Assembly: GCA_963797095.1 (NCBI GenBank)
Contig: CAWCNY010000002.1
Span: 64,001 to 128,000 of the forward strand
From: an uncultured Chloroflexia bacterium
Lineage (GTDB): Bacteria; Chloroflexota; Chloroflexia; QHBQ01; JADMIH01
Reading direction: 5' to 3'
Length of the DNA: 64,000 nt
Both the position numbers and the translations under genes were made by a program. Below the pieces are notes generated by a model that worked only from the letters and a program-made list of their open reading frames with translations, had not been told where the DNA came from and ran no database searches. The stretch's first letter is position 1. Each line of letters opens with the position of its first letter. Below are positions 1 to 64,000 of this stretch, one piece after another.

Positions 1-455
1 TCTGTGATGGTGAGCAGGACATTGTCAACCGCCGCGCCATCCAGGGGTAGTTTATCGCTCTTGGCTACAAGGTTGCCCGCTGTGACGAAGCCAAAGATGG
101 TCAGGTTGGCATATGGGTCGGCAGGCGGCGGGCCTGTAGGCGTGGGACGGGGTGTGGGCGTCCCAGGTGTTTCCGTGGGAACGGTCGTTCCCGTGGTAAC
201 CTCGGTGGCGCTGACCGGCTCCTCGCCGCTCACGGTGGCAGTCATGATGGGAGTGCCGATAATTGCCGTGGCGGTAGTGGTGGGTTGAGCATCGGTTGAA
301 GTGGTAGATGTAGGCTCAACCTGGGCCTGCATCGAAGCCGGGGCAGATTGCGGCGAACAGGCCGCAATCACAAGAGGCAAGGCAAACAGTAAAGCGCACA
401 GCGTCATCAGGAGCCATAGAGGGCGGGTTCCGTGCGCCTTTTTAGTATGTGACAT
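1..455 (-). CDS. Putative lipoprotein with Thr/Pro-rich linker (3' end runs off the window)
   Basis: Manual minus-strand translation from ATG at 455: MSHTKKAHGTRPLWLLMTLCALLFALPLVIAAC (lipobox-like), then TPGTPTPRPTPTGPPP. GGAG lies upstream. Absent from the ORF track because it is truncated. Confidence 0.7.
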   Translation of the reverse strand, partial: MSHTKKAHGTRPLWLLMTLCALLFALPLVIAACSPQSAPASMQAQVEPTSTTSTDAQPTTTATAIIGTPIMTATVSGEEPVSATEVTTGTTVPTETPGTPTPRPTPTGPPPADPYANLTIFGFVTAGNLVAKSDKLPLDGAAVDNVLLTIT

Positions 456-604
456 ATTAGAGTCGCTCTGCTCCAATCAGGTGATATTCCAGGCAGTTCG
501 GTAGCGAGTACAATCGGACCATTGTACCATGCCTGCGTCGGGGCGTGCAAGGCAACGCCGACTGCGCAATCAATGCGGTCGCTATTCAAGTATCTTATCT
601 AGTG

Positions 605-2203
605 TTAAGTACCCACCGTCAGCGGTTGCGGTTCAATCAGTAGGCGGCGGGCGGCCAGTGTCATGCCTGCGGTCAGCCAGAGTAGAGCGGCCATGTGGGG
701 GAATTCTATATTGAAGTAGTAGTGGTCTACCAGGCCAACGACCAGTGCCCCCAGGATCGCAGCAGTGCCGCCCAGCAGGGCCATATCGAGAATGGACCAA
801 TCCGTTAGTCGATGTGTCGTCTGTGGGGTATCTACTCTGCCAGGGCTGCCGTCTTCCGGTGCGTCCTGTGGTCCGGTAGCGATGCGACGCCCTTTTGCAG
901 CAGAGTGGCTTATTGCGGGAATGGTAGCCAGGAAGAAAGCAATAATGACCGCGATGAACAGGGCCAGGGCGAGGAGACCTGCGCGCTCGGCTATAGTGAG
1001 GTAAATGCTTGAAACGCCCGTGGTCAGATCAAGCTCGCCCGCAGTGCCGAAACCCACCCCGAAGGCAGGGTAGCGCCCGATGATATCGAGCGCGTTGCGG
1101 TATTCGGCCAGGCGCATAAGGCTTGCCTGGTCTTCGAATTGTAAGCCCAGCAACAGGCGGGCGAAATAGCCGCTGCCCAGGCCAAAGATGAGGAGGGCCG
1201 CGCCAAAGGCAATACCCCAGCCCCACAACCGTCGATAGCGCAGAGTAGCGACCAGCATTCCGGCTGCCACCACGCCTATGAGAGCCGAGCGGGAATTGGT
1301 AAGGACCAGCGCGATTATGTCAACCAACAGGAGTCCGCCCAGCAGCCACCTGGGTAGAGGGGGCTTGCGTGAGAGGAGAGCCACGCCCGTCAAGACGGTG
1401 ATCACCACCAACAGACCCCCAAATGAGTTGGGGTCAACCTGGGTTCCAACGGCCCGCTCGCCAAGGGCGGGGTTGTCTTCTATGTAACGCACCACTCGGT
1501 CGGTGGGGTAGCCGATCACGCTCAAGCGAGATAGCAGGGAGGTAGCGAGGGCATCGGGGAGCCGCCACAGCACAACACCCATCGCGGCCTGCAACCCTCC
1601 TGATAGGATGAGGGCGCGCAAGACCAGGGTGATTGAGCCGGTATCGCGCAATAGATTGGTGGCAGCAAAGAAGATCCCTATGGCAAGCAGCAGCTTGACG
1701 TAGTTATGAACCACATCCGTACCGGCATCGCGCTCCAGGCCCAGCACAAAGGCGAAGGCAGTGGCTCCCAAAAAGAGGATGAGCAATAGATCGAGCGGGG
1801 TGCGCACCATGCCCGTACCCTCTTCTGCCTGTGTGCCGGAAAGGGCGCGCAGGAGCCACGCCATGTAGAGCAGCAGAAGGGCAACTTCCAGGAGAGTGGG
1901 GGTGAATACCGCCAGGCGTACCGGAAGAGCGGCATAGGGCAAGAGTGTTACAGTTCCTGCCACCAGAAGAATATCGGCTTGAGGACGGGTAGCAAGCCAG
2001 GGCAACGCGACAAGAGCCAGCACGACCACAAACGGGATGAGCGGGTTGCCCGCGACAATCGCTAACCCACCCGCAATGCCCAGGCCTATAGCAAGAAGCG
2101 CCAGCGCGAGTTGCCGGAAGAGAGTATTGTCCTGCAAACGTGAATTCTGTATCATAGTGAGTAGAGACACTATCAGTTTAGCATAAGACGAAGTACCGGG
2201 CAT
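605..2203 (-). CDS. O-antigen ligase (Wzy/WaaL-like) family membrane protein
   Basis: Multi-TM protein with RAVGTQVDPNSFG, TNSRSALIG and PAFGVGFG motifs. True start may be Met at 2155. Confidence 0.75.
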   Translation of the reverse strand: MPGTSSYAKLIVSLLTMIQNSRLQDNTLFRQLALALLAIGLGIAGGLAIVAGNPLIPFVVVLALVALPWLATRPQADILLVAGTVTLLPYAALPVRLAVFTPTLLEVALLLLYMAWLLRALSGTQAEEGTGMVRTPLDLLLILFLGATAFAFVLGLERDAGTDVVHNYVKLLLAIGIFFAATNLLRDTGSITLVLRALILSGGLQAAMGVVLWRLPDALATSLLSRLSVIGYPTDRVVRYIEDNPALGERAVGTQVDPNSFGGLLVVITVLTGVALLSRKPPLPRWLLGGLLLVDIIALVLTNSRSALIGVVAAGMLVATLRYRRLWGWGIAFGAALLIFGLGSGYFARLLLGLQFEDQASLMRLAEYRNALDIIGRYPAFGVGFGTAGELDLTTGVSSIYLTIAERAGLLALALFIAVIIAFFLATIPAISHSAAKGRRIATGPQDAPEDGSPGRVDTPQTTHRLTDWSILDMALLGGTAAILGALVVGLVDHYYFNIEFPHMAALLWLTAGMTLAARRLLIEPQPLTVGT

Positions 2204-2309
2204 CAGATGTCAAGTACCGAGTGTTCTATTCGAACTTCGCCCTTCAAACCTTGTAGCCCGTATTCAGCACCTGGTAACCCGGTCCCCGATATTCACGACT
2301 CAGTGGGAG

Positions 2310-2846
2310 GTGCATCTTATGAACGGCACAGCACCGGCAAGCGCTGCCAACACCACCCCCATTAAGATTGGAGCGGTGGTTCGGGTAGAAAGCAGCCTTG
2401 CGGAGATCCAGATGCTTGATGGGCAGATTGTAGCCGCCGAGGCCCTTGGCCCAGGAGTAGTGCAAGAAGTAGGGCCAGACGGATCAGTCCGTGTCCACTG
2501 GGCAGGAGCCGACCTCAATTCGTGGGCCAGGCAAGAGGATTTACTCCTGCTCGGTGATACTGCCCGGCTATTGACCGTGCGTGTTTTCGACAAGCTCGGC
2601 AGAGGCGAGCGTGTGCGCCATCGCGTGGTCAAGGGAGCGGGGCTTCGCTACAACTGGGTCGTTGAGTGGCGTCCCAAGAACATCATCCGCACCGTGCGCC
2701 CCGACGGTGCTACTTGGACCTTCGATTGGAATCCTTTGTTCCGGGAAGTAAATCCCATACACACCTTGCTGTCAGAAGGCTACCAACTCGACGATGACCA
2801 GGCCGAAGCCATAACGGTTGCGGAGCTTGCCGCCAACGCGAAGTGA
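2310..2846 (+). CDS. Hypothetical protein (178 aa)
   Basis: Clean ORF with GGGAGG RBS near the start and globular composition; no family recognised. Confidence 0.7.
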   Translation: MHLMNGTAPASAANTTPIKIGAVVRVESSLAEIQMLDGQIVAAEALGPGVVQEVGPDGSVRVHWAGADLNSWARQEDLLLLGDTARLLTVRVFDKLGRGERVRHRVVKGAGLRYNWVVEWRPKNIIRTVRPDGATWTFDWNPLFREVNPIHTLLSEGYQLDDDQAEAITVAELAANAK

Positions 2847-2870
2847 TACTGGCCTACTACATACTCCAAA

Positions 2871-2914
2871 ACTCGTCACTCGTCACTCGTCACTCGTCAC
2901 TCGTCACTCGTCAC
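2871..2914. repeat. Heptamer tandem repeat (ACTCGTC)x6
   Basis: Read directly, just after the stop of the 2310-2846 gene. Confidence 0.95.
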
Positions 2915-3055
2915 CCGATATTCACCTCTTGTTACCCATTCTGCAACCAGGGGAAGCGATAATGAAGAGGTGAGCAACAGGCATCGAATGGAATGCCCTG
3001 CAGCACATAGCTATATAGTGTCGCTGAGAGCGCAGGGCATAGCCATCGAGTGAAC

Positions 3056-3089
3056 AAGCGCCGTACAAGACATGTCTTGTACGGCGCTT
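3056..3089. terminator. 34-bp perfect palindrome, probable bidirectional terminator
   Basis: AAGCGCCGTACAAGACATGTCTTGTACGGCGCTT is its own reverse complement and lies between convergent genes. Confidence 0.6.
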
Positions 3090-3597
3090 CCTGCGACAAC
3101 TGGTATAAGCACAGGTTGGTGCACTTACATGCTAACGCTGTTTAGCCTCCCGCAAGGCAGCGGCAAAGCCGGGCAGCGCGCGCTCGATCATGTCATCGTT
3201 GGCGGTAAGCGAGATGCGGAAGTGTCCCGGCGCTTCCACGATAGTACCCGGCAAGCAGAGTATATTGTGTGAAGCCAGCAGATCGATAAAAGCGTTGTCG
3301 TCTTCCAACGGCGAGCGCACCAGCAGGTAAAAGGTGCCTTCCGGCACGTGCAGGCTGTAGCCCATATCGCGCAAGGCTCCGACCAGCCAGTCGCGCTTGT
3401 GTTGCAAATGCACTATATCTATCGAGAGCTTTTCCAGGTCGGGCAAGGCGTGCTGAAGGAGTGCATTGGGGAAAGCATAGCCTGTTACCATCTGCGCCGA
3501 GAAGATGGCCTGGCCTATCACATCGCGCTGAGACATGGATGGTGACAGGGCGATGTAGCCGATGCGCTGGCCGGGGGTGAGAAGCGTCTTGGCGTAA

Positions 3598-4896
3598 GGG
3601 ACTCTCAAGAAATTAACAAGCCTGGGAGTAGAGTGGAGCAGGAGTGATGTCGAGAAACCATTTGCCCAACGTTTTATGGCGTATGAGTTGCCCTTCTACT
3701 GCCTTCATCGCCTCTTTGCTCAGTTTCACCCCACTGGCATACCTTGTTGTCACCAGTTCCACTGCCGGTCGGCGCCCCTTCCAGGTCATCGTCCCCGCAT
3801 ACGCAATTACTGCCTCTATGGAGTTGAGTAATGCACCGTTCCAATGGTTTTCCAGGATGCCCCAACAGCGCTCAACCGCATTGTACTTGCTGTGGTACGG
3901 TGGGTAGTAAGCCAGCCGCACCTTTATCCCGTAGTCCGATGCGAAATTCAGCAGTCGCTGCACGAATTGGGTGCGCCGACTGTGGTTCTCCGGTCCATTA
4001 TCCAGATTGATCACCAGCGTCCTGATTGTGGCGAAGCGACTGCGCACGCTCTGCCACCACTGCTCCAGACAATCGACCAGGCAGTCACTCGTCACTTTGG
4101 AAGTAATGCCATATAGAAACAATTCGTTCGACTGGGGTAGCATAATCCCCACTGGCGTCACCTTTGCCAGCGCTTCAAAGTCGTGGTCAGCGGCTGCGGT
4201 CGGCACACGAGACTTACCACCACGGGAGAATGGCCCGACTAAAACAGCCGCTTTGGCGTCCATAGAAATGCGCAATTCCCTCTCATTAGCATCGGCTGCG
4301 CGATTGACCGCATTTACTTGCTCGAAGATGGCATCAGTTTGGGGGACTTTTTTTGGGGTTGCGACTTGGCAACCTTCTTGGGGTAGTAGCCCAGGTCATT
4401 CAACTTGCCCCCGATGGTTTCTGGGGTAGGCAACTGCGGGTCGGTGTAGCCCTTTTGCGCGATCAACTGACGGCGCACTTCGGCGGCAGAGAGGCGGGTA
4501 TAGAGGCGGTTAGTACGAAACTGAGGATCAGCCTGGCTCTGGCTATCGACTATAGCTTGCAGATCCGGTAATAGGTTGGGCAGATGAACTTCTGACCGCT
4601 TGCGGCCACGCGCAGCGAAAGCATCGACACATCTGATGCCAGTGTCAAGTTCATGGATACCTTTGCGAATAGTCATGCGGCCCCAGTGCAGTTCACGGGC
4701 TGCGAGAGCTTGACCACCAGGACCGAGTTCTTTGACGGTACGGGCCATAAACAAGCGGCGGTCACTGCCTTTGAGGGACTTAGCGGTCTCGATTAGCATT
4801 GTCTTGAGAGAGTTGGTTAGTTCCATCAACATACCTCCAGAGTGTGATCACTGGAGTATAACACCAGAAGAGGCTAGTTTATTCATCGAGAGTCCC
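3598..4896 (-). mobile_element. ISAzo13-family insertion sequence (1299 bp)
   Basis: Terminal IRs GGGACTCTCAAGAAATTAAC and GGGACTCTCGATGAATAAAC (reverse complement). 3-bp TAA duplication at 3595-3597 and 4897-4899. Confidence 0.92.
3613..4832 (-). CDS. ISAzo13 transposase, two ORFs joined by a probable -1 frameshift
   Basis: orfA 4832-4314 (SQADPQFRT..LYTRLSA) and orfB frame (RISMDAKA, DNGPEN, YYPPYHSKYNAVERCW). An A-AAA-AAG slippery site at about 4347-4354 gives QPQKK/VPQTDAIFEQ. Confidence 0.88.
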
Positions 4897-5651
4897 TAAG
4901 TGTAAAGAAGGAACGACTCGGGGTAGAAGGCCACGGGGCTTGGGTAGTCGCGACCATCGAACACAATACGACTGTAAGCCTCGTCCGACAGCAGGTAGAT
5001 AGTGCGCCCGTTGCGCTTGCTAGCCTCTGTCAGCAATTCGCCGAGCCGCGCAAGGGTGGAAGCAGGGTATATCTTGCCCGTGGGGTTGTTGGGCGAATTT
5101 ACCAGGATCGCCCTGGTGCGGTCGGTTATAGTGGCGGCTATCGCGTCAAGGTCGAGGTCGAAAGTATCTGGGTCCATCTTTACGCGCACAGGCTTGCCGC
5201 CGTAGGAGACGATCATCGCCTCATAGAAGAACCAGGGCGGGCTGATAAAGATAACCTCATCGCCTGGGTCAACCAGGGCGCTCAAGGTTACGCTAATGGC
5301 CGCGAAAGCCCCGTTGGTGAGGAAGATATCGCTCTCTTCGAAAGGCAGGCCACGCAGGTCGCGCAGAGCGGAGGCCACCACGGAGCGCGAATGCGGCTCG
5401 TTGTTCTTGTAGGCAAACCAATCTTTGTTCTGCGGAACACTCCAGCGCTCCAGCGCCTCGACGAAGCCTGGTAGAGGCATCTCCTGAGGATTGCCGAAGG
5501 CGAAGTCGCTTACTGTTGGGTCGCCGACCTTCTTTGCCCAGGAAGACTGCGTGAAGAAACGCCAGATGTGCGCGACTGTACTATTGACAGCCGTTATGCG
5601 TTGCGATATCGGTGCGGATTCCATTAGAAGCCATTGAGCAAGCTGTTGGGC

Positions 5652-5699
5652 GCTTGCTATTTCAATATTATAACAGCTTGCTATTTCAATATTATAACA
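5652..5699 (-). promoter_or_regulatory. Exact 24-bp tandem duplication carrying an extended -10 (TGtTATAAT) upstream of the aminotransferase
   Basis: GCTTGCTATTTCAATATTATAACA occurs at 5652-5675 and 5676-5699. Confidence 0.75.
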
Positions 5700-5913
5700 C
5701 CGGTACGCACCTCCGGCACCGGCCCAAGTTTCGACCGGCACAAAGGCAGGGGGGACTATGCACCCACCCCGAATTAGGACCTATTACGCATTTACCGGAC
5801 AGAATCTGTGCTGTATCGTCTTAGTGTTGGCTAGCGACGAGTGACGCGTGACGAGTGAATACGCAATACGCAGTACGCAGTACGCAATACCCACCACCCA
5901 CCAGGAAACAAGC

Positions 5914-6189
5914 ATGACCAGGGAAAAGGGCGCAACTAGCAAGAAGCAGGAAAGCAAGTGGACCGGGCCTGAGCGCAGGTCTGAGCCACGCGTGCCCAAG
6001 CGCGATATAGGCCGCTTCAAGCGCGCAATCGCGTCGGCAGCCCTGGTCGTCACTGTAGGTGGATGGCTGGCATTCGCGGCTGCACAGCCCTTCACCGATA
6101 GCTCCACGCCCGCTAACCCACCTGCTAGCGTTAAATCGACGAGCACTCCAATGCCCATCCCACAAGAACCTGTAAGTTTCGAGCGTTGA
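5914..6189 (+). CDS. Small membrane-anchored or secreted protein
   Basis: Basic N-terminus, one hydrophobic helix (AIASAALVVTVGGWLAFAAA) and a Pro/Thr tail. AGGA lies upstream of ATG 5914. The longer ORF start falls in heptamer repeats. Confidence 0.55.
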   Translation: MTREKGATSKKQESKWTGPERRSEPRVPKRDIGRFKRAIASAALVVTVGGWLAFAAAQPFTDSSTPANPPASVKSTSTPMPIPQEPVSFER

Positions 6190-6228
6190 GCTTGAAGGGA
6201 AAACGACCGGACGGAGCATACAAGGGTC

Positions 6229-7050
6229 ATGAGTAGCTACTCGTACAGCCACAATCACAACAGACAGGGCTATAACCCTCGCAGATACAGCGTATATCAG
6301 GTAGCAAGCGTAGAAGCCCAGGTACGTCAGTACCGCAAGAAGGCCGAAGTGCTGCTGGCAATCTTCTGGGTCATCCTATGCGTGGGAGTGGGTGGCGGTC
6401 TGGCATGGCTGCTCAAGCCGTGGCTCGATTCGCTTGGCCCTATCCTTGACAGACAGTTCGGCGCGACGCCGCAGGTCTACCGCGATATATCGCGCGCCTC
6501 CGGGCTGGCCGCCTATGGGCTGCTGTGGCTTTCGATGGCCTTCGGCATCCTGATCAGCGGCAAGATTTCACGCCTCTGGCCTGGAGCCCTCGAAGCGTTC
6601 GAGCTACACCGCTTCTGCTCGCTGCTGGCGCTTGGCGCGACCCTGCTGCACATTTTGATACTCATAGGCGATCCGCGCCTGGGTAGCGATCCCGTGCCTC
6701 TGCTGGCATTCGGGATGCTGGCAGCGAAAGCTCCCTGGGCATGGCTGGGCCAGCTATCGCTCTACGCGATGGCTATAGTGGTGGGCAGCTTCTACGTGCG
6801 CAAGTGGATAGGCAAGCAGGCATGGCGGCTGATACACGCCGCCACATTCGCGCTCTATTTGACCGCGCTCGCGCACTCGGTGGGCGCAACCACCGATAGC
6901 TCGATCCCAACGCTGGCGGCCTTCTACTGGGCGACTGTGGGCGGGCTGGGGGTGCTCTCTATCGCCCGCATCGTAGCTACACTTCGTGCAAAGCGCAAGA
7001 AGAAGCGCAAAGTAATATCCGCACATGCACCTGCACCTGCGCGTGCGTGA
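6229..7050 (+). CDS. Ferric reductase-like transmembrane (MsrQ-like) protein
   Basis: SRASGLAAY, ELHRFCS..LH and WRLIHAATF..LAH give the heme-ligating His pattern. Confidence 0.75.
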   Translation: MSSYSYSHNHNRQGYNPRRYSVYQVASVEAQVRQYRKKAEVLLAIFWVILCVGVGGGLAWLLKPWLDSLGPILDRQFGATPQVYRDISRASGLAAYGLLWLSMAFGILISGKISRLWPGALEAFELHRFCSLLALGATLLHILILIGDPRLGSDPVPLLAFGMLAAKAPWAWLGQLSLYAMAIVVGSFYVRKWIGKQAWRLIHAATFALYLTALAHSVGATTDSSIPTLAAFYWATVGGLGVLSIARIVATLRAKRKKKRKVISAHAPAPARA

Positions 7051-7137
7051 TATACTTGAGCAACGCCGTTGCCCTCACGGCCCACAGTCGGATCATTTAT
7101 CAGGCGACCAACGGCGACAGGACCACCTGGATGGAAA

Positions 7138-9633
7138 ATGCTCAACACGACTATTGATTCATCTTCAGTTGGCCTGACAACCGCAGAGGCTGACGCCCGC
7201 CTGTCGCAGTTCGGCCCGAATCTGCCGGCCCGCAAGCGGCGCTCCAGCACCCTCACCCTGCTGCTGAGCCAGTTCAACAGCCCCATAGTCCTCCTGCTCC
7301 TCTTTTCAGCTGGGTTGTCCTTCTTTTTGGGCGAGTCGGTCGATGCCTCGATCATCCTTGTGATCGTGCTGTTGAGTGGATTCCTCAGCTTCTGGGAGGA
7401 ACGCGGGGCGGCCAACGCCGTCGATAAGCTCCTTGCCGCCGTGCAGGTCAAGGCCACGGTGCTCCGCGATGGCAAGCCTGTTGACCTGCCTGTAGAGCAG
7501 GTCGTGCCGGGCGACATCGTGCTGCTGGATGCGGGGGATGTTGTGCCCGCCGACTGCTCGATAATCGAGGCAAAAGATCTCTACGTGGACGAAGCCACGC
7601 TAACGGGCGAGACCTATCCGGTGGCTAAAGCACCGGGAAGCGTGAGCGAAGATGCACCACTGGCGCAGCGCACCAACGCCCTGTTTATGGGCACGCACGT
7701 GGTCAGCGGCACCGCCAGGGCAACTGTGGCGCATACGGGCAAGGACACGGAGTTCGGAGCGATCTCAGAGCGGCTTAAACTGAGGTCGCCTGAGACCGAG
7801 TTCGAGCGCGGCCTCAGGCGCTTCGGCTACCTGCTTGTAGAAGTTACCCTGATCCTGGTGCTCGCTATCTTCGCGATCAACGTCTATTTCGCCCGCCCTG
7901 TGATCAACTCTCTCCTTTTCGCGCTGGCCCTGGCTGTCGGGTTGACACCACAGCTTCTGCCCGCCATCGTCGCTATCAACCTGTCGCATGGGGCCAAGCG
8001 GATGGCCGCCGAGAAGGTGATCGTCAAGAGGCTGGCGTCCATCGAGAACTTCGGCAGCATGGATGTGCTCTGCTCGGACAAGACGGGCACGATCACCGAG
8101 GGGATAGTGCGTATTCATAGCGCCCTCGACGCGAACGGGCAAAGGAGCGAGCGCGTGCTTAAATACGCATATATCAACGCCTCGTTCGAGAGCGGGTTCA
8201 CCAACCCTATCGACCAGGCAATTTGCGCGCACACGAAAATCGACCTTTCAACCTATAAGAAGCTGGACGAGGTGCCGTACGACTTCATACGCAAACGGCT
8301 CAGCGTGCTGGTCCAGGCGAGCGATGGCTCTTGCTTCATGGTGACCAAGGGTGCTATAGCCGAGGTGCTGGCTGTGTGCGCCTCGGTGGAGGTGGGGCCG
8401 GGCCGCACGATTGGTATAGATGGGGCTAAGGAGGGCATCCTCAAGCAATGCCAGGAGATAAGCAACGAGGGCTACCGCACCATCGCTATTGCCTACCGGG
8501 ACTTCCAGCCTGGATCCAACCCGAGTATCTCCAAGCAAGATGAAGTCGGGATGACTTTCCTGGGCCTGCTGGCGTTGAACGATCCGCCCAAGGAGGGGGT
8601 CGAGGCGACCATAGCGCACCTTAAAGCGTTGGGCGTCACGCTCAAAATAATCACAGGCGACAACCACATGGTGGCGGCTCACGTCGCGCAGCAGGTAGGC
8701 CTCGACGTGTCTCGCGTGCTGTCGGGTGACGACCTGCGCACCATGAGCGACGAAGCCCTCATCAAGCAGGTGACCGAGGTGAGCGTGTTCGCGGAGGTGG
8801 AGCCTAACCAGAAGGAGCGCATCCTCCTTGCATTGAGGAAGGCGGGAAGGGTGGTCGGCTACCTGGGCGACGGCATCAACGACGCCACCGCCCTGCACGC
8901 CGCCGACGTAGGTATATCGGTGGACAGCGCGGTGGACGTGGCGAAGGAGGCCGCCGATATCGTGCTCCTCGATAGGGACCTGGGCGTGCTCGCCACGGGC
9001 GTGGCAGAGGGGCGCAAGACCTTCGCTAACACGCTCAAGTACGTGTTCATCACTACCAGCGCCAACTTCGGCAACATGATCAGCATGGCGAGCATCTCGC
9101 TCTTCCTTCCCTTCCTGCCTCTGCTGCCCAAGCAAATCCTGTTCAACAACTTCCTGACCGATTTCCCCACCATCGGCATCGCCACCGACAGCGTAGACCC
9201 CGAAATGGTGGAGAAGCCGAGACGCTGGAACGTCAAGCTAATACGGAACTTCATGGTGGTGTTCGGTCTCCACAGCTCCATCTTCGATTTCATCACTTTC
9301 GGCACGCTGCTCCTCCTCTTGCACGCCTCGGTAGACCAGTTCCGCACAGGTTGGTTCGTGGTCTCCGCCGTATCGGAGGTGCTTATCCTGCTCGTAATCA
9401 GAACACAAAGGGTCTTTCTAAAGAGCCGCCCCGGCAGATACCTGCTGATGGGCAGCCTGGTAGCCTCCGTGGTAGCGCTGGTGCTCCCATACACGCCACT
9501 AGGAACGCTGATCGGGTTCATCCCCCTACCGTGGCCTATGCTACTCTGCATGGGGGCGATCCTCGTGCTCTACGTGGTGACTGGCGAAGCACTGAAGCGT
9601 GGCTACTTCCGGTTCTCAGGATTCATCGGTTGA
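7138..9633 (+). CDS. mgtA: Magnesium-translocating P-type ATPase
   Basis: TGET, AVGLTPQLLP, DKTGT, TGDN, GDGIND and TSANFGNM motifs. Start is uncertain (7069-7138). Confidence 0.9.
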   Translation: MLNTTIDSSSVGLTTAEADARLSQFGPNLPARKRRSSTLTLLLSQFNSPIVLLLLFSAGLSFFLGESVDASIILVIVLLSGFLSFWEERGAANAVDKLLAAVQVKATVLRDGKPVDLPVEQVVPGDIVLLDAGDVVPADCSIIEAKDLYVDEATLTGETYPVAKAPGSVSEDAPLAQRTNALFMGTHVVSGTARATVAHTGKDTEFGAISERLKLRSPETEFERGLRRFGYLLVEVTLILVLAIFAINVYFARPVINSLLFALALAVGLTPQLLPAIVAINLSHGAKRMAAEKVIVKRLASIENFGSMDVLCSDKTGTITEGIVRIHSALDANGQRSERVLKYAYINASFESGFTNPIDQAICAHTKIDLSTYKKLDEVPYDFIRKRLSVLVQASDGSCFMVTKGAIAEVLAVCASVEVGPGRTIGIDGAKEGILKQCQEISNEGYRTIAIAYRDFQPGSNPSISKQDEVGMTFLGLLALNDPPKEGVEATIAHLKALGVTLKIITGDNHMVAAHVAQQVGLDVSRVLSGDDLRTMSDEALIKQVTEVSVFAEVEPNQKERILLALRKAGRVVGYLGDGINDATALHAADVGISVDSAVDVAKEAADIVLLDRDLGVLATGVAEGRKTFANTLKYVFITTSANFGNMISMASISLFLPFLPLLPKQILFNNFLTDFPTIGIATDSVDPEMVEKPRRWNVKLIRNFMVVFGLHSSIFDFITFGTLLLLLHASVDQFRTGWFVVSAVSEVLILLVIRTQRVFLKSRPGRYLLMGSLVASVVALVLPYTPLGTLIGFIPLPWPMLLCMGAILVLYVVTGEALKRGYFRFSGFIG

Positions 9634-9899
9634 ATTTCATAGGGCGAAAAAATACGTATGATCAGGTTAGTCCCGTTAATAGTCCAACGGGCAACGCCAG
9701 ACCCAGACTTGGCGAGGCATTCCAAATACTGTCGCTCAAGAAGAATGTAAAGTGGGGTACCCACAAGGCAATGTCGTCGAATAAAGATGCAGATTGTAGG
9801 GGTGTCTCTAGTAGGTGCCTCGATGGATTGCCACCCAGGCCAAGTCTCGAAGGGATGTAAGAGCGTAGTAAGCCCTGTGGATGACGTGCCCCCATGCCA

Positions 9900-9971
9900 A
9901 GTCCCGTAGGGACGTATGAGTATAGCATAGCGCTTACGCCCTGGGCTACTCTCTACCGTCCCTTCGGGACT
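9900..9971. repeat. REP-like pair of small palindromes
   Basis: AGTCCCGTAGGGACG (9900-9914) and CGTCCCTTCGGGACT (9957-9971) are inverted copies (14/15), and each is self-complementary. Confidence 0.55.
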
Positions 9972-10080
9972 ACCAGGAATGGCGTACGAGCAGGACACCT
10001 GCCAGTGGTGCCCACACAGGGGCTACCTTCGTGGGTTCTATGCGCCAGCATCGCCCACAAGGGGTGCCTCTATGTCACAT

Positions 10081-10200
10081 CCCAAAAACCACCCGAAAGT
10101 ACACCCCAAAACCTGTCCCGTTTTGCCCCACCAATGCCATTAAGTTAACGAGGGCAAGACTAAACACCTTCCCATCAACCCACCAAAATCCCGATCACCG
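10081..10200 (+). repeat. Dispersed intergenic element A, copy 1
   Basis: Core AAAGTACACCCCAAAACCTGTCCCGTTTTGCCCCACCAATGCC...GAGGG...AATCCCGATCA is shared with copies at about 30426, 43338 and 50167 (reverse). Confidence 0.85.
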
Positions 10201-10319
10201 GCTATACCAAAGTACGCAAAGCACGCATCTTTATCCCGATCTTGGAGGCAGACCACCAATGTCATCTATGCTATAATGTGCTTCACCCGCCATACACCGG
10301 GCCATCGGGAGGACTAAAT

Positions 10320-11702
10320 ATGGCTGCATCTCCGGCTGCCGCTCAGGTGGTTGCACCGCAGACGGTGGTTATCGAGGCACGCGACACGCAGGAGCGCATA
10401 CCGTTCCTGGCGGTGGGGTCATGGGCGTTGTACGACTTCGCGAACACGATCTTTTCGCTCAACATCATCAGCACTTATTTCCCGCAATATATCGTGGACG
10501 ATAAGAAGCTGAACGACGCGGTATATGCCTACCCGCAATCGTTCGCGCTTCTGCTGGTTGCGCTGATCATGCCCTTGTTGGGCGCGCTCTCCGATAGGGC
10601 AGGGCGTCGCATCCCCTGGTTGGCGGGCTTTACCTTCCTCTGCATCGCCATGAACCTCGTAATGGGCCTGACGGACAACGTGTGGATCGTCATCGCGGGC
10701 TACGTGGTGGCAAGCATAGGCTACCAGACCGCCCTGGTCTTCTACGATGCGCTCCTGCCGTCGGTAAGCACCACCCTCAACTGGGGAAAGGTATCGGGAC
10801 TGGGCGTGGGGCTTGGCTATGTAGGAGCGCTCTTCGGTGGTCTGGCCGTGACCCTGCTGATCGGTTCGGACGGCAAGAACCACGATGGCTTCATCCCATC
10901 GGCGCTTCTCTTCCTGGTGTTCGCCCTCCCCTGCTTCTTCTTTGTCAAGGAACGGCGAAAGACGAAGGACGAAGGACGAAGGACGGTAACAGTAATAGAG
11001 GAAAGCACACAAGGAACAGAAGCTCACGTATCGCGTATCACGCACCAGGAGCCTTCCGAGCCGATTTCGTGGCGCAACGCCACCACCCAGATATGGCACA
11101 CCATCCAGGACGCCAGGCAGGTGCCGGGCCTTATTCGCTTCCTGGTGGCTAACTTCTTCTATTCGGACGCGCTCAACACCGTGATCATAGCGATGGGTGT
11201 CTATGCAACTCAGGTAATCGGCTTCAAGAGCGCATTTACCGTGCTGGCCCCGGCCATCGTGACGGCGGTGATCGGGTCGTGGTTGTTCGGGCTGGTCACC
11301 GACCGCATCACGTCGAAGCAAAGCCTGATCATCGCGCTGGCATTATGGATAGTAGTGCTGATAGCGGCGATATTCATCACCGATCAGGTGATCTTCCAGT
11401 GGGGCATCGCTACCCTGGCCGGGGTGGCGCTCGGCGGCACCTGGACCGCTGCCCGCACCATGATGGTGGAGCTAAGCCCGCGAGACAAGCTGGGCGAGTT
11501 CATGGGCATCTACAACCTCACGGGCAAGTTCTCGGCGGTGCTGGGGCCGGCCCTGTGGGGCACCACTCTGCTCCTTCTCGACCCCAAGATATATGGGCAT
11601 TTCGCCTACGGCATAGGCATAGGCACGCTTATGCTGATGGTGGTGGTAGGGCTGGCGATCCACCTCGGCACGCCCAATGTGCGCAGGGTGAAGGGACGTT
11701 AG
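10320..11702 (+). CDS. MFS transporter, UMF1/Atg22-like family
   Basis: SWALYDFANT, GALSDRAG, FYDALLP and GKVSGLGVGLGYVG motifs. GGAGG RBS before ATG 10320 and TGcTATAAT at 10269-10277. Confidence 0.85.
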   Translation: MAASPAAAQVVAPQTVVIEARDTQERIPFLAVGSWALYDFANTIFSLNIISTYFPQYIVDDKKLNDAVYAYPQSFALLLVALIMPLLGALSDRAGRRIPWLAGFTFLCIAMNLVMGLTDNVWIVIAGYVVASIGYQTALVFYDALLPSVSTTLNWGKVSGLGVGLGYVGALFGGLAVTLLIGSDGKNHDGFIPSALLFLVFALPCFFFVKERRKTKDEGRRTVTVIEESTQGTEAHVSRITHQEPSEPISWRNATTQIWHTIQDARQVPGLIRFLVANFFYSDALNTVIIAMGVYATQVIGFKSAFTVLAPAIVTAVIGSWLFGLVTDRITSKQSLIIALALWIVVLIAAIFITDQVIFQWGIATLAGVALGGTWTAARTMMVELSPRDKLGEFMGIYNLTGKFSAVLGPALWGTTLLLLDPKIYGHFAYGIGIGTLMLMVVVGLAIHLGTPNVRRVKGR

Positions 11703-11777
11703 TAGGAGGTCAACGCGCTATAGTGGTTCCCGGTTCTGACAACTGGCTCTGACTGCCGAGATTCGACATCCAGCATC

Positions 11778-11806
11778 TTGACAACCCCCCTCCCTTCCGC
11801 TATCAT
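11778..11806 (+). promoter_or_regulatory. Sigma-70 promoter of the serine operon
   Basis: TTGACA-17 bp-TATCAT. Confidence 0.85.
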
Positions 11807-11812
11807 AAACAC

Positions 11813-12080
11813 ATCAGCCGGATAAACAAGAGGCGTTTACTCCGAACATTCCCTCGGAGGAGCCGCGCTTCGGAAACGTGTAACCGCAGACGCAAAGACG
11901 CAGGCGGTAGGCACGACTAAGTTGCGCCGGGAGTTCCCGTTACAGGACTGGGGTATGTCAGCACAGGCGACGAAGCCAGGCAGGAGTACCCGACGAGGCC
12001 GCGATGGCAACTGCGCGGCGAACTGGGGTGGCACCACGAGTATTTTGCTCGTCCTCACATAGAGGGCGGGCGTTTTTGTT
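11813..12080 (+). ncRNA. T-box riboswitch (probably Ser)
   Basis: T-box AACTGGGGTGGCACCACG at 12021-12038, CCGTTA stem-IIA motif, and terminator GCTCGTCCTC-ACATA-GAGGGCGGGC followed by GTTTTT. The UGGC bulge fits a G73 discriminator, as in tRNA-Ser. Confidence 0.88.
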
Positions 12081-12121
12081 AACCCGACGAAAGAAGACAA
12101 GTAGTAAGCGATTGAATAAGC

Positions 12122-12167
12122 AATACGCAGTACGAAATACGCAGTACGAAATACGCAGTACGAAATA
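12122..12167. repeat. Alternating heptamers (AATACGC-AGTACGA)x3
   Basis: Read directly, between the T-box terminator and the serA RBS. Confidence 0.9.
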
Positions 12168-12196
12168 ACTTTCGCCCTTCGTCACGGAGATAAACT

Positions 12197-13981
12197 ATGC
12201 ACAAGATACTGATAACCGAGCCTTTACACGAAGCGGGCGTGAAAGCCCTGGAGCGTGAGTTCGCGGTCGAGATCAAGATGGGGCTGTCCCAGGACGCACT
12301 TGCCCAGATCATCGGGGGCTATGACGGTGTAATCACGCGGTCGGGCACGGCTGTGCGAGCCGATCTCCTGGAAGCAGGGGTGCGCGACGGCGGGCGGCTG
12401 CGCGTGGTTGGTAGGGCAGGCATCGGCGTGGACAATATCGAAATCCAGGCAGCCACCGCCCGAAGCGTGGCCGTCGTAAACGCTCCGATGGGCAACGTGC
12501 GGGCTGCTGCCGAGCACACCATCGCGCTCATGTTCGCCCTTTCCCGCAACATACCCCAGGCACACAACCTCCTGCACGAAGGCGTTTGGGGCAAGAACCA
12601 TTTCATGGGGACCGAGGTGGCCGACAAGACGCTCGGCATCTTCGGGCTTGGCAAGGTGGGCACTCAGGTAGCCCGACGGGGTCTTGCCCTCGATATGCGC
12701 GTGCTGGCTTACGACCCCTTCGTGACGCAGGGGATGGAGGGCGTGGAACTGGTAGCCTTCGATGATCTGCTCCGCCAGGCCGACTACGTAACCCTCCATG
12801 TACCTCTCACCCCTCTCACCACCAACATGATTGGCGAAAGAGAACTTGGCTTGATGAAGCGGACGGCATTCCTCATCAATTGCGCCCGCGGCAAGGCCGT
12901 GGACGAAAAGGCCGTATACGAGGCTTGTAAGTCGGGCGACATCAAGGGCGCGGCCCTTGATGTGTTCGCTTCGGAGCCGCTGAAGGCAAGCCCCCTTCTT
13001 GAGCTGGAAAATGTGATCACGACGCCTCACCTGGGAGGCACAACCCAGGAAGCGATGAGGGCCTCGGCCCTGGAGGTCGCCGGGCAGGTGCGCGCCGTGC
13101 TGCTCGGCGAGTACCCGGCCCACATCCTGAACCCCGAGGTGTTGCTGCCTGTCGCGCCTATTATGCCTTCCACGCTGAATGTGTGGGAAAGCTTCCGCCG
13201 CGTGGTATTCGACTGCAACTCGACCCTCACCCGCATCGAGGGGATAGACGAATTGGCGGCCATGAACGACGTGCCCCACGAGATAGCCGAGATGACGCGC
13301 CGCGCAATGGACGGCGAGATCGCCTTCGAGGAGATATTCGCCCGCAGGCTCGATATCATCAAACCCACGCGCAGGCAGCTATCCGGCATAGGCAAGTTTT
13401 ACGTATCGACGCTGGTGGCTGATGCGGGCGCTGTAACCGAGGCGCTCGAAGCGCTCGGCATCGAAGTGCACATAGTATCGGGCGGCTACAGAGATGCCCT
13501 GCTGCCTGTTGCAGAAAAACTGAAGGTTCCCCAGGAAAGAGTGCACGCCAACGATCTCTACTTCAATGAAAGGGGCGAGTACACCGGTTTTGACCAGGAG
13601 AACCCCCTGTGCAAATCGGGTGGGAAAGCAGAGATAATTAAGCGCTTGCCGAGAGAGCCACGCACAATGCTGATCGGGGATGGAGCCTCGGACGCGGAGG
13701 TAGGGGCGCACGTCGAACTATTCGTGGGTTTCGGAGGCGTAGAAAAAAGGGATGCCGTGCGCAACGTAGCCCCCGTATACCTGAATGGCGAGAGCCTGGC
13801 CCCTCTCCTTGTGATGGCCGCAGGCATGGAGGGCACTTGCACCCTGCTCTCTGACCACCATTACAGGCCGCTGGCGGTAAAGGGCTTATCCATCCTGATG
13901 CGCGAAGGTGAAACCGACTATCGCCCAGAATACAGGCCCTTCTTCGACAGGATAAGGAAGTTTTGCCTGGAAGGAGTGTAA
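12197..13981 (+). CDS. serA: D-3-phosphoglycerate dehydrogenase fused to a C-terminal HAD phosphoserine phosphatase domain
   Basis: GRAGIGVDNI, GLGKVG, INCARG and TPHLGG, then VFDCNSTL..EGIDELA, SGGY and IGDGASD. No ACT domain. Confidence 0.88.
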   Translation: MHKILITEPLHEAGVKALEREFAVEIKMGLSQDALAQIIGGYDGVITRSGTAVRADLLEAGVRDGGRLRVVGRAGIGVDNIEIQAATARSVAVVNAPMGNVRAAAEHTIALMFALSRNIPQAHNLLHEGVWGKNHFMGTEVADKTLGIFGLGKVGTQVARRGLALDMRVLAYDPFVTQGMEGVELVAFDDLLRQADYVTLHVPLTPLTTNMIGERELGLMKRTAFLINCARGKAVDEKAVYEACKSGDIKGAALDVFASEPLKASPLLELENVITTPHLGGTTQEAMRASALEVAGQVRAVLLGEYPAHILNPEVLLPVAPIMPSTLNVWESFRRVVFDCNSTLTRIEGIDELAAMNDVPHEIAEMTRRAMDGEIAFEEIFARRLDIIKPTRRQLSGIGKFYVSTLVADAGAVTEALEALGIEVHIVSGGYRDALLPVAEKLKVPQERVHANDLYFNERGEYTGFDQENPLCKSGGKAEIIKRLPREPRTMLIGDGASDAEVGAHVELFVGFGGVEKRDAVRNVAPVYLNGESLAPLLVMAAGMEGTCTLLSDHHYRPLAVKGLSILMREGETDYRPEYRPFFDRIRKFCLEGV

Positions 13982-13987
13982 TAACAA

Positions 13988-14104
13988 GTGACGAGTGACG
14001 AGTGATAAGAAGCCAACAAATCGCTACTCGCTACTCGTCACTCGCTACTCGTCACTCGCTACTCGCTACTCGCTACTCGCTACTCGCTACTCGTCACTCG
14101 CCAC
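13988..14104. repeat. Inverted heptamer tracts: (GTGACGA)n followed by about 11 copies of CTCGCTA/CTCGTCA
   Basis: Read directly in the spacer between serA and the aminotransferase. Confidence 0.92.
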
Positions 14105-14120
14105 CAAAGAGAGGTAAAGC

Positions 14121-15227
14121 ATGCAACTAAGAATACCCGGCCCCACACCGCTGCCTGACGAAGTGCTGGACGCCATGCACAGGCCCATGATTTCGCACCG
14201 TGGGGCCGAATTCCACGATTTGATGAGAGACGTTACCGAGCGCCTCCAATACTGCTTCGGCACTAAGGGCGATGTGCTCATCTTCCCTGGGGCAGGCACA
14301 GGCGGGCTTGAAGCTGCGATTGCCAACCTCTTTTCGCCTGGAGACAAAGTGCTCTCCGTCACAGTAGGCGCGTTCGGTGAGCGATTCGCCGAGGTCGCGG
14401 AGAGATTCGGGCTTGAAGTCATAAAAGTGGAGTCCCAGTGGGGTAAGCCAGCCGACCTGCCAGGCCTGCGGAAAGCCCTCGAGGCGAGTGGAAATGTGGC
14501 GGGCGTGCTCATGACCCACAATGAGACCTCCACAGGCGTACAAAACGACGTGGAAAGCGTATCACAAATAATAAGGGAACATGGGGCGAATAAAGGATCG
14601 CGACCCCTGCTGGTGGTGGACGCGATTTCCTCGCTTGGCGCGGTGGATATCCCTGTCGATAAGTGGGAAATAGACGTAATAGTCACTGCCTCACAAAAGG
14701 CGTGGATGGCTCCTCCTGGCCTCACAATGCTGTCGGCAAGCGAAAGGGCCTGGCAAGCCAACAAGATAGCGAAACTACCACGTTTCTACTGGGACTTTGG
14801 CGAAGCGAAACGCTTTCTGGCAAAGTGGGAGACACCCTACACTCCCGCCGTATCGCTCCTGTACGGCCTGCAAGCCTCCCTACACCTCATCATGAAGGAG
14901 GGCCTGCAAAACGTCTTCGCCAGGCACAAGCGATTGCGCGACATAGTCAGGGATGGCGCGCGCCGGCTTGGATTCGACACATTTGCCGCAGACGAAGTAG
15001 CCTCTCGCACTGTGACCGCGCTACTACCCCCCGACGGAGTAGCGGCCAAAGAAATAGTGCGCTCGTTGAAAGAGCGCGATATCATAATCACGGGCGGACA
15101 GGGCGCTTACGAAAGCAAAATCATCCGCATAGGACACATGGGCTTCGCCCGCGAAGAAGATATGCAAGAGGTTCTGTCCGCCCTCGGCAATGTCGTGGAT
15201 TCGCTGCGAACTGCGACGGTGGGATAG
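14121..15227 (+). CDS. Class V aminotransferase (alanine-glyoxylate/serine-pyruvate family), probable phosphoserine aminotransferase substitute
   Basis: PGPT, HNETSTG, VDAISS, ASQKAW and RIGHMG motifs; in an operon with serA-serB under a T-box. Confidence 0.85.
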   Translation: MQLRIPGPTPLPDEVLDAMHRPMISHRGAEFHDLMRDVTERLQYCFGTKGDVLIFPGAGTGGLEAAIANLFSPGDKVLSVTVGAFGERFAEVAERFGLEVIKVESQWGKPADLPGLRKALEASGNVAGVLMTHNETSTGVQNDVESVSQIIREHGANKGSRPLLVVDAISSLGAVDIPVDKWEIDVIVTASQKAWMAPPGLTMLSASERAWQANKIAKLPRFYWDFGEAKRFLAKWETPYTPAVSLLYGLQASLHLIMKEGLQNVFARHKRLRDIVRDGARRLGFDTFAADEVASRTVTALLPPDGVAAKEIVRSLKERDIIITGGQGAYESKIIRIGHMGFAREEDMQEVLSALGNVVDSLRTATVG

Positions 15228-15233
15228 TCCCGC

Positions 15234-15758
15234 TCAGCTAATAGAGAACATCGCCCCTTCAAGCTCCAGCAGGCGGCGCTTCATATCCAACCCACCGCCG
15301 TAGCCCGTCAAACTGCCGTCGCTGCCGATTATCCTGTGGCATGGCACGATAATCGGCACAGGGTTCGCGCCATTGGCCGCGCCCACCGCCCGGACCGCAC
15401 TCGGCTGCCCGATCGCGTTGGCTATATCGCGGTAGCTACGCACCTGGGCATAACCAACCCCATACACCTCGTTCCACACCCTCAGCTGAAAAGGCGTACC
15501 CCGCATATCTAATGGCACATCGAACTCCTGCACCTCCCCCGCGAAATAACCCGAAAGCTCCTGCTCCAACCGCGCCACGCGTGGGTCGCCTTCGCCGGAC
15601 GAAATATGCGCCTGCGGTTCCCATTTGCGCGCCCACAACAGGCATTCCCTATGATCATCTTTCGGGAAAAGAAGCAAGGACAATCCCCCATCAGTGAAGA
15701 CCGCCCCGAATTCACCTGCGGGCGTGCCGACCTTGCACACAGTTACTTCCTCTGCCAT
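15234..15758 (-). CDS. ogt: Methylated-DNA-protein-cysteine methyltransferase
   Basis: GTPFQ, RAVGAANGANP and PCHR active site. AGGAG RBS before Met 15758. Confidence 0.92.
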   Translation of the reverse strand: MAEEVTVCKVGTPAGEFGAVFTDGGLSLLLFPKDDHRECLLWARKWEPQAHISSGEGDPRVARLEQELSGYFAGEVQEFDVPLDMRGTPFQLRVWNEVYGVGYAQVRSYRDIANAIGQPSAVRAVGAANGANPVPIIVPCHRIIGSDGSLTGYGGGLDMKRRLLELEGAMFSIS

Positions 15759-15972
15759 CTTATCTCTCCTGCAACAATATCTATCAGTATTAAACAGCAT
15801 AATGGATCGAGGTGCCAGTACGCGAACAAAATACAACCCATGCTACACGAGACAATAAGCACCACCTGGGGCACAGCAATTGGAACGATCCTACAGCCCA
15901 CGCCGTTACAAACTCGCTTATCGGTGCAATTTGCTCCTGGGACAACCTTGAGCCTTTAGCACGACTATGCGC

Positions 15973-16506
15973 TTAGTGCCCATCTGTGTCGTTTTCCGCC
16001 GGGCCTGCTTCGCCTTCCAACCCTACGGCGATCAAGTAGCCTCGCGCACGCTCGGTCAACGGGTAGCGGGCCACCAGCTTCCAGAAGGCAGGCGAATGAT
16101 TAGGCTCAATAAGATGGGCTAGTTCGTGGACAAGCACATAGTCAAGCACCCATAGCGGCATTGCCGCCACGCGGTCGGAAACGCGGATAGTAGCGGTGGA
16201 GGGCGTGCAGGAACCGTAGCGGTGGCGCTGGTTCGTCACCCACTTGATCTCATTGAACCTCAGCTTGTCTCCAAAATGGATGCGATTGAGGGCGGCGGCA
16301 CGCTTCCAGAGATCGGGCAGCTTTCCCTCGGCGCTCCGTACCTTGTGCAGCACCCTCTGGGCCAGGCTATCGACCAGCCTGTGCTCCTCAGAGGCGCTCA
16401 ACCCTTCGGGAACTCGCACAACAAGTGTACCATCTACCATGCGGGCTGACGCTGTTTTGGTGCGGTTTGGCGAGCGTATTATCTCTATTGGCGGCTTATC
16501 ATCCAT
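15973..16506 (-). CDS. DUF45/YgjP-like (M48-type) metal-dependent hydrolase
   Basis: YGSC, DYVLVHELAHL and NHSPAFW motifs. Confidence 0.85.
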   Translation of the reverse strand: MDDKPPIEIIRSPNRTKTASARMVDGTLVVRVPEGLSASEEHRLVDSLAQRVLHKVRSAEGKLPDLWKRAAALNRIHFGDKLRFNEIKWVTNQRHRYGSCTPSTATIRVSDRVAAMPLWVLDYVLVHELAHLIEPNHSPAFWKLVARYPLTERARGYLIAVGLEGEAGPAENDTDGH

Positions 16507-16529
16507 ATATCGGCATACACATCTATCTG

Positions 16530-17597
16530 TTAAGCAAGGATTGCGACCTTCACCTCATCGATTCTCTGTCGAAGCTGCGCAATATCGCGGGCCGAGATGT
16601 TCTGTTGGATCTGGTCCCCTTCGTACATACGGTGCTTGCGGAACGCCAGTTCGGTGGCGAGGTCGAAGAAACGCCCTAATTGCCGCCAACGCCTGACACC
16701 CAACGAGAAAAGCACCGACCACCGTAGAGTCCAGCGCCGGAAGCCCGATATAAGTGTATCGTACTCATCCTTGGTGAAGCGTCCCAGCGATACATCCTCG
16801 ATAAGCGTTTCACGTATAACCTGCGTCTCCCTGATGCCTGATACAAAGGCGACTACTATAATGAATAGTATCCCACCGTAGTCGCTTGCGAGAATGATGA
16901 AACAGGTGCCGATAATACGGTCGGGGGTCTGCTGGTCGGGATCAAGGGTACCAAGCGTGGTAGTAAGGAAATTGTGAACCCCATGGAATATCATGGCAGC
17001 CCCAAGCCCGAGAGCCGGGATGAATCCTCGCTGCCAGCCGCTCTTGAGTGACCGCGCGTATCCCAGGGCCGCACCCGTAAACGCCGTAAACATGCTATGA
17101 TTGAGGCCGAACAGCCCAGCTCGCAAAATCCACAGGCTGAACATACCCCCGATTTGCGGAGCGCTACCATTGGGCACGCCATCATACGCAGCGCTGACCA
17201 GATATAGCACGTTCTCCACGCACGCAAATCCCAGTCCGACCATGGCCCCATAGACCACCCCATCCAGTACGTTATCGAACTCACGCTTATACGCAAGAAA
17301 AAGGATAACCAGGATGATCGCCTTCACACATTCTTCCACAATAGGAGCAACGAGACTGGCGGTGGTGATTTCGCGTGCCTGGTCTGTAGCAAGGATCAAG
17401 TCGATAGGGAAGCCGACCGCTATCTCCAGGACGAGCGCGAGAATCACAGCGGGAATAGCGCCCCATATGAAAGCCACCAACAATAGTGGCAGTGGCTCTT
17501 TCTCATGCCGGTCCAGCCACCACACCAACAACGCATAGATCAGCGTAGGCACAAGCGCGAGGATGGCAGCAATTATTACAACCGAAACAATGTCCAT
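16530..17597 (-). CDS. prsW: PrsW-family intramembrane metalloprotease
   Basis: DRHEKEP, APIVEECVK, GFACVEN and HGVHN motifs. Confidence 0.88.
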   Translation of the reverse strand: MDIVSVVIIAAILALVPTLIYALLVWWLDRHEKEPLPLLLVAFIWGAIPAVILALVLEIAVGFPIDLILATDQAREITTASLVAPIVEECVKAIILVILFLAYKREFDNVLDGVVYGAMVGLGFACVENVLYLVSAAYDGVPNGSAPQIGGMFSLWILRAGLFGLNHSMFTAFTGAALGYARSLKSGWQRGFIPALGLGAAMIFHGVHNFLTTTLGTLDPDQQTPDRIIGTCFIILASDYGGILFIIVVAFVSGIRETQVIRETLIEDVSLGRFTKDEYDTLISGFRRWTLRWSVLFSLGVRRWRQLGRFFDLATELAFRKHRMYEGDQIQQNISARDIAQLRQRIDEVKVAILA

Positions 17598-17770
17598 TAC
17601 AGAATTCGGCTTACAAAAGTACGAAAATGACGGAATCCATTGCGCGTTTCTCTACATGGAGATACTAGAGGATTGTACAATGAGTGCGAACGACCGCGCA
17701 AGAAGGCGAGAATCTTGCATGACTGGCACTCTCTTTGCTATATAAAAGCCGGGAGATGTATAATTTAGCT

Positions 17771-18629
17771 ATGTTAGATATTGATCAAAACAGCAGGCTC
17801 CAGACCGCGGCAGAAACTGGTAGCGCGCCTGTAGTTGCAACTTACGCGCTGAGAAAGCTTTTTGGCGACTTTGCAGCAGTAGACGGGATCGATTTGAGGG
17901 TGCAGCCCGGAGAGGTGTTTGGACTGCTTGGACCGAACGGCGCAGGCAAAACCACCACCATCAAAATGCTTGTGACGCTCCTGACGCCAAGCGAGGGGCG
18001 GGCTACCGTCGACGGGTACGATGTGGTGCGCGAGGCACACGATGTTCGACGCTCAATAGGATACGTTCCGCAGGCGCTCTCGGCGGACGGTAGCCTGACC
18101 GGTATAGAAAATCTCATGGTCTTCGCCAAGCTGTACGACGTACCTCGCAACGAACAAAGGCATCGCGTGAACGAAGCCCTTGAGTTTATGGGACTAACCG
18201 ACGCGGCAGGCCGTATGGTCTACACCTACTCAGGGGGCATGATCCGCAGGCTTGAGATCGCCCAGACTTCTCATCCACAGGCCGCGCGTGCTCTTTCTCG
18301 ATGAGCCGACTATCGGCCTGGACCCCGTGGCCAGGCGTACCGTGTGGAACCACCTCGAAGATATGCGAGAGCAATACGGAACGACCCTCTTTGTGACGAC
18401 CCATTATATGGAAGAAGCGGAGGCTCTTTGCAACCGAATCGCTATCATGAATCGGGGCAAGGTGGCCGCGCTCGATACACCGGTGGGCCTTATAGCCCAG
18501 GTCGGCAAGGAAGACGCCACCTTGGAAGATGCCTTCGCACACTTCACCGGCTCCTATCTGGATTCTGAAACGGGGGGCGGTTGGCGCGAGGCCCGCAGAG
18601 TGCGCAGAACAGCGAACAGGCTTCGGTAG
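17771..18629 (+). CDS. ABC transporter ATP-binding protein (DrrA-like), with a 1-nt frameshift near 18268
   Basis: GPNGAGKT and YSGGM in the first frame; LFLDEPT and TTHYMEEA in the second. Deleting one T restores LEIAQTLIHRPRVLFLDEPT. Confidence 0.85.
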
Positions 18630-18637
18630 CCCACCAT

Positions 18638-18742
18638 CACTCGCCACTCGCCACTCGCCACTCGCCACTCGCTACTCGCCACTCGCCACTCGCCACTCGC
18701 CACTCGCTACTCGCCACTCGCCACTCGCTACTCGCTACTCGT
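18638..18742. repeat. Heptamer tandem repeat (CACTCGC/TACTCGC) x about 15
   Basis: Fills the spacer between the ABC ATPase and permease genes. Confidence 0.95.
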
Positions 18743-18761
18743 CAAGAAAGGCACATAACTT

Positions 18762-19607
18762 ATGACAATGCTCGCCGACAGGACAGGAGAGGTCGGAAGA
18801 CGGACCGCAATGAAGCCTGGGTTCAACCCTGGGCGAGTTGTGCAGTATGCAAAGAAAGTAGTTGCCATCTCACAAATGGAAGTGCAGAAGCTCTTGCACG
18901 ACCAGTGGGACATAGTCACCCGATCCGCGCAGCCCGTATTATGGCTTCTGCTCTTCGGTGGCGTATTCGGCAAGCTCCGTGTGCTACCCGAAGGTATGGG
19001 CAGCTATCTTGATTTCGTAGCGCCTGGCATACTGGCCCAATCGGTGCTTACTATCGCAATCTTTCAAGGGATCACCGCTATCTGGGAGCGAGATCAGGGC
19101 ACGCTCCAAAAATACCTTGTGAGTCCCATGCCCCGGTCGGCTCTGGTGCTGGGCAAGGGATTGGGGTCAGGGGTGCGTGGCATCGTCCAGGCGCTCACTA
19201 TCTCTGTGCTGTCGCTGTTATTGGGCGTGCATCTCCAGTGGAACCCGCTCTCCTGGCTGGGCGCGCTCGTGTTCGTTATGTTGGGTGCTGTATGCTTCGC
19301 CACTATCTCGCTCGTGATCGCGGCCCTTGTGCGCAACAGAGAGCGCGTGCAGGGCCTGGGGCAATTGATCTTGATGCCGTTATTCTTCGCATCTAATGCT
19401 CTTTACCCTATAACACTAATGCCACCCTACGTGGCAGTCCTATCAACACTCAACCCGCTAAGTTACATGGTAGACGCCCTCCGCTCCCTCATGATCGAAG
19501 GCGGCATCACCCATTATGGAATCGTTATTGACATGGTCGTGCTGCTCGTGGTCGATGTGGCTCTCGTATGGCTCGCCGCCAGGCTCTATCCACGAGTTGT
19601 GCAATAG
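18762..19607 (+). CDS. ABC-2 type transporter permease (DrrB-like)
   Basis: QPVLWLLLFG, YLDFVAPGI, MPLFFASNALYP and NPLSYMVDALR motifs. Confidence 0.9.
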   Translation: MTMLADRTGEVGRRTAMKPGFNPGRVVQYAKKVVAISQMEVQKLLHDQWDIVTRSAQPVLWLLLFGGVFGKLRVLPEGMGSYLDFVAPGILAQSVLTIAIFQGITAIWERDQGTLQKYLVSPMPRSALVLGKGLGSGVRGIVQALTISVLSLLLGVHLQWNPLSWLGALVFVMLGAVCFATISLVIAALVRNRERVQGLGQLILMPLFFASNALYPITLMPPYVAVLSTLNPLSYMVDALRSLMIEGGITHYGIVIDMVVLLVVDVALVWLAARLYPRVVQ

Positions 19608-20200
19608 TGTGGATTCGTGGAATTACTCCGCGAAGGACCTGTTTCGTAACCCCAGGTGTGTAAAAGTGGATGTTTTTCGGGGATAAAGTGCGGAGAGTGT
19701 GGATAATGGATGTGCGCAGGATGTGAACGTGCCCTTGCTTCACATCCTTGGATGTGCAGGAGCGTGTGGACGGAATCGTGTAAAAAGTGGCGGCTTTGCA
19801 CATCCACAATTCGTATGATGTGCATAGTTCACCGCCGTTGAGGAAAACCCTGCCCTATTTTACACTGGCCTTACATGCTCAAAACGGTCGATCCGCGCAC
19901 AAATAACACCGGTATCCACGATTCCACATCCCCTACTAAATACGGCTACTCATCCCTCTATATCTATTATGAAATTAAGGGAACCTCTGACCCGATTAAG
20001 GCTCACAGTGTGGAGAAATCTTCCCGGCGAAAATTGTGTTGGATCGAATAGAGTTTAAAGTGGGCACAAACATTCGCCTCCTGGTCGCTTCCCAACCTCC
20101 ATATGACATTTCGCCAGTAGCAATACCCAGGGGTTATCAACCTTATCCACAGGATTGTGTATCTGCTGTTCTGCGTGGGGCAGCCATGATATAATGCCCA
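19608..20200. promoter_or_regulatory. Probable replication origin (oriC), DnaA-box cluster
   Basis: 650-bp non-coding gap before dnaN. Perfect boxes TGTGGATAA (19698) and TTATCCACA (20143), many near-boxes (TGTGGATTC, CGGGGATAA, GTATCCACG, TGTGGAGAA), and a CTACTA/AT-rich tract at 19933-19980. Confidence 0.75.
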
Positions 20201-20261
20201 TAACTCAGCGAAACTACGTTGCAAACGGCTATGGCCGGCAGATGCCAGGAGAGACGGTCGA

Positions 20262-21410
20262 ATGAAGGTATCATGCTTGCAGGAAAACCTGCACCGGGGA
20301 TTACAAACGGTCGGCAAGGCGGTGGCCAGCAAAACTACACTGCCTGTTTTGAATAACATTCTTATCTCCACCGATGGTGGGCGGCTCAAACTAACTGCCA
20401 CCAACCTGGAGGTAGGGATCACCAACTGGATCGGCTGCCAGGTAGAGGATGAAGGCGCTATCACGGTTCCTGCCAAGCTCCTGATAGACTTTGTCTCCTC
20501 TTTGCCGAACGACACGATCCGAATGTCTTTGGATGAGAAGACGCGCACCCTCCACCTCAAGTGCGCCCGCTTCGAGGCCAATATCAAGGGCATTTCCGCC
20601 GAAGAGTTCCCTATTATCCCGGAAGTAACCGAGAAGCCTGCCGCGCGCATACCCGCCCCCCTCCTTAAGGAGATGATAGGCCAGGTTGCCTTCGCGGCTT
20701 CGGGCGACGAAAGCCGACCGCAACTTGCCGGTGTCTACGTCCATATCGAGGGGCGCGAGATGATCATGGCTGCTGCCGATGGCTTCCGTCTTTCCAAGCG
20801 CATAACCAGCCTCGACGCGCCCGCCGATACAGCCATAAAGCTGATCATTCCTGCGCGTTCGATGGCCGAGCTGGCGCGTGTGCTTCCCGATGCCGATGGC
20901 GAGGATGCCGAGCCTGTGAGTTTGGTGCTTACTCCCGGCCGGAATCAGGTGCTCTTCCGGCACGATAGCCTGGAGGTCACGTCGCGCCTTGTCGAAGGCA
21001 ATTACGTCGATATCAATCGCGTAATCCCCGCCGATTGGGCTTCGCGCACTGTGGTGTCAACCGCCGATCTGTTGAAGGCTGTGCGCATGGCCTCTATCTT
21101 TGCCAAGGATTCGGCCAACATCGTGCGCGTTCAGGTAGACGCCGGTGGCGATATGCTTCCCGGCGTGATCACCGTTTCCGCCAACGCCGCCGAGGTTGGC
21201 GATAATATCAGCCAGCTTGATTGCATGGTGGACGGTGAGGGTGGGCAAGTGGCTCTGAACGGCAAGTTCCTGATCGATGTGCTTGGCGTAGTCAAGACTT
21301 CGCAGGTTGCTATTGAAACTAAGACATACCAGTCTCCTGCGGTTCTCAAGCCCGTAGGCGAGGACGAATTCTTGCACGTGATCATGCCCATGTATCTGCC
21401 AAACAGATAA
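20262..21410 (+). CDS. dnaN: DNA polymerase III beta sliding clamp
   Basis: KTTLPVLNNIL, ATNLE, ADGFRL, SRLVEGNY and HVIMPM motifs. Confidence 0.97.
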   Translation: MKVSCLQENLHRGLQTVGKAVASKTTLPVLNNILISTDGGRLKLTATNLEVGITNWIGCQVEDEGAITVPAKLLIDFVSSLPNDTIRMSLDEKTRTLHLKCARFEANIKGISAEEFPIIPEVTEKPAARIPAPLLKEMIGQVAFAASGDESRPQLAGVYVHIEGREMIMAAADGFRLSKRITSLDAPADTAIKLIIPARSMAELARVLPDADGEDAEPVSLVLTPGRNQVLFRHDSLEVTSRLVEGNYVDINRVIPADWASRTVVSTADLLKAVRMASIFAKDSANIVRVQVDAGGDMLPGVITVSANAAEVGDNISQLDCMVDGEGGQVALNGKFLIDVLGVVKTSQVAIETKTYQSPAVLKPVGEDEFLHVIMPMYLPNR

Positions 21411-21431
21411 CTGTGCAGTTGCCCGATCTTC

Positions 21432-21488
21432 ACGAAGGGGATGTTTCACGTGAAACATCCCCTTCGTATTGACGTTTCACGTGAAACA
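21432..21488. promoter_or_regulatory. Two parS sites, the first embedded in a 36-bp palindrome
   Basis: TGTTTCACGTGAAACA at 21442-21457 and CGTTTCACGTGAAACA at 21473-21488 match the ParB/Spo0J consensus. Confidence 0.92.
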
Positions 21489-21626
21489 TTCAACAACACC
21501 ATCCAGCTCCACCAATGCATCTCTTGTTACACGCAAAGCCTTCGGCTATAATGTGAATACATTGAGCCGCAGACCCGAAGGCTAACTGCGTGCGTGCCTG
21601 CGACACACTACCGTAGGAGGAGTTCT

Positions 21627-22226
21627 ATGATCCGCAATCTAGTGCGCTGGCTCGTGCGCTTATTCTTCTTCGCTCTAATCGTCGGTGCGGTGGGATTTGT
21701 AATTACCCGCTTGATGGGAGGTGAAGATGAGGACTTCGATGACTTCGAAGACCTCGAAGCTAGCTTTGAATTCAACGAAACTCCCGTTGAGATAGACGTT
21801 TCAGGACCGGCCACCACCAGCGAGGCCCAGGCCGCGATGCCAGGCGAAATGTCGAGTGAAATGCCGGCAGAAACAGACGCAGAAATGGGACCTGCGGAAA
21901 ACGCCGAAGAAAGCGCACCCCCTTCATCCCATCCAAGCGCGGACACGATTGCCCTAGATGATCGCCTTCTCGACAACGAAGACACATCAAGCTCGATGAA
22001 CGCCAGCACAAATGGCTCCGCAGCCGGGTCCAGGCTCATTGATATAAAGGGCATAGGGCCAAATTATGAAACGCGGCTCCGAGCCATCGGCATCAACAAT
22101 ATGAACGATCTGCTCAACGCCGATTCCCATCACATAGCCGAACAGGTGGGCGTGATAGGCGGTGCAAGCCAGGTCGACGACTGGAAGGAACAGGCACGCT
22201 CCATGATGTCCGGGGGCAATGCATAA
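21627..22226 (+). CDS. Membrane-anchored acidic protein with a C-terminal helix-hairpin-helix (DUF4332-like) domain
   Basis: N-terminal TM, acidic linker and LIDIKGIGPNYETRLRAIGI; AGGAGG RBS. Confidence 0.75.
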   Translation: MIRNLVRWLVRLFFFALIVGAVGFVITRLMGGEDEDFDDFEDLEASFEFNETPVEIDVSGPATTSEAQAAMPGEMSSEMPAETDAEMGPAENAEESAPPSSHPSADTIALDDRLLDNEDTSSSMNASTNGSAAGSRLIDIKGIGPNYETRLRAIGINNMNDLLNADSHHIAEQVGVIGGASQVDDWKEQARSMMSGGNA

Positions 22227-22280
22227 CCTGCTGCCCAGCATGTTGCGCGATATGAAGCGAGCTAGCAAGATGCCCCATCC

Positions 22281-23231
22281 ATGACAAACATAGAAGGTCA
22301 GAACAAGTACGACGCTACTTCGCGCCCGCGAGGTATGAGAACACGTATGATGAAGCTGGCCCGCGTCTTTATCGCTCGCCTTCCCCCACCCCTCGGCCAA
22401 CTAATAGCCGCAGTGCTGGGGGAATTGGTTTACCGCTTCGCTCGCCGTTCCCGCCGGGCAGTCATAAGCAATCTCGGTCATGCTCTCGGCCCCATCCCAA
22501 AACGCACCCTCAAGAAGTCAGTCCGGCATGTATTTCATAACCTCATGCGCAACTACTACGAGCTATGTCGCGCTCCCAATATGACCGACGCCGACATTGA
22601 CCGCATGATAGACTTCGATGAGAAGGGCTGGCAGCGAATTGTAGACATCCACAACAGCGGGCGCGGTGTCCTGATGGTCAGCGCTCATTATGGCTCCTTT
22701 GATATGGTAACTCAGGTGCTGGCGCGCCACGGTCTACCGGTGACCGCCCTGGTAGCCCAATTCAAGCCCGCCTGGCTCTCCGATTTCATAACCGATATGC
22801 GCGCCGTGCGCGGACTTGACCTCCTCCTCGTCGATGAGGAAGAGGGTAGCGGCGTCAATCTGAGCGCCCTCAAGCGCTGCATCACTATACTGAAGAACAA
22901 CGGCCTCGTCGGCGCTGTGGTTGATCGCAACATGGAGCAGCGTGGCGTTAAGATCAAGTTCTTCGGCCACGATACGGTGGTAGCCGCAGGCGTCGCCAAG
23001 ATGGCGCTCAGGACGCGCACCCCGGTCGTGCTGGGGATCGCTCGCAGGCTCAACAACTACCGGTTCACCCTAACTTTCGAGGAACCTATCGAACCTGTAG
23101 GCTCAGCCTCCAACGAAGAAGACGTCCGAGCCTTGCTCACTCAGGTATTCTCCCGCCTGGAATACCACATATCTCAAAACCCCGAGCAGTGGGTGCTCCT
23201 GCAATGTGTATGGCCGGAACGAGAAGCGTGA
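22281..23231 (+). CDS. Lysophospholipid acyltransferase (PatA/LpxL-like family)
   Basis: SAHYGSFD (HxxxD-type), DR....G..IKFFG and NPEQW motifs. Confidence 0.85.
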   Translation: MTNIEGQNKYDATSRPRGMRTRMMKLARVFIARLPPPLGQLIAAVLGELVYRFARRSRRAVISNLGHALGPIPKRTLKKSVRHVFHNLMRNYYELCRAPNMTDADIDRMIDFDEKGWQRIVDIHNSGRGVLMVSAHYGSFDMVTQVLARHGLPVTALVAQFKPAWLSDFITDMRAVRGLDLLLVDEEEGSGVNLSALKRCITILKNNGLVGAVVDRNMEQRGVKIKFFGHDTVVAAGVAKMALRTRTPVVLGIARRLNNYRFTLTFEEPIEPVGSASNEEDVRALLTQVFSRLEYHISQNPEQWVLLQCVWPEREA

Positions 23232-23331
23232 TACGTGATGCGTGATGCGTGATGCCTGACCATCCCATACTGAACACTCGTCACTGGTCACTCGTCATCT
23301 TCCGTCGCTATCACGTATCAAGAAGGATCTA

Positions 23332-23982
23332 ATGGCTAATCTGATAACGCTGGCGCGGGTAGTGCTGCTATTCATTACCATAGGCTTTATCTACCTGGGA
23401 TGGCCGGGCAACGGCCTGCCCGGCGATGCCCTGATCCTGCTGATCGCTACTTTTCTCACCCTCATAGTCTTTCTAGGAGATGCCTTCGACGGCGTAATTG
23501 CCCGCGCACGCGGAGAAGTCGGCAACTTCGGCGCTGTCGTCGACATTGCCGGCGACCGCATAGTGGAGAACGCCTACTGGATCGTCTTCGCGCACCTGGG
23601 CCTGATTTCGGTCTGGTTCCCTCTCTTGCAGATGGCCCGCTCGTTCACCGTCGACGCCGTGCGCTCCCTCGCCCTCGCCGAAGGTAAGACCGCTTTCGGC
23701 GAAAAGACCATGATGCAGTCTAAGTTCGGCTTGTGGCTCGCTGCCTCACGCTTCCATCGCGGTCTATACGGCTCCGCCAAAGTCGTGACTTTCCTCTGGC
23801 TGCTGCTGCAAATGGCCCTCACCGTGCAGGTTACCCGCTACCCCGACTGGGCCCAGAACTACGGAAACCTCCTGAGCTTTATGCGGACCGTCGGCATAAT
23901 CCTGGCAGTCTTCACCATCCTCTACTCTCTATTGCGTGGTGCAGTCGTAGTGTGGGACAGCCGCCGCTACTTCCTCAAATGA
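23332..23982 (+). CDS. CDP-alcohol phosphatidyltransferase
   Basis: ANLITLAR and DAFDGVIAR...GAVVDIAGDR signature. Confidence 0.9.
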   Translation: MANLITLARVVLLFITIGFIYLGWPGNGLPGDALILLIATFLTLIVFLGDAFDGVIARARGEVGNFGAVVDIAGDRIVENAYWIVFAHLGLISVWFPLLQMARSFTVDAVRSLALAEGKTAFGEKTMMQSKFGLWLAASRFHRGLYGSAKVVTFLWLLLQMALTVQVTRYPDWAQNYGNLLSFMRTVGIILAVFTILYSLLRGAVVVWDSRRYFLK

Positions 23983-24659
23983 CCAACAATTCGCAACCTG
24001 AACCAACACTCGTTGCCGCAGTCTTCGACGTAGACCGCACCCTGGTCCCTGTCACCACCACTGAGCGCATTTTCATACGCTACCTCCTTCGCAAGCACGT
24101 GATCGGCCTGGGCGTCGCCGCCCGCACCGCCATCTTTCTTCTGAAGCAGCTCCGGCATGCCTCGCCCTTCGAGGCCATTCGCCGCCAACGGGCCTATCTG
24201 CAGGGCCAACCCTACTCCAAAATGGAAAGAGTGGCCCGCGACTGCTTTGAAACCGACATCAAGCCCCGGCTGTCCGAGGCTGGCCTCGCCGCCATACGCG
24301 ATCACAAAGCGCAAGGTCACACTATAGTCCTCCTATCCGGCTCCCTCGATTTCCTCCTGCGCCCGCTCGCAGAATACGTGCAGGCCGACCACCTGATCGC
24401 CACCCACATGGAGGTCGTCGACGGCAATCTAACCGGACGCATCGTAGGCAACTACCCTTTCGGAAGCTATAAGGCCATGCTAATCCAGCACTTCGCCACC
24501 GAACACGGCCTGGACTTCTCCCAATCCTACGCTTACGCCGACCACCACACCGACCATGAGCTACTTCGGCTCTTCGGCACGCCCGTTGTGGTGAACCCCA
24601 AATCCAAAATGCAAGAGATCGCCAGGCGCGAAGGCTGGACGGTCAAGGAGTTCAGATAA
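23979..24659 (+). CDS. HAD-IB family phosphatase
   Basis: FDVDRT, LSGS, K and YADHHTD..LL motifs; ATGA overlap with the upstream gene. Confidence 0.85.
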   Translation: MTNNSQPEPTLVAAVFDVDRTLVPVTTTERIFIRYLLRKHVIGLGVAARTAIFLLKQLRHASPFEAIRRQRAYLQGQPYSKMERVARDCFETDIKPRLSEAGLAAIRDHKAQGHTIVLLSGSLDFLLRPLAEYVQADHLIATHMEVVDGNLTGRIVGNYPFGSYKAMLIQHFATEHGLDFSQSYAYADHHTDHELLRLFGTPVVVNPKSKMQEIARREGWTVKEFR

Positions 24660-25399
24660 TGGAGCGTGCTACAAGGCCAATGCTCATAGCCCACCGGGGC
24701 GGCTCACTGGAGGCCCCGGAAAACACCCTGGCCGCTTTCCGCCACGCGGTCTCCGTCGGCGCGAAATATGTAGAGCTTGACGTACAAATGTCCAGCGATG
24801 GTGCCCTGGTGATTATCCACGACGACACCCTGGATCGCACAACCACCGGCAGCGGCCCCGTAGGTGACCGCACGTTCGAGGAGCTAAGGCAACTCGATGC
24901 AGGCTCGCATTTCGCACCCGAATACGCCGGGGAGCGCATTCCCACCCTCCGCGAGGTACTCGACCTCTGCCTTGATGCTGATGTGGGCGTGGTCATCGAG
25001 CTGAAATCACCGCCCCTTTACCCCGGTATGGTGGAGAAGGTCGCCGCTCTCCTGGGCGAGATGTGGCTACGGGGCGCCGAAAACCTCTGGTGTATCTCGT
25101 TCGATCATTACGCGATCCGCCAACTGCGTGCCCTCGATCAGACTATCCCCCTCGGCTACCTGTACGAGCCGCACGAGCAGCAGTTCGTCCATCCCGACGA
25201 CACTGTTCAAGCCTACTGCCCCTACTACCGCACCGCCCTCGCCCATCCCGATCAGGTCCAGCGCGCCCATGAGCTTGGCAAACTCGTCTTTGTCTATACA
25301 GTCGACGATGCAGACGATGTACGCCGCTTGACAATGGCCGGAGTTGATGGTATGGTGACTGACAGGCCGGAAGCTCTTATAAAGCTCTCCCATTCTTGA
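24659..25399 (+). CDS. Glycerophosphodiester phosphodiesterase
   Basis: IAHRG, PENT, ELDV, HDDTLDRTT and TDRP motifs. Confidence 0.92.
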   Translation: MERATRPMLIAHRGGSLEAPENTLAAFRHAVSVGAKYVELDVQMSSDGALVIIHDDTLDRTTTGSGPVGDRTFEELRQLDAGSHFAPEYAGERIPTLREVLDLCLDADVGVVIELKSPPLYPGMVEKVAALLGEMWLRGAENLWCISFDHYAIRQLRALDQTIPLGYLYEPHEQQFVHPDDTVQAYCPYYRTALAHPDQVQRAHELGKLVFVYTVDDADDVRRLTMAGVDGMVTDRPEALIKLSHS

Positions 25400-25658
25400 T
25401 TCTATGCAGCCGGAGTTATTCCAGCACTCGCCATATGCGCCTTGATGTGCTACCTGACTCTCCACTCCCACTTCCTCGTCAACTCAGGTCAGATATGCTC
25501 TTCAGCCCGGAATGAGCAACAACTGAGCAGTAAATGGCCTCGCGAATGAGCAGGGCGAGCCTGCATAATACTGTCGTGGGGCGTCCGCGATGGCTACCCC
25601 GTCGTGGACGCCACCTATTCACACAATGCGATGGGAGCAGGTAACAGAGGGCTGATAC

Positions 25659-26090
25659 ATGACCGAAGCGGAAAAGATGGCCGTTGTACGGCGCTATTTC
25701 AAAGAGTTGTGGAACAAGGGCAATCTCGAAGTCGCCGATGAGATCCTCGCGCCCGGTTTTGCCGGGCAGGACGGCGGGATGTCAGGCCCCGATGCGGCCC
25801 GGCTATACGTTTCAAGCTACAGGAACGCCTTCCCCAACATCCATTTCACCCTCCTCTCTCTCCTCTGCCAGGGCGATCTCGTGATAGCAAGCTGGGTGGG
25901 CACAGGCGCTCACGAGGGCTCCGTGGCCTGCCCCGATGCCGCCACGCCGGGCAAAGAGCGAGCCATCACCGGCTTGAGCGTCTACAGGCTTGAGAAGGGC
26001 AAAATCGCCGATATGTGGATTGGCGCAGAGGCCATCCACCAGGTTCAGAAAAAAGACAAAGAGAAGCAATTAGCGCACCGCCGCAACTAA
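25659..26090 (+). CDS. SnoaL-like ester cyclase (NTF2 fold)
   Basis: VVRRYFKELWNKGNL, AFPNIHF, GDLV..W..TGAH and GKI motifs. Confidence 0.8.
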   Translation: MTEAEKMAVVRRYFKELWNKGNLEVADEILAPGFAGQDGGMSGPDAARLYVSSYRNAFPNIHFTLLSLLCQGDLVIASWVGTGAHEGSVACPDAATPGKERAITGLSVYRLEKGKIADMWIGAEAIHQVQKKDKEKQLAHRRN

Positions 26091-26093
26091 CCC

Positions 26094-26561
26094 CTACCTT
26101 CGCGCCTCCAATATCCCCACCAGTTGCCTGAGCGCGGCCATCATCTGCTGCATCTGCTTCTTGCCGATCAGCTTGCCCCACTCCTCCTCAAGCCCCAGCA
26201 CCACGCGCCGGGCGACCTCCATCACCTCGTTCCCGCGCCCCGTCAAGCGCACCAGTATGGCGCGTCCATCGGCCGGGTCCGGCACGCGCCCCACATACCC
26301 ATGTTCTTCCAGGTAATCCACCAGGTAGCCCATCGATTGCTTGGTCATCTGAGCTTCTTCGGCCAGGTCGGTGAGCCTCGAACCGCGCTCCTGGTCTATA
26401 TGCCGCCACACCGCCAGGTGCGCTATCCGTATATCCTCGAACCCCGCCTCCAGCACCCCCTTATATATGCTATCCACAACCTTCAGAAAGGGCACGCGCA
26501 ACAGCGCTCCAATGAGCCTGTGCGACTGATCGTGGCCGTTATTGCTGCCGCTTTGATCCAT
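26094..26561 (-). CDS. MarR-family transcriptional regulator
   Basis: LTDLAEEAQMTKQSM..LVDYLE..GYV.R.PDPADGRA...LT winged helix. Confidence 0.92.
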   Translation of the reverse strand: MDQSGSNNGHDQSHRLIGALLRVPFLKVVDSIYKGVLEAGFEDIRIAHLAVWRHIDQERGSRLTDLAEEAQMTKQSMGYLVDYLEEHGYVGRVPDPADGRAILVRLTGRGNEVMEVARRVVLGLEEEWGKLIGKKQMQQMMAALRQLVGILEARR

Positions 26562-26582
26562 GGGCTACCCCCAGGAAAATTG

Positions 26583-26654
26583 ATCAGAGAATCTGACGAA
26601 AACCTATTGACAAATTAGTCAAAATCTCTTACTATTATGGTCAGAATAACTTAC
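26583..26654 (+). promoter_or_regulatory. Promoter with three probable MarR operators
   Basis: TTGACA(26607)-17-TACTAT(26630). Boxes ATCA-N7-TGAC (26583), GTCA-N7-TTAC (26618) and GTCA-N7-TTAC (26640). Confidence 0.7.
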
Positions 26655-26703
26655 TAACTCATTCTAACCCAGACCAGGCAAGAATGCAACCCTTTTCACC
26701 ATA

Positions 26704-27171
26704 ATGGAGGAAACTGAAATGCCAACCCATACTATGGAGGCGACAATGACCACCCTTGAACAGAACAAGGCCCTCATACGCAGGTTCGTAACAGAAGACT
26801 TGAATACTGACAATCGCGATGTCGCCGACGAGTTGGTGAGTGAGGATTTCGTTGACCACACCAACCCGCCCCATCTCAAATATGGGCTGGATGGTCACAA
26901 AGGGATCGTACGGATCTTCCGCTTGGCCTTCCCAGACCTGGAATTCATCATCGAGGATATGGTCGCTGAGGGCGACAAAGTGGTTGTGCGCATGCCCTTC
27001 AAGGCCACCCATCTCGGCGACTTCTTCGGCATCCCCGCCACCGGCAAGCAAGTCTACGTCGAAGGCGTGCATATCCTCCGCATCGCCGACGGCAAGGTAG
27101 CCGAGCACTGGGGCAGCAACGACGACCTGGGCCTCATGCGCCAGCTAGGCGTCCTACCGGAAGGTATGTAG
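26704..27171 (+). CDS. SnoaL-like ester cyclase
   Basis: NKALIRRF, AFPDL, EGDKVVVR, THLGDFFGIPATGK and HILRIADGKVAEHW motifs. Start may be 26719 or 26746. Confidence 0.88.
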   Translation: MEETEMPTHTMEATMTTLEQNKALIRRFVTEDLNTDNRDVADELVSEDFVDHTNPPHLKYGLDGHKGIVRIFRLAFPDLEFIIEDMVAEGDKVVVRMPFKATHLGDFFGIPATGKQVYVEGVHILRIADGKVAEHWGSNDDLGLMRQLGVLPEGM

Positions 27172-27173
27172 TG

Positions 27174-28607
27174 CTACCTGACCTTGCCCCACAGGTCATA
27201 CTCTGTGCTCTCGGTAATCAGCGCCTGCACCACGTTCCCCTGCTGTAGCTCCACACCCTTCGGCGCTTTCAAGAACACCATCCCGTCCACTTCCGGGGCC
27301 TGCCTGTAAGTCCGCCCAGCATAGATCGGCACAGTGCGCCCTTTCCCATCTTCCAGGGTGCCTGTGCCGTCTATCAGTACCTGCATAGTCTTCCCCACCA
27401 ATCGGCGGTTCTTGGCCGCGCTGATCTTCTGCTGGCGCAGCATCGCCTCACGGTAGCGCTTCATCTTCAGCTTCTCAGGCACCTGGTTCGGCATATCCGC
27501 CGCCGGCGTCCCCTTCTCCGGCGAATAAGTGAACATCCCCACGTTGTCGAACTTCATTTCGTCAATGAAGTCCAGCAGTCCCTTGAACTCCTCGTCGGTC
27601 TCGCCGGGGAACCCCACAATAAACGTGGTGCGGATCGCTATATCGGGCATGGCCTCTCTCAACTGCCCGATCAACCGCCTGTTGCGCTCCACGTCGTTAG
27701 GTCGCTTCATCCTCCTGAGCATCTCCGGGTGCCCATGCTGAAGCGGTATGTCTATATAGCGGGCCACCTGTGGGTGCCGCGCCATAGTCTCGATCATCAG
27801 TGGCGTTAGCTGAGTTGGATAAGCGTACATCAACCGCACCCACATAATATCGGGCGCTGTCTCCGCTATCCGGTCAAACAGGTGCGCCAGCCCATCGCGC
27901 AGCCCCAGGTCAATACCGTAATAAGTGCTGTCCTGCGCGATCAACACCACCTCGCGCACGCCCTGCTCGGCAAGCTCGGCCACTTCGCCCGCGATCTCAT
28001 CTATCGGACGCGACACATGCTTCCCCCTGATCGCCGGGATAATACAGAAGCCGCACTTGTGGTCGCACCCCTCGCTGATCTTCACATACGCGCTGGGCCC
28101 CTTCGCCTTGCGCCGGAAGCGCTTCAGTTGCGCTGTCGGCTGCACAGGTGCGATAGGGGCCCAGGCCACCGACTGAGGCCCACCGATCTCGGTCTCTTTC
28201 CTCAATGGCGCGATTGTCAGCAATCCAGGGTCTTCACCCACAACCCCTCGCTCCCGCAATCCGCGCAGGTTCTCAACGAAAGGCACGATCTCAGGCCACG
28301 TGCGTGTCGACAGTACGCCGTCCACGCCCGCCACCCACTCAGGCACATCAGCCGCGTAACGCTGGCTCATGCACCCTGCCGATATCAGCAATTGCCCGTC
28401 GCGCTTGCTCTCGGCCAGCGTGCGCAATTCCCCAACCGACTCGTCCACCGCAGCTTGCAGGAACGCGCAGGTGTTCACAATAAGCACGTCCGAATCTTGC
28501 GGCGTGGCGCTCTGCTCGTACCCGGCCTCAGTCAGAAGGGCGCTCATCCCCTCGCTGTCCACGTTATTCTTCTCACACCCGAGCGTTACTATATTGAATT
28601 TAGGCAT
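27174..28607 (-). CDS. rimO: Ribosomal protein S12 methylthiotransferase
   Basis: LGCEKNNVDSE, NTCAF, KISEGCDHKCGFCIIP, RLMYAYP and APEVDG motifs. Confidence 0.95.
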   Translation of the reverse strand: MPKFNIVTLGCEKNNVDSEGMSALLTEAGYEQSATPQDSDVLIVNTCAFLQAAVDESVGELRTLAESKRDGQLLISAGCMSQRYAADVPEWVAGVDGVLSTRTWPEIVPFVENLRGLRERGVVGEDPGLLTIAPLRKETEIGGPQSVAWAPIAPVQPTAQLKRFRRKAKGPSAYVKISEGCDHKCGFCIIPAIRGKHVSRPIDEIAGEVAELAEQGVREVVLIAQDSTYYGIDLGLRDGLAHLFDRIAETAPDIMWVRLMYAYPTQLTPLMIETMARHPQVARYIDIPLQHGHPEMLRRMKRPNDVERNRRLIGQLREAMPDIAIRTTFIVGFPGETDEEFKGLLDFIDEMKFDNVGMFTYSPEKGTPAADMPNQVPEKLKMKRYREAMLRQQKISAAKNRRLVGKTMQVLIDGTGTLEDGKGRTVPIYAGRTYRQAPEVDGMVFLKAPKGVELQQGNVVQALITESTEYDLWGKVR

Positions 28608-28620
28608 ATATCTTCTAATA

Positions 28621-29118
28621 TTATCTGTAATTGATGAATTGCAAGGCCACAGGCAGATCGTCCGCCTTGCCGCGCAGGTGCTGAATTACACGTTGCAACT
28701 CGTCCTTGCTCTTCGACATAATTCGCAGCGACTCGCCCTGTATCTGTGGCTGCACCTTCGGGAAACTGCTCCTGATATCTTTGCTGAGCGACTTGGCAAG
28801 CTCCTCGTTCAGCCCGCGTTGCAAATCAACCACTTGCCGGTATCGGCCGCCCGAAGCAGGCTCCACGTTCCCAAACTTGAATATCTTGAGCGACAGCCCG
28901 CGCTTGATCGCCTTGCTCTGCAAAATATCCTTGATAGCCGCCAGGTGGAACTCGCTATCCGTATTGATCGTGATCTTATTCCCCTCAAGGTCGATCTCAG
29001 TCTTGCTATCCTTCAGATCGTACCGCGTGCGCACCTCGCGCAGCGTCTGGTCAACAGTATTGACCATCTCCTGCCGCTCGAAATCGCTAACCACATCAAA
29101 TGAAAATGTATCTGGCAT
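28621..29118 (-). CDS. yajQ: YajQ-family nucleotide/c-di-GMP-binding protein
   Basis: [26 protein letters not shown] and LQFINYR motifs. Confidence 0.93.
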
Positions 29119-29136
29119 AAACTCTCCTCACCAATT

Positions 29137-29283
29137 CCGACTACCGACTACCGACTACCGACTACCGACTACCGACTACCGACTACCGACTACCGACTAC
29201 CGACTACCGACTACCGACTACCGACTACCGACTACCGACTACCGACTACCAACTACCGACTACCGACTACCGACTACCGACTA
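29137..29283. repeat. Heptamer tandem repeat (CCGACTA)x21
   Basis: 147 bp with one variant unit (CCAACTA), between rodZ and yajQ. Confidence 0.97.
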
Positions 29284-29311
29284 CCAGCAACCAGGAACTT
29301 GGAACGAGCAA

Positions 29312-30265
29312 CTAAGGCTGAATCACCTGCTCATTCCCCGCCTTATCCCACTTCTTCTCCACAATCAGATTGTCAGGCGTGCCCATAATCCCCCGGTCCG
29401 CGCCATTCACATACACGCGCACCGAGTCCGCACGCCCTACCCTCAATTGAATTGTATTCTTGCCCGTCCATTGGCGAGATGTGCCTATAGCAAGCGTGCC
29501 CGCGAATTGCTGCACGCCGTCTATGCGAACGCTGATCCACGACTCGTGCCCGCTTATCACCACCTTGAGCGTAATAGACGCTGCTGCCGGAATAGACACC
29601 GTAGCGGTAGAAGGATTCGTACCCGTGATAGTCCCCGCCACCCCTGTGCCTGGGATAGTCGCCACGGGCGAGCTGCTGGACGGCGTCGGCGGCACCAGCA
29701 CGGTGGGCGTGTTGAACGCTCCTCCATTGGGATTACTGGCTATGGCAGTCACACTTCCAACGGGAGCCGCCGTTATCGTAGGAGGGCGCGCCGATATAGG
29801 CGGGGTGGGTGGTGGTTGGCTTTGCGGCCCTGCGTAAGCACTGTATATGAAGTAGAACACTATCAGCAATGGGATCGCCAGCAGCGAGAGCGCGATGTAC
29901 TGGCTACCATACCTTACTCGCGTATCGATCCGCTCATTGCTCAGCGGTTGGATGCTGATCTTATCCTGGTCCGGCCGTATTGCTGTCTTACTGGGCGGCT
30001 CTCCCCGCGCGGCTTTGATCCGCTCGCGTGTCGGCTGGCTTTGCGCGTCGTAAAGAGCCAGCGCCTGGTCGGCGTCGATCTCCAGGTAGGATGCATAGTT
30101 GCGAACGAAACCCCGCGCGTACACCGGCCCGGGCAGCGCTGCCGTATTGTCGTCCTCCAGCGCGAGCAGGTACTTCTGACGTATTCTAGTGCCGATCTCT
30201 GCGTCGGCTAGCGACAGGCCCCTTGCCTCTCGTGCCGTGCGCAGCACCTCTCCTAATGATGCCAA
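29312..30265 (-). CDS. rodZ: RodZ-like protein (HTH, TM, DUF4115)
   Basis: LGEVLRTARE..YARGFVRNYA.YL HTH, a TM helix, and a C-terminal SWISVRIDG...GRADSV.VYVNG domain. Confidence 0.85.
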   Translation of the reverse strand: MASLGEVLRTAREARGLSLADAEIGTRIRQKYLLALEDDNTAALPGPVYARGFVRNYASYLEIDADQALALYDAQSQPTRERIKAARGEPPSKTAIRPDQDKISIQPLSNERIDTRVRYGSQYIALSLLAIPLLIVFYFIYSAYAGPQSQPPPTPPISARPPTITAAPVGSVTAIASNPNGGAFNTPTVLVPPTPSSSSPVATIPGTGVAGTITGTNPSTATVSIPAAASITLKVVISGHESWISVRIDGVQQFAGTLAIGTSRQWTGKNTIQLRVGRADSVRVYVNGADRGIMGTPDNLIVEKKWDKAGNEQVIQP

Positions 30266-30425
30266 ACATCTTCTCCCATGGTACGTGATGCATATTGAGT
30301 GGCGGGTGATATGTATCTGTAACTCGTTCTTATAGGTTCAAGCAATGAGTGCCCGTTCCGAGTGTTTCACCCCTTAACATAACGTGCTGGCATAGGTTCC
30401 GTCAAGTTTCCGCCAACGCAATCTG

Positions 30426-30552
30426 CCCAAAACCACCCGAAAGTACACCCCAAAACCTGTCCAGATTTGCCCCACCAATGCCTTATTGTTAACGAGGGCA
30501 AGACCAACCATGTAACCCCACAAACACCAGAATCCCGATCAACCACTGCCCA
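30426..30552 (+). repeat. Dispersed intergenic element A, copy 2
   Basis: Same core and AATCCCGATCA block as copy 1. Confidence 0.85.
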
Positions 30553-30587
30553 AAGGTCCACATCCGCTAATCAGCAGTCCGAACCGG

Positions 30588-30671
30588 CCACTCGTCACTC
30601 GCCACTCGCCACTCGTCACTCGCCACTCGCCACTCGTCACTCGCCACTCGCCACTCATCACTCGTCACTCG
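30588..30671. repeat. Heptamer tandem repeat (CACTCGY) x about 12
   Basis: Read directly, just beyond the stop of the DUF2723 gene. Confidence 0.93.
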
Positions 30672-30690
30672 CTTGTTCCGGGGTGATAGA

Positions 30691-32874
30691 TCAGCGTAAG
30701 CGCGGGCGCGCATCCTCAAGTGCCGCCAGTGGCTGCAACTCCTCCGCCTGAGCCAGTAGCCGCGTACCCACCTCTTGATCCGCTGGTGCGGAGCTATTCT
30801 GCATATAGCTGCTGATCAGTTGCAAAGATGGCGGGTAAAGAGCGATTATCGCAGACTCGATCTCGTCGAGCGGAACCTTCTCGCTGGTGATCCCTCGGAG
30901 GTCGAACTGCGGGTCCTGCGCCGCCATATCGCCTCCTCCCGTAGCTATGCGGTAGCCAAACCCGTCGGGTACAAGCCGGTCCTTGTGGTTCTCAAGCAGT
31001 ATCTGCGCCTCCTGCTGCCCTTGCAGATCGCCGGTGGCGACCACAAAGTCGGCATACACAGGCCGCTCCCCAAGATTGCTGTCTATAAACCCGTTGAGCG
31101 TATCCATGTAGGAGGCCTGCAAGCGCTGCGGGACTATCCCCGTATTGATCCACTGCTGGAGCAGCACCTTGTATTCCGCGAGCGGCCCTGCATTCTTGCT
31201 CACCACGTCAGGGTAGTTGCGCTCCAGGTAATCTATATAGAAAGGCTGGCGCAGCATCTCCTTATCTATTACCACCACGTCAGGACGTTCATTCAGCACG
31301 TGCTGCAAGTAGAAACTTGCCGATGTGATATCCCAGTAGTCGGTAAGCACCACCGCATTCGGGCGATAATTCTTGAATGCGTTGCGGATGAATAGCTCCG
31401 CGGTGTAGTTATCGCGATGCCCTGCTGCTCCCCAGTTGATAAGCAGGGCAACCACAGGCAAGATCGCCCCGCCAACCAATGCGCCCGCGACCTTACGCGT
31501 CAGCACTCCCCTATCCTGCACCCGGTCGCGTATCCAGAGCGCTCCCTGGGCTATACCCAGCCCAGCCAACCACAGGGCTATGATATAGAACGGCACATAG
31601 TAGGTCGCGATCTCTCTGATGCTGTAGTTGAGTGCGGCCAGCAAATCTACAAGGGCTATCGCTCCTGTGGCGGCCAGCAACCCTCGATCCTTCCGCCACA
31701 GGTAAAGCACCCCGGCTCCAATCGGCACCAGCAGAATAATACCCAGCCATATACCGAACTGATTTGCGATGAAAATGAAGGCATCGGTCACATGGTTGCC
31801 GAAATCGCCGCTTCCAAAGAGACCCTGGTAGTTCTGGGCCGTCACAAGCCTCCAGAAGTTGTTCCAGCTATCGGGCGATCCCCAATCGATCAATGGGTCC
31901 ATGCTCGAACAAATCGGCAGGTAAAGGAATAGCAACAGCGGCACAAGCCCGGCGCTGATCAGCCTCCCCAAGTGCCGGAAGATTCGGCGCACTATCTCAC
32001 CTGCATAGCGCAGAGGGGATAAGAGCAGCACGACCACACCGGGCAGCAACAAAAAAGTCAGGTAGTGATTGGTCAAAGAGAGGCCAATAGTAAACACCAG
32101 CAGATGCGGTACCCGCACAGAGGAAGGCCACTCCCTCGATGGGCGGCGCGAAGCACCCGCCGCACCGCCTGCGATATCGGCAACCAGCGCCCTCCGAGCG
32201 CGCAACGCCAGCCACAGGATAGCCATTACAAAAGCAAAGTGAAGCGTGTAGAACTTCCCCTGAGTCGCCCAATTCCAGAAAGTAAGCGATACAGCAAGCA
32301 ACCCCGAAGCAGCCAACCCGCCTGCCACAGCTGCCCACTCAATTGCTGATCCATCTTCTTCAATCGCCCTATCCGGCGCCAGCCCAGGCGCGGGTGGTGC
32401 GGCGCGCTTCTTGTTGCCTGTGCCGGAGGCTACTCGCGCAGATTTGCCGGATGTGCCTGCTCGTGCCGAGGCAGAAGTACGTGTTCGCGCGCCACGTGCT
32501 ACCACAACACGCCGGAAAGCCTCCATTCCCACCAGCGTATCAACCACAAGCACATAGAAAAGGCCCACCGCCACCGCCCCAAAAAGCGCCGACACCAAGT
32601 TCAGACGCCATGCCGGGTCGCCGAAAGGCAAATGAACGAACACTATTGCGATCAAAGTGTAGAGCGGATACCCCGGCGGGTGTGCTATCCCGGCGGTCCA
32701 GGCAACCGTGGTCAACTCCCCGCTGTCGGTGAAGTTGAGCGTAGGCGAGCAGGTGATCAAGTAGAGAACAAATGCCGCCACTGCTGGCAACAAGGCAATA
32801 GCGCTATTAGGCATTGGCCTGGCCGGGCTTGCCGTTGCCTTAGCTGTCTCTATACTTTTCGGCGATTGCTGCAC
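30691..32874 (-). CDS. DUF2723 (TMEM260-like) membrane glycosyltransferase
   Basis: DSGEL...AWTAGIAHPPGYPLY, GLSLTNH and YLPI...DWG.P motifs. Confidence 0.85.
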   Translation of the reverse strand: MQQSPKSIETAKATASPARPMPNSAIALLPAVAAFVLYLITCSPTLNFTDSGELTTVAWTAGIAHPPGYPLYTLIAIVFVHLPFGDPAWRLNLVSALFGAVAVGLFYVLVVDTLVGMEAFRRVVVARGARTRTSASARAGTSGKSARVASGTGNKKRAAPPAPGLAPDRAIEEDGSAIEWAAVAGGLAASGLLAVSLTFWNWATQGKFYTLHFAFVMAILWLALRARRALVADIAGGAAGASRRPSREWPSSVRVPHLLVFTIGLSLTNHYLTFLLLPGVVVLLLSPLRYAGEIVRRIFRHLGRLISAGLVPLLLFLYLPICSSMDPLIDWGSPDSWNNFWRLVTAQNYQGLFGSGDFGNHVTDAFIFIANQFGIWLGIILLVPIGAGVLYLWRKDRGLLAATGAIALVDLLAALNYSIREIATYYVPFYIIALWLAGLGIAQGALWIRDRVQDRGVLTRKVAGALVGGAILPVVALLINWGAAGHRDNYTAELFIRNAFKNYRPNAVVLTDYWDITSASFYLQHVLNERPDVVVIDKEMLRQPFYIDYLERNYPDVVSKNAGPLAEYKVLLQQWINTGIVPQRLQASYMDTLNGFIDSNLGERPVYADFVVATGDLQGQQEAQILLENHKDRLVPDGFGYRIATGGGDMAAQDPQFDLRGITSEKVPLDEIESAIIALYPPSLQLISSYMQNSSAPADQEVGTRLLAQAEELQPLAALEDARPRLR

Positions 32875-33047
32875 CTGCTCGGAACCTTCCTGGCTCTGTT
32901 AGCCCAAATCGGCATGCCCAAAGCCACTCTCGTCTATGGCAGAAGTGATAGCGTTTGGCGACCGCTCCACATTATACGTGATGCGCGAGGGTTCTAAACA
33001 TGAAGCATCCCGAATATAAGATTCAGATTTGCAGACGTACAATCTTG

Positions 33048-33098
33048 TTCTAAAATAGCCAAAATCGCGGTTTTGCCGCGATTTTGGCTATTTTAGAA
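33048..33098. terminator. 23-bp perfect stem-loop downstream of the sigma factor gene
   Basis: TTCTAAAATAGCCAAAATCGCGG-TTTTG-CCGCGATTTTGGCTATTTTAGAA. Confidence 0.65.
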
Positions 33099-33123
33099 TG
33101 CTCTCCCCACCATACGCTCAATA

Positions 33124-34392
33124 TTACAGGTAGTCCTTGAACCGCTCGGTAAGCTGTGGCGACCGCAACTTCCGTAGCGCTTGTGCTTCGATCTGGCGCA
33201 CGCGCTCGCGGGTCAATCCCATGTGCTCACCCACCTTCTCCAACGGATACTGGTGTCCATCGCCCAGCCCGAAACGCATCTGTAGCACCAGCTTCTCCCT
33301 CGGCGTCAACACCTGTTCAAGCGTCGTCTGCAACTCGTCCTTCAACAGCTCAAGCCCGGCTTCCTCGTCTGGTGTGGCCAACTCGTTATCGCTGATGAAA
33401 TCGCTCAACTGGTTCTCGTCACTATCCTCTCCCAACGGCGCGTCAAGCGACATCGGGGCTTCGGCGGCCCGCAGTATCTCCCGTATCCTGTCGCCAGTCA
33501 TCCCCAGCGCCTCCCCGATCTCCTCAGGCTTGGCCTGCCGTCCCATCTTCTGCGAAATCTCCTGGCTGACCTGTGTGATCTTGCCCATCGCCTCCCCAAT
33601 ATGTGCCGGAAGCCGTATCGGGCGCGACTGCTCGGCGATGGCACGCAATATTGCCTGCCTTATCCACCACGTGGCGTAAGTAGAAAACTTAAACCCGCGC
33701 GACGGATCGAACTTGTGAACGGCCCGCAACAAGCCCATATTTCCTTCCTGGATCAAGTCCAGCAACGTAAGCCCCCTCCCCACGTACTTCTTGGCGATGC
33801 TCACTACTAGCCGCAAATTGGCGAGCACAAACTTCTGCGTCGCCTCTACATCTCCATCTGCTATCTTGTGGGCAAGCTCAAGCTCCTGGTCGCTCTTGAG
33901 GAGCGGTGCCTGGCTTATCTCGCGCAGATACAGGCGCACAGGGTCGGTTACGAACCCCGGATCGACGTTCGCTAGCCTGTCTATATCTGTGAGCATATTA
34001 TCGTCGGTGCTGTTTTCAAGATCATGATCTTCCGCCATCAATCGTGCATCCCCGTCCCTTGCCCCGTTCTTCTTTGAAGCGCTGGCATTGACCGCCGCGC
34101 CAAGCCTGGCATCTTCGGGGTCTGGGCTTTCAAGCGCTTCCTGCTCCATCTCCTTCAATTCCTGGTAGAGTTGCTCTCCTTCAGGGCTTTCTTCGCGTGC
34201 GACCTCGGTGGCGCTAGGTTCGTCCATCGGCACATATGTGTACTTTTCGACCAAAGCGATCTCCTCCTGGCTCAGTCGCGATCCGTTGGTGTGCGCGCCG
34301 CCACCCTTCTGTCGGATTCGCGTGCTATTCACAGGATCGCTGTCTGCTGTATCGCTGCTAATTACCTCATCCTTATGTGACTGCCTCGGCAT
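33124..34392 (-). CDS. RNA polymerase sigma-70 factor, RpoD/SigA family (possibly a non-primary paralog)
   Basis: [36 protein letters not shown] and TRERVRQIE motifs. Acidic atypical N-terminus; no dnaG upstream. Confidence 0.9.
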
Positions 34393-34417
34393 CGCTGGCT
34401 CCTTTTATACCAGCCCC

Positions 34418-35485
34418 TCATATGGGAGCAATTATCATGCCTACACCCGGCTCGGCTATGACCTGGCCGTCCTGCACCACCGTTTGGCCCCTCAGCACCA
34501 CAGTGTGCACGCTACCGGTGACAGACATACCGTCGAACGGTGTCCAACCGCACTTCGTTTGAAGGCGGGTATCGTCAATGATCCACTTTTGCGTCGTATC
34601 TACTTCAATATACGTTTCAGGCTGCGGTTTTGTTCGAAAGATACGTGCCGGTGCATTGTACATCATCTCGACCAGCCGGTCTATCGTCAGCCGACCCTCG
34701 CTGACTGCGGTCAGCATCAGCGGCAAGGATGTCTCCAGGCCGGGCACGCCGAAAGGTGGCTTGGCGCTTCTCTTCTCCTCGATCGTGTGGGGGGCATGGT
34801 CTGTCGCGATCATATCTATCACGTCGATGTTGGCCCATAGCGCGTCGCGGTCGCGGACGCGTTTGAGCGGTGGGCGCATGATCCCCATCCCCTCAAGCCG
34901 TGGTACATCTTCTTCCGTCAAATACAGGTGGTGAGGCGCTACCTCGCAGGTGACTGGTAGTCCCCTCTCTTTAGCGTCACGAATAAGCTCGATCTCGATG
35001 GCCTCGCTCACGTGGCAGAAATGGACCCCTCGCCCTGTGGCCGGAACCAGCCCAAGCACCGCCGCCAGCGTGCGATCTTCCGCGTGCACGCACAATGGCC
35101 TGTTGTGCGGCCATGCAACCATAATGTCGCGGATCGTCTCTAGGTCCTCGATCTTCAAATCGCCCGTTGTATGGTCGAGATACAGCTTCAGGCCCACAAC
35201 CTGCGGGGCGACTTGCTCGAAAGTAGTGATGTTATCGGGTGATGCCCCGTAAAACAGGCCAACATCGCACACGATCTTGCCTTCCGCTGCCTCCCGCTTG
35301 CGTTGCAACGCCTCCGGTGACACAACGGGCGCGCCCGGATTATTAGGCATATCGAGGACCAGAGTGATCCCCCCTGCAACGGCCGCACGAGTGCCCGTAA
35401 GGAAATCTTCCTTATCGGTAGCGCCAGGGTCGCGCAAGTGTACGTGGGGGTCGATAAGTCCAGGCAGGCGAATAATCTGCGGCAT
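34418..35485 (-). CDS. pyrC: Dihydroorotase (CAD-like short type)
   Basis: LPGLIDPHVHLRDPG, DMPNN, HAE, TCEVAPHHL, ATDHAPH and KCGWTPF motifs. Confidence 0.88.
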   Translation of the reverse strand: MPQIIRLPGLIDPHVHLRDPGATDKEDFLTGTRAAVAGGITLVLDMPNNPGAPVVSPEALQRKREAAEGKIVCDVGLFYGASPDNITTFEQVAPQVVGLKLYLDHTTGDLKIEDLETIRDIMVAWPHNRPLCVHAEDRTLAAVLGLVPATGRGVHFCHVSEAIEIELIRDAKERGLPVTCEVAPHHLYLTEEDVPRLEGMGIMRPPLKRVRDRDALWANIDVIDMIATDHAPHTIEEKRSAKPPFGVPGLETSLPLMLTAVSEGRLTIDRLVEMMYNAPARIFRTKPQPETYIEVDTTQKWIIDDTRLQTKCGWTPFDGMSVTGSVHTVVLRGQTVVQDGQVIAEPGVGMIIAPI

Positions 35486-35582
35486 ACTAGCATTGTACCG
35501 CCTGTAACACAAAACGCAAAATGGCTCTGTCCTCCATCTTTTCTCTACTTTGGCTACCTGCCATTAAGGTACAATAAATACC

Positions 35583-36266
35583 ATGAATGACGACCCAGAC
35601 CTGAACCTCATGCACATAGTCCGCCCCGCATCCGAGCGCCCCACCGATGGCGCGCCTGTACCAGGACTCCTCCTTCTGCATGGCCGTGGAGCCGACGAAG
35701 GCGACCTGCTGGGGTTAGAAGGTGCACTCGATCCGCGCTTCACCATTGTCAGCCCGCGTGCTCCCTACCGCCTCGGCCCAGGCTGGGCCTGGTATGGTAT
35801 GCCGGAGATCGGCAGGCCGGACCCCGAATCGTTTCTCGCCAGCCTTTCTGACCTGCGCGACTTCGTAGCTGATCTGCCTGCCGCTTATGGGATAGATCCC
35901 AACAGGCTCTATATATTAGGGTTCAGCCAGGGCGCGATCATAGGCTCCGTGCTGACCATGATCACGCCAACTACAGTGCGTGGCATAGTCATGCATAGCG
36001 GGTACGTGCCCCAGGCTCTTGGCAACATCGAGCTTGATATCAAACCCGATGGCCTGGCGGGCAAGCCTTTCTTTGTCGCCCACGGCAAGTATGACGACAC
36101 GCTGCCCGTAGCTTTCGCCCGCGACTCCTATGAATACTTACAAGAGGTCGGTGCCGACGTAATCTATCAGGAGTACCCCATAGGCCATTCGATCAGCGAA
36201 GAAAGCCTCTACGACCTCAGCGAGTGGCTCACCCTTCAACTCGACAGCAAAAGGCCGCTGGCTTAA
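35583..36266 (+). CDS. Phospholipase/carboxylesterase (alpha/beta hydrolase)
   Basis: LLHGRG, GFSQG, HGKYD and GHSI motifs. Confidence 0.88.
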   Translation: MNDDPDLNLMHIVRPASERPTDGAPVPGLLLLHGRGADEGDLLGLEGALDPRFTIVSPRAPYRLGPGWAWYGMPEIGRPDPESFLASLSDLRDFVADLPAAYGIDPNRLYILGFSQGAIIGSVLTMITPTTVRGIVMHSGYVPQALGNIELDIKPDGLAGKPFFVAHGKYDDTLPVAFARDSYEYLQEVGADVIYQEYPIGHSISEESLYDLSEWLTLQLDSKRPLA

Positions 36267-36350
36267 ATGCAAAATCGGCGGTTATACCGCCAATTCTTTC
36301 TTGTCTAACGCCCTCCCCGGATAAGTCGTTAGATTGGGCCGCTTTACGCT

Positions 36351-36731
36351 TTAGTAGCGGTTGCGGTTTCTGTTCGCGCCTGCGCCGACCGTGTTATAGC
36401 AGTCGGAGCAATAGACGGGCTTGTCGCCGCGTGGTACGAACGGAACCTGTGTCTCTTGGCCGCAGTTCGCGCATGTGACCGTGGTCATCGTGCGCTCGCG
36501 GTTGTAGCCACCACCACCGCCGCCATAGCCACCGCTGCTGTAGCCGCCGCCCCCGCCGTAGCCGCCATAGTTGTCGCCATAGCCACTATTGCGGTTTGCC
36601 TTCTTGGCCGCTCGGCAAGACGGGCAGCGAGTAGGCTCGCTGAAACCCTTCTGCGCATAGAAAGCCTGCTCACCTTCAGTGAAGGTGAAAGTCGCACCGC
36701 ACTCGCGGCACGTAAGTATCTTATCTGCCAT
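36351..36731 (-). CDS. Double zinc-ribbon protein with Gly/Tyr-rich linker (CxxC-x17-CxxC)
   Basis: DKILTCRECG.F.FTEGEQ.FY..KGF.EP.RC..CR and CANCG...VPF.P.GDKPVYCSDC. Confidence 0.9.
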   Translation of the reverse strand: MADKILTCRECGATFTFTEGEQAFYAQKGFSEPTRCPSCRAAKKANRNSGYGDNYGGYGGGGGYSSGGYGGGGGGYNRERTMTTVTCANCGQETQVPFVPRGDKPVYCSDCYNTVGAGANRNRNRY

Positions 36732-36971
36732 ATTTGCTCTTTCTTCCCCTTTGTGCGTGTAGGAAACCTAAATTTACTCCGGTGTCTGGCACAGAAGTGT
36801 AGAGTAGAGGGTGTTCACGCATATACCGGGGAGGAAAGCGCGAGAAATCCTGCTTACCTATGACCTTTGCCAGTTCCAACCACTACCAATTGTAACACAC
36901 TTATTCTTGAATAGCAATAGCTTGCTTACATGCGAGTCATGCTGAGAATATGAGCACAAACAAGGCGCTGA

Positions 36972-37352
36972 TTATCCTACTTTTAGCACAGAAAGTATGT
37001 TACCCGCCGGGTCCTTGAACCAGGCTATGTCCGGGCCTCGACCTGAGGATAGCCCTCGAAGAATACCCTTCTCATCAGTAATATTCTCGTAGTGCTCGAA
37101 CTCGACCCCCTTGCCGGTCAATTCATCTACCGCTTCATCGATGTCGTCAACGGGGAAATTTAGAATCGTGTAAGTCGCAGGAACATGGTCGTCCTTAGGG
37201 TAAACAAAGATGCCGTTTCCGCCCTCGATCTTAAGCATCAGATTTGCGGCCTCCTCTTCCACATCAAGCCCCAAAGTCTGCCCGTAAAACTCCCTTGCCG
37301 AGCCCAGGTCGTTTACCGAAAAACCGCTGAATGCTTTGGTATCCTTGAACAC
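36972..37352 (-). CDS. VOC/glyoxalase family protein
   Basis: GTG start after AGGAGG; [26 protein letters not shown] and AWFKDPAGN motifs. Confidence 0.88.
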
Positions 37353-37411
37353 TTTTCCCCTCCTGTCTTTCCTTAGCTTTGCTATGAATACTCGATACTC
37401 AGGCGCGCCCG

Positions 37412-39943
37412 TTATTGCAGCCCTTGGACCAGCCCCGCATATTTGTCTACCAGCTTGCGCGCCTCCGACTCCGTATCCGCTTCCGCGATCACATGGAACA
37501 GAGGGCGGTCTGCGTCCGGCAGGATCAAAGCCCACTCGCCCTTACCCAGGTCTATCTTGACCCCATCTACCTGCCGGGTAGCGGTATCGTGGTATTGCTC
37601 ATTAAGTATGCGCATCACCCGCCCCTTATTCTCCCAGGGGCAGGGCACACGGGCGCTCCAGGTGGCATAGTGAGGCAGGTTATCTACTGCCTGCGTAAAT
37701 GTTATCCCTTGGGACGAAGTAAGTTCCAGCACCTTCGCGACGGCGAACAGGCCATCGGCTGCCGGGTGGAATTGCGGGAAGATAAACCCCACCAACCCAC
37801 CGCGAGCGTCGCCCGCCACCACCACACCCGCGCGCAACGCCGCCGACATCAGCGCGTACGAATTGAACCGGGCGCGTACGATCTCGGCTCCATACTTGGC
37901 GGCGATCTTCTCGAAGATCGAAGGGGCATACACCGGCACAACCGCCAGGCCCCCCGTACCCGTCTTCTCTTTGTGCTGCGCGAGCGCCATGTCCACCACC
38001 GCGGCCATTGAAGTCATCTCAGGGATGCGCTTACCGCGTGCATCCACAAACACCACGCGCTCTCCTCCTGGGTCTATACGCACGCCGAACCCCGCATCCA
38101 GCGTGCACGTGATCGCCCCCAACCTCGATATAGCCTCGTCGAATTGCTCGTCGGTCTGGTACAACGATGCTTCGTGTACTACGGCATTGAGGGCCACCAC
38201 GTCGGCATTGAGCCTGCCGAGCAAATCAGGCAGCACCAGGCTAGGTGATGAATTGGCATAGTCCACCGCGATGCGATTGTACTTGTCAGGCGCGTTCTTG
38301 ATCGCATCCACGTCCAGTTGCCGCAAATACGCTACTCCGTAGCGATGCTCCACATCATTGGCGTAGTCGATCCGCCCCACATCCTCCAGGTACACGCGTC
38401 GGAAGTCTTCGCGGAAGAAATAACCCTCTATCTTGCGCTCTGCCGCCTTGTCCAGATCCAGGCCGCGCTTGTCGAAGAACTTGATATCCACCACGCGAGC
38501 GTCAAATGGCGACAGGCGTACGTGCACCCCACCCGCCGCATTGATGGCTCGTGTGTAAAAGCGTGCCACCGGGATCGGCACGTTGCGTAAGTCGAGCACA
38601 TTGATCCCTGCTGACGGTAACCCTGATATGATAGCGCGCTTGATCATACGCGGTGTGTAATGGCTGTCGCGGTTGACCGTAACCGTGCTCCCCTTCGGAA
38701 AGATTCCCCCGTAGGCCGCGCCCAGCTTGGCTGCGAACTCAGGCGTAAGGTCGACGTTCACCAGTCCCGTGACCCCGAAGCGCCCAAACAGGTTGCGGCG
38801 GCCCTGCGCACCCCAGATCAGCGACGATGCAATAGTGGCCCCGCTCTCTATCTCTTTGGCGGGCCATATCTTTACGTTGGGGCGCACCACCGCGTTCTCG
38901 CCTATGATCGTCGTATCGCCTATCACCGCCCCCTCGAACACCATTGCATGTGGCTTCACGTTTACCTGCGTCTGGAGGATGGCCCCACGCACCTCTGCCC
39001 TCTCTCCGACATAACAGTTGCGCCAGATAATAGCCCGGTCTATCGTAGCGCGTGACTCAATGATCGTAGAGTCGCGTATGACCGCTGGCCCGCGAATCAC
39101 CGCTCCATCTTTTACCCTCACGCCCGCGCCCAGGTACACAGGGCCTATGACCTGCGCGTCTCGGTCGATCTCTACCTCTTCTTCTACCCAGATACCGGAC
39201 CCCGGCTCAAGCTCCCTCCCTTCGCGTGGCAGATTCAATTGTCCGCTCAAATAATCGGCTGTCGCGATCATATAATCAGGAATAGATCCAATATCGCACC
39301 AGTAGCCCTCGGCCACATAGCCGAACATCGGGCGTCCTTTTTCAAGAAGGAGTGGGAACAATTGATTGCTGAAATCAAACACCTGCCCCTCATCATAGTA
39401 ATCGAACACCTCAGGCTCAAGAACATAAATGCCGGTGTTGACCGTGTCCGAAAAAACCTCGCCCCAACTGGGCTTCTCCTGGAACTGGCGTACCTTACCA
39501 TCATCATCAATAATCACCACCCCGTATTCGAGTGGATTGGGCATACGCTTGAGCACCAGCGTAGCCACTGCCTTCCGCTCTTTGTGATACTCGATAGCTG
39601 CTGACAGGTCGAAATCGGTCAGCGCATCGCCTGAGATCACAATGAAGGTCTCATCCAGCCACTCGCCTGCCTGGCGCACAGAACCGGCAGTGCCCAGGGG
39701 CGACTCCTCCACCGTATAGCTGATCTTCATCCCGAAGGTAGAGCCATCCCCCAGGTTCTCCTGAATTACGGCAGCGAGATATTGCAGCGTAATCACCACC
39801 TCGGTGATCCCGTGCCGCTTCAACAACTCTAAAATGTGGGTGATAACAGGACGATCTACCACGGGGACCATCGGCTTGGGACGCCGGATCGTCAACGGGC
39901 GCAGACGCGAGCCTTCGCCTCCTGCCATGATTACTGCTTTCAC
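37412..39943 (-). CDS. Mannose-1-phosphate guanylyltransferase / phosphomannomutase-like fusion
   Basis: [27 protein letters not shown], hexapeptide repeats and a C-terminal PGM/PMM-like domain. Confidence 0.9.
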
Positions 39944-40194
39944 GGGTTTGCCTCCAATACTAGGACGAGGGGCGAAAAGCGATGGATGAAATTAAATTCA
40001 GGGCTACTCGGCCATGATCTTGGCTCATTCTCCCAGGCCCGTCGTCTTTCACCCTCACCGCTGCCTGCGTGCTTGAGGCGGGTGCAGGCGCGCCTTTGCG
40101 CCCGATCTAGTGGATTATACACGATGCACTCAGGAACAAAAAGAGGTATCATAGCGTCTACACTGTGCAGTCTAATTGCTCTCAGGAGGAAAGC

Positions 40195-40683
40195 ATGCTG
40201 ATAAGATTCGCCAGATTAGTAATCGCCGTAGGGTTGCTTGTTGCCCTTGCTGCCTGCGATAGTACCTCGCCCACGGCCACGCCCGTGACGCCCGCCACAC
40301 CCACTACCTCCCTCACTCCCACTACCTTCATCCTCGATACTACCGGCACTATCGCCGGTATCCACCAGACCCTGACCATAGGCGAGTCGCGCACCGCCAC
40401 CTTCAAGGACGGCTCCAACCCGGAGACTAAGATCACCGTCCCCGATCAGCAATATGCCGACCTGGTGACCCAGGTATCCAAAGCCGACTTCTTCAACCTC
40501 CAGGACAGCTACGATTCAGGCACAGTGTCCGACGACATATATTACTCGCTCACAGTAAAGCAAGGCTCACAGTCCAAGACAGTCAAAGTCGCAGGAGTAG
40601 GTGGCAAGGACATCACCCCTCAAGCCCTGAGCGACCTGATTACCATGCTTCTGAACATCCAGAACGGCGGAGCAACATCTTAG
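40195..40683 (+). CDS. Lipoprotein of unknown function
   Basis: Lipobox LAAC, Thr/Pro linker and a small beta-rich domain; AGGAGG RBS. Confidence 0.8.
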   Translation: MLIRFARLVIAVGLLVALAACDSTSPTATPVTPATPTTSLTPTTFILDTTGTIAGIHQTLTIGESRTATFKDGSNPETKITVPDQQYADLVTQVSKADFFNLQDSYDSGTVSDDIYYSLTVKQGSQSKTVKVAGVGGKDITPQALSDLITMLLNIQNGGATS

Positions 40684-40854
40684 TTAAGAACGAAAGACGC
40701 AATATGCCGAACGAATCAAGCAACCTGGAGCTATTCGTGATAGAATAGAAACGCTTTGGCCTACCCTGCCAGGTGACGCCACTCGTCACCCGCCATTCAT
40801 CGCCCTCCGGTAACCATCCGGCGTCCTTCCTCTTTCGTCCCATAAGGAGCAACC

Positions 40855-41334
40855 ATGTCAGACGAAGTACCGGCGATCCTCACGAACGTCGACATTCAGA
40901 AGATCATCCCGCATCGCTACCCATTTTTGCTGGTGGATAAGATTATCGAGATCGAGTGGGGCAAGCGGGCCATCGGAATCAAGAATGTCACGGTCAACGA
41001 GCCTTTCTTCCAGGGCCACTTCCCCGGCTTCCCGGTTATGCCCGGTGTCCTCATGATCGAAGCTCTCGCCCAGGTGGGGGCTGTGGCAGTGCTTGGGATG
41101 CCTGAGAACAAAGATAAACTGGCCTTCTTCGCCGGTATAGACGAGGTGCGCTTCAAGCGCCAGGTAGTGCCGGGTGACACCCTTCGCCTGGAAGTCACCC
41201 TCACGAGAGTGCGCGGCCCTATCGGGCAGGGCACGGGAGAAGCCACAGTTGACGGGCAATTAGCCTGCCGTGGGTCGTTCATGTTTGCGCTGGCTAATAA
41301 AGACCAGGGTTTGGGTACAGGAGATCAGGGTTGA
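40855..41334 (+). CDS. fabZ: 3-hydroxyacyl-ACP dehydratase
   Basis: [24 protein letters not shown] and PGD motifs. Confidence 0.96.
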
Positions 41335-41380
41335 CCTATATGTGACCCATGTTCCCCGATCTCACTCCCGGAGCTATCGG

Positions 41381-42223
41381 ATGGGAGCGGAACAGGCATC
41401 ACATACTAAACCGGCTGTCGAGGCAATTGTTGAGGAAGCCGAGACATTACATGGCGGTACTTGGATACACGTCAAGTCAGCATGTCTGCATAATGCCGAC
41501 CTAAGCGAGCGTGTACTCTGGTGCCTGGGTGTGGACTGGCAGCGCACATGCCAAAATTTGGGCCAGGCTACTAAGATCAGCCTGCTATTCAATGCCGCTT
41601 TCTGTTGGGAGTGGTGGGCCGTTGCCGGTTATCGGCTCTCGTATTGGGTAAATTCACGCCGCATCCCCTACCTGGGACGCCACCACATTTTGCAGTATTT
41701 ATTGGTTATGCAGCAGGGCGTACTTCTGCGCTTTTGTTACATGGTAGGCCGCTTGCTCGAAGCCCTGAGCGGGGCACGCCTCAGCGGCCTTGCCGAGATC
41801 GGCCCCGGCCTGCTGCTCGCTCACACCGGCTCTTGCGGTATCGGGAGTGGAGTCAAGATCGGCCACACATTCACCCTTTTCCAGGATGCCAGTATCGTGG
41901 GCGAAGGTGGCGAAATATCAGCTCCGGTGATAGGTGACTACGTGACCGTTTATAGCGGAGCGCGCGTATACGGCCCTGTACACATTGGAGATGGTGCCCA
42001 AATAGGCGCAAACGCCCTGGTCCTGCGTGATATCCCGCCGGGATGCCTGGCAATCGGCTTACCTGCGCGTCCCATCGCACCAGGCGCGCATGCCCCTCCC
42101 TACCCGGCATCCTTCCAGGTGCGCGACCTTGTCGCTACCCTTGTCGAAAAAGGCGCTCTAAAGGAAACTGCACCGGGCCGCTACATTGACGCGGCCACAG
42201 GCGAGGAGATCACGGTTCAATAA
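41381..42223 (+). CDS. Serine O-acetyltransferase-like hexapeptide acyltransferase
   Basis: AEIGPGLLLAH, PVIGDYVTVYSGA and IGANALVLRDIP...GLPAR motifs; start uncertain. Confidence 0.75.
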   Translation: MGAEQASHTKPAVEAIVEEAETLHGGTWIHVKSACLHNADLSERVLWCLGVDWQRTCQNLGQATKISLLFNAAFCWEWWAVAGYRLSYWVNSRRIPYLGRHHILQYLLVMQQGVLLRFCYMVGRLLEALSGARLSGLAEIGPGLLLAHTGSCGIGSGVKIGHTFTLFQDASIVGEGGEISAPVIGDYVTVYSGARVYGPVHIGDGAQIGANALVLRDIPPGCLAIGLPARPIAPGAHAPPYPASFQVRDLVATLVEKGALKETAPGRYIDAATGEEITVQ

Positions 42224-42228
42224 CGCTA

Positions 42229-42606
42229 CTATCCGAAATAGCCCAACTCGTCTTTAGCTTCCTCGCTCATCATCGAAGGGTGCCAGGGTGGCGAGAACAC
42301 CAGGTGCACATCCACTTCTTCCAGGTCGTCAAACCGCGAAAGTGATCGCCGCACGTTAGTGATCAACTCCGGCCCGATCGGGCAGCCTGGGCTGGTTAGC
42401 GTCATTGTAATATCAGCTTTGTTATCCGCCACGGTGACATCATACACAAGACCCAGGTCCACAATATTCAGGCCCAACTCAGGGTCGTACACCTCGTTCC
42501 GAAGGGTCTCGCGCACATCGTCATAACTGGTGCCCGTAGCGCCATTAGTGTGTGCAGGCGCAGATGTAGTTTCTTGTATTGGCGTTGCATCTTGTATGTC
42601 AGCCAT
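42229..42606 (-). CDS. DUF59 metal-sulfur cluster assembly factor (SufT-like)
   Basis: VYDPELGLNIVDLGLVY, TLTSPGCP and PPWHPSMMS motifs. Confidence 0.92.
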   Translation of the reverse strand: MADIQDATPIQETTSAPAHTNGATGTSYDDVRETLRNEVYDPELGLNIVDLGLVYDVTVADNKADITMTLTSPGCPIGPELITNVRRSLSRFDDLEEVDVHLVFSPPWHPSMMSEEAKDELGYFG

Positions 42607-42787
42607 AATATACCTCCTTTACTTTCGGAGCTTATACCCTATTATAACGCACAATATTTCAGAACCAAATAACACAAACATTGTTGAACGTTAGTAAGGG
42701 TGCAAGCAGGTCAGTTTGCTCAGTATATCGTCAAGTATAATGTGCGACAAAATACCGCGGCGATCAATCAGCCCTGCATCTGCATGT

Positions 42788-43234
42788 TTACCGAGCTACA
42801 TTGTCCGCTGTCAGTTCAAACGTATCGCTCACCCCATTCACTACGACAGTATATACCCCCGCCGGAAGCCCAGCGACATCCAGCGTAACCGGCTGCTCGA
42901 AAGGCGTGATAACCTGTATACAAGCCGCCCCCGCCTCGCGGATTGTCGCGATAGTCACATTGAACGTGTTCCTATCCCGCGACTGGCTGATCGAGTTGAT
43001 CTTGGTACACGGATCGGGCAGATTCCCCTTCACATCAACCTGCACCTGCACAGGCTTAGTTTCCAGTACCTTTATCTCAATACTATCGACAGGTACCTGT
43101 CCCTCAAGCAGCCCCGCCGTAGGCGTGCCCACAGGCTGCGGCGTTGCCGTGGGATCGCCCGCCCCACAACCCACAAGCGCCAGCAGCCCCGCGAACGAAG
43201 CCGCCAAAAAAACCACAGATCTTCTCATAACCAA
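42788..43234 (-). CDS. Lipoprotein with a small disulfide-containing beta domain
   Basis: Lipobox LVGC; PVQV.V.V.G.LPDPC, ACIQVI.PF and GVYTVVVNG. Confidence 0.8.
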   Translation of the reverse strand: MVMRRSVVFLAASFAGLLALVGCGAGDPTATPQPVGTPTAGLLEGQVPVDSIEIKVLETKPVQVQVDVKGNLPDPCTKINSISQSRDRNTFNVTIATIREAGAACIQVITPFEQPVTLDVAGLPAGVYTVVVNGVSDTFELTADNVAR

Positions 43235-43337
43235 ACACCCTCCTTATAGATGTAACGCCCAACACCTACCGAATGTTTCCCAACTCCACAAGCGTTACAA
43301 AGCACCCTCCATCCCCCGCCCTCTCCCTTCCCCACCC

Positions 43338-43470
43338 CATTCCGCACTCCGCACTAAAAACTGTACCAAAGTACACCCCAAAACCTGTCCAGTTTTGTCC
43401 CACCAATGCCATTTAGTATATGAGGGATGATCCACGCACTAATCCAACCACCTCCCCAGAATCCGAAGAA
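43338..43470 (+). repeat. Dispersed intergenic element A, copy 3
   Basis: Same core; about 80 bp nearly identical to the reverse complement of 50512-50593. Confidence 0.85.
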
Positions 43471-43653
43471 AATCTCACGTCCCTACCCAAATGGCTACAC
43501 AAATAATGCGAACAATGCCCAATCAAAGGAGGAACAAACAAAAAGGTGCGCAAGACCCAACAGTCCCGCACACCTCATCAAACGTCAAACCCAAAAACCT
43601 AAAATCCTTCGCGCCCTTCGCCCAACTTCGCCTCTTCGTGTTCCAAAACCCGA

Positions 43654-44640
43654 CTACTCAGCGATAGTGTACCGCCCCATCTCCCGGAACTTCTCCCGTC
43701 GCGCCTCAAGCAGCGCCCGCGAGCCTTCGGCACTGGAAAGGTCATACCTGGATTGAAGCTCACCCAGATTATGCAAAATCGCCTCTCGCACCGCCTCAAA
43801 CGCGGCGGCAGGGTCAAGGTGTGCCCCACCCTCCGGTTCAGGCACGATCTCGTCAATGATCCCGAACTGCAACAGGTCGGGCGCTGTAATCCGCATCGCC
43901 TCCGCAGCCGAAGACGCCTGTGCGGCATCCCTCCACAAAATAGCGGCGGCGGCCTCAGGGCTGGCGACCGAATAGGTGGCGTTCTCAAGCATCAGGATGC
44001 GGTCTCCCACCCCGATAGCAAGCGCCCCTCCAGAGCCGCCTTCACCTATCACCACCACGATAAGAGGCACCGCGATCTCAAGCATAACCAGTATGTTTTG
44101 CGCTATTGCCTGTCCGATGCCGCGCTCCTCCGCCGCCACCCCAGGGTTAGCGCCGGGCGTATCTATAAACGTAATAATAGGGAACCCGAAGCGTGCGGCG
44201 TGCTTCATCAAACGCTCGGCCTTCCGGTATCCCTCCGGCTGGGGCATGGCGAAGTTGCGAGTGATGTTCTCCTTCGTGTTGCGCCCCTTCTGCTGGCCTA
44301 TCACCATCACCGTCTGCCCCTCGAACGAAGCCAGCCCACCCACGATAGCGGCATCCTCCCCAAAGAGCTTGTCGCCGTGCAACTCCACGAAATCGGTGCA
44401 GAGCCTGCCCACGTAATCGAGCATATGCGGTCGATCCGGGTGGCGGGCGATCTGCACGCGCTGCCAGGGCGGCACCTGAGGCAACTCAGAGGCCACATCA
44501 GCCCCATCCCTGTGGCTAATACCGGCGGGCATATACTCGCGCAGCGAGCCTACAGGGGTGTGATTTCGGTTGTTATTGTTGGGGTGCTCCATCGTACTCA
44601 TCGTACTCATCGTACTCTCGCGCATTGCAAACGGCGGCAC
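43654..44640 (-). CDS. accA: Acetyl-CoA carboxylase carboxyltransferase alpha
   Basis: ARHPDRP, ELHGD, PEGYRKA, DTPGA and GEGGSGGAL motifs; start uncertain. Confidence 0.95.
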
Positions 44641-44693
44641 GTGCGGAGACTAAGCATAACCGGCAAATCCCGCCCCGCGCTCTACCTTCTACG

Positions 44694-45680
44694 TCAGGCT
44701 TCGCGGGTCGCGTGCTGTCTCTCTCGTTCCCTTGCTTGCCCGCCCTCTCCGCCCGCGTACAGCCTCAATAGGCGGGCTATTATGGAGCGTAGCTCTCGGC
44801 GAGGGGTCACCATATCGACCATGCCGTGCTTCAACAGGAACTCGGCGGTCTGGAAATCGGGGGGCAGCTTTTGCTTGATAGTCTGCTCGATCACGCGCGG
44901 CCCCGCGAACCCAATCAATGCGCCAGGCTCGGCTATAACAATATCTGCGGACGAAGCATACGATGCCGTAACCCCACCCGTACAGGGATCGGCCAGGATC
45001 GAGATGTGGGGCAGACTTGCCTCTGCAAGGTCAGCCATCACAGCCGTAGTCTTTGCCATCTGCATCAGCGAGAAGATCCCCTCTTGCATACGCGCTCCGC
45101 CCGAAGACGACACGCTCACCAGGCCGATTCCGCGCTCCATAGCCAACTCGGCTGCGCGGGCTAGCTTTTCGCCGTACACCGACCCCATGCTCCCGCCGAG
45201 GAACCGGAAATCGACCACCGCCAGCACGCAAGGCGTTTCCTCGATAGTGGCGGTGCCATAGCGCAGGGCGTCGCTCAGGCCGGTCTTTCGCTGCGTATCC
45301 TGTAGCTTGGCCGAGTACTTCTGCCCAAGCAACTCGAACCCGATGGCGTCCTCAGGCATGATGTCGGTGCCATGCTCCTGGAACGAGCCGGTGTCGATCT
45401 GCCCTTCGTCCGCTTTGCCTCCGTCCACCAGGTAAGCGATGCGCTCGTCCGAGGACAGGCGGAAGTGGTGCTCACACTTGGGGCATACCCTAAGGTTGTT
45501 CTCAAGCTGCCTGCTGTAGAGAAGCTCGTTGCACTTGGGGCACTTGATCCAAAGGTCGTCAGGGAAGTCGCGTTCCTTACGACCCTGGCCGCCCGTCGCG
45601 TCCCTCGTGTCCTGGCGTTCGCTTTTCTCTTTGTCTTGTCCGATGGAAAAGTAGCGCGGGCGCCGAAATATGTCCTTCAC
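44694..45680 (-). CDS. accD: Acetyl-CoA carboxylase carboxyltransferase beta
   Basis: LWIKCPKC..VCPKC zinc finger, GGSMG, SGGARMQEG and FAGPRVIEQT motifs. Confidence 0.96.
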   Translation of the reverse strand: MKDIFRRPRYFSIGQDKEKSERQDTRDATGGQGRKERDFPDDLWIKCPKCNELLYSRQLENNLRVCPKCEHHFRLSSDERIAYLVDGGKADEGQIDTGSFQEHGTDIMPEDAIGFELLGQKYSAKLQDTQRKTGLSDALRYGTATIEETPCVLAVVDFRFLGGSMGSVYGEKLARAAELAMERGIGLVSVSSSGGARMQEGIFSLMQMAKTTAVMADLAEASLPHISILADPCTGGVTASYASSADIVIAEPGALIGFAGPRVIEQTIKQKLPPDFQTAEFLLKHGMVDMVTPRRELRSIIARLLRLYAGGEGGQARERERQHATREA

Positions 45681-45878
45681 GCCTGGCTCCTGTATGTATT
45701 TTGTTAAAGACTCACGTATTATACCACAGGTGGGAAGGGGAGGATGGTAATCGGTAGTCGTTAGTCAGAACTCAGGAACTATAATCCTCCGACTACCGAT
45801 TACCATCAGACGTGAAATAAACCTCCCATACTGGTACAATGAGAACTGTATTGGCTTAACATCAAATAGGAGGCTGCG

Positions 45879-46871
45879 TTGGCTAAATTCTACTATGGTG
45901 GTCAGGCTGTCATCGAAGGTGTCATGATGCGCGGGCAGCGCAACATGGCCGTGGCCGTGCGCGCTCCCGGCGGCAACATCGTCGTACACCAGGAGCCTCT
46001 AAATGCGGCCATCTACACCAACCCTGTCATGAAGCTCCCATTCTTGCGCGGCCTGGTCGCCCTATGGGATGCCCTCGGCCTGGGCATGAAGTCTCTCATG
46101 TTCTCCGCCAACATAGCCATGGAGGAAGAATCCGGCTCCGCCGAAGAACAACCCAGGCCGGAGGTCGCTAGCCGCCCCAGTTCGAGCGATGCGCAATCGT
46201 TCGGCACAGTCGGGTGGGTGAGCATAGTCATCGCGCTGGCGATGATGGTAGGCATATTCTTCGTGCTGCCTGTGCTGGTGGCGGGCCTCTTTGGTGTCGT
46301 CACGGGCAACAACTCCACCCTTGCGAACAATCTCGTGGAAGGAGTTGTGCGGATCGCCCTCTTCATCGGCTACATCTGGGTGATCGGCTTCATGCCCGAC
46401 ATCAAGCGCGTGTTCGGTTACCACGGGGCCGAGCACAAAACGATCAACGCCTACGAGGCCGGCGTAGACCTCACCCCACAGAATGTGCAAACCTTCACCC
46501 TTCTGAACCCGCGCTGCGGCACCACCTTCCTCCTCATTGTGCTATTGCTGGCGACCGTCCTGTTCGTCCTTATCGGCAAACTACCCTTCGCCTTCACCCT
46601 CCTATCGAGGATCGTGCTCGTGCCAGTAGTGGCCGCCTTCGCTTACGAATTGATCCGCCTGATGGCGAACCTGTACGGCAACCCGGTCGTGCGCGCCATA
46701 CTCGCCCCCGGTCTCGCCCTCCAAAAGATGACCACCCGCCCACCCGATTTGAGCATGATAGAAGTAGGTATCGCCGCGCTGGAAGCAGTGCTGGTGGCGG
46801 ATCAGGTGCACGTAACCGCAACCGAAGCACGGCCCCTCGCGGGTATGCTCGTTGATGGGCAGGGTGACTAA
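45879..46871 (+). CDS. DUF1385 domain membrane protein
   Basis: GGQAVIEGVMMR, YHGAEHKTIN, RCGT and LQKMTT.PP motifs. Confidence 0.9.
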   Translation: MAKFYYGGQAVIEGVMMRGQRNMAVAVRAPGGNIVVHQEPLNAAIYTNPVMKLPFLRGLVALWDALGLGMKSLMFSANIAMEEESGSAEEQPRPEVASRPSSSDAQSFGTVGWVSIVIALAMMVGIFFVLPVLVAGLFGVVTGNNSTLANNLVEGVVRIALFIGYIWVIGFMPDIKRVFGYHGAEHKTINAYEAGVDLTPQNVQTFTLLNPRCGTTFLLIVLLLATVLFVLIGKLPFAFTLLSRIVLVPVVAAFAYELIRLMANLYGNPVVRAILAPGLALQKMTTRPPDLSMIEVGIAALEAVLVADQVHVTATEARPLAGMLVDGQGD

Positions 46872-46914
46872 ATCGTAAAGATTCGCCCTGTCGTTCGTTC
46901 TACTTATTGGGACT

Positions 46915-48928
46915 ATGTCTGATCAACCAACTATCAGTGCAAATGAGCCTGCCCAAAGCAAGCGATCGCTGGTGCTTTTAGTCGATTGCCTGAGCACCGG
47001 CGACGGATCTACCTTTGGCGAGGGCACTGAAGGTCAATTCCTGCTGAGGCTGGCTGCTCTGCTGGCGAGCGGCTGGGCCGGGCGTGTGCTTGTGCTCAAA
47101 GTGGTGGCCGTACCCGAAGGCGAGTCGATAAGCGCCTATTCAACTCGCACCCAGGCCCTACGCCAGAAGCTGGAGCGCGAGACGCTTGAAGCCCTGGCAG
47201 GCTCCAAAGAGCAGGCCTTCGGATTTATCTCGCCGGTGGTGCGCGTGGCGCGTGAAAGCAGGATCGGCCAGGAGGTGCGGGCCTTCCTCGAACTCAGAGC
47301 CGGGCGCGCTACTGCTGATGCCGATGTCGCCGCGTGCTACAAGGCGCGGGCTGCACCTGCCTCCCGGCTGCGACTGGATGGGGCGGGCACTGCGAAAGCC
47401 CCTCCCCTGCGATCTTGCCTGGGTGCGCATGCCTCAAGTTGGCTACGAAGGTGATGCACCCACCGCTCCCTTCCAGACCGGGATGCGTGTGCTCCTTCCC
47501 GTGCGTGGTGGTCCACAGGCAGAACTGGCCGTGCACCTATCCGATGCTCTGGCCGAGGCGATGCGGTCTCAGGCGGCTGTGCTTCACATCTTGCAGGGGG
47601 GTATGCCCGAACGAGAGCGTGCCTCCGAAGAAGCGCCGTTCAACGAGCTTCTTGCTCACATGCGCGGTGCGCGTGCCGGTATCGAGGCGGGCGCGCCTGT
47701 GCTGCCGTTGCGCCACATCTACGCGACCAGCGATAACCCTATAGCGACCATCGGGAAGACCGCCTCCAACTATGATCTGGTGATCATGGGCGCGGGTGGT
47801 GGAGAGGGCGCGGATATCGGGCCTTTCACCTACGATGTGGCGGATACCAGCACGCCCGCCCTTGTGCTTGTAAAAACTCGCCTGCCAGTGGGCCCCGCCA
47901 TTCGCGCCGCCCGCAAGCGCGCCAGGCCCCACGCTTTGCACCCCGAAGCGCTTTCTTTGATCGTGGACAAGTGGTTCGCCGAGAATACGTTTCATGCCAA
48001 CGAGTTCTCGGATCTCGGTCGCTTGCTGGAGATCAAGCGCAGGCGTGGGGTGACTATTTCGGTCGGCCTGCCCGCTCTGAACGAGGAGGAGACTATCGGC
48101 GGGGTTATCAGCGTGCTGAAGGAGAGCCTGATGGAGGAGGTGCCGCTGGTGGATGAGATCGTGGTGATCGATTCGAACTCGAGCGACAGGACGAGGGAGA
48201 TCGCGGAGAGGCTTGGGGTGCCCGTGCATATCCACCAGCGGGTGCTACCGGAGGCGGGCGAGCCGCTGGCGGGGAAGGGGGAGGCGCTCTGGAAGTCGCT
48301 GCACGTGCTGAAGGGGGACATCATCGCCTGGGTGGACACGGATGTGACGAATATGCACCCGCAGTTCGTGTATGGGCTGATCGGTCCCCTGTTGCGGGAG
48401 CCTGGGCTTGGCTACGTGAAGGGGTATTACCACAGGCCGATCCGGACGGAGGGTCGGATGGAGGAGGAGGGGGGAGGGCGGGTGACGGAGCTAACGGTGC
48501 GTCCCTTGCTCAACCTCTTTTTCCCGTTGCTGTCGGGGGTGGTGCAGCCCCTCGCGGGTGAGTACGCGGGTCGGCGTGAGGTGTTGGAGCAACTGCCGTT
48601 CTTCTCAGGCTACGGTGTAGAAACGGGGCTGCTGATTGACCTGCTGGAGCGGTATGGGCTGAACTCGATAGGGCAGGTCAACCTGGAAAAGCGCGTGCAT
48701 CGCAACAGGCCGTTGCAAGACCTCTCCCTCACTGCGTTCGCCATCGTGCAGGTGATATTGACCCGCCTGGAAGACCGCGCCCGTATTACCCTCCTGGAAG
48801 AGGTGAACCGCAGCATGAAGCTGATCCGGTTTGAGAAGGACCACCTCTCCCTGGAAGTACGGCGCGTGCGCGACGCCGAGCGGCCACCCATTTTCAGTGT
48901 ACCTGCATATATGCAACGTGACCAATAG
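46915..48928 (+). CDS. gpgS: Glucosyl-3-phosphoglycerate synthase with N-terminal universal-stress-protein-like domains (1-nt frameshift near 47290)
   Basis: LPALNEEETIG, GKGEALW, GGRVTEL, QPLAGEYA, GYGVE and HRN motifs. USP-like VLLPVRGGPQAELA and DLVIMGA. Removing the G at about 47290 joins the two ORFs. Confidence 0.85.
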
Positions 48929-48954
48929 CCCTCCTTTGAGAGAGGAGGCGGCGC

Positions 48955-50043
48955 CTACTTGCTCTTGCTGAACGCATAGACGAGCGCGCCCAGGGGGATG
49001 TTGCTCCAGTAGTTGATGGCGCGGTCCACTATCGCTACCGCGCCCGCAAGTGCGGCTGCTACCCCAAACGCCCCGAGGATCGCCACCGACGCCCCCTCTA
49101 CTGCCCCCAGGCCGCCGGGAGTGAACGGTATGGTGCTCAGCAGCGAGCCTGCCAGCGCGGTGAACACTATGACGCCCACCGTCAGGCCCGTCACGTGGAG
49201 GGCTTGCATCACCAACCAGATACGCAGTACCTCGCCCGCCCAGATAAGGCACGTGAGCGCATAGAGGGGCAGTTGCACATCTCGTCTGAACGTGCGGAGC
49301 GTGCCTTCGAGGAACCGGGCGGCTCTATCGCGCCAGCGGGCGGGCACAACTCGCAGTAGACGAGTGGATGCCAGCCTGAGGAGCATCACGCCCGCGCCAA
49401 TCGCGACGATCAGCACCAGGCTTACCGTCAGGATGAATTGCAGGTTGCTGGCCTCTCCCGCCAACTGGCCCACTATCAGGAGACCGCTTGCGAGCAATAA
49501 CACCCCCAGCGCCAGCACATCGGCCATGCGCTCGCCCACTACTGTGCCGAGCGTGCGCTCCAGGTTCGCCCCAGAGTGCTTGTTGAGCAGATACGCGCGA
49601 TAGGCGTCGCCCAACTTGGCGGGCACCAGGCAATTGACGAACCACGTCAAGTAATATATCTCAACCAGCCCGGCCAGTGGAGGCAGTTTGAGATCCTGGC
49701 CCAGGTCGGCGTGGCGCAAGAGGAGCCGCCAGCGCAGACCACGGAACACGAACGCCCCCAGGTAGACGCCAAGCGCAAGCCCCAGGTAGCGCAGGTCGGC
49801 GGCCTGCACGTTGGCCCAGTTAGATCCCAGGTCGAGATGAGTGGTCAGGATGAATAAGAGGATTATTGCCGCGCTTATCCCGAAGCCCAGGAGGGTCTTC
49901 CAGTCGCGCAAGCGCCTCCCGATCTGCACATCGCCTGTGCGTGGGGCTGCGCCTGGAAGCGCAGGGCGAGCGCGAAGCATGTTGTTGCTTGCCGCCATCT
50001 TGACGGTTGTATTAGCTCGTGAGTTGGTCGAAGGGATGATCAT
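48955..50043 (-). CDS. Lysylphosphatidylglycerol synthase TM-like (flippase-like, UPF0104) protein
   Basis: RGLRWRLLL, NCLVPAKLGDAYR, ERMAD and PFTPGGLGAVE motifs. Confidence 0.88.
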   Translation of the reverse strand: MIIPSTNSRANTTVKMAASNNMLRARPALPGAAPRTGDVQIGRRLRDWKTLLGFGISAAIILLFILTTHLDLGSNWANVQAADLRYLGLALGVYLGAFVFRGLRWRLLLRHADLGQDLKLPPLAGLVEIYYLTWFVNCLVPAKLGDAYRAYLLNKHSGANLERTLGTVVGERMADVLALGVLLLASGLLIVGQLAGEASNLQFILTVSLVLIVAIGAGVMLLRLASTRLLRVVPARWRDRAARFLEGTLRTFRRDVQLPLYALTCLIWAGEVLRIWLVMQALHVTGLTVGVIVFTALAGSLLSTIPFTPGGLGAVEGASVAILGAFGVAAALAGAVAIVDRAINYWSNIPLGALVYAFSKSK

Positions 50044-50228
50044 CTCGAATGTCCTTTAGAGTTCACCGTTAGCCTTGTCTGTAGGGGGCCTGGTGGGGCG
50101 GGCTAATCCCCGCCCCACTGCTGCTTTGTTAGAGGCTCGTGGCTACAGGGTGAAGCTGCGCGCAGCGGTTGATCGGGATTTCGGTATGTTGTTGTGCGGG
50201 TGGTTTTACTGGCCCTCATTAACTAAAT

Positions 50229-50360
50229 GAGGCATGGTCATAATTCATTTTTCACGCGTGGTGACGGATCAAATAGTGAGCCGAACCGCGTATTTTGGCT
50301 CTATTCAGACCACATCGTGAGCGTCAAATTGTGCGTAATTGGTATTTATGACCATGCCTC
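50229..50360 (-). mobile_element. MITE, 132 bp (subfamily 1)
   Basis: IR GAGGCATGGTCATAA; 8-bp TSD AACTAAAT at 50221-50228 and 50361-50368. Confidence 0.92.
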
Positions 50361-50368
50361 AACTAAAT

Positions 50369-50511
50369 GAGGCATGGTCATAAATACCAATCTGTCTATT
50401 ACCCCACGCTTGGGATGTGGCCTTAATGTCACAAAATGCCGCCAAAATGGGCTGTTTCCAGATGAAGTTGCTCTCCTTCTACGCACGGAAAATGAATTAT
50501 GACCATGCCTC
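50369..50511 (+). mobile_element. MITE, 143 bp (subfamily 2)
   Basis: Same IR; TSD AACTAAAT at 50361-50368 and 50512-50519; near-identical to 60788-60930. Confidence 0.93.
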
Positions 50512-50648
50512 AACTAAATGGCATTGGTGGGACAAAACTGGACAGGTTTTGGGGTGTACTTTGGTACAGTCTTTTTAGTGCGGAGTGCGGAATGTGAATG
50601 AATGGCCTGTGGGGGCGAGACACCCCTCGCCCCCGCAGTTGATTTGAG

Positions 50649-52739
50649 TTAGTTGGCCGCGCAGCTATAGAGTTGGGAGGTGCCTGCTTGGCTGGAGTCC
50701 ACGGCGGTGCAGCTGGACTGTACCCAGCTACTTACCGACGATGTGCTGCCGCCCAGCATATCTCCTAACATGATGTACTTCACCTGCTTGTTTGCTATCA
50801 GCGATTGCAACTTCTCGACCGTCATGGCGGGATCGCTTCCTGTGAAGCCGCCCATCGCCAGCACCGGTTCGCCGGTTTCGAGGGCTATAGAGGACGCCTG
50901 GTTGGCGCTTGATACCGCCACGAGATAGAAGTAGCCGTCGTTGTTTTCCTCAAGGTAAGAGATCAGGCTGCTGTTGGCCGATTCGCCGCCCATCCCGGTC
51001 TGCCCCATCTGCGCGCCACCGTTACCGCCGAAGCCGCTGCCCAGGTTGCTTGGGCCTGCGGTCGGCATGGTGCCGTTGCCGGCGGCCTGCGTGGTGGTGG
51101 CTGACCACGCGAAGGGGGTGATAAGCAGGGCGAGCAAGGCCACCGTCACCAGGGCGGGCGAGACCCGCCTCCATATCCGTACCGTGAAGAGCCTGGTCGC
51201 CAGCAGAGGTACTACCACGACTACAGTGGCCGCCACTATCACGGGCACGAGCCATGCGTTCCACTGCTCGTATCCATAGTCGTTCAGCACCTTCACCTGC
51301 CAGACCGCCGTTGCTACCAGGGTCAGCGGGAGGAGCCATGCCGTCCATCTGCCGTTGCGGTATAGCTTCCAGAGGGATGCTATCCCTATGCCTGCGAGGG
51401 CGGCCACAGCAGGGGCGAGCATTATCAAGTAATATGTGTGGAAGATACCCTCGGCTATGCTGAATACCACCCCGTAGGTCGCCAGCCAGCCACCCCACAG
51501 CAAGAGCGCCTGCGCCTTAGGCTCCAGCGTCAATCGCCGCCTCAGTGTGAACAGAGTCGCAAGCCCGCCCAGCAGGGCCACGGGGAAGAGCCAGCTCCAT
51601 TGCGAGGCAAGCTCGCTGCCGAAGAGCCTGAGTGGGCCTGCTACGCCCGCCCCGAACATTCCGCTGCCGCTGTTACCCCCACCGAAGTTGCCGCCGAGGC
51701 CGCCCTGGTTGCCCGAAGAAGGCTGTGTGCCGGAAGGCACCCCGCTGCTATTGCTGCCGTCGCCTGGGAAGGTGAAATCGCCCTGCGCTTGTGTCCCACC
51801 GGTGGGAGGAGTAAAACCGCCCTGTGCGCGTGTGCCGTCGTCGCGAGGCTGGAAGGTACCTTGCCCCTGGGGCGCGCCGCCACCTCCGCCCATGCCGTTG
51901 CCTTCGTCACCTGTGACGCGGCCCAGACCGTTGTAGTTGAGGGCGAGATCAAGCACGCTGTTGGCCTGGCTGCCGCCGATCCAGGGCCTCTGGTCGGCGG
52001 GCGTGAGGTCTACCGCCACCGCCCACGAGAGCGATACGAACAGGAGCACTATGGTTGCCAACCCCAGGTGGATAAGCCGCTTCCACCACCGGGCAGGTGC
52101 GGCAACCATGTAGAGCAGGTAGAATGTGGGAAGCACTATGAAGGCAGCCAGCATCTTGGTGTTGAAGGCCACCCCCACCAGTGCTATGCTGAGCAAGAGC
52201 ATCGGGAGGCGTGCCTTTTCGGTGGCGAGGGTGATAGCCCAGGCTGCCAGCAGCAGGAAGAACATAAGCCATGTATCGGTGTTGTTCCCGCGCTCGACCG
52301 CCACCGCGACGGGTGTGATCGCCATCGCCAGGGCCGCCACGAAGGCGGCAAGGGTGCCGAATATACGCTTCACAAGGAAATAGACCAACCCCACGCACGC
52401 TACTCCTACCAGCGCTTCCGGCAGGAGGATGCTGAGGCTGCTGAAGCCGAATATCTTGGCGCTTATGGCCTGCATCCAGAGGGCCACGGGCGGCTTGTCC
52501 ACCGTAATGAACCCGCCCGCATCATAGGAGCCGAAGAAGAAGTTATGCCAGTTTTGGAGCATGCTCTGTACAGCTACGGAGTAGTAGATGTTGCTGTAGC
52601 CGTTTTGCGAAAGGTTCCAGAAGTTCAGAAGTGCCGAAAGCACAAGCGGGCACGCCAGGCTAAGCCAGGTGCTGACTTTGTGCCACGTCAGCCCGCCGAC
52701 GCGGACCACCGGCCTTATCGATTCTCTGGTTGCTATCAT
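50649..52739 (-). CDS. GT39/ArnT-family membrane glycosyltransferase (YkcB-like)
   Basis: YYSVAVQSM..WHNFFF.SYD.GGFITVDKPP, FNTKML, YNGLGR, FHTYY and MGGFTGSDP motifs; Gly-rich loops. Confidence 0.9.
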   Translation of the reverse strand: MIATRESIRPVVRVGGLTWHKVSTWLSLACPLVLSALLNFWNLSQNGYSNIYYSVAVQSMLQNWHNFFFGSYDAGGFITVDKPPVALWMQAISAKIFGFSSLSILLPEALVGVACVGLVYFLVKRIFGTLAAFVAALAMAITPVAVAVERGNNTDTWLMFFLLLAAWAITLATEKARLPMLLLSIALVGVAFNTKMLAAFIVLPTFYLLYMVAAPARWWKRLIHLGLATIVLLFVSLSWAVAVDLTPADQRPWIGGSQANSVLDLALNYNGLGRVTGDEGNGMGGGGGAPQGQGTFQPRDDGTRAQGGFTPPTGGTQAQGDFTFPGDGSNSSGVPSGTQPSSGNQGGLGGNFGGGNSGSGMFGAGVAGPLRLFGSELASQWSWLFPVALLGGLATLFTLRRRLTLEPKAQALLLWGGWLATYGVVFSIAEGIFHTYYLIMLAPAVAALAGIGIASLWKLYRNGRWTAWLLPLTLVATAVWQVKVLNDYGYEQWNAWLVPVIVAATVVVVVPLLATRLFTVRIWRRVSPALVTVALLALLITPFAWSATTTQAAGNGTMPTAGPSNLGSGFGGNGGAQMGQTGMGGESANSSLISYLEENNDGYFYLVAVSSANQASSIALETGEPVLAMGGFTGSDPAMTVEKLQSLIANKQVKYIMLGDMLGGSTSSVSSWVQSSCTAVDSSQAGTSQLYSCAAN

Positions 52740-53092
52740 CGTAATGTCTCCCTCGTTTCTGTTTTGTTTCTGTGCTGCGCTTTTGTAACAGAAGCGCCAT
52801 GTCTTTATGAGCCTTCTAATATTGCTTTTTGATTGATCTGTAGGAGTTGCCTCCCACTAACAGTGTAGTGCGCCAGCCTTAAGAAGCGCCTATAGAAAAA
52901 TGAGGAAATGGTGAAGAGAGGGGGACGTGAGGTAGTGCGTACTGCGTATTGCGTATTCACTCGCTACCGGTTACCGGTTGCCTGAGTAGGACCGTGCGGC
53001 TATACTAATACGGCCCGGTATGTGCTTTGCTGGGGCAAAGGGGACGGGCAACCATCCCAAATGAAGGGACGTGACGAGTGCCAAGAAAATAA

Positions 53093-53151
53093 GCAGTACG
53101 CAGTACGCAGTACGCAGTACGCAGTACGCAGTACGCAATACGCAATACGCA
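53093..53151. repeat. Heptamer tandem repeat (GCAGTAC/GCAATAC) x about 8
   Basis: Upstream of the treS RBS; a complementary short tract lies at about 52935-52957. Confidence 0.92.
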
Positions 53152-53196
53152 CTACTTCACGTTTCATGTATGAGTTCATTTTGTAGGAGGCTATGT

Positions 53197-54831
53197 ATGG
53201 GCGGTAGCGATTGGTACAAAGATGCGATCATCTACGAGCTGCATATCAAAGCGTTCTTCGACGGAAACAATGACGGGTACGGAGATTTCGTGGGGCTTAC
53301 CCAGAAGCTCGATTATTTGCAAGATCTCGGCGTGGATTGCATCTGGTTGCTACCCTTCTACGAGTTGCCCCTGCGTGACGATGGCTACGACATATCCGAC
53401 TACTACAAAGTCCACCCGAACTACGGCACCGTGGCCGACTTCAAGTCGTTCATGAAGGCTGCCCATAAGAGGGGCATACGCGTGCTGGCCGACCTTGTGC
53501 TCAACCATACCTCCGACAGGCATTCGTGGTTTCAAACGGCCAGGGCTTCTACCGACCCCAAGCTGCGCAACTTCTATGTGTGGAGCGACGACCCCAATAA
53601 GTACAGCGGCACGCGCATCATCTTCACCGACACCGAGCACTCGAACTGGACGTGGGACGACACCGCCAGGCACTATTACTGGCACCGCTTCTTCAGCCAC
53701 CAGCCCGACCTCAATTTCGACAATCCCGCAGTGCGGCGTGAGATGTTACGCGTGATGCGGTTCTGGCTCGATATGGGCCTCGATGGCTTCAGGTGCGATG
53801 CTGTGCCCTATCTCTTTGAGCGCGAAGGCACTAACTGCGAGAACCTGCCGGAGACCCACCAGTACCTGAAGGAGATCAGGCGCGTCGTGGATGAGCGTTA
53901 CGGGGACAAAGTGCTGCTGGCCGAGGCCAACCAGTGGCCCGAAGACCTGCTTCCCTATTTCGGCAACGGCGACGAGTTCCACATGGCCTTCAACTTCCCT
54001 CTGATGCCACGGATCTTTATGGCTATGAGGCGGGAGGATCGCCGCCCGATCATCGACATAATCGACCGCCTGCCCAAAATACCCGAATCGTGCCAGTGGG
54101 GTATTTTCCTGCGCAACCACGATGAATTGACCCTGGAGATGGTGACCGATGAAGAGCGCGACTATATGTACGGCGAATACGCCAAGGATTCGCGCATGAA
54201 GATCAACGTCGGCATCAGGCGTCGCCTCGCTCCCCTTATTGATAATGGGCGCAGGCAGATGGAGCTTTTGAACGCTCTGCTGTTCAGCCTACCCGGCACC
54301 CCCATCCTCTACTATGGCGACGAGATCGGTATGGGCGACAATATTTACCTGGGCGACCGCGATGGCGTGCGCACACCCATGCAGTGGACAAGCGACAGGA
54401 ACGCCGGGTTCTCGCGGGTCGATGCGGCCCGTCTTTACAGCGCCCCCATCACCGACCCGGTGTACGGCTACGGGGCTGTCAACGTGGAGGCGCAGCTTCG
54501 GACGCAGACCAGCCTGCTCAACTGGATGAAGCGCATGATCAGGGTTCGGAAGCAGTATCCCGCCTTCAGCAGGGGCGATATCACCTTCCTCAACCCCACC
54601 AACCCCAAGGTGCTGGCCTACATTCGCTCCTACGATGGCATGAGCATCCTGTGCGTGAACAACCTATCTCGGTTCGTGCAGCCTTGTGAAATGGACCTTT
54701 CTGCGTATAATGGTACTGTGCCGGTGGAGTTGCTGGGGAATACACCTTTCCCAAGGATAGGCGAACTGCCTTATTTCGCGACCCTGGCGCCTCACGGTTT
54801 CTACTGGTTTCGCCTGGAGAGAGGCTGGTAA
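53197..54831 (+). CDS. treS: Trehalose synthase (maltose alpha-D-glucosyltransferase, GH13)
   Basis: [34 protein letters not shown] and [13 protein letters not shown] motifs; AGGAGG RBS. Confidence 0.95.
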
Positions 54832-55168
54832 CTTACAGCATTCGTGTGGTGATACGTAGGCCTCTGCCGCGTTTTCCACTGCTTCTCCGCAGAAACTAAT
54901 CCCGCCCTACAACGTTGTCAGATGGGCTGGTGCGGTGCCATACCCCACAGGTTGCGCTGGCATAGAACTTGCCGCTCCTGAAGCGTAATCAGAAGAGGAT
55001 AGGGAGTGAAATGTGATGCGTGCTGCGTGATTGTTGCGTACTACGCACTTCTTATTCACTCGTCACTCGTCACTCGTTACACATCGTCCATCACCCGCTG
55101 TCCATCGCCTTCGCGTCTTGCGTTTCAAACATGGGCGGGTTAGAGGACGGCTAGAATCGAGGCTTATT

Positions 55169-57487
55169 ATGTCTGAGCAGCTCCCCAGAGCGCAGAGAAT
55201 GCTCATTGTATCGAACAGGCTGCCGGTAACGGTTGTAGAGAAGGATGGCGGCCTGGAATTCTTCGCCAGTTCGGGCGGACTTGTGTCAGGGTTGACAGCC
55301 TACCTGGGCCGCGAACCAGGCACTGGAGATGAAGGGCGAAGGGCGAAGGGCGAAGGGCGAAGGGCGGTACACAATAATCACTCGCCACTCGCCACCCGCC
55401 ACCCCGATTCGTATCTGTGGGTCGGATGGCCCGGCTCTACAGTGGCCGAGCGCAATCAAGCGTGGTTGACGGACGACATAGCTCGCCTCAACTGCCACCC
55501 GGTCTTTATCTCCGAGGAGGAGATGGACAAGTTCTATTATGGGTTCTGCAACAGCACAATCTGGCCGCTGTTCCACTATTTCCCGATGTTCACGCACTAT
55601 GAAGAGGCTGAGTGGCAGGTCTACAAGCAGGTCAACGCGCGCTTTGCCGATGCCGTGCTGGAGGTAATACAGCCCGGCGATATCGTGTGGGTACACGATT
55701 ACCACCTCATGCTTCTTCCTGCCTTGATACGCAGCCGCATACCTGATGCCGAGATCGGGTTCTTCCTGCATATACCCTTCCCAGGCTACGAGATCTTCCG
55801 GTTGATGCCCAGGCAGTGGTGCCAGGAGATACTTGAAGGGTTGCTGGGGGCTGACCTGGTCGGTTTCCATACGCATGACTACACGCAATACTTCCTGCGC
55901 TCGGTGCTGCGTATGCTTGGTTACGAGCATACTATGGGCACTATCGTGGTGGGCGACCGCTTTATGAAGGCCGATACGTTCCCTATGGGTATAGATTTCG
56001 AGAAGTTCCACAATGCTCCCAGCACACCTGAGGTGCAGATAGAGATCGCCAGGCTGCGTGAGGTGCTGCCCGACAGCAAGATAATTCTCTCAATCGACCG
56101 CCTGGACTACACGAAAGGGATAATCAACCGCCTGCGCGGTTATGAGCTTTTCCTGAGGCAGAACCCTCAGTGGCACCGCAAAGCAGTGCTGACCCTGGTG
56201 GTGATCCCGTCGCGAGTAGGCGTGGGTGAGTACAGAGAGACCCGTGAAGGGATAGAAGAACTGGTGGGCCACATCAACGGCCAGTATGCCACCCTCGATT
56301 GGGTGCCTGTTCGATACCAGTACACCTCGCTGCCATTCGAGCAACTCGTGGCCCTGTACAACACCAGTCACGTGGGGATGGTGACGCCACTGCGCGACGG
56401 GATGAACCTCATCGCCAAGGAGTATATCGCGGCCAGTGGGAGAAATAACGGCGTGCTCATATTGAGCGAGATGGCCGGGGCCGCCAAAGAGTTGGGCGAG
56501 GCAATACAGATCAATCCCAATAGTAGAGAGGAGATAGCAGCCGCCCTGCTGCAAGCCCTGGAAATGCCACTGGAAGAGCAGAGGCGTCGAAACCTGGCGA
56601 TGCAGAAGCGCCTGCGACGTTACAACGTCGTTTCCTGGGCTGCCGACTTCGTGCGCGAGCTTGAGAATACCTGCGCAGAGCGTGATCTACTTAAATCGAA
56701 ATTGCTGGACGAGCACGAAAGCGCGCAATTGGTCTCCGATTACAGGATGGCAAAGAGGCGTCTGCTGTTGCTTGATTACGACGGCACGTTGATGGCTTTC
56801 TCGCCCGACCCACAGGAGGTACGCCCATCACAGCAGGTGATCGATTTGCTTGTGAGGTTGTGTGCCGACCCGTTGAACGATGTGGTAATCATCAGTGGGC
56901 GCGACCGGTCCACCCTCGACTCGTGGTTGGGGGCCTTGCCGGTCGGCTTGATCGCCGAGCATGGGGTGTGGGTGCGATATATGGACGATGATTGGGCGAT
57001 GACACAGCCTCTCAGCAGCGATTGGAAGATGAATATCCTCCCAGTCCTAGAGCTATCTGCGGATAGGTTGCCCGGCGCGTTCGTGGAGGAGAAAGATTAT
57101 TCGCTCGTTTGGCACTACAGGGCCGCTGACCCGGAACTTGGGTTACTGAGGTCGCAAGAATTGCTGGACCACCTGGTGAATTTCACGGCCAATATAGATG
57201 TGCAAGTGTTGCAGGGCCACAAGGTGATCGAGGTGAAAACGGGCGGGGTGAACAAGGGCACGTCGGGGCTTCTCTGGTTGGCGCGCGACGAGTACGATTT
57301 CGTGCTGGCTGTAGGCGACGACTGGACCGACGAATACCTCTTTGCTGCTCTGCCTAAGAGCGCATATACGGTGAGGGTGGGCCTTGCGGAGTTGCAGGCC
57401 CGCTTCGACCTTCCGGGGCCGGGCGATGTATTGTCTCTACTGGGCCGCCTGGCCGAGGAGTCGCCGTCGGTAGTCGGTAGTCGGTAG
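55169..57487 (+). CDS. otsA: Bifunctional trehalose-6-phosphate synthase/phosphatase (OtsA-OtsB fusion)
   Basis: VSNRLP, WVHDYHL, FLHIPFP, DRLDYTKG and RDGMNL motifs, then the HAD motifs DYDGTL and GDDWTDE. Confidence 0.93.
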   Translation: MSEQLPRAQRMLIVSNRLPVTVVEKDGGLEFFASSGGLVSGLTAYLGREPGTGDEGRRAKGEGRRAVHNNHSPLATRHPDSYLWVGWPGSTVAERNQAWLTDDIARLNCHPVFISEEEMDKFYYGFCNSTIWPLFHYFPMFTHYEEAEWQVYKQVNARFADAVLEVIQPGDIVWVHDYHLMLLPALIRSRIPDAEIGFFLHIPFPGYEIFRLMPRQWCQEILEGLLGADLVGFHTHDYTQYFLRSVLRMLGYEHTMGTIVVGDRFMKADTFPMGIDFEKFHNAPSTPEVQIEIARLREVLPDSKIILSIDRLDYTKGIINRLRGYELFLRQNPQWHRKAVLTLVVIPSRVGVGEYRETREGIEELVGHINGQYATLDWVPVRYQYTSLPFEQLVALYNTSHVGMVTPLRDGMNLIAKEYIAASGRNNGVLILSEMAGAAKELGEAIQINPNSREEIAAALLQALEMPLEEQRRRNLAMQKRLRRYNVVSWAADFVRELENTCAERDLLKSKLLDEHESAQLVSDYRMAKRRLLLLDYDGTLMAFSPDPQEVRPSQQVIDLLVRLCADPLNDVVIISGRDRSTLDSWLGALPVGLIAEHGVWVRYMDDDWAMTQPLSSDWKMNILPVLELSADRLPGAFVEEKDYSLVWHYRAADPELGLLRSQELLDHLVNFTANIDVQVLQGHKVIEVKTGGVNKGTSGLLWLARDEYDFVLAVGDDWTDEYLFAALPKSAYTVRVGLAELQARFDLPGPGDVLSLLGRLAEESPSVVGSR

Positions 57488-57517
57488 TCGGTAGTCGGTA
57501 GTCGGTAGTCGGTAGTC
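57468..57517. repeat. Heptamer tandem repeat (CGGTAGT)x7 overlapping the otsAB stop
   Basis: The TAG stop at 57485-57487 is part of the repeat. Confidence 0.93.
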
Positions 57518-57628
57518 CAGAAGTTCCTAGTTCCTAGTACTGGTTTGGGGTGCGAAATGACAAGATGAGCCTTGGTGAGTTAGGATTAAGTTGCCCATGA
57601 TCCAAAACTCAACCGGAGGCTCAATAAC

Positions 57629-59265
57629 GTGATAATCGAACGATATGACCCTGTAAACCTCTTTGAACTGGTGCCCAAGTTGCAATTGGAGATGGAACCG
57701 GAGCTAGCTGAGTTGGACCAGTTGCTAAAAGACGATGAGATCTTCGAGCAGGTCAAGGCTGACCTGGCTAAGCGTTATCCTCACACCCTGGTTAGGGGGC
57801 GTCACTCCACCCCAGTTGAGGTGATCCTGCGTATGCTCATCGTTCGCCGCCTGTACGATTGGAGCTACGAACAAACCGAACACTTCGTCTCGGATAGCCT
57901 GGTCTTACGCCAGTTCTGCCGCCTCTATCTCCAGCCCGTCCCCGACGATACCACTCTCATCCGATGGGCCAACCTTGTCGGTCCGGATACTCTTGCCAGG
58001 GTCAACGATCGAGTAGTGGAGTTGGCCACTCAACTCAAGGTGACTAGGGGGCGCAAACTGCGCGTGGACAGCACCGTTGTGCAGACCAATATCCATTATC
58101 CAACAGACAGCGCCATTGTTGGTGATGGAGTTCGTGTGCTCAGTCGGCTGTTGCACAAAGCCAAAACCGTGCTGGGAGAAAAGCTGGGAGAAGTGGGAGA
58201 AGGGACGACCATAGGGACGACCATCCTGAAGGGCGGCCTGAAAGGGGCATTTCGCAGCCGTACCCGCTCGGTCCGGCGTATCGCTCAACAACTTCATCGG
58301 GTGGCCCGCCGCAAAGGGGAAGAGGCTGCCGAGCAACTCAAGGCAGCCTATGCCAGGCTGCTGGGTATCGCCCAGGCCACTGCCAAGCAGGCGAATCAAG
58401 TGCACGATGCTCTCGCCACCCTCGCCGACACCTTCTCCAGGGCCAAGCTTACCGAGCACTCTGCAACCCGGGCACGGCAGGGGCAGGTAAGGCGCATCAT
58501 CGAGCAGTTGGAGCACTTTCTGCCTCTGGTGGGCAGGCGATAGAGCAGGCTCGACGCCGAGTGCTGCAGGGCGAACCTGTTCGAAGTGGCGAGAAGTTGC
58601 TCTCTCTGTTTGAACTATCATAAGCCGTATCAGGGTTATCCTTAATAGCGGTTCGAAGTGGCGAGAAGTTGCGCTCTCTGTTTGAACCGCACACCCAGGT
58701 CATCCAGCGTCACAAGGCAGGCAAGCCAACCGAATTCGGACGCAAAGTGTGGTTGGGGGAAGTTGAGGGAGGGATCATCAGCGAGTATCGATTGATGGAC
58801 GAGGGCGGGGGCTTGGACCTGATGGAACTGCCGAGAAGCTTAGCCACACATCAAGAGCGTTTCGGGCACCCACCGGACATGCTGGCTGGAGATCGTGGCA
58901 CCTATTCGAGGGCGAACGAGGCGTTGGCACGCCAACTGGGGGTGAAGCGGATTGTGTTGCCACACACTGGGCGAGTGAGCAAGGAGAGACAGGCACTGGA
59001 ACATCAGCGCTGGTTCAGATGCGGGTTCCGGTTCCGAGCGGGGATCGAAGGGCGGATTCGGGTGCTGAAGAGGGATTACGGGCTGGAGACAGGTCGGGAT
59101 CACGAGGAGGAGGGGATGTGGCGAAGGGTAGGGTGGGGTATTGTGACAGCGAACCTGGGGAAGATCGCTGATACACAGATAGCACGGGCAGCACAACGCA
59201 GGGCTGGAGCCAGGGTCGGAGCCAGGACCAGGGCTGGGATAGCGGTGAGGAAGCAAGCGGCGTGA
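57629..59265 (+). pseudogene. DDE transposase (ISNCY/IS5-like), broken by a 1-nt deletion near 58532 and a 72-bp insertion
   Basis: RVDSTVVQTNIHYPTDS, SLFEPHT, KPTEFGRKV, GDRG and FRAGIEGRI..LKR motifs spread across frames. Confidence 0.88.
58579..58687. CRISPR. Single repeat-spacer-repeat unit (37/35/37 bp) inside the transposase; candidate ectopic spacer integration
   Basis: GTTCGAAGTGGCGAGAAGTTGC(T/G)CTCTCTGTTTGAAC at 58579-58615 and 58651-58687 flanks TATCATAAGCCGTATCAGGGTTATCCTTAATAGCG. The structure is certain; the CRISPR origin is inferred, and no cas genes are in the window. Confidence 0.5.
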
Positions 59266-59608
59266 ACCAGATTAGGTGGCGATGTGCCAAGTGCCAACCT
59301 ACGACACCCAGAAACACGATGGTGCGAAATATCAGTCTTGATGGCAGTGTCACGTGCTGCTCCGGGCCTTGCGACCGCATTTCGCACCACAAACTAGTAC
59401 TACAGCCGCAGTTAATCAGTTGTAATAGTCTGAACTCGATCTTGCAAAGAGCAATGTCCGATCTTGACTTGCCTGTCCGATAACCCCTGATTACCCTGAC
59501 ATTGTCTGGCTGGTCAAATCCTGGCTGCAGCACTGTTTGCCTTGTTTACCTTCAGTCACTTGGACTCGGTCATTCGCCAGCGATATCACCCTTGAACAAG
59601 GATAACGG

Positions 59609-60625
59609 TCACGAATCCGTCACCCTCAAGACAATCTTGCCTCGCGTGTGTCCTTTTGCTGCTTGCTCATAGGCCTGGCGCGCCTGGGCAAGGGGGAACA
59701 CCGTGTCGATGATGGGCCGGAGGTGTCCCGCATCAATCAATTCGCCAATTTGGATCAGTTCATCGCGGTTGGGTCCGACTATAAAATAGACAAAGCGCAC
59801 GTCGTGTCCCCCACCTCCCTCACGTCCCCCGCCTCCCTTTGCCTTTGACATAGCAGCTTGCGCAGCGGCGGGAGGCGAGGGACTGACGATGGAAACAAGT
59901 ACTCCTCCGGGTTTGATCACCTGCCAGGAGCGCTGCAAGGTGTCGCCGCCAACCGTATCGAAGACCACATCAACACTGTGGACCACCTCCTCGAAGCGCG
60001 TGGTTGTGTAGTCGATGATCTCGTTGGCCCCCACCCCCAGTTCGCGCAGGAAGTCGCGATTGCGGGCCGAGGCGGTCGTGATGACCTGCGCCCCCGCCCA
60101 ATGAGCAAGTTGGACAGCAAAGACGCCAACGCCCCCTGCCCCTCCATGGATCAGGACTGTTTGCCCCGCAGCGAGGTGCGCGTGGTCAAAGAGGGCCTGC
60201 CAGGCTGTCAACGCTGAGAGCGGTACGGCTGCAGCCTGCACGTGGTCGAGCGTGCTTGGCTTGGGAACCAGCTCGTTGGGGAGGGCGACGGTATAGTCGG
60301 CCTGGGCGCCGTCGCGACCATAGTCGAGCATGGCATAGACCTCTGAGCCTTTGATGAGCGTCGTGACCCCGGACATCCCAGGGATTTCGGGCACGCCAGG
60401 ACCGACCTCGGCAACAACTCCTGAGAGATCGCGCCCGGGAATCGGCAGTGTGAGTGGGCTTCCCCCTTTGGTCTGGTAGGTCTCGTCCCATTTTAGCTCG
60501 TTGGCAATGATCCCTGCCGCGTAGACACGCACAAGCACTTCTCCGGGACCTGGACTTGGTTGCGGCGCGTCTTCATAGACCAAGTGATCTGGACCGCCAC
60601 GGCCATGGATATGAATTGCTTTCAT
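59609..60625 (-). CDS. NADP-dependent oxidoreductase (MDR/quinone reductase-like)
   Basis: IPGRDLSGVV, AAAVPLSALTAWQAL, VLIHGGAGGVG and RGKIVL motifs; GGGAG RBS. Confidence 0.9.
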   Translation of the reverse strand: MKAIHIHGRGGPDHLVYEDAPQPSPGPGEVLVRVYAAGIIANELKWDETYQTKGGSPLTLPIPGRDLSGVVAEVGPGVPEIPGMSGVTTLIKGSEVYAMLDYGRDGAQADYTVALPNELVPKPSTLDHVQAAAVPLSALTAWQALFDHAHLAAGQTVLIHGGAGGVGVFAVQLAHWAGAQVITTASARNRDFLRELGVGANEIIDYTTTRFEEVVHSVDVVFDTVGGDTLQRSWQVIKPGGVLVSIVSPSPPAAAQAAMSKAKGGGGREGGGGHDVRFVYFIVGPNRDELIQIGELIDAGHLRPIIDTVFPLAQARQAYEQAAKGHTRGKIVLRVTDS

Positions 60626-60787
60626 TTGCTTGCTCTCCCTGGCTTGTGCACATTGTGCACACTTCGAGAGGTGGGTCATAATGCTGCAAGGCCCAGTTCC
60701 CTACCTCTCCAACCTCTACTCCTGCAATATCTGTCATAGATCTTCAAATTCCTCCTTCTTTGAAGATCTACTCTAACATATCTAACT

Positions 60788-60930
60788 GAGGCATGGTCAT
60801 AAATCCAAATCTGTCTATTACCCCACGCTTGGGATGTGGCCTTAATGTCACAAAATGCCGCCAAAATGGGCTGTTTCCAGATGAAGTTGCTCTCCTTCTA
60901 CGCACGGAAAATGAATTATGACCATGCCTC
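60788..60930 (+). mobile_element. MITE, 143 bp (subfamily 2)
   Basis: IR GAGGCATGGTCATAA; TSD ATCTAACT at 60780-60787 and 60931-60938; two substitutions relative to 50369-50511. Confidence 0.93.
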
Positions 60931-60993
60931 ATCTAACTGCGGCTGTAGTACTGGTTCCTTTTTCTATATTGTCATCCGACTACTGGCTACCGA

Positions 60994-63258
60994 CTACAAC
61001 TCCAGCCAATCATCGTGCTGACCCTGCGTGCTCCCCTGGTTGCGCCACTGCAATTCTATATCCACAGAATCGCCCGCAGGGAGCTTCAGCAGCCATTGCA
61101 GCAGGAGGCAGCTCCCCTGGTATACGCGCTCGAACCCGCCCTCTGAACCTGACACAGTCTCGATAGGGTAACGCCAGAATGTAGCTTCGTGGTTGAGTCG
61201 TAGCCCCATCTCGATCTCCAGCCAGGAGTTGCCCACGGCCAGTTCAGTCACGTTCTTCACCTCCCCTGTGGAGTCCAGCAACGGGTTGTCTAGTTCGACC
61301 CCCTCCACCCGGTAATAGGCGGTGGGGTTATGTCCGCCTCCCAGCAGATTGATATTCCACTCCGACGCGAACACGGCGGTCAATTCGTTGTAGCCTGTGT
61401 TCTGGAGAGTGTAGCAGACGCGGAAGTTGGGCGAGCCTGGCTTGAGGGTAAGGCGCTTGCTCACGCGCACCGGACGCTCGCCGATCTCTGTCTTGATGTG
61501 GCCGTCCCGCACCAGCACCACATTGAACACATTGCCGTTGCTCTCCATCTCTGCCATGTATGGCTCGTTAATAAAATCTCCCTCTTCGTTGTAGGCCATA
61601 TCGCGGAAGTTTTCGAGCGTGGTGCCGGGGCCGAGGAAGTGCTCTATCATGCAGCTTCGCCTGTAGGTATCGTAGTGCAGCAGCAGGTCGAGGTTTTCCT
61701 CTTTGACCGTGACCGCATCGAGAGGCGCGTCGATCCCGCCCGATTTCGCGTCTTTGGTCTTCGATCTTCGTTTGCCCTTCTGGGCTTTTGCCGCCTGGCG
61801 CTTGCGCTCCTCCGAATCGCGCAGCCTGGTGTGATATGCCTCAGGGCGGCGGCTGACGGTCGACGCCAGGTTGTAATTGTGCGGGCGAAGGTCCCACTCG
61901 AATATTGAGCCGCCTTCCGCCAGATCTATATAGAGATTGAGAGCGTTCCCTTCGATCAACAACTCATGCATCGAGTCGCGGTCGAAGTCGGTGATGTCGG
62001 GCTTGAGCCAGTTCTCATCGCCATACAGGGCGCGCTCCGCTAGAGCCTGGGCGCGCAGCAAATGCCCCTGCACCCGTACCCGTAAATCGTTGAGATATAC
62101 GCCACCAAATAGCCCATGCCAATATGTATCGTTGCTCTGCCCGCGCCACAGGTCCTCGCGAGCACCGGCCAAATCATCTTTGCCTTCGTCATCCTCTGCC
62201 TGTGTTTGCCCTATCAGATCGTGCACTCGCAGCATCTTCTTATGCTGTGTGTTTGCCTCAGGATACTTCGCCAGGAAATTGCGCCAGAACCCAGCGTGCA
62301 TGAATTTGTAGGCCGGGTTGCCTTCCGACTCGAGCTTGTGTAGCAGAAGGGAGTAGTTGTGCGACTCTTCGGCAGGAAGCGCCCATTCCATCATCTCGGA
62401 ATATGAAGCGGTGGGCAGGTATACGCGCCCCACTGCGGGATATTGTTTGACGTGGTCCGTCAGTTTGATAGTGTGCAGCCAGCTTTTGTTGACTTCTAGG
62501 GCTTCAAAGAAATCATCCACCCAGCCGCTTTTGCCATCCGAACCCCAGCAATAATCGTAAGTGCCGGGCCATGCACCGAACTTCTCGCCATCGTCCCCTA
62601 CCGCCAGTATCTTACCGGGTTGGGTGGACACTTGCTCTTTGAGGTACTCGATTGCTTCTTCTACCGGTCGCCACGGGATTATGTAGCGCATCTGCTGTGA
62701 CGTGGCGAAGATGTTGGTGATGTGCCCATTGTCCTCCGTCACGAAATAACCTGTAAGGTCGGAATCGTCCATACCGATCATCTTGAAGTGGTTGTCGTCC
62801 ACGATGGTCCAGGCGATACCAGCACCCGCAAGGTGCGTTGGCAAAGTTGGCTCCCACACGCGCTCTGCAAGCCACATCCCGGCTGGGTCATGGTCGAATT
62901 CACGACGCACGATCTCAGACAGCTTCAGTATTTGGGCGCGCTTATCGTCGTCCGGTATGCTTGGCAGGATCGGTTCGTAATACCCACCTGAAAGGATCTC
63001 GACCTGCCCTCGCTGCACCAGGGCGCGGATGCGGCGAATATAGTCGGGCTTGTTCGCCATCAACCAGTCGAGCAGGGAGCCTGTATGGTGGAGACCGCAA
63101 CTGACGCCTGGGTGTCGCTCCAGCGCTGCCAGCAGGAGATCGTAGCAGCGTGCATGAATCTCCTCGAATACCTGATGCGACTGGCCGACGGGTTGATGAT
63201 TGTGAAATACCATGCCGAGTGAGATATGGCTGCTTGCGGTCATTGTATGTAACTCCAT
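60994..63258 (-). CDS. GH57 alpha-amylase / 4-alpha-glucanotransferase
   Basis: HNHQPVG, GYYEPIL, GMWLAERVWEP, DDGEKFG, WHGLFGG and SEGGFERVYQG motifs. Confidence 0.92.
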   Translation of the reverse strand: MELHTMTASSHISLGMVFHNHQPVGQSHQVFEEIHARCYDLLLAALERHPGVSCGLHHTGSLLDWLMANKPDYIRRIRALVQRGQVEILSGGYYEPILPSIPDDDKRAQILKLSEIVRREFDHDPAGMWLAERVWEPTLPTHLAGAGIAWTIVDDNHFKMIGMDDSDLTGYFVTEDNGHITNIFATSQQMRYIIPWRPVEEAIEYLKEQVSTQPGKILAVGDDGEKFGAWPGTYDYCWGSDGKSGWVDDFFEALEVNKSWLHTIKLTDHVKQYPAVGRVYLPTASYSEMMEWALPAEESHNYSLLLHKLESEGNPAYKFMHAGFWRNFLAKYPEANTQHKKMLRVHDLIGQTQAEDDEGKDDLAGAREDLWRGQSNDTYWHGLFGGVYLNDLRVRVQGHLLRAQALAERALYGDENWLKPDITDFDRDSMHELLIEGNALNLYIDLAEGGSIFEWDLRPHNYNLASTVSRRPEAYHTRLRDSEERKRQAAKAQKGKRRSKTKDAKSGGIDAPLDAVTVKEENLDLLLHYDTYRRSCMIEHFLGPGTTLENFRDMAYNEEGDFINEPYMAEMESNGNVFNVVLVRDGHIKTEIGERPVRVSKRLTLKPGSPNFRVCYTLQNTGYNELTAVFASEWNINLLGGGHNPTAYYRVEGVELDNPLLDSTGEVKNVTELAVGNSWLEIEMGLRLNHEATFWRYPIETVSGSEGGFERVYQGSCLLLQWLLKLPAGDSVDIELQWRNQGSTQGQHDDWLEL

Positions 63259-63492
63259 CTAATTTGCTTGCCCATAGAAACAGGTAATTGAGAGAAATGC
63301 AGACGCTACTATAACAGAAAGCGTTGCGGTCGTTAAGAACACGCCCCACTATTGGGTTGCGTAGAGTTGCCTCTTATATCTCCCCAAGCTGGCAGCAAAA
63401 CAGAATCCGCGCCAAGCGGCGCGGATTCATTGTTGATTCCGTTTTCTATATGCGTGAATATTATCCTATTAGCACCGTGTCTCCAAACAAGT

Positions 63493-63750
63493 TTAGCTAC
63501 CTATGCGGTCGTGCTCTACCAGCCATTTGACGAACAAAAGCTTCTTGAACTCCGGTGTCAGATCGGAATACTCTCCTCTGGCTACCGCCTTCTTGACGCG
63601 GGCGAGCGCAGAAGTCTCTGTAGGCGTGAAACCCTCAAGCAGAGTTCCGACACTTTCGACCTCTGTGCGGCGCTCGGAGCTTGTCTTATTCTTGGAGCTG
63701 GTGTCCTGCGCTTTGTATTTGCTGTTCTTGTTTTTTGTGGTCTCGGCCAT
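63493..63750 (-). CDS. Small hypothetical protein
   Basis: AAGGA RBS; basic N-terminus and a helical C-terminus (GEYSD...KLLFVKWLVEH). Confidence 0.7.
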   Translation of the reverse strand: MAETTKNKNSKYKAQDTSSKNKTSSERRTEVESVGTLLEGFTPTETSALARVKKAVARGEYSDLTPEFKKLLFVKWLVEHDRIGS

Positions 63751-64000
63751 TGTGTTATCCTTTCCTGTTCCTTTGGGAAGGCGAGACATTGTGATTATGG
63801 TTTCCGGATCGATGGCGGGGGCGCTGTCTATTCTTATAATAATTATACCAAAGTGGGGTAAGTCGTGAATTGCACATTGGTCCGGTATGTATCTGGTACG
63901 TTAGTATCGCTCCTGGGGTTCGTGGATCTTCTTATCTTCGCAATAAGCAAACGCCATGCCAGAAACACTGATTTGCTTACACTTGATTAACGTAAGCAAA

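Follow-up and report, generated by a model that had tools for sequence, protein, structure and literature searches.

The window analysed here is a stretch of 64,000 nucleotides from the genome assembly of an uncultured Chloroflexia bacterium (GCA_963797095.1, contig CAWCNY010000002.1, positions 64,001 to 128,000 of the forward strand). It contains an insertion sequence (IS) in whose transposase gene a 37-nt segment of coding sequence stands twice, on either side of a 35-nt insert. The features concerned are listed here in window coordinates, except for the last, which is given in those of the host assembly (G000).

57533-59402, + strand: whole IS, 1870 bp including the 72-bp insertion, delimited by BLAST of both genome copies with 1.5-kb flanks
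57535-57559, + strand: left terminal inverted repeat of the IS (pair I1), 25 nt, 92% complementary to 59378-59402
57629-58543, + strand: N-terminal transposase fragment, 304 aa, ended by a frameshift, from the open reading frame list; Pfam DUF772, E 3.5e-13; NCBIfam NF033593 (ISNCY_1), 237.7 bits, profile 2-254 of 444
58528-58536 (near 58531), + strand: 1-nt frameshift between ...FLPLV and QAIEQA..., located by comparison with homologues
58579-58615, + strand: copy 1 of the 37-nt segment (direct repeat family D1), encoding VRSGEKLLSLFE, with the ancestral Leu codon CTC kept
58616-58650, + strand: spacer-like insert, 35 nt, 40% GC
58621-58623, + strand: TAA in the frame of copy 1, carried by the insert; the codons 3' of copy 1 are CTA TCA TAA
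58651-58687, + strand: copy 2 of the 37-nt segment, with a derived CGC at 58672-58674, the frame then continuing PHTQVIQRHK...
58651-59265, + strand: C-terminal catalytic transposase fragment; NF033593, 182.2 bits, profile 274-443 of 444
59378-59402, + strand: right terminal inverted repeat of the IS (pair I1)
G000 contig C6, 1002841-1004710, - strand: second IS copy, 1870 bp, 3 mismatches, no gaps, unrelated flanks

The carrier is an IS of the ISNCY_1 type (IS5-like, DUF772), as its inverted repeats and NF033593 transposase identify it. With that family it shares the 25-nt terminal inverted repeats and, in two pieces, positions 2-254 and 274-443 of the 444-position profile; it differs from intact members in that its gene is dead and, being split, yields two fragments neither of which attains the cut-off of 325 bits, whereas the intact homologues L021 and L022 reach 489 and 485 bits. 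The C-terminal fragment is 69% identical to a homologue in an Actinomycetes metagenome-assembled genome (MAG). Two independent lesions have killed the gene, the frameshift and the stop-bearing insert. The frameshift lies about 50 nt upstream of the duplicated unit, at a point where homologues keep ...FLPLV(A/D/E/G)QAI.QA.RRVLQGE... in one frame and the frame of the window IS changes; it is common to both genome copies, which align without gaps, and to contigs of the sequencing runs X1 and X2 (0 differences).

The IS copy on contig C6 differs from that in the window only at 57540, 57542 and 59059, the first two of these positions falling inside the left terminal inverted repeat. It bears the identical unit of repeat, insert and repeat, down to the single base by which the two 37-mers differ, and the same frameshift, so the event that produced the unit predates the last duplication of the IS. 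Besides these two copies, the G000 assembly holds a third, fragmented and more distant relative of the family (C5:480733-482070; 47-63% amino acid identity), and no intact transposase of the family was found in it. The IS is present at two loci, yet its gene carries two lesions; copying after the insertion event may have proceeded by mobilisation in trans or by gene conversion. Upstream of the left end of the element, at 57466-57517, many short contigs, contributed by each of the four metagenome runs, stack to a summed depth of 9-44, which indicates a motif common in soil data.

The arrangement at 58579-58687 is as the original prediction described it: a 37-bp duplication around a 35-bp insert, with a one-base difference between the copies. 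The copies are identical at 36 of 37 positions, the sole mismatch being T at 58601 against G at 58673, and because the outer neighbours of both copies differ, the duplication is exactly 37 nt long. The insert is indeed AT-richer than its surroundings (40% GC against 57.8% in the remaining IS) and introduces the in-frame TAA at 58621-58623; only 3.5% of random 35-mers from the genome are as AT-rich. The terminal dyad and inner GAGA/UCUC stem that had been taken as repeat-like are present in the sequence, but the fold that they would form is weak: at -10.6 kcal/mol (z -1.67) it was equalled by 16 of 200 shuffled sequences, so that it beats shuffles only mildly and the hairpin is not significant.

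The structure is backed by contigs of public sequencing runs. A contig of run X1 (record 5) spans 58370-58648 with 0 differences and thus includes the frameshift and extends from copy 1 into the insert, and one of run X2 (record 9) spans 58447-58597, also with 0 differences; both may stem from the source sample and do not count as independent support. No contig of runs X2 and X3 crosses the insert. That the unit is an artefact of assembly or sequencing we consider scarcely credible: no point in its favour was found, the identical unit stands at two loci on different contigs, and run contigs without a single difference extend from the first copy into the insert. An origin of the insert from a sequencing adapter was dropped on account of the same two observations, its presence at two loci and in run contigs.

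The inserted state is derived, from an ancestor that had one 37-mer and no insert. Homologous loci on genome contigs, of which 34 were fetched and 17 examined, have the single motif ...EKL(L/V)S.FEPHTQ without insert in every case examined (17/17), reading ...EKLLSLFEPHTQ at the site of copy 1, and 10 of the 17 have reading frames of 467-535 aa. Among 80 metagenome loci, the subset kept out of 218 relatives found, exactly one FEPHT motif occurs in each (80/80), 40 uninterrupted residues precede it in 74, and the combination of duplication and insert occurs in none (0/80); nor was recurrent insertion at the same site seen in other homologues (0/52 and 0/80 loci). At the DNA level, both 37-mers align to one single segment in L005, L021, L022 and L073, of which L005 comes from an unpublished genome (G022) and requires the permission of its depositors before the statement on it is published. 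An insert-less allele is present in a 259-nt contig from a different study (X6, record 22; depth 2.1), about 96% alike (9 other letters and 2 gaps), which aligns to 58544-58601 and then to 58674-58874, skipping exactly 72 nt, and which has the ancestral T at 58601. The single, insert-free 37-mer that the original prediction expected of homologues was thus found in all 97 homologous loci examined and in this contig besides. The event is accordingly younger than the divergence of the X6 lineage (about 4%) and older than that of the two genome copies, which differ at 3 of 1870 nt.

The insert is foreign to this genome. Within the 6.02 Mb the 35-mer recurs only in the second IS copy; whatever else matches is at most 13 nt long, or gapped and at chance level, and no template for it exists elsewhere in the genome on either strand; the earlier observation that it has no match in the window thus extends to the whole assembly, apart from the second IS copy. 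A diverged tandem duplication was ruled out, as the 35-mer is unlike either flank. Searches for a protospacer, which the original prediction had recommended, were fruitless: exact-match scans, which are blind to a protospacer with mismatches, gave 0 matches in viral contigs and 0 in metagenome contigs, phages yielded only chance-level matches (best E 0.4), plasmids none, and 400 other genomes of the class 0 with up to 3 mismatches allowed. Because no protospacer was found in any collection, no protospacer-adjacent motif (PAM) can be read.

The original prediction attributed the unit to the adaptation machinery of the host, and this part of it is not supported. In the host assembly (6.02 Mb in 8 contigs, 93% complete) Pfam searches gave 0 matches to Cas1 and Cas2, although the controls were positive in 7 and 6 of 14 genomes; tblastn with 11 open reading frames of the cas locus of G010, a genome of the same genus, found no cas homologue; two k-mer scans at two stringencies turned up only tandem coding repeats and multi-copy elements in place of a CRISPR array; and no relic of the array repeats of relatives was detected, the best match being 19 nt long (E 0.11). 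A host without cas1 and cas2 had been named in advance as evidence against the idea, and as written that is what the assembly contains. The absence of cas genes, the upstream frameshift and the second IS copy with its identical unit had not figured in the original prediction.

CRISPR-Cas does occur among the relatives of this bacterium. With the host counted in each case, Cas1 was detected in 1 of 26 genomes belonging to the genus and in 10 of 40 belonging to the order, and 6 of 16 scanned loci around the cas1 genes of the order hold CRISPR arrays, one of them in the same genus (G010) and one, L061, from an unpublished genome (G033). All six arrays have 37-nt repeats, five of which read GTT...GAAAC in one orientation, and their 61 spacers measure 34-40 nt, with 4 of 61 at 35 nt; only 2 of the 61 have a GC content of 40% or less, which places the insert in the tail of the distribution. 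The expected geometry of 37-nt GTT...AAC repeats and spacers of about 35 nt was therefore borne out in the order and genus, and not in the host, which has no array: it is the geometry of the lineage's CRISPR systems, not of this genome's. The G010 locus is a complete one of type I, with Cas3, Cas6, Cas1, Cas2, Cas4, Csa1 and 23 repeats, as well as weak matches to Cas8-like and Cas7 proteins. Near the cas1 gene of another genome (G034), L064:1190-1349 has a 26-nt repeat in three copies at 46-nt spacing, which is not CRISPR-like and is unlike the 37-nt arrays. Relatives of the IS are found in CRISPR-bearing genomes of the order (G039). In a Planctomycetota MAG, L047:4130-4347 is a genuine array with at least 4 repeats of 36-37 nt and spacers of 33-35 nt, situated about 600 bp downstream of that genome's homologue of the window transposase.

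How closely the duplicated segment resembles a CRISPR repeat was examined after the fact, and on these comparisons the resemblance appears modest. Against the repeats of the relatives, the 37-mer is identical at 17 of 37 positions at best, a value matched by 3.6% of random 37-mers from the genome, and its terminal score of 8/12 is reached by 0.7% of them. The pattern GTT-N31-AAC occurs 1009 times in the genome (1.7e-4 per position). In the real arrays the last bases of the leader, immediately 5' of the repeat, are GGGG or GAGGG; the unit is preceded by ...GAACCT and, on the other strand, by ...GGGTGTGCG, and a leader-type run of G is absent beside it on both strands. A genome-wide scan for repeats of 24-50 nt around spacers of at least 20 nt returned no other single-locus unit, the remaining hits being tandem coding repeats or multi-copy elements. 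Two repeated units of G000 may be mentioned in their own right. A 35/33/35 unit (AATAGAAAAGGGAGCC...) stands at five loci of G000 (C1:60026, C1:572885, C3:47145, C3:563486 and C5:167315) and probably belongs to some larger element or operon present in several copies, and repeats of 33-35 nt (AGTCCCGAAGGGACGTAAGAG...) about 33 nt apart at C2:650504, C3:206472 and C6:157895 look like a dispersed element of the REP or MITE kind with internal hairpins.

When a duplicated target encloses unrelated DNA, it bears the mark of strand transfer at two staggered points with the gaps then repaired, and the reading that we favour is a single integrase-type event of this sort. Strand transfers 37 nt apart would have placed 35 bp of foreign DNA in the transposase gene, and repair of the gaps would have left the 37 nt in duplicate. 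Cas1-Cas2 is the machinery known to duplicate a repeat-length target around an insert of spacer length, and the likeliest enzyme would be the Cas1-Cas2 complex of a type I system with 37-nt repeats, such as those of the order and genus, acting off target on a segment with the repeat-like ends GTT...TTTGAAC. Since the carrier is mobile and has relatives in CRISPR-bearing genomes (G039, and L047 with its homologue close to an array), the event need not date to this genome; it may have taken place in an earlier host or in an ancestor of the IS, at some time between the split of the X6 lineage and the separation of the genome copies, and the unit would now be an inert relic of it, inside a dead IS and a genome devoid of CRISPR-Cas. 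Which enzyme acted, in which host and in what sequence of events is inferred; that Cas1-Cas2 made the unit off target, in a previous host or an ancestor, and that the IS carried it from then on is unproven, and our belief in it is evenly poised.

Such an event has precedents in experiment. A molecular ruler sets the distance of the second attack, so that repeat length is preserved (PMC6895254), integration outside arrays is observed in vitro (PMC6698737, PMC6895254), and off-target integration in vivo in E. coli is reported to be capable of spawning new arrays (Nivala 2018, as cited in 10.1101/148544, PMC6698737 and PMC7054753). Natural evidence for off-target integration in two other species is termed "circumstantial" in one of these (10.1101/148544), and in S. 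islandicus a restraint on Cas1 outside arrays has been proposed (PMC9456107). The nearest parallel is the neo-CRISPR locus (Nivala, Shipman & Church 2018, Nat Microbiol), which, as cited there, has in common with the window unit a spacer-sized insert, a repeat-length target duplication, a partly repeat-like site that is not a CRISPR repeat, and the outcome of a one-spacer proto-array. The window unit differs in being natural and in a genome without cas genes; its target lies inside an IS transposase gene, from which the unit was carried to a second locus; its duplication has the 37 nt of relatives that are type I-B/I-A-like, not the I-E length of E. coli; and no protospacer was found for it.

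Several observations count against Cas1-Cas2, namely the cas-less host, the rarity of cas1 in the genus, the want of a protospacer and a PAM, a leader junction that is not mimicked, and the GC content of the insert in the tail of that of real spacers. A rival account is repair of a break without any part for CRISPR: the gaps left by two nicks, or by a staggered break, at a distance of 37 nt would have been filled, with 35 bp of filler DNA captured by end joining or by template switching of the MMBIR kind, and the CRISPR-like geometry would be coincidental. Such an account sits easily with a host that has neither a cas gene nor an array, with the failure to find a protospacer and with the unmimicked leader junction, and it can appeal to a selection effect, the finding having been chosen for its CRISPR-like look. 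Templated insertions, however, usually copy nearby DNA, and neither strand of the genome offers a template for the 35-mer. Generic repair would moreover have to produce a triple coincidence, a duplication of exactly 37 nt, an insert within the 34-40 nt of real spacers and GTT...AAC ends at 1.7e-4 per position, and the genome scan revealed no other single-locus unit of such a kind. We hold break repair to be rather unlikely, though a serious competitor to off-target integration by Cas1-Cas2.

The remaining candidates fare worse. Another mobile element or integrase with target duplications of about 37 bp might have left the unit as a footprint, the element itself being very small or mostly deleted. 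The context is one of mobile DNA, and unusually long duplications of 16-28 bp are recorded for the IS1202 group (PMC10132070), where, as here, a target duplication flanks an insert through staggered strand transfer. The 37 bp nevertheless exceed that range, as the original prediction had anticipated in stating that IS target duplications are far shorter; the 35-bp insert contains no transposase and has no terminal inverted repeats; and the transposases of the IS1202 group are TnsB-like and unrelated to the DUF772/ISNCY_1 protein of the window. The unit does not fit a target-site duplication of an IS, the insert being no IS and having no copy beyond those in the two IS copies, whether in the genome, the 400 class genomes or the collections scanned; the carrier IS for its part has no long duplication at either of its insertion sites. 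A footprint of this kind appears improbable.

Less probable still, and in our view very much so, is that the unit does something for the IS, be it by exploiting a host CRISPR system as a mini-array or decoy of a repeat, or because translation skips the insert and the transposase is still made. The insert-bearing IS did reach a second locus, and mini-CRISPR arrays borne by viruses and plasmids are known (Medvedeva 2019, PMC6858448; PMC11656645), which likewise consist of repeat, spacer and repeat on a mobile element without cas genes. Their repeats are described as identical or nearly identical to those of the host (identical in PMC11656645) and their spacers as targeting related viruses; the window "repeat" matches relatives' repeats at only 17 of 37 positions and is the conserved transposase coding sequence of the element itself, in a host without CRISPR-Cas and without repeats of its own. 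The unit is no functional CRISPR array either, as it lies inside coding sequence and no cas genes accompany it. The independent upstream frameshift breaks the gene in any case, and the genome has no intact transposase of the family. A further suggestion of the original prediction, that Cas1-Cas2 may serve to disable an IS, loses ground and is not supported as a function: there is another lesion in the gene, and the IS reached a second locus with the insert in place.

The fuller reading, in which CRISPR adaptation made a one-spacer proto-array where a transposase gene happens to resemble a repeat, and in which the IS then carried this array to new loci and into a CRISPR-less genome, is one that we put forward tentatively, with somewhat less than even confidence. 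A limited literature collection contained no description of such a unit within an IS. Were the reading true, the window would hold a natural member of a kind known from experiment, one that sits in an IS, has moved to a second locus and has come to rest in a genome without CRISPR-Cas, and for which both the state before (the insert-less allele, about 96% identical) and the state after exist in nature. The unit would serve as a concrete substrate for testing what integrases of systems with 37-nt repeats recognise, and it illustrates a way in which mobile DNA could transport proto-arrays. A general screen suggests itself as well, in which isolated duplications of repeat length around inserts of spacer length are sought as fossils of adaptation, also where a genome no longer has the CRISPR-Cas system that it once had. 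If off-target integration by Cas1-Cas2 is indeed the origin of the unit, insertion sequences may both record off-target adaptation and carry newly formed arrays from one genome to another, which would give CRISPR arrays a natural way to arise and spread.
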